A stretch of DNA of 63,919 bases, the filler included, from Collodictyon triciliatum (lineage: Eukaryota): assembly GCA_043381765.1 (NCBI GenBank). It is 13 parts of 13 records of this genome, joined end to end, with 100 filler letters (N's around TTAATTAATTAA, not from the genome) between each part and the next. Parts side by side here need not be neighbours in the genome. Positions count along the whole stretch, not along the records: positions 30,674 to 35,685 come from JBHJMP010005557.1; 12 more parts are not named here. The stretch is one strand, 5' to 3'. Shown in pieces: positions 1 through 63,919 of this stretch. The first letter of the stretch is position 1; each line of letters opens with the position of its first letter. Under the pieces are notes generated by a model. It was not told the origin of the DNA, did no database searches, and saw nothing but the letters and a program-made list of their open reading frames with translations. Position numbers and translations under genes: made by a program.

Positions 1-29767: not shown

Positions 29768-30673
29768 TAAATTGTCAGTCCTTGAGAATGGAAAAAAAAT
29801 TATTAAAATTAAATTCAAAGAGTCGACAGTATTATAATGATTTTGGAAATTCAGAGACCGAAAAAAAAAAAAAAGGCAAAGGACTTCGGCACCACTGAGC
29901 AATGCAGTTTCAATAATGGTACATTATATGTGGGCGTATTGTAAAATTATTTTGATATTGCAATTATATGGGACATATATAGCTTTCTGTTCATCTAGTC
30001 TACGAATGAAAAGATTTCATAATACGAACAAACCAAGCGCGACACTGGTTTCCTTGAAACATCGTAATAGGGCGAATCGGAGCGTTTGGGATGATGCACT
30101 TAACATCCTTATATTTCATGTTATAATATTTGCAAGAAAGCAGAACGACTTAACAAATATTAAACGTAAACAAACAAAATAGAATTTTTAATCTCCTGTG
30201 GTTTTTTTTTGTGAGTATCATCGTTGCAGTCGATAAGAATAGTTTCTGGGGAGTGATGATATTCGGGTATGGATTAAATTGAGTAGTTCTCATAAGATAT
30301 CATACGACAGTACAGTAGGAAGAAAACCTTGGGTACAATGTCTCGAAGGGTCTCCTCGTATTCTTGTGCGTCCCCACCCAGTCCGTGAAGCCTGACATTA
30401 GTATTATTTCACAATATGCAATTTAATTACCCTTAAACAATACATTCAAAATAAACAGAAGAAAAGAGACAGAGAAAGAGAAAGAGAAAGAGAAAGAGAA
30501 AGAGGAAGAGAAAGAGAAAGAGAAAGAGAAAGAGAAAGAGAAAGAGAAAGAGAAAGAGAAAGAGAAAGAGAAANNNNNNNNNNNNNNNNNNNNNNNNNNN
30601 NNNNNNNNNNNNNNNNNTTAATTAATTAANNNNNNNNNNNNNNNNNNNNNNNNNNNNNNNNNNNNNNNNNNNN

Positions 30674-33600
30674 CAGAATTTGGATGGCCTTTTGGGAAGA
30701 AAATGCAAAAAAATTGCAAAGTTGATGCACGAAATAGAACGAAAACCTTCTCTTCAATATTGCTATGTCGAAGGTGAACTACCAACTAACCCACAATACG
30801 GAGAATTTTTCAATCCAAATCATGGCCATACCCTCGATGATGGGAAAACGCCTTCTTATTCCATATTTGTGCTGCGATGTGCACCCATTAAGAAATCCAG
30901 TGCCACGACGTATGAGTTCTTTCACAAATCGCTCTACGAATTCTTTGCTGCTGAATACATCAAAGATGAAATCAATAGTTCCGATGTGGAGAATCAAGCT
31001 TCTGTCCAACCATCAACTGAAGCTCAAAATGTTGCAACTTTCTCTGAATCCGCGAATTCTATACCTGAAAAATCTGATGCGAAATCACCAAGCACGATGA
31101 TGTCCGATGTTGTTAATTCTGTGATAAAATCAAAAGTGAAGACGAATGTTCTGGATAAAAAGCTTGAGCCTGCCATTCTGCTCAACCTGAGTGAGAAAGT
31201 GAACAGAGACAAAGCCTACAAAGACAATCTGTTTTCAATCATCGAGCAGTCTAAGACAGATGCAAGCAAAGCGCAAGCTGCGTCGAATGCCATCACAATA
31301 CTGAATTATGCTGATATTTCATTCAGCGGCATGGATTTCAGAGGGATTCAAATTCCAGATGCCGACATGTCACAGTCTGTTGCTGATGGTGCTGACTTCA
31401 CTGGTGCCAACTTGGAGGATGTTTTGTTCTATAATGCATGTATTTCGAACTGTGTTTTTGATGATGCAAATATGAAAGGCGTTAATTTTGGTCGTTTGCC
31501 TTTATTTTTGGGACATACAGAAGGTGTCAACAGTGTTTGTAGTATTCAAGGACCGAATGGTGAAAAATGGTTGGCTTCTGGAAGTGAAGATAAAACAATA
31601 CGTATTTGGGATGTACTCACAGGAAACCAAATCAAAACATTAGAGGGTCATAAAGAGCCAGTCATGAGTGTTTGCAGTATTCAAGGACCGAATGGTGAAA
31701 ATTGGCTGGCTTCTGGAAGTGTTGATAAAACAATACGTATTTGGGATGTAATCACAGGAAACCAAATCAATATATTAGAAGGACATACAAGCGCTGTCAT
31801 GAGTGTTTGCAGTATTCAAGGACCGAATGGTGAGAATTGGCTGGCTTCTGGAAGTTATGATGGTACATTACGTATTTGGGATGTAGCAACAGGAAACCAA
31901 ATCAAAACATTAAAAGGACATATAGAAGCTGTGATTAGTATTTGCATTATTAAAGGACCGAATGGTGAACACTGGTTGGCCTCTGGAAGTAGTGATAATA
32001 CAATACGTATTTGGGATGTAGCCACTGGAAACCTAATCAAAATACTTGATTATAAAAGACCTATTAAAAGTGTTTGCAGTATTCAAGGACCGAATGGTGC
32101 AAAGTGGTTGGCCTCTGGAAGTTATGATAAGACAATACGTATTTGGGATGTAACAACAGGAAACCAAATCAAAACATTAGAAGGTCATACAGAACGTGTC
32201 AATAGTGTTTGCAGCATCCAAGGACCGAATGGTGAAACCTGGTTGGCTTCTGGAAGTGAAGATAAAACAGTACGTATTTGGGATGTAGCCACAGGAAACC
32301 AAATCAAATCGTTAGAAGGTCACACAAATTGTGTCAATAGTGTTTGCAGTATTCAAGGACCGAATGGCGAAAATTGGTTGGCTTCTGGGGGTAGGGATCC
32401 CCATACTGGAAGTAGTGATGATACATTACGTATTTGGGATGTAGCGACAGGAAACCAAATCAAATCGTTAGAAGGTCACACAAATTGGGTCACGAGTGTT
32501 TGCAGTATTCAAGGACCGAATGGCGAAAATTGGTTGGCTTCTGGGGGTGATGATAAAACAATACGTATTTGGGATGTATCCACAGGAAACCCAATTAAAA
32601 CATTAAAAGGTCATACAGAGCCAGTCTTCAGTGCTTGCAGTATTCAAGGACCGAATGGTAAACACTGGTTGGCTTCTGGGGGTTGTGATCCCTATGATAT
32701 GAATGGTGATAGAACAATACGTATTTGGGATGTAGCGTCAGGAAACCAAATCAAAAATTTGAAGGGTCATATGAGTGCTGTCAATAGTTTTTGCAGCATT
32801 CAAGGACCGAATGGTGAACACTGGTTGGCTTCTGGAAGTTGGGATGAAACAATACGTATTTGGGATGTAGCGTCAGGAAACCAAATCAAAACATTAGAAG
32901 GTCATATAAGTTCTGTCAGTAGTGTTTGCAGTATTCAAGGACCAAATGGTGAAAAGTGGTTGGCTTCTGGAAGTTATGATAAAACAATATGTATTTGGGA
33001 TGTAGCCGCAGGAAATCAAATTAAAACCCTGGAAGGTCATACAGATGAAGTAAAAAGTGTTTGCAGCATTCAATGGCCGAATGGTGAATGTTGGCTGGCT
33101 TCTGGGAGTGCTGATAAGACAATACGTATTTGGGATGTAGCCACAGGAAACCCAATTAAAACCCTGGAAGGTAATACAAGCGCTGTCATGAGTGTTTGCA
33201 GCATTCAATGGCCGAATGGTGAAAACTGGTTGGCTTCGGGAAGTAGTAGTCCCGATGGAATAAGCAATGATAAAACTATACTAATTTGGGATATAATCAC
33301 AGGAAACCAAATCAAAACATGTGAAGGTCATACAGAAGGTGTCATTAGTGTTTGCAGTATTCAAGGACCAAATGGTGAAAAATGGTTGGCCTCTGGGAGT
33401 AATGATAAAACAATACGTATTTGGGATGTAGCCACAGGAAACCAAAAACAAAATTCTCAAAAACCAGAAGTGACCTACAATGAAAAGAGCCAATTGGTCA
33501 TGAAAGATAAACCAGAAGAATTCATTGCAATAATCAATAGTACAAGTGATGTGATGAATGTGATTGATACAAACAGAATAATGAATGTGAGAACTGTTCG

Positions 33601-35089
33601 AATTATCGGCCCAAGAACACTTGAAGCTGTAAATACTCGTATCAATAGAGCTGAAATGGGTGCAATGAACAAGAAACTATTCCTGCAAGAAGGTGCTGCT
33701 TCCTTTGATGCGGACTTTGCTGCCTATTGTGAGCAGGGAAAGTTCACAAAGTTCCAGGCTGAAATGATGGCTGAATGCTATGAGAATGGATGGATTGTTG
33801 AGAAGGACACTGAAAAGGCGTGCTACTGGAGAGTTGTCGCTCCTTTGAAATCATCATTAGACTTTAATGGATTAAAACAACTCGCACAACAATGTTCAAA
33901 GGAGGCATTCAATGTTTTGAAAGAAATGGCTGAAATCAAATATAGACGTGAATACAAATATCCACAGGCTGTGTCTATTGTTGCTGAATGCTATGAAAAT
34001 GGATGGGGTGTTGAGAAGGACACTGCATCATATCTTAAATGGGAAATATTTGGTGGAAAAGCTGAAAACCTTAACAAACTGAAGCAACTCGCACAACAAG
34101 GCTCAAAAGAGGCATTCAATGTTTTGAAAGAAATGACTGAAATGAAGGATATATACGATAAATACAAATATCCGCAGGCTGTTTCTATTGTTGCTGAATG
34201 CTATGAAAATGGATGGGGTGTTGAAAAGGACACTGAAAGAGCTATCGAGTGGCTTGGAAAGGCTGAAAACTTTGACAAATTGAAGCAACTCGCACAGCAG
34301 GGCTCAAAAGAGGCATTCAATGTTTTGAAAGAGATGGCTGGTATGAAATATGATTGGAATGAAAAACACAAATATCCACAGGCTGTCTCTATTGTTGCTG
34401 AATGCTATGAAAATGGATGGGGTGTTGAGAAGGACACCGAGAAAGCAGCTGAGTGGAGTCTATTGGCACTAAAAGCAGCTCAAAAAATTGACAAATTGAA
34501 GCAACTCGCACATAAGGGCTCAAAAGAGGCATTCAATGTCTTGAAAGAAATGGCTGAAATGAAATATGAAAATGGAGAATACAAACATACAAAGGCTGTT
34601 TCCATTGTTGCTGAATGCTATGAGAATGGATGGGGTGTTGAAAAGGACACTGAAAGAGCTGCTGAATTGTTTCGAATAGCTGAAAACTTTGAAAAACTGA
34701 ACGAACTCTCACAGCAAGGCTCAAAAGAGGCATTCAATGTCTTGAAAGAAATGGCTGGAATGAAGGATAGATGGGAAAATTACAAATATACGAAGGCTGT
34801 TTCTATTGTTGCTGAATGCTATGAGAATGGATGGGGTGTTGAAAAGGACACTGAAAGAGCTATCGAGTGGCTTGGAAAGGCTGAAAACTTTGACAAATTG
34901 AAGCAACACGCACAAGAAGGCTCAAAGGAGGCATTCAATGTTTTGAAAGAGATGGCTGAAATAAAGGGATATGGAAGATACAAATATCCGCGGGCTGTCT
35001 CTATTGTTGCTGAATGCTATGAGAATGGATGGGGTGTTGAGAAGGACACCGAGAAAGCAGCTGAGTGGAAACAGAAAGCCTCAGCTTAA
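30674..35089 (+). CDS. NLR-like STAND protein, 5' truncated: NACHT C-terminal (winged-helix) region, pentapeptide repeats, 14 WD40, 7 Sel1-like repeats; single exon
   Basis: 1469-aa ORF open from the contig start. YEFFHKSLYEFFAAE (NACHT-associated FxHxSxxEF motif); AASNAITILN..FSGMDFRGIQIPDADMS..ADFTGANL (pentapeptide module typical of NACHT-WD40 proteins); WD40 array; NKKLFLQEGA cap; AECYENGWGVEKD repeats. The P-loop itself is not in the contig. Confidence 0.88.
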   Translation, partial: QNLDGLLGRKCKKIAKLMHEIERKPSLQYCYVEGELPTNPQYGEFFNPNHGHTLDDGKTPSYSIFVLRCAPIKKSSATTYEFFHKSLYEFFAAEYIKDEINSSDVENQASVQPSTEAQNVATFSESANSIPEKSDAKSPSTMMSDVVNSVIKSKVKTNVLDKKLEPAILLNLSEKVNRDKAYKDNLFSIIEQSKTDASKAQAASNAITILNYADISFSGMDFRGIQIPDADMSQSVADGADFTGANLEDVLFYNACISNCVFDDANMKGVNFGRLPLFLGHTEGVNSVCSIQGPNGEKWLASGSEDKTIRIWDVLTGNQIKTLEGHKEPVMSVCSIQGPNGENWLASGSVDKTIRIWDVITGNQINILEGHTSAVMSVCSIQGPNGENWLASGSYDGTLRIWDVATGNQIKTLKGHIEAVISICIIKGPNGEHWLASGSSDNTIRIWDVATGNLIKILDYKRPIKSVCSIQGPNGAKWLASGSYDKTIRIWDVTTGNQIKTLEGHTERVNSVCSIQGPNGETWLASGSEDKTVRIWDVATGNQIKSLEGHTNCVNSVCSIQGPNGENWLASGGRDPHTGSSDDTLRIWDVATGNQIKSLEGHTNWVTSVCSIQGPNGENWLASGGDDKTIRIWDVSTGNPIKTLKGHTEPVFSACSIQGPNGKHWLASGGCDPYDMNGDRTIRIWDVASGNQIKNLKGHMSAVNSFCSIQGPNGEHWLASGSWDETIRIWDVASGNQIKTLEGHISSVSSVCSIQGPNGEKWLASGSYDKTICIWDVAAGNQIKTLEGHTDEVKSVCSIQWPNGECWLASGSADKTIRIWDVATGNPIKTLEGNTSAVMSVCSIQWPNGENWLASGSSSPDGISNDKTILIWDIITGNQIKTCEGHTEGVISVCSIQGPNGEKWLASGSNDKTIRIWDVATGNQKQNSQKPEVTYNEKSQLVMKDKPEEFIAIINSTSDVMNVIDTNRIMNVRTVRIIGPRTLEAVNTRINRAEMGAMNKKLFLQEGAASFDADFAAYCEQGKFTKFQAEMMAECYENGWIVEKDTEKACYWRVVAPLKSSLDFNGLKQLAQQCSKEAFNVLKEMAEIKYRREYKYPQAVSIVAECYENGWGVEKDTASYLKWEIFGGKAENLNKLKQLAQQGSKEAFNVLKEMTEMKDIYDKYKYPQAVSIVAECYENGWGVEKDTERAIEWLGKAENFDKLKQLAQQGSKEAFNVLKEMAGMKYDWNEKHKYPQAVSIVAECYENGWGVEKDTEKAAEWSLLALKAAQKIDKLKQLAHKGSKEAFNVLKEMAEMKYENGEYKHTKAVSIVAECYENGWGVEKDTERAAELFRIAENFEKLNELSQQGSKEAFNVLKEMAGMKDRWENYKYTKAVSIVAECYENGWGVEKDTERAIEWLGKAENFDKLKQHAQEGSKEAFNVLKEMAEIKGYGRYKYPRAVSIVAECYENGWGVEKDTEKAAEWKQKASA
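31511..33446 (+). repeat. Coding tandem array of 14 WD40 units, 135-bp period (156 bp in units 7, 9, 13; one codon shorter at the unit 4/5 junction)
   Basis: GHxxxVxSVCSIQGPNGExWLASGSxDxTIRIWDVATGNQIKTLE repeated with very high DNA identity (GH codons at 31511 and 31646). Confidence 0.97.
33770..35086 (+). repeat. Coding tandem array of 7 Sel1-like units, ~200-215 bp period
   Basis: LKQLAQQGSKEAFNVLKEMAxxK-[variable]-KYPQAVSIVAECYENGWGVEKDTE repeated with high DNA identity. Confidence 0.95.
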
Positions 35090-35399
35090 CAAGGTAATTA
35101 ATTAAATAAATGCATGTTAATAAATGTTCCTTAATTATTTTATATTAGATGGAGGGATTCTCTGTGTTTTTTCAAACAGACCTTCGCCGCTTTTTCCCAG
35201 AAGGACGCTCCATGAAAACAGAATAAAAACTAAAAAAAAATGAAAGCAAAGCTGATCGATTGATGGCCATTTAATCGAATCTTTTATTATTATTTTTTGT
35301 TTTCCGACCACAAATTTGTGTTCTAGTACTCTGGAAAGCATTCATGACTTTATAGCTTCTTTGTTCATATGCTTCGATATTCAACTTCCAAAAAAAAAA

Positions 35400-35685
35400 T
35401 TTCCTTCTTTCGATTTTATGCAAGATGGTGGCATCGTTGGCTTTGGTTCGCTAGCCATCGTTTGCATGGACGCTACTTGGTGGCCGGGTGGCGGAGAAGT
35501 AGTCAGTAACCAGCAATTGCATCCTGCGGTTTGGCCTGTAGCCTGGGTCTTGTGCTTGCATGAGGGAGACAAGGCGAGGTTTGATTTCTTTCTCAGCTTC
35601 TTTCCACATGTCTCTTCTCACGGGGTCTGAGTAGTAGAGAACGTGCAGGTGGCGAAGAAAGCTATTGAGGAAAGAGATTTGTATG
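35400..35685 (-). mobile_element. LINE family A 3' end (ORF2 C-terminus + 3' UTR), runs off contig
   Basis: Closely similar to 52841-53042 and 61494-61642. Encodes ...DPVRRDMWKEAEKEIKPRL...RRMQLLVTDYFSATRPPSSVHANDG*. Confidence 0.9.
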
Positions 35686-36045
35686 NNNNNNNNNNNNNNN
35701 NNNNNNNNNNNNNNNNNNNNNNNNNNNNNTTAATTAATTAANNNNNNNNNNNNNNNNNNNNNNNNNNNNNNNNNNNNNNNNNNNNGCAGCCGGCCGGGTA
35801 GAGTCCCTTCTCCTGCAGCCCCGCTGCTCGCTCCACCGGTCGCGTCCGGTAGTGCTCGTAGACCACATTCTCGTCGTCAAGTTGAGGCACCTCGCGCATG
35901 TGCGTTTCGCTTGCGCTCACCGCACCTGAGCTCGGCTTGGTTCCCTTTCGTGTGGTTTTTGTGCAAAACCAAAGGGCTAATCTAAGTAATAGCAAATACC
36001 AATATACATTTATTGAGGAAAGTCAAGAATTTACAAAATTTTTAA

Positions 36046-36192
36046 TTTTTATTCTTCATTTCAACTTTTGTGCAGGACCGTGAGGATGATGGCTTTGGTT
36101 CGCTAGCCATCGTTTGTATGGATGCTACTTGTCGGCGGAGAAGTAGTCGGTACTCAGGATTGCATCCTACGGTTTGGCCTGTGGCCTGGGTG
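36046..36192 (-). mobile_element. Degenerate LINE family A 3' end
   Basis: Matches the family A 3' end, with small deletions. Confidence 0.85.
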
Positions 36193-36499
36193 TTACAAAG
36201 GGGTGTCTGGGGGCATGGGGGATTTTCCAAGAACGGCAGACGTGGAATAGAGGGGGACGATTCTCTGGGGTGTCTTTTTGTGGGGTCGAAGCTCGGCGTA
36301 GATATGGCATCTCATTCCTCTCTCACGGAAGCACTCTTCTGGTGACGTCATTTTCTTCGAAAGTTGTGGGGTGTGCTCCGTTGTCCGGCGAAGCACACCC
36401 CAGCTGCCCTGGATTGGGTATAACTGAGGGCACAGGAGGAGGGCTCAGGGAATGCGTGATACAGGGCCGGAATCACACACACAGCGCGCCCTGTGGGGT

Positions 36500-37224
36500 T
36501 TGAATCACGTTCGCGCAGGTCAGATGATGTCCCACGCCAGCTGGACTACACCGTCTGCCCCCGGTAAGAAATCAGTGATAGCAAGTTGGTCTGGTGGGCA
36601 ACTCAACTGGTTGATTTGATTGTTGAGTAGCAGAAGTTGGATATGCTGTGGGAGATATTGCACGACACATTCCAACATCTCTCTTCGTTTGCGGTCAGAG
36701 TAGCGAAGAATGCGAGCGTGTTACAACAGGCTGTTCAGGAAGCTGTATTACACGAGGCTCTCAAGCATGGATACATTGATTTCTCGTTCGGGTGAATCAT
36801 TGGAGCGAGAGAATGCACGCACACTCCATAAGGCCCACAGCATATGTCCCAATAAGACTGCCCAGAGTATTCTAGAGTCATGGGTCATTTATTATTGTGC
36901 GCCAAACAGGATGTCAGACGCGCTGAATCGGTTGGGAGCATAATCAAGCTCAGAGAGAATCTTGTGGGTAGCCTCTGTCACTTTTTGAGCAAGAGAGCAC
37001 TTCACAAATGTGTGTTTGATAGAATCATCTCCACTATGTCACATGGTGCATTCTGGAGAGTTACTTGCTGCATGGACTTCGCGCGCACCTATCCACAGCT
37101 CTGTGTTGGAGATATTGATAAGTAGGGCGCGGTGTTTCGGTAGCAGATGAGGTGTACAGACTTGCTTCCAGCTTTTGACTATCGGCGGGTCTATAATGCC
37201 TATAGTTTCGGCCCAACGACTCAT
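36500..37224 (-). mobile_element. Degenerate ORF2 C-terminal region of a second, related LINE family (B)
   Basis: CTM*HSGDDSIKHTFVKC (zf-RVT-like CCHC), WAVLLGHMLWALWSVR and QLAITDFL parallel the family A segments CTLC..ESIEHTFVQC, WAVTRGHLLWTMWIAR and QFLITDYF. Contains stops. Confidence 0.8.
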
Positions 37225-38327
37225 CTTCTACTTTTTTTAATTATTCTGGCTGAAGACCTTATTTTAAAAAACTGCATCTATTTTTTCAAATGAACTTTCT
37301 GTGTTTGTTGTTATCGCATGTTGTCAGTATGAATAGAGAAGCTTGAAATTTCAATAATATGATATATAATACTGCGTGAGGACATCTGTCCTCTTCAGTG
37401 ATGCATTAAATATAAACGAAGTTCTACTGATTAATTTTCATCATATAGAATCAGAATAGTATTTTCTAGAATTTCATAAGATCAAAATTCCTTATTGCTG
37501 AAATAACAGTAGAATACCTGATTATTCTACTGCTATTTCATTGCCATATGTTCTATCTCACCTGCACCAAATTTGAAAAACATCATTTTCTCAACCACAA
37601 GAAAGAAGCTGTCACTGAATGAGTTCTGCAGATCACGATAATGAGCAATACCGAAGACAGAAGTTTAAAAACACCCAAAGACCCGAGGAAATTGTATTCT
37701 GTTTAATGTCCCAATACTATTAATCTAGACTTCATGCTTAAGGAATCCTAATTTATAAGACAAGTTTAGTCGTCTCGTTATAGGTCGCGTGAAAAGCCTG
37801 AAGTTGTGAATAGGCCGCCTTGTTTGCAATCCTGAAAGACTGATGAAATTACATAGCCCCGTAATGTTATGATTTTGTGCTTCTTTGAAATTTGGTGTCA
37901 TTTATTGTCGATTTTTAACGTCAATCAATTGAAGCAAGGTTTTGATGAAAAGCTATTAATATAACAAATCAACCAGTTTAATAGGGGGTTGGCTGTGAAG
38001 TTGTCTTATTACGTCATCTCACTATTCTTGTTGTCGATATTATTTCAGACAAATTGTTCGAAAATGTTTCGGCTGAACTTAAAAAGATATTCCCGTGGGT
38101 ACGAAATCAAGGTATGGAAATAATTTCACACTCAATATCTGCTCTACATGAAAACGAATTTCGGACTATCTTGAAATAAATTAAGAACCATAAAACAACA
38201 ATAGGAACTAGTAGACTATTACAGAGCAAATAGTGAACTTTTCAACCGAAGCATAGTACACAGGCTAACACAATATGCAGAATTATACTGGTTTCCTGAA
38301 AGATTTTTTTTTATTGAAATATCATTG

Positions 38328-39488
38328 ATGAAAAGCTGGAAAGAGAGACCAAGAGCAGGGTTTTTTCACCCTTCCCTTTATGCTAAACACATGAAGTATA
38401 ATGAATGGCCAACAGCTGGGTTGATGCTCGAAAAAAATCCTGGAGTGTATGAAAAGAACGACAGTTACTCACCAAATCTGATGCACGAAGGGGAGCATTG
38501 GATATCCTTGACTGATCAAGCAAGGTTCATATTACATCGCCGAGAGGTATACGCTTCAGATAGAAATTATGTTATTTCTGGTACATGCAAGGATAGAATG
38601 TCTATAATGGGATTCACTGAAGTCAAAATTAGCTCCATAAAGAATACTTGTATAACCACTAGATTTGAGGATACGAAAATGTATCGTGTAATTTTATTAC
38701 CAATAGGAAAATGGGGTCAGGAAAACTATTATCATGTATGGGTCGAATCATTGTTACATTGGTTCACATTACCAGATTTTTTTAGAAGCAGCGATGATGT
38801 TAAAGTACTTATCGATAAGAGAACAGACTTTTCAAGGTATGCCCTCAAAGTTTTTGGCGTAAACGAAAGCCGGATAATTGAGTTCACAAGGGAAAAGAAC
38901 TGCTTTTTAAATTTTAAGGAAATCATCATTCCAACTCTTCCAATATGCATCAAGCCAATTTTGCCGCAAATGCTGCTGATGAGGCATCATTTCGGTGTGA
39001 AAGAATTAAACTTTACTCATTTTTCATTACCTTATAGAAAACCAGCTATAAGTTTTTTACCTTTAAAGGAAAAAGAAAGCAAAAAGATAATGATTGTTCT
39101 ACATCGTCGTCAACAAAGACCTGTGAGAAACACTGACGAGAAGATTTCTGTTCTTGTCGAAAAATATGGAAGTAGATGGGATATAATCTGCTATGAAATT
39201 AGTAAGATGGAAGATTCCATCAGCTTATTCAAGAATGCAAAGCTTATAATTGGTCATCACGGTGCCGGTTTTGTCAACATGTTGTTTTCTACGTCGACCA
39301 GTATAATAGAAATACATGATACAACCCCCATGGCTCCAAAGAGACCACCAGGTATTGTTGACTGCTATGCTGTAATGGCAAGAAAACTGCAATTTCCGTA
39401 TATGGCTATTGAAGGTGACAGGCGATTCTATGATATCCCCAAAGTCATGAGATATGTGGACAAAATGATGGGAATAATAGTGACATAA
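38328..39488 (+). CDS. Glycosyltransferase family 61 (DUF563-like); possible short upstream exon(s)
   Basis: NYYHVWVESL, IIIP, and FKNAKLIIGHHGAGFVNMLFS...IIEI are GT61 signature motifs in a 387-aa uninterrupted ORF. Confidence 0.85.
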   Translation: MKSWKERPRAGFFHPSLYAKHMKYNEWPTAGLMLEKNPGVYEKNDSYSPNLMHEGEHWISLTDQARFILHRREVYASDRNYVISGTCKDRMSIMGFTEVKISSIKNTCITTRFEDTKMYRVILLPIGKWGQENYYHVWVESLLHWFTLPDFFRSSDDVKVLIDKRTDFSRYALKVFGVNESRIIEFTREKNCFLNFKEIIIPTLPICIKPILPQMLLMRHHFGVKELNFTHFSLPYRKPAISFLPLKEKESKKIMIVLHRRQQRPVRNTDEKISVLVEKYGSRWDIICYEISKMEDSISLFKNAKLIIGHHGAGFVNMLFSTSTSIIEIHDTTPMAPKRPPGIVDCYAVMARKLQFPYMAIEGDRRFYDIPKVMRYVDKMMGIIVT

Positions 39489-40249
39489 ATTTTCAATCAT
39501 AATATAGCACGAATTTTCAGTCCTACTTCACATGGAAAATTTTGAATCGAAAAAAAATTAGAAATAAAAGCACAATACTTCATATGCAAATTTGTAAAAA
39601 TTCAAAGTGTGAGGGTAAAATTAATATGTAGCGTAGAAAATAAAGAAGAGACACAATTTCATATATTTTCTTCATAATTTGTAATTCTTTTTTCCATTAA
39701 TTCGGTTAAAAATTAATAATGTTTATATAATAATCGGTATATTTACAAATTACTTAATCTTGAAAACTTCATGTTAATTAAATAAATATTTTTACATTGG
39801 TCATTTTGCGTCTACAATTTTCTGGTAAAAAAAGCCGAGGAAACCGCCTTCGCCTCTAGAACAATAATGAGCTGTGGACGTGACAGTGGAACCCAACCAG
39901 ATTGTGTGGTTGGAGTTTTTGTGTTTCGGGTGGAAAGAAAAAGAAAATAGAAAGGAGAGAAAGTGTTCTCACACGCAGGCTATTCTACCCGAGGTGATTC
40001 AGCTTCGACACGATTTCTGGTTGTATTCGAGACTGATAGGATAGCGGATAAAGTCGTCGGGTTGATAGAAGTACGCACATGACTGTAAGTTACCTAATAG
40101 ATTACGAAGAGTCCTTTCAACCATCTATCTCAGACAAGATTTACATCCTACTTCATTCCACAGGGTGAGTCTTTTGAAGAGACAACGAGTCCCTTTTCTT
40201 GCGTTTCTTGATGGGCGACTCACTCTGACAAAAAGCGATACATCGTTGT

Positions 40250-40796
40250 TCATCTGGTATTATCGGAAGTGACACTTGACCTTCCACTAGTTTCGGAACC
40301 ATGCGTAGCCGGCAGTGGACTTTGCTTAACCGGAGTATGGATACGCGTTTGTGGTTTTAGTAACATACGCTCCTGCTTGCTCGGACTGTCTTTGGTGCGT
40401 GAAGTTCCAAGCTTGGATTCGATTTGTGGTGTTTGCTCTTGCTCCTTGGTTCTCGGTGCGACGGGTTGGGGCAGGATAAACGGATTATCTTTGGGCGCTG
40501 GTTCTTGTGTTGGCTTCGCTTTGGGGTATCCTTTCGGATAAGTAACGAAGACTGCCTTGTGGCCTCCTATGTTAACCATATTCACGTCAGTCTGAATGGG
40601 TAGTTTAAGGGGGATTCTTTCGGGGTTTGGAGATGCGCTGCTCTTGGGTCTTGTAATGCAGGCTTGTCCGGTGTTGGCGGTGGAGGGCTCGAGTGCGAAA
40701 GAGTCTGAAGAGGAACCGAGATTTCCTTCCATGTCATCATCGCTGTCGCTGTATGCGCGTATCTGCTGTGAGTCTTGTGGACTCTGTTGTTGTCTG
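40250..40796 (-). mobile_element. Possible LINE ORF1-like fragment (P/S/T/Q-rich)
   Basis: Intronless A/C-rich sense strand and low-complexity product like the ORF1 at 62063-63662 (shared LPIQ motif). Sits at a contig end. Weak similarity only. Confidence 0.35.
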
Positions 40797-40896
40797 NNNN
40801 NNNNNNNNNNNNNNNNNNNNNNNNNNNNNNNNNNNNNNNNTTAATTAATTAANNNNNNNNNNNNNNNNNNNNNNNNNNNNNNNNNNNNNNNNNNNN

Positions 40897-41095
40897 AATA
40901 AAAATAAAATAAAAATAAAATAAAAATAAAATAAAAATAAAATAAAAATAAAATAAAAATAAAATAAAAATAAAATAAAAATAAAATAAAAATAAAAATA
41001 CAAATAAAAATACAAATAAAAATACAAATAAAAATACAAATAAAAATACAAATAAAAATACAAATAAAAATACAAATAAAAATAAAATAAAATAA
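40897..41095. repeat. (AAAATAAAAAT)n/(AAATACAAATAA)n simple repeat
   Basis: Direct tandem repeat. Confidence 0.9.
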
Positions 41096-41804
41096 ATTTA
41101 AAATAGTATCGTCGTTATCCCTGTTGACAACACCTGGTACAACTGCAAACTGTACGCCAGTTATCCCTGACTACATATGAGACCAATAGATATATTGAAT
41201 GTTGTTATAACCATACATGATAGGAGCACTATCTTTTTCCTTGGGCCGCTAACTTCGGTACCTGACTCGCGGTCCGGCTTGCTCGGTCGACAGAGGATTC
41301 ATGTAGATAGTTTGCTTTGTTCGTTCAACCATGGCGCATAAAGGCACACATGTCCTCTTTTTGTTTGTTATCAAAACAACCTATTAGAACACAGCCATGC
41401 CGGACGAAAGCAGTCCATGCCTTTGATTTGGCGTTAGCTAACCTTCAACCTGCTTGGGGTTAAGGATGGAAGTCTCTCCAGGAACTATATGCGCTATAAG
41501 GTGGGAGGTTGAGAAGCAAAAAGGAGTTGAAAATGCAGAAAAAGAGCAAATAAAATAAAAATAATAACAATAATAATTATAAAACAGAATAAAGGTTGGA
41601 CATATGACGTACATATATATCGTCAGGGAAACTCTTAAATGACAGAGAAAGAAAGTGCAAAATGTCGTTGGGTTGATGGCAGAGTCTGCTGGCAATCAAC
41701 AGCGATCTGATAGGAAGCGAAAGGGTCTGCTTTGCGACTTCTTGCACTCTCTGACCAACTATATATGTTTGTATTTATCATTTGCTTGTTCGTGTGCGTG
41801 AAGT

Positions 41805-45903
<4,099 letters not shown>

Positions 45904-46011
45904 AGTGNNNNNNNNNNNNNNNNNNNNNNNNNNNNNNNNNNNNNNNNNNNNTTAATTAATTAANNNNNNNNNNNNNNNNNNNNNNNNNNNNNNNNNNNNN
46001 NNNNNNNTCAA

Positions 46012-49000
46012 TCAAAAATTGTGTCTGTGTGTGAATGTTTCGTTAGGTTGTTGGGCGCGACTGTCTCCAATGGATGCTTTTTTGTCCAATGACCTATCTT
46101 TGATTGGAATATCTTCTTTTCCTTTTATTTCGTCTATCATATGTTCGTTTTCCATGTTCTGTTCATTTTTTATAGCTTCATCCTACGATTCCAAACAACA
46201 ACATTAATCCTTCTCATAAGATATCCTTTGGAACCCTTATTTTGACATTACACTACATTTACATAAGTTGAATAATATTCACCTTTGACTGTGAGCGATC
46301 TAGTAAAAATTGAGAATTGTTGTGTTCAATCATCGACTGAGACAAAATGTCCCCCTGAAAGCTATCTTCGGTTATATACCTGAGAGATGCAAATATTATG
46401 TTTTTCGTATTATTGATGTTTTAAAAAAGTCATTTATAACTGCTTTCTTGTTAGCTTTTTTATATTAAAATATATATAAGAACAACATAGGCATTCCCTC
46501 TTAAAGAACATTTGCACTGAACTGGCGTATTTACCTGATACTCTTTCATAGAAGAGAACATAAGGAACATCATGTCCTTTTTTGTTTATGACCGGAAATA
46601 CATTTTCATGCAAATCATGGACTTGGTCATCATTGTAGAAAAACCATCTCCGCCCTAATATTGGTGATTGTGGATATGATACGGTTTTAGTGAGCAATAT
46701 TAACACTCTGATTTAATTAGCGCACTACAATAAACAAGATATCTTCACACGGGGTTATTATGTACGGAGGATTCGATATTTCGTCTTATCAAATACAAAA
46801 TTTTCCAATAAATTGAGAAATCAGAAAAACATGCAAACGTGAGTTTGGTGGACTATCAGACGAGCGAGCTATTGTAACGTAATGTCCCTGATAAATGGAT
46901 GGGCCCGAGTGAATAATGCAGGCATACAAAGAATACCTTTCATTCGCCGGCTCTTGGTTTCATAGAGAAGTGAATAGCAGACCAGAAACAAATGAATAAA
47001 ATATAAGGAAAATAGGTTGTATATCCTTTTGTATCAAGAATGTGATATCATATCTGATTTCAACGCAGGGACGAACTCAGATAAAAAAAATTCATAAGAT
47101 TCCTACGATTTCCGTTGCGGTGCACAGGGATGGTGATATCCGGCGATACTTCTATGTAGTCTGTATTTTTCTCAACCATTCCACTTTGAATAGAGGGTCG
47201 GAATCGGCTCAAGCTTATGGCAAGATATTTAGATATGCTCGTGATGGACGGCTGCTATTTGGCGTTGAAAAACAAATCAGTGGATTCTGAAAAAATATGA
47301 ATATTCAAAATTACACAATTAGGTATGTTGGGCAGTATGAAGGAAACGCATGTGTCCATTTTTTTTTCGTCCCTTTCATGCATAGTAGATTCGAAAAGAT
47401 TTAACACATGATATTTGGTTATTTTAAATAAATTATTATAATTTATTAATTTATTATACCACAGTGGCTGGCTGTTTCCCCTGACAGACATCACACTCCC
47501 GAAGGTTCGCATCATCCAGGCGATATGGCGTCAAATAGTCTGTTAATAAAGCCTGTGTGGATTTACCTATTTTGGAGAAACTTTATTAAAAAGAGAACCA
47601 TCTTGTATCTAGTTCTGCATGATTTGTTTAGCGGGAGTAATTTTTTTGATAGGTCAGTAAAGAGAAATAATACCTTGCCGAATAGGAATTGTCAAAAGGG
47701 TTGATTCTTCCTGTAGATGTTTATAAATTATTTAAAAAATAACTAAAAATGAGGAAAATGGCGATATTTTATGTATGTGATTTTTAAATGCTTCTAAGAC
47801 AAAAAGACGTAAGAGGGAACCGTGGTTGAATTATAGAAAAATGAGTTCGCTGGGTTGGCTGAAAACCTGGTTATTGCTCGATTGATTGCATGTTCTGCAT
47901 TGATATTGTCTATTTGTCGTAATGGAGAACAACTCTTGCATTATGTTGGAATTTAATGTTCTAAACTCGTCGTTCATTCTGTTGATAAGATACCTATATC
48001 ACAAAAGAAACGTATCAGTTTTACATCTACAGTCTTATCAAAGCCGTATTCATATCAATCTTTCAATAATTTGATGAATTTTCAATTTGTGCATACAATC
48101 CGAATTCTGTAGTGTCTTGTTGTACAGGTTCCTGAAATACTGGTTCTAAAATCTAAGAAAATGATTATTAAAAATCTCTTAGCACTGCATGAAAAGTGAC
48201 ATTAGATTCCATTGAGCCTGCGATTTTTAATCATAGGAAATCAGAGGAAATATAAATCTGATTATGAAACTCCACCCCTCGGAAGTTTTCTGTGGTTAAG
48301 CCACTTTTATCTGAAAAATTCATCAATGCAAACAATTTTTGGAGCTCCCTGCAGCACGGGATGTCTTGAAGGGTTTCATAAATTCATTTGTCTTTTATTT
48401 AAGGTACCTGAAATCACATTATAAAATAGCATTCCTGTATATTAACCTTGATTTTGAAATCTGCCGTTCAATATATAAGCCTTGAGCGCTACAGAGTTGA
48501 AGAGGCATTGCAAGAAGCTGAATACGAAGTTTGAGATATAGATTGATAAATAATAATGAAGAAATATACATATGCATATGAATAATGTATCTATTTTAGG
48601 ATTTATATAGGTATGTATATGTAAATATACTGAAGGATGATTTAAGTAAAAGACACCTATTCATATAACACGTGTTTCCTAAATTGAAAAGTCCGACTGG
48701 GTAATTTTCGGCTCTCGGTGCAACGCTAATGCTCATTTGTTGGGTATCCATATCTACCCATAATTGACATGTGTCATACAGAAATGTTTGATAAAAGAAC
48801 AATATGGAAAGAAGAAATGAATTATTAAGGCGATTATATTACGGTAGCTGGTAAATTAATTATATGATTATTCATTCCAATATCAAGACAGTCGATACCA
48901 GAATTGATGGGATGTGGTGCGTTTTCTTTGCTTCTCTGCTTAGATACGAGGGAGAAATTTGATGGACTCAAATCAGTATGTATTTATATTTTCCATAATT

Positions 49001-51017
49001 TGAAATATACTGTGGTTATTTTTCATTCAATTAGGAGAGAAAATGAATTACATGAGGTGAATCAGCATGTTTTATCATTTGTTAGATAAAAAGGAACAGA
49101 AAAACATGTTTTTGTTTTTACTATTACATTCTTTCGTGGGACTATTTTCTCAATATCGGGATAGTAGTCGGCATTCATAGGGTGTTTTCTTTTCATACCT
49201 CTAATAAGTTCTGAAATCACGTCGATGGCTCTAGAGTCTTGTGTAAAAATAATAATAATAATAATAAATGATCAAGATGTTTGATATGTGCAAGAATCAG
49301 AAACATTAAAGAAATGCAGACAATTCCTTTTTTTACCTTCATCCTTGTTCAGGTCGCAATATCTGAGAAAATAGTTTATATGAGGAACTCCAGTATCATA
49401 TAACTCTTGGGGATACTGTGAAATTCATTAATTTAGAATGTGTAATACGAAATACCTATCGTGCATATTGTCGTTCATATATATATCGAAAAATTACGTC
49501 AAAGCGATGTAGTAGTTTTAGGAATAGAAGGAAAATATGGCATGTCTCTCCATTCTTTGTTTTCAGTTCCACTAGTTTTATGCAGACATAAGGGGTATTA
49601 ATTTATTTATTTTATATTACATTCAATTCTAAAAAAATTGAACAATACTTGTAGTGAAGAAAAATCCAATCATTTTCAAGAAACATTCATCCCTGCCCAG
49701 TAATTTGAGCGCATAAAATCCCTCAACTACCCAGTCGACTATATTTTTTTATTTTATAAGACACTTAGGTTAGTTAAAAAAACTAGACGTTTTAATTTTT
49801 AGTTTATTATCCAGTGTTTTGGTCATATTATATATAATTGTGTCAGCATATGAATTTTAATTTGAATAACCTGCAGTATTGGTCAAAGGGGCATCTAAGA
49901 TGATTTGAAAGGGAATTACCAACATCTCATCGGGTATTTGGCTGAATACATGATTGAAAATCAAAGGAAGGTCCTTTTTAAAAAAAAAATTAGTAATTGT
50001 TAATGATAAGCAAGTTTAATAATCAAATTTCAAATAAAAATAAAGTTGAATTATTATTCCAAGACTTACTGATAGTGTATCCTCTGGTAGGCATTTCAGA
50101 ATTAAATGGATAGATAGCGAACAACGATTTGAATTTTCGGTTATAAGTCTATGGAAAGCCAATCTGACGACTTCAGAGATACTATATCTATAACAAACAT
50201 TACTATGTAGCTATGTAAATCGCTACAAATTCACATAATTTATGCGAGGGCTAATTATGAATACTTTGTGATTTTCGATATCCTAGAGAAGAATATTTTG
50301 ACTATCTCCGTATCAAAGACTCTGCAGTCATGTTCCATTATAAGAGCCACGGCAGTGTTCTAAAATCGGTGCAAGATTAGACTTTGAGGACTTAATAATT
50401 GCTAGACTCTCGGTTCGGAGTCGGATGTTTCGTCCTTCCTTACAATTGATTCCGTTAGAGCCGTAAGCTGGTCGAAATTTCGATCGATCGCATAGTAGGG
50501 ATAAATCGAACAGAAGGCTAACTATTATGATTTTAAATGAAAAAATTGATCTAGAAAATTAACTCTCTAGAAAGTTGAAAATTATATGTATACCATGAAT
50601 CCAAATAGCGAGGAATCAAAACCTTCTCATTTACTGATAGCTCTTGAAATGAACTAGTGCTATTCCCAACACAACCAAGCAGGAAAGGTATGTCTTTCAC
50701 GCCAAATTTTTGATGGTCTTGGTTTTTGGATGGAATTTGATTGGATAAATAATATGAATTTAATTCAAGTTTGTTTCGATATAAATAAAAATGCATGCAG
50801 TCACTCACTGGATACCAAGTAAAGTATGAATCGAAATCGATATCCCTGTAATTTTTTTATCAAACATGAAATTAGTGTATATTAGCTGGATAGGCTCTTT
50901 AAAAAGGTCGTTCCATGTAAAAAAAGAATCCTGCTTTAGTGTTTTCTTATTCATTTTATCTCCGTGTTTTGAGGGATTATTTGTACTTTTAATCACCTGG
51001 TGTACTGATGATAGCAG
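46012..51017 (-). CDS. Ubiquitin-specific protease (peptidase C19; USP35/38-like architecture), spliced, 5' truncated
   Basis: Cys box GLFNLGNTCYMN|SFLQCLF; QQDTTEF; CDVC; LAISLSRF; His box YSLYACIIHSGPSIYQGHY; WFFYNDDQV; PYVLFYER. Long helical N-terminal exons. Confidence 0.9.
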
Positions 51018-52739
51018 NNNNNNNNNNNNNNNNNNNNNNNNNNNNNNNNNNNNNNNNNNNNTTAATTAATTAANNNNNNNNNNNNNNNNNNNNNNNNNNN
51101 NNNNNNNNNNNNNNNNNTTTTTGTTGTGTTTTTTTTTTTTTTTTTTTTTTTTTTTTTGGTTTGTTTACGTCGATTCGAAAGAGTTGTTTGGAGGTTGAAG
51201 AGAAAGACATAAGTAAATTTTGTTTTCTTGTAATAAATTTTGTTCGCAGAGAAATCCACACCAAAAGCATAGCAAAAATGCTGGACAGAGTAAAGGGTAA
51301 AAAATGGGGCTAGTGTCTTGGATATCTGAATAAGCGGGTTAGTGACTATTTGAAAGTGAATATAGCTAGGAATATGAAAATGAAAGCAGGTATTGCAACC
51401 CCATCCATCTCTTTCATCACATTATCAACTCTTCATCGATTTCTTCATTTTTTAACCGCCTTTCAACAGAGGGAAATATTGCGACTGCACATAATAAAAT
51501 GCGTACCTATGGAAGTACATTCTCATTCACATTAACATTCACATAGCAAAACACAAAAGCACCAGAACATTGGATTGTATTAGTTGAAGAGAAAAGCACA
51601 TTGTGCTCATCAGATGGCCCACATATCGACCTTATCCAATCGGGTATCTGATGGAAAGGGATGCAGTCCGTGACCTACAAAACCAGTAAATCAAAGCACT
51701 TTGATACATTTCACTGCTTAATGTTTCTCTTGAAAGCACTGCAGGCACATATCGCTCTTGAAATCCAAAGTCTAGTTTACTAGCTTGTTACTTCTTCCTT
51801 CTTTTCTTTCTTTTTTTCAATAGTTTATTGATCAAACACATCGCCAAAGATGAAAACCGATTCTTTTTAATCTATTTTTTTTTAAAAGGCTGATATTTGA
51901 TGCGGGTTAAGTGACGCGCACCACCTTTCGAGTATCTTTATTGACTCATTATAGTGGCTTACGAAACTAAACACGAAGAAAAGGTTTATGCAATAATGTT
52001 TTTTTTTTTACTTTTCAAAAGGAACATATGATATTATTGGATATTCTGTAAAAATAATAACTTATTAGATCACTGCCAGAAATCTCTTTTTTTGTAAGTT
52101 ACTGATCTCACACTGTCGTTTCGGTCAATGTAGCTCATTGATTTTTTTCCTTTTATATTTTGTTTAAAGAAAGTGTTTTATTATGATTCTACAGCCCGCC
52201 CTAGTTGTTGCGCCTTGGTTGAAAGTACGAACGTGTTTTGGATTCATATGCAGGTCGTTGTAGTATAGAAACAAAATTCATGACTCATCTAAATATATCT
52301 ATTGTGGGTCGAGCTTCATACAATCTTTAACAGATGTAACTACCAAAGCCCTGACTTGAGTTCAATCCGAGGCCTAACTTCCGGCAAAGTCCAAGTGACG
52401 CAGCTGATTTAAATCAGACAATGAATGCGTAACCAGTAGACGCAACATGTGAAAGTCGCTCATTTTATTTAAAAAAAGAATATTCAATTTGAATATAGTG
52501 CTGTATTTGATTTTTTTGTATTGTTATTTGATTGAATGCCTTTTGCCCGTGATAAATATATGTATATGAACTATGCTGACCCACTACGACCCATTTCTTG
52601 AGTAACCTCATCTCACCATTTGATGCAATGCTCTGTTTAAATGCATCGTTAAAAGAATCTATCGCATATTTTTTTTTGATCCACAAAGTCCAAGTCAAAG
52701 CCAATCCACTTTGCTTATAAACCCATCTTACTGGGCCAT

Positions 52740-53390
52740 TTTTTTGCCATTTTTATTTTGTTTATTTTTCTTTGTGTATGGAGATGGAGTTCCTGTTTCT
52801 CAAGGTGCCAGCCTTCTTTTGCACTAGCCCAACTTGTTGGCTGAGTGGCGGAGAAGTAGTCGGTAATCAGGAATTGCATCCTGCGGTTTGGCCTGTGTTC
52901 TGGGTCTTGTGCTTGCATGAGAGATACAAGGCGGGGTTGAATCTCTTTCTCAGCCTCATTCCACATGTCTCTTCTCACAGGGTCTGAGTAGTAGAGAATG
53001 TGCAGGTGGCGAAGTAAGATGTTGAGGAAAGAGATTTGTATGATGTCACCCAGCCTATTGTCATGAATGGCTGGCTGGTTGTTGAATCTTGATTTGCGTG
53101 AGTATATGCGCGCTATCCACATAGTCCATAGCAAATGGCCTCGCGTCACTGCCCAGAATGTTTTTGCATCTGAACGCAGCTGTTGCAGAGGCCCAAATAT
53201 CGCCTGGATTGGGCCAACAGCCGCAGCTGTCTTGAGTGTCAGTCGAAGAATCTTTGGCTGTTTCGCGCAGGTTTTGAGCGAAGGGACATTGCACAAATGT
53301 GTGCTCAATGGATTCATCACTGTTGCTACAAAGTGTGCATTGTTGCGAGACTTTGCCAGCTTTTGTCGCGCGTGTGCCTATCCATAGCTC
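52740..53390 (-). mobile_element. 5'-truncated, frameshifted LINE family A variant (zf-RVT region to 3' end)
   Basis: CTLCSNSDESIEHTFVQC, then a frameshift into WAVTRGHLLWTMWIAR...RRMQFLITDYFSATQ. Different 3' tail from the other family A copies, ending in an A-rich run. Confidence 0.88.
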
Positions 53391-54042
53391 CCTATTAATT
53401 GGTGATATAAAGCAGCCTAAAACACTGTCAAAACAAAATTAATGCAAACCATATCATACCATTGAAAAAGCAAATGATCCACTCTGTGTGATATCGACCA
53501 TATAATATTTTGTTTTCTCTTGAATGCGGCATGTGAAAAAAGAGAGAACGAGTTTGGGTCGTATGTTATGCCACCCCACCTAGTGGTGTATATCCAAAAC
53601 AACAATATGTCTTATGGTATATGTCCAGTGATAGGTAGCATTCAGGGGCGTCCATTCAGTCGTGCGCTCCATCAAGACGGATTGAACACAGTTCTATTAT
53701 ATTCATAAATCTAAAGCTTCTGGAAACACATACCTTTTTTTTTTACTTTCTACTTTTTTGTATCATAAATATTTGTGTGCAAAGCGACTGGACAAATAAA
53801 AAAATAAAGCAAAAATAAGAATATTTGACTCTGCTTTTGCTTTGCACTCCCCCAAAAAACACCTCTGATATGCTTCGCTTCTTCGCTAATCACTTGTATT
53901 TCTTTTTTACTTTTGTTTTTAGGTCATAGAGCTCATATTTGTTTGACGCTATAATCCGCTTATTTGTTCAAACACAACTGAACACAACGAGAGCGATGCT
54001 GCTCTCACGGAGGGTTCTCCCTCCACCCATTAATAACAGACC

Positions 54043-56284
54043 ATGCGTTTCGGCGTTCTGTCATGGAACGCTAGGGGGATTAACGACCCCCACAGGCGGA
54101 AAGAGGTTTACAAGACAGCTCTTTTCACCCACGCGGATATCATCTGTCTTCAAGAGACGTGGCAGAGCCCTGAGACCCAATCTACTGACTTCGGGTGGAA
54201 GGGCCCTCAGCTATGGTCACCATCATTATCACCATCACAACACAAACATGCCGGCGTAGCAATCCTGTGTAAAAGGTGGATTGCTAAGCTAAAGCCCATC
54301 TTCAAAGTCATTATCCCCGGCCGCGCCATAAGCATGGATATCCAGATGGATGGGAAAACAACAAGGATAATCACTTGCTACATGTCACTCCAAACGGCTG
54401 GCCTCCAAACAAGAATGGGGGAATTCGAGCAACTCACTAAGGAGCTTGACACCCCCCATACAATCATATGTGGAGACTTCAACGCAGTCCTTGACCCAGA
54501 GCTAGAGTGGACAGGCGTGTCCACAAGACAAGACAAGCCATTCATCAACTGGGTCAATCAACATAATTTACACGACCCATGGACTACCCTCTACCCGAAT
54601 CTGCTTGGAGCTACGTGCAGGCGTCAAACAAGAAGCGGCCCGACGTGGAGCAGAATTGACCGGTTCCTGTGCAATGCCGAGGCGTCGCCATGGTTCAAAT
54701 GGATGCACACATTCGATACAAATCTATCGGACCACAGTGCTATAGTGTCGTTCCTAGACACAGCTGGAGGAAGGCCAGCATCTCCGAAGCGTATCGATTG
54801 GAGAGCATACAACGACCCGGAAGCTGTAGAAGAAATCAGTCACAGTCTGAGGTCTCACTTCAACACGCCAGAGGATGAACCGATAGAAGCCGACTGGAAG
54901 GCTGTCAAAGAGAAGCTCATCTCCTTGCTCAACGAGAAATCCAGCGAATTCAAGAAAAAAAGCAACATAGAGAGAAGGACACTGGAAAAAGAAAGAGACG
55001 TTCTCATGTCAACCTCTATAAAACCCTCATCATGGAGCGAAGGGCGTAAAAAGAAAATCGTATCGGTCGAAGATAAACTGATTGCACAGCTATCGGAGGA
55101 CATCGAAGCTGAAAGACGAAAATGGGAATCACGACACATCAGGTACTACGAGCAAATCGACCGATGGTTCTTCGGACTCGGCAAAGAAAAAGAAATGACG
55201 CTCTACCCTCCACTGCCAGAGTCAGACGAGAATGAACCGCTGCCACCTGAAGAGATTGGCAAAACTAACATCCAAAACTTCTACGCCGATGTGTGGAAGA
55301 AGCGAGACTTTGACCGTGCAACCCTCGAGCTGGTAACAAACAACTGCTCTGTAGCGAACGAAAGGGAGGCAGAATCCATGGTCAAAGATATTGATGACAG
55401 CGAACTGTGGAGCGCTATCAAGTCCATGCCGAAGCGCAAAGCACCAGGCCCTGACCGCCTACCTAGTGAAGCGTACGCCACCTTCTTCCAAGTCATCAAG
55501 ACATCCCTCCTGGGACTCCTAAACAGCCTGATTGCAGATGCAGACAACATCCCGGATGGCTTTACAGAAGCAATGGTGCGTCTAATCCCAAAGAAGGAGG
55601 ATGCAACCGACCTCAGAGACTGGCGCCCGATATCTCTGCTCAATAACGACTACAAGATATTTGCCACAATCCTAAGAAACCGAATCTCCGATATCGCAGA
55701 CAGGCTCATATCAAAGGAGCAAAAAGCATTCATGCGTCGCAGGAACATCGACACAAACATATGGCTCGTGAACAAGGAATACATGGAATATCAAGTCTCC
55801 AAAGACCCACGCATCATGGTATTCTACGACCTTGAGAAAGCATATGACTATGTGAACCATGAAGCCCTAGAAATAATCCTAAAAAAGCGAGGGTTCTGCT
55901 CAAAGTTCACAAAACTTATCAAGAAGCTACACGACAACGCCACAACTAGGGTTCTGACTGCACACGGCCCTACCGACATAATCCAGAGACAAAGCGGCGT
56001 CTACCAAGGATGCCCTCTGGCGCCGCTTCTCTTTAACTTTGTAGCCGACTTCCATGCAGTCCACTTCAGAAACAACAACAAAATCCGCAACCAATTCCTC
56101 CTGCAATATGCCGACGATACAGCCTTCATCCTTTGCTCCCCTGAAGGCGCTATCCTGGCAAATAAGTGCATGCAAGAATACACACTTGCAGTTGGAGGTA
56201 AAATCAACTTCAACAAAACAGACGGTATCCTATTCGGCCTACAGGATGGTGGAATCCTACCAGAAAACATCGACTGGAAATACC
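54043..56284 (+). mobile_element. Non-LTR retrotransposon ORF2 (APE endonuclease + reverse transcriptase), L1/Tx1 clade, open to contig end
   Basis: SWNARG, DIICLQET, GDFN, SRIDRF, SDH (APE); KAPGPD, LIPKK, WRPISLLNNDYK, DLEKAYD, GVYQGCPLAPLLF, YADD (RT). No stops over about 747 codons. Confidence 0.97.
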
Positions 56285-56384
56285 NNNNNNNNNNNNNNNN
56301 NNNNNNNNNNNNNNNNNNNNNNNNNNNNTTAATTAATTAANNNNNNNNNNNNNNNNNNNNNNNNNNNNNNNNNNNNNNNNNNNN

Positions 56385-56431
<47 letters not shown>

Positions 56432-56975
56432 AAAAAAATCCAAAAAAAAAAAAAAGCAAAAGCAAAACTACAGCACTGAGATAAGAACGCTGTCGCACAA
56501 CTAAAAATCACATGCCATCATATCAGGTGAAGGGCTCTTTCTACGAGGCGCTCATGACCCACTTCAACCACCTCCATGTCATGTCCACAGAATAAGGGCA
56601 GACGCAAGCTCATCGGGACTTGCCAGAATAAAAATAAGAATAGAAAAAAGCCCCAAGAAAAACGAATTACTATGGGCGGAGTGCTAAGCCTCAGACTAAT
56701 GAAACAAAAATTGGTCATGTTTATTGTATCCACATTTACAGGCACTCGTGAGACAACGCGATGTCTCGTACTGGCGAACAGCATAAGGTAACAAAAAATC
56801 TAATGAAGTTGGATGATAGATACGGGCGCGTCCGTTAGAGGCAAAGGCGCATATATTACGTAGAGTCCCTACGACCCTAATTTCAGGCGGTTCCCTGCCT
56901 TCTTCCACAAGGCAGCAGGGAAGACGAGAGCAATTTTGTGACGGTATCGTGTAGAAGCTGGAATCACGACTCCTC

Positions 56976-58264
56976 TCAGGAGCGGGCACTTGATTTCCCT
57001 GAGGAGCCCGCTTTGCCTTGCCCTGCCTGATTAATGGCTATCAGTCCCTACAAAATACATACTCGGTGCTTTAAAGCTCACCAGCAAATGTAGAGACTAT
57101 GTATAAAAGTCATGAATCAGAAACAGGAGGATTCAAGTTGCAGAACAAACCTTTGTCTTATCTTCTTTGGGCTTCAAAACATTCATTGTACCAACATTCA
57201 TCGTTCTGCTAAATACCTTGTTGTAATTTTCCTCCCGATTGATTAGCTCCAAGCGGAAGAATTTCATTTCCTCCTATTATCGTTGGGGGTTTTTTTTAAA
57301 AAATGAAGATGTTATTCGCCTTCGAATTTGTAGAACAATAATATTTGATTGCGGAATATATCGAACATCTTCATAATTTTACAGAGGCTATGAGAAGATA
57401 AATGTGTTAAATCATACCATTAGCTTGTGTATCTGGGCCTCCCTCTCTCCAACAGCGATTTCCAATGTCTGGATACGCTGGATGTCCTCAGGTCTTGATT
57501 CTCGCGAATTATACTTTCCCTCCCACATATTACAGCTGAAATATAAGTAAAATTAGAAATCAATCCTATTAGTATTAGGTTGCGTTGGTTTTTCTTTTAA
57601 TACAACATATTATTAATATATCTTACTCCTCTTCGAGCTTCTGAGCACGTTCCTTCCAGACAGCCAGAGTTTGCTCAAATTCTTGGTTCAGTCTTCGAGT
57701 CTCGCTGGTGTTTTTAGCAATCAGTTCCTCCATATCTGACTTATATCGGCGCTGCCATTCCAAGTCCAACAGACTCAGTTTATCAGACATTTCCTGACTG
57801 AATTGCGGATGGTGGGATATTCAGTTAGATTTGATATTTGAATGAATTATCCTAAACTAATAGGAATATCGAGTCAATCGCTCACTTTACTCGTGCGATT
57901 TCGTTTGTCTGCTCTGATATGAGTTGTTTCAAGTTAAAGCCTTCTGCAGTTATACTTGCTATACTTTCATTCTTCTCCTTGATAGTCGTCTGATGGAAAT
58001 CAAATAAATCAAATAAATCATGCAAACTGGTTGAGATTGCTGTATTAGCAAGGAAATATTGTCATGGGTTGAAAGCAAATAAAAATATACCTCTCTTGAT
58101 TTGATATTTTCTTGCAAGCCTGCGATTTCAATGTCCTTGTCAGATATAATATCTTCGTATTTCTTCTGAAGTTTAGCCATAGAAGCCTCCTTGTCCTTGC
58201 TAGCCTAGTCATATAATTTAATTTGTGCACTCACAGAGGGGATACCGTAAGGAGCCCGTTTCAA

Positions 58265-58328
<64 letters not shown>

Positions 58329-63919: not shown

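What the first reader, a model, noticed from the sequence alone, without database searches (positions are those of the whole stretch)
30674..35089. Candidate protist NLR-like receptor with two tandem, separately diversifying sensor arrays (14 WD40 + 7 Sel1-like)
Seen: one ORF with a NACHT-type C-terminal motif, pentapeptide repeats, 14 near-identical WD40 units (enough for two 7-blade propellers), the NKKLFLQEGA motif at ~33668-33697, then 7 near-identical SLR units. Known: NACHT-pentapeptide-WD40 proteins (Mortierellaceae/Mycoavidus-type, ciliates, cyanobacteria) usually end at such an N..LL.Q.GA cap. Fungal NLRs such as Podospora HET-D/HET-E use a single high-identity repeat array for non-self recognition. 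Inference: a second variable array was appended beyond the normal terminus, giving a two-input or integrated-sensor receptor. I do not know this architecture from described NLRs. It may mark an undescribed innate-immunity or allorecognition system in this protist.
Basis: partly seen in the sequence, partly recalled or inferred. Interest (0 to 1): 0.85.

Follow-up and report, generated by a model that had tools for sequence, protein, structure and literature searches.

The report
Protist NLR-like gene, WD40 plus Sel1
This is the 3' two-thirds of a gene for a large switch-type (NACHT/NLR-like) protein that carries two repeat domains in a row, an uncommon but not unique layout whose function is untested.

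Summary
A single 5'-open ORF (30674-35089, 1471 aa) encodes, in order: a post-NACHT helical region, pentapeptide repeats, 14 WD40 blades, a pentapeptide-like cap (NKKLFLQEGA at 33668-33697) and 7 Sel1-like units.

- **Truncation:** the window is an artificial chain of ~5-kb contigs. The gene is cut by a contig end, so the NTPase and any effector domain are absent here.
- **Repeat identity:** the repeats are similar, not near-identical. WD40 units average 82% nucleotide identity. Sel1-like units 2-7 average 80%, and unit 1 is about 50% identical to the others.
- **Selection:** diversifying selection is not shown.
- **Junction:** it is not chimeric. Four Diphylleia rotans transcriptome genes share the linker, cap and first Sel1-like unit. 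One of them (P0191) is a full NACHT-pentapeptide-WD40-cap-Sel1-array protein.
- **Frequency:** in 172 family proteins, Sel1 follows the propeller in 6. Of the 60 with a detectable cap, 29 continue more than 60 aa beyond it. The slot after the cap is therefore variable.

I read it as a eukaryotic NLR-like STAND protein with a tandem-propeller sensor and an amplified C-terminal Sel1 accessory solenoid. An immune role and a two-input mode are untested. It is a new variant of a known kind, of moderate interest.

The parts
30574..30673 (.). Artificial spacer (N44-TTAATTAATTAA-N44) marking a contig boundary. The gene's 5' part is missing upstream of it.
   Evidence: the same spacer recurs about every 5.1 kb, 12 times in the window
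30674..35089 (+). 5'-open ORF of 1471 codons plus a TAA stop. No internal stops, and homology runs along its whole length.
30674..30973 (+). Post-NACHT helical/winged-helix-like region (aa 1-100, motif YEFFHKSLYEFFAAEYI).
   Evidence: tblastn to P0143 residues 938-1017, E=5.7e-6; BLASTP to P0191 from residue 784. The Pfam NACHT domains of those relatives end at 834 and 632.
31145..31309 (+). Conserved helical linker (aa 158-212, ..IIEQSKTDASKAQAASNAITILNYA..) that precedes the pentapeptide repeats.
   Evidence: best-matched query stretch in most hits; helices in the AF2 model
31307..31495 (+). Pentapeptide-repeat beta-helix (aa 212-274).
   Evidence: Pfam PF00805 E=7.7e-8 and PF13599 E=8.3e-8; strands with 5-residue period in the AF2 model
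31505..33454 (+). 14 WD40 units (aa 278-927). Three units carry a 7-aa insertion. Predicted to form tandem beta-propellers.
33455..33577 (+). Low-confidence linker (aa 928-968).
   Evidence: pLDDT below 50 in both AF2 models
33578..33697 (+). Family C-terminal cap (aa 969-1008, ends NKKLFLQEGA), pentapeptide-like.
33698..33847 (+). Sel1-like unit 1 (aa 1009-1058), divergent. It is the unit shared with the Diphylleia rotans relatives.
33848..35086 (+). Sel1-like units 2-7 (aa 1059-1471), each 66-71 aa with four helices, i.e. two Sel1 hairpins. This is the amplified array.
35094..35148 (+). Candidate 55-nt GT..AG intron in the 3' UTR, starting 4 nt after the stop codon.
   Evidence: one contig of run X1 joins 35091 to 35147 (cut +2), and 3 loose ends at 35093 continue with the post-intron sequence; sequence. 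X1's RNA label is only a guess, so this is a hint.

Best explanation
The contig carries the 3' two-thirds of an intronless nuclear gene of a eukaryote for a NACHT-clade STAND (NLR-like) protein.

Shown: the domain order is post-NACHT helical region, helical linker, pentapeptide beta-helix, 14 WD40 blades, disordered linker, pentapeptide-like cap, then a Sel1-like solenoid of 7 four-helix units. Homologues with this layout have a P-loop NACHT upstream.

Inferred mechanism:
1. As in Apaf-1 and other STAND switches, the repeat region keeps the NTPase off.
2. A ligand binding the top faces of the tandem propellers releases that block.
3. Nucleotide exchange and oligomerisation follow, and an N-terminal domain, unknown here, acts.

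The Sel1 solenoid sits in a variable post-cap slot. In relatives this slot holds one Sel1-like unit followed by other tails. I read the solenoid as an accessory protein-binding or tethering module that this lineage enlarged by tandem duplication of a two-hairpin unit. A defence or non-self-recognition role is plausible by analogy but untested.
For: - Domains and repeats.
- Family: 21 relatives found among 1292 candidates, mostly NACHT+pentapeptide+WD40 proteins of Mortierellaceae and Mycoavidus. 741 cluster representatives match aa 1-285 at E<=1e-10.
- NACHT upstream in relatives: P0143 has NACHT at 664-834, E=2e-8, 34.7 bits. P0191 has it at 462-632, E=1.9e-5, 25.0 bits, just under Pfam's cut-off. 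Both show GxxGxGKT P-loops, and the window's first 100 aa align after that domain.
- Same order elsewhere: P0191 is 33% identical and has NACHT-pentapeptide-WD40-cap-Sel1 array. Its last two units are the best matches to the window's four-helix unit (44-47 bits, against 12-34 bits for ordinary Sel1 proteins). P0135 is 34% identical over 891 aa through the cap and first Sel1-like unit. P0010 is a further NACHT-like-pentapeptide-WD40-cap-Sel1 protein.
- Fold of aa 160-1060: AF2 pLDDT 84, with 55 strands in a four-per-blade pattern. Best PDB matches are 2ymu (a repetitive propeller structure, E=2e-52), SSU-processome and Gemin5 WD40 chains, and Apaf-1.
- Fold of aa 925-1471: pLDDT 77, four helices per unit. 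Best PDB matches are Sel1-repeat proteins 6ok3, 4bwr, LceB, SEL1L and HcpC.
- Variable positions: in the WD40 units they fall right after GH, after NGE and at the residue before the conserved Asp. From recall, these are top-face contact positions in WD40 propellers.
- Eukaryotic origin: the closest relatives are Diphylleia rotans transcriptome proteins. There is also a GT..AG joint just after the stop codon.
- Variable post-cap slot: 29 of 60 proteins have more than 60 aa after the cap; tails of the relatives.
Against: - The NTPase and the N-terminal domain are not on the contig, so the switch itself is unseen.
- The NACHT hits of P0191 and P0010 are below Pfam's curated cut-off.
- No functional, expression or population data exist for this gene. 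No public run holds more than 7% of the contig's sampled words.
- The accessory reading of the Sel1 array rests only on what relatives carry in the same slot.
- The variable columns in the Sel1-like units lie in loops that also vary in length. That could be plain relaxed constraint.
- Copy numbers (14 and 7) come from one draft assembly of repeats about 80% identical and could be off. Contigs of run X1 show 'goes back' and 'skips' joints inside both arrays. These may be paralogues, copy-number variants or graph artefacts.
Confidence: 0.6

Rival explanations
1. Two-input receptor. The WD40 propellers and the Sel1 array are two independent, diversifying recognition surfaces, and activation needs or integrates both.
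For: - Both arrays are tandem, internally similar and vary at a minority of columns. Post-hoc variable columns give pN/pS 0.87 (WD40) and 1.21 (Sel1-like), against 0.20 and 0.19 at the remaining columns.
- A 96%-identical 156-nt internal duplication shows recent repeat turnover.
- Sel1-like units 3 and 6 are 91% identical at nucleotide level.
Against: - The variable columns were chosen because they vary, so the ratios are circular. Overall pN/pS is 0.49 in both arrays.
- Synonymous divergence between units is about 0.30-0.34, and mean aa identity is 74% and 70%. The 85% similarity setting that Dyrka et al. used to detect highly conserved repeats is therefore not reached (PMC4986451, passages).
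- Sel1-like variability sits in length-variable loops.
- Relatives fill the same slot with unrelated tails.
- No allele data exist.
Confidence: 0.15
2. Non-immune STAND scaffold. The protein is a housekeeping signalling or assembly factor, comparable to NPHP3- or TEP1-type proteins, and its repeats bind fixed cellular partners.
For: - The relative P0135 carries NPHP3-type TPRs (PF24885 E=8.3e-19, TPR_12 E=5.1e-37) before the pentapeptide-WD40 part.
- Several paralogues are present in a Diphylleia rotans transcriptome.
- Sel1 proteins with solved structures that match best include adaptor subunits such as SEL1L/Hrd3.
Against: - The family has many divergent members with shuffled tails, the pattern usually tied to conflict systems (Kibby et al. 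preprint, passages).
- There is no one-to-one orthologue at high identity. The best match over the WD40 region is 49%.
Confidence: 0.17
3. The contig is bacterial (a symbiont or contaminant in the assembly) or a very recent transfer, not a nuclear protist gene.
For: - The ORF is 4.4 kb without introns.
- Family members occur in Mycoavidus and in many metagenome contigs.
- The window's contigs are not physically linked and differ widely in G+C, from 27% to 53% in 2-kb windows.
Against: - The only proteins sharing the specific linker-cap-Sel1 junction are Diphylleia rotans transcriptome proteins.
- A 55-nt GT..AG joint lies just after the stop codon.
- About 350 nt of AT-rich non-coding sequence follows the stop before a convergent fragment.
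Confidence: 0.05
4. Assembly artefact: the WD40/Sel1 junction is chimeric, or the repeat counts are wrong.
For: - The source is a short-contig draft.
- Repeats are about 80% identical.
- Contigs of run X1 show joints that skip or go back within the arrays.
Against: - Junction order is conserved in four independent genes of another organism.
- Independent short contigs cover 33542-33712 and 33683-33793, across the cap into Sel1-like unit 1.
- A chimera is therefore unlikely. Only the exact copy numbers remain open.
Confidence: 0.03

Closest known systems
Diphylleia rotans transcriptome proteins (EukProt EP00002: P0191, P0135, P0296, P0143), unannotated
   Same: - SVCSIQGPNGE-type WD40 units, pentapeptide module, linker, cap and first Sel1-like unit are collinear. 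Identity is 33-35% over 590-890 aa for P0191, P0135 and P0143. P0296 is 34% identical over 97% of the aa 278-1060 query.
- P0191 has the full NACHT-to-Sel1-array order.
   Different: - By my WD40 profile, which misses divergent blades, P0191 has fewer blades (4 found) and a degenerate Sel1 array with long spacers.
- P0135, P0296 and P0143 have one Sel1-like unit and then other tails: MIB_HERC2-like (my reading of the sequence plus its precomputed Pfam list), CaaX-like CVIS, and low-complexity sequence.
- The window's array is tight and about 80% identical between units.
NACHT-pentapeptide-WD40 proteins of Mortierellaceae and Mycoavidus (database entries such as P0002, P0004, P0007)
   Same: Post-NACHT region, helical linker, pentapeptide repeats, WD40 propellers and the V.GLS..N..LL.Q.GA cap; 29-47% identity in aa 1-285.
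   Different: - The one I read to its end, P0002, stops about 10 aa after the cap.
- My profile finds no Sel1 in the 15 Mortierellaceae- or Mycoavidus-named proteins that I scanned.
Fungal HNWD / HET-E / HET-D NLRs (NACHT + internally conserved WD40 repeats)
   Same: - NACHT-WD40 order.
- A tandem WD40 array with a conserved scaffold and a few variable positions.
- HET-E-type proteins appear among the WD40 hits, for example P0318.
   Different: - No pentapeptide module, cap or Sel1 array in those proteins (from recall).
- Repeat identity here (mean 74% aa) is below the 85% setting used to detect highly conserved repeats (PMC4986451).
- An allorecognition role is unknown here.
Apaf-1 (NB-ARC + tandem WD40 propellers)
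   Same: A STAND switch with two consecutive propellers as sensor. Structural matches are 3sfz (E=2.9e-34, TMq 0.39) and 3shf.
   Different: An NB-ARC rather than a NACHT clade NTPase, 7+8 blades (recalled), no pentapeptide or Sel1 modules, and a CARD effector (recalled).
Bacterial NACHT proteins with repeat sensors, including the 'hybrid' class (Kibby et al., bioRxiv 10.1101/2022.07.19.500537)
   Same: - Tripartite logic.
- C-terminal TPR, propeller or pentapeptide 'antigen-receptor-type' repeats.
- A class with an extra small C-terminal domain proposed to tether the protein (passages).
   Different: - The extra module here is a long Sel1 solenoid, and the gene is eukaryotic.
- Sel1 is not mentioned in that main text (0 occurrences). 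Its supplementary tables could not be seen.
STAND NTPases with Sel1 repeats but no propeller (metagenome proteins P0119, P0037, P0092, P0133)
   Same: NACHT or NB-ARC together with Sel1 arrays in one protein.
   Different: - My Pfam scan (P0119, P0037) and the precomputed domain lists (P0092, P0133) show no WD40 or pentapeptide module.
- In P0037 the Sel1 array precedes TIR and NACHT.
2ymu, highly repetitive WD40 propeller structure
   Same: Best structural match: E=2e-52, 32% identity over 646 aligned columns.
   Different: A stand-alone propeller construct of 577 residues.

Membership tests
NACHT-clade STAND NTPase / NLR-like protein | P-loop NTPase domain with Walker A and Walker B (D[GAS]hDE signature) | not testable with these tools
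   The contig starts after this domain. No other contig of the window carries it, and no genome is held. Relatives aligned over the same downstream region do have it.
NACHT-clade STAND NTPase / NLR-like protein | Helical/winged-helix region directly after the NTPase, homologous to that of proven NACHT proteins | tested here: met
   aa 11-100 align to P0143 residues 938-1017 (E=5.7e-6). aa 65 onward align to P0191 from residue 784. Their Pfam NACHT domains end at 834 and 632.
NACHT-clade STAND NTPase / NLR-like protein | C-terminal superstructure-forming repeats | tested here: met
   14 WD40 and 7 Sel1-like units.
NACHT-clade STAND NTPase / NLR-like protein | N-terminal effector or signalling domain | not testable with these tools
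   Missing from the contig. The N-terminal 460-660 aa of P0191 and P0143 have no Pfam match.
NACHT-pentapeptide-WD40 family (Mortierellaceae/Mycoavidus type) | Conserved helical linker plus pentapeptide module before the propeller | tested here: met
   Pfam PF00805 E=7.7e-8; 741 representatives at E<=1e-10, mostly matched over aa ~158-283.
NACHT-pentapeptide-WD40 family (Mortierellaceae/Mycoavidus type) | Cap segment V.GLS..N..LL.Q.GA after the propeller | tested here: met
NLRs with highly internally conserved repeats (Dyrka et al. 2014 setting, 85% similarity) | Repeat units at least ~85% alike | tested here: not met
   WD40 mean 74% aa identity (maximum 87%); Sel1-like units 2-7 mean 70% (maximum 80%). 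The setting is taken from PMC4986451 passages.
NLRs with highly internally conserved repeats (Dyrka et al. 2014 setting, 85% similarity) | Positive selection at surface positions of the repeats | tested here: inconclusive
   pN/pS is 0.87 and 1.21 at columns chosen post hoc, and 0.49 overall. No orthologues or alleles are available.
Sel1-like repeat (SLR) proteins, PF08238 | Sequence match to the Sel1 profile and an alpha-alpha solenoid fold | tested here: met
   E=8.5e-41 and 3.2e-44. AF2 gives four helices per unit with pLDDT mostly 85-94. The top PDB matches are Sel1 proteins.
Tandem WD40 beta-propellers | 14 blades of four strands, matching known tandem-propeller structures | tested here: met
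   55 strands in a four-per-unit pattern. Matches to 2ymu, Gemin5, SSU-processome chains and Apaf-1. I could not inspect coordinates, so the 7+7 split is inferred.

The most novel reading that the evidence does not exclude
A lineage of free-living protists (the window's organism and Diphylleia rotans) has NLR-like receptors with two different, independently amplifying recognition arrays in series: tandem propellers and a Sel1 solenoid. The protein would then integrate two ligands, or guard one partner while sensing another. No described NLR is known to work this way.
Probability: 0.12. Interest if true: 0.7.

Novelty: new variant of a known kind. Interest (0 to 1): 0.35.

Why it matters
NLR-like STAND proteins are the main intracellular immune switches of animals, plants, fungi and bacteria, but little is known about them in most protist lineages. 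This gene and its Diphylleia rotans relatives show that a NACHT-pentapeptide-WD40 family, so far visible mainly in Mortierellaceae, their endosymbiont and metagenomes, also occurs in free-living protists. They also show that the region after the family's cap is a slot where different modules are added, here an amplified Sel1 solenoid. That gives a concrete set of natural domain swaps for asking what the post-sensor module of a STAND protein does. It does not by itself reveal a new kind of system. The parts and the overall logic are known, the architecture is already in public sequence data, and the function is untested.

Tried and rejected
- **Whole genome:** none is held, so a genome-wide count of paralogues was impossible. 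tblastn of the protein and of relatives' N-termini against the rest of the window found nothing outside the gene.
- **Public runs:** none holds the contig; the largest share of sampled words is 0.07. The laid contigs are short pieces (at most ~290 nt) at 90-100% identity. They cannot settle expression, allele variation or copy number. One 151-nt piece from a freshwater metagenome run is identical to the window; I draw no habitat conclusion from it.
- **ESM Atlas:** the look-up of aa 780-1471 gave only scores at or below 0.79, to bacterial WD40/TPR clusters. That is below the level that means anything.
- **Generic Sel1 search:** the search with aa 925-1471 gave 282 hits, at most ~31% identical except P0135. 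It showed no closer relative of the array.
- **WD40 search:** the search with aa 278-1060 gave thousands of generic WD40 hits. The best is 49% identical, so there is no near-identical protein in the collection at these lengths.
- **My WD40 profile:** it missed divergent propellers. All 6 proteins with no WD40 hit in my scan that I checked do have weak Pfam propeller hits. The '92 of 172 with at least 4 WD40' figure is therefore a lower bound, and I do not use it.
- **Fixed-offset identity matrix:** the first one was out of register for WD40 unit 4 and for the Sel1-like units. It was replaced by codon-alignment values.
- **Downstream fragment:** a Pfam scan of the convergent fragment found nothing.
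- **Literature:** searches for NACHT+WD40+Sel1+NLR (4 papers; passages read in 2), for NACHT+pentapeptide+WD40 (6 papers; listing only) and for Diphylleia rotans with NACHT/NLR/STAND (none of the 12 listed papers mentions Diphylleia rotans) found no description of this architecture.
- **Limit on the literature claim:** supplementary tables, such as those of Kibby et al., could not be seen and may list it.

Full report
**What the window is.** The 63,919-base window is not one piece of genome. It is a chain of contigs of about 5 kb, joined by the artificial spacer N44-TTAATTAATTAA-N44, which recurs 12 times. The finding lies on one such contig, 30674-35685 (5012 bp). Neighbouring stretches of the window are therefore not genomic neighbours. 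No whole genome is held for this window.

**The observation.**
- One ORF runs from the first base of the contig to a TAA at 35087-35089. Read from 30674 it gives 1471 residues (P0001).
- Pfam finds WD40 (E=1.4e-125, 14 stretches) and Sel1 (E=8.5e-41). On the first 279 residues it finds pentapeptide repeats (PF00805, E=7.7e-8, aa 217-252).
- A motif anchor finds exactly 14 WD40 units. Nine of the 13 spacings are 45 aa, one is 44 aa and three are 52 aa, the last reflecting a 7-aa insertion.
- AECYENGW occurs seven times, 66-71 aa apart.
- Tandem Repeats Finder reports both arrays, with period 135 at 83% matches and period 201 at 81% matches. It also reports a 96%-identical 156-nt duplication at 32267-32548.

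So the description is right. 'Near-identical' overstates it:
- WD40 units average 74% aa identity and 82% nt identity (73-88% nt).
- Sel1-like units 2-7 average 70% aa identity and 80% nt identity (70-91% nt).
- Sel1-like unit 1 is only 47-57% nt identical to the rest.

**The missing 5' end.** The ORF is open because the contig ends. tblastn with the N-terminal parts of relatives finds nothing elsewhere in the window. What remains of the N-terminus (aa 11-100, including YEFFHKSLYEFFAAEYI) aligns to P0143 residues 938-1017 (E=5.7e-6) and to P0191 from residue 784. In those proteins Pfam places NACHT at 664-834 (E=2e-8, above the curated cut-off) and at 462-632 (E=1.9e-5, just below it). Both have clear P-loops. 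A NACHT upstream is thus a well-supported inference, not an observation.

**The family.**
- A word-indexed search with aa 1-285 found 21 relatives among 1292 candidates. They are mostly NACHT+pentapeptide+WD40 proteins of Mortierellaceae (Haplosporangium, Mortierella, Linnemannia, Entomortierella) and of Mycoavidus, at 29-47% identity.
- The exhaustive search of 1.84 billion representatives found 5048 at E<=0.001 and 741 at E<=1e-10. Most are matched over the helical linker plus pentapeptide module (aa ~158-283).
- An alignment of 20 members gives the family consensus ...V.GLS..N..LL.Q.GA at the end of the propeller region. The window's aa 969-1008 align with this cap in 16 relatives.

**Is the Sel1 extension real and is it new?** The closest relatives are four genes of the Diphylleia rotans transcriptome in EukProt; the names were printed.
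- P0135 is 34% identical over 891 aa. The alignment includes SVCSIQGPNGE-type blades, the linker, the cap and the first Sel1-like unit.
- P0191 is 33% identical. It is a complete protein with an unknown 460-aa N-terminus, then NACHT, pentapeptide, WD40, cap and a Sel1 array of the same four-helix unit type. Its last two units are the best matches to a profile of the window's unit, at 44-47 bits against 12-34 bits for ordinary Sel1 proteins.
These are P0135, P0191 with two isoforms, P0296 and P0143.

The WD40/Sel1 junction is therefore not an assembly chimera. The architecture is also not unique.

I scanned 172 family proteins with my own profiles. The set was the query, 21 proteins, P0135, and 149.
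- Sel1 follows the propeller in 6 of them: P0001, P0010, P0135, P0173, P0191 and P0249.
- P0010 is a NACHT-like (22.8 bits, below cut-off, with a GQGGAGKST P-loop)-pentapeptide-WD40-cap-Sel1 protein from a metagenome-type contig.
- A cap profile found a cap in 60 of the 172. Of those, 25 end within 30 aa of it, 29 have more than 60 aa after it, and 18 (including the query) have more than 200 aa.

The stretch after the cap is therefore a commonly used, variable slot.
- In the Diphylleia rotans relatives it holds one Sel1-like unit followed by different tails. P0135 has an MIB_HERC2-like region (my reading of the sequence; PF06701 is in its precomputed list). P0296 has a CaaX-like CVIS end. P0143 has low-complexity sequence.
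- STAND+Sel1 proteins without propellers also exist, namely P0119, P0037, P0092 and P0133.

**Structure.**
- AF2 on aa 160-1060, with the 20-sequence alignment, gave mean pLDDT 84. It shows three helices, then strands with a 5-residue period (the pentapeptide helix), then 55 strands in a four-per-blade pattern. A disordered linker follows (aa ~921-980), then a short pentapeptide-like strand pattern at the cap, then helices.
- Foldseek's best PDB match is 2ymu, a highly repetitive propeller structure (E=2e-52, 32% identity). SSU-processome WD40 chains, Gemin5 and Apaf-1 follow.
- AF2 on aa 925-1471 from the single sequence gave pLDDT 77. Each 66-71-aa unit forms four helices, that is two Sel1 hairpins.
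- Its best PDB matches are Sel1-repeat proteins: 6ok3 at E=9e-12, then 4bwr, LceB, SEL1L/Hrd3 and HcpC. Global TM-scores are low, as expected for solenoids of different curvature.
- I could not inspect coordinates. The 7+7 split and any contact between the cap and the N-terminal pentapeptide helix remain inferred.

**Diversification.**
- Variable columns in the WD40 units fall just after GH, after NGE and at the residue before the conserved Asp. From recall, these are top-face contact positions in WD40 propellers.
- Between units, pS is 0.30 (WD40) and 0.34 (Sel1-like). pN/pS is 0.49 overall in both arrays. It is 0.87 and 1.21 at the variable columns and 0.20 and 0.19 at the rest.
- The variable columns were chosen for being variable, so these ratios do not demonstrate positive selection.
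- In the Sel1-like units the variable columns lie in a length-variable loop and at the unit boundary.
- The units do not reach the 85% similarity setting used by Dyrka et al. 2014 to detect highly conserved NLR repeats (PMC4986451, passages).
- Recent turnover is real but modest: the 96% duplication and Sel1-like units 3 and 6 at 91% nt identity.

**Eukaryotic or bacterial?** Evidence for a nuclear gene:
- The specific relatives are transcriptome proteins of a protist.
- About 350 nt of AT-rich non-coding DNA follows the stop.
- One contig of run X1 joins 35091 to 35147 (GT..AG, 55 nt, just after the stop). Three loose ends at 35093 continue with the post-intron sequence. X1's RNA label is only a guess, so this is a hint.

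Other contigs of the window encode a LINE-type endonuclease/reverse transcriptase, a Myb protein and a GT61 glycosyltransferase, but they are not linked to this contig.

No public run holds more than 7% of the contig's sampled words. The laid pieces are short and 90-100% identical.

**Interpretation.**
- I read the gene as a eukaryotic NACHT-clade STAND (NLR-like) protein.
- By analogy with Apaf-1 and with the repeat-sensor class of bacterial and fungal NACHT proteins (Kibby et al. preprint, passages), the propellers most likely bind the activating ligand and hold the NTPase off until then.
- The Sel1 solenoid occupies the variable post-cap slot. It was enlarged by tandem duplication of a two-hairpin unit that already existed in the common stock with Diphylleia rotans.
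- I favour an accessory or tethering role, because relatives fill the slot with a prenylation-type end or other binding domains.
- Neither an immune nor an allorecognition role has any direct support.

**Novelty.**
- My literature searches found no description of NACHT-pentapeptide-WD40-Sel1 proteins. Supplementary tables of the large NACHT surveys could not be read.
- The parts, the tripartite logic and even this order are already present in public sequences.
- I therefore rate it a new variant of a known kind, of moderate interest.

Noticed in passing
window 5020-5119, 10139-10238... 61394-61493 (12 sites): The window is an artificial concatenation of ~5-kb contigs joined by N44-TTAATTAATTAA-N44 (a six-frame stop linker). 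Adjacent parts are not genomic neighbours, and G+C ranges from 27% to 53% in 2-kb windows.
   Followed up: yes
window 35436-35685, minus strand: A convergent ORF fragment (77 codons to a stop, no Pfam match) sits at the contig end. It has very high summed depth and many variant contigs in runs X1 and X2. Contigs diverge at 35436, which suggests a repeated element or an exon boundary.
   Followed up: partly
window 35094-35148: A 55-nt GT..AG segment 4 nt after the stop codon is skipped in one contig of run X1. It is a possible 3'-UTR intron.
   Followed up: partly
window 32267-32548: A 156-nt stretch is duplicated at 96% identity across WD40 units 6-8, much closer than the array mean of 82%. 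This is a recent internal duplication.
   Followed up: partly
window 54037-56283 (+): An ORF with an endonuclease/exonuclease/phosphatase domain and a reverse transcriptase domain, i.e. a LINE-type retrotransposon, running into the contig end.
   Followed up: no
window 27161-27808 (+), within 26001-28000: A Myb DNA-binding domain ORF lies in a 53% G+C stretch, much richer than the rest of the window. It may be a different genomic compartment or a different organism.
   Followed up: no
window 38205-39485 (+): An ORF with a glycosyltransferase family 61 domain, E=5.2e-15.
   Followed up: no
window 2508-4778 (+) and 8689-9807 (-): Long ORFs of 757 and 373 codons with no Pfam match at E<=0.001.
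   Followed up: no
window ~29560-29670 and 30470-30573: Long trinucleotide (AAT/ATT-type) and (GA)n microsatellites. The second runs into the end of the preceding contig.
   Followed up: no
proteins P0296 and P0249 (relatives, not in the window): Two family members end in CVIS, a CaaX-like prenylation signal. This suggests membrane anchoring of some members.
   Followed up: no
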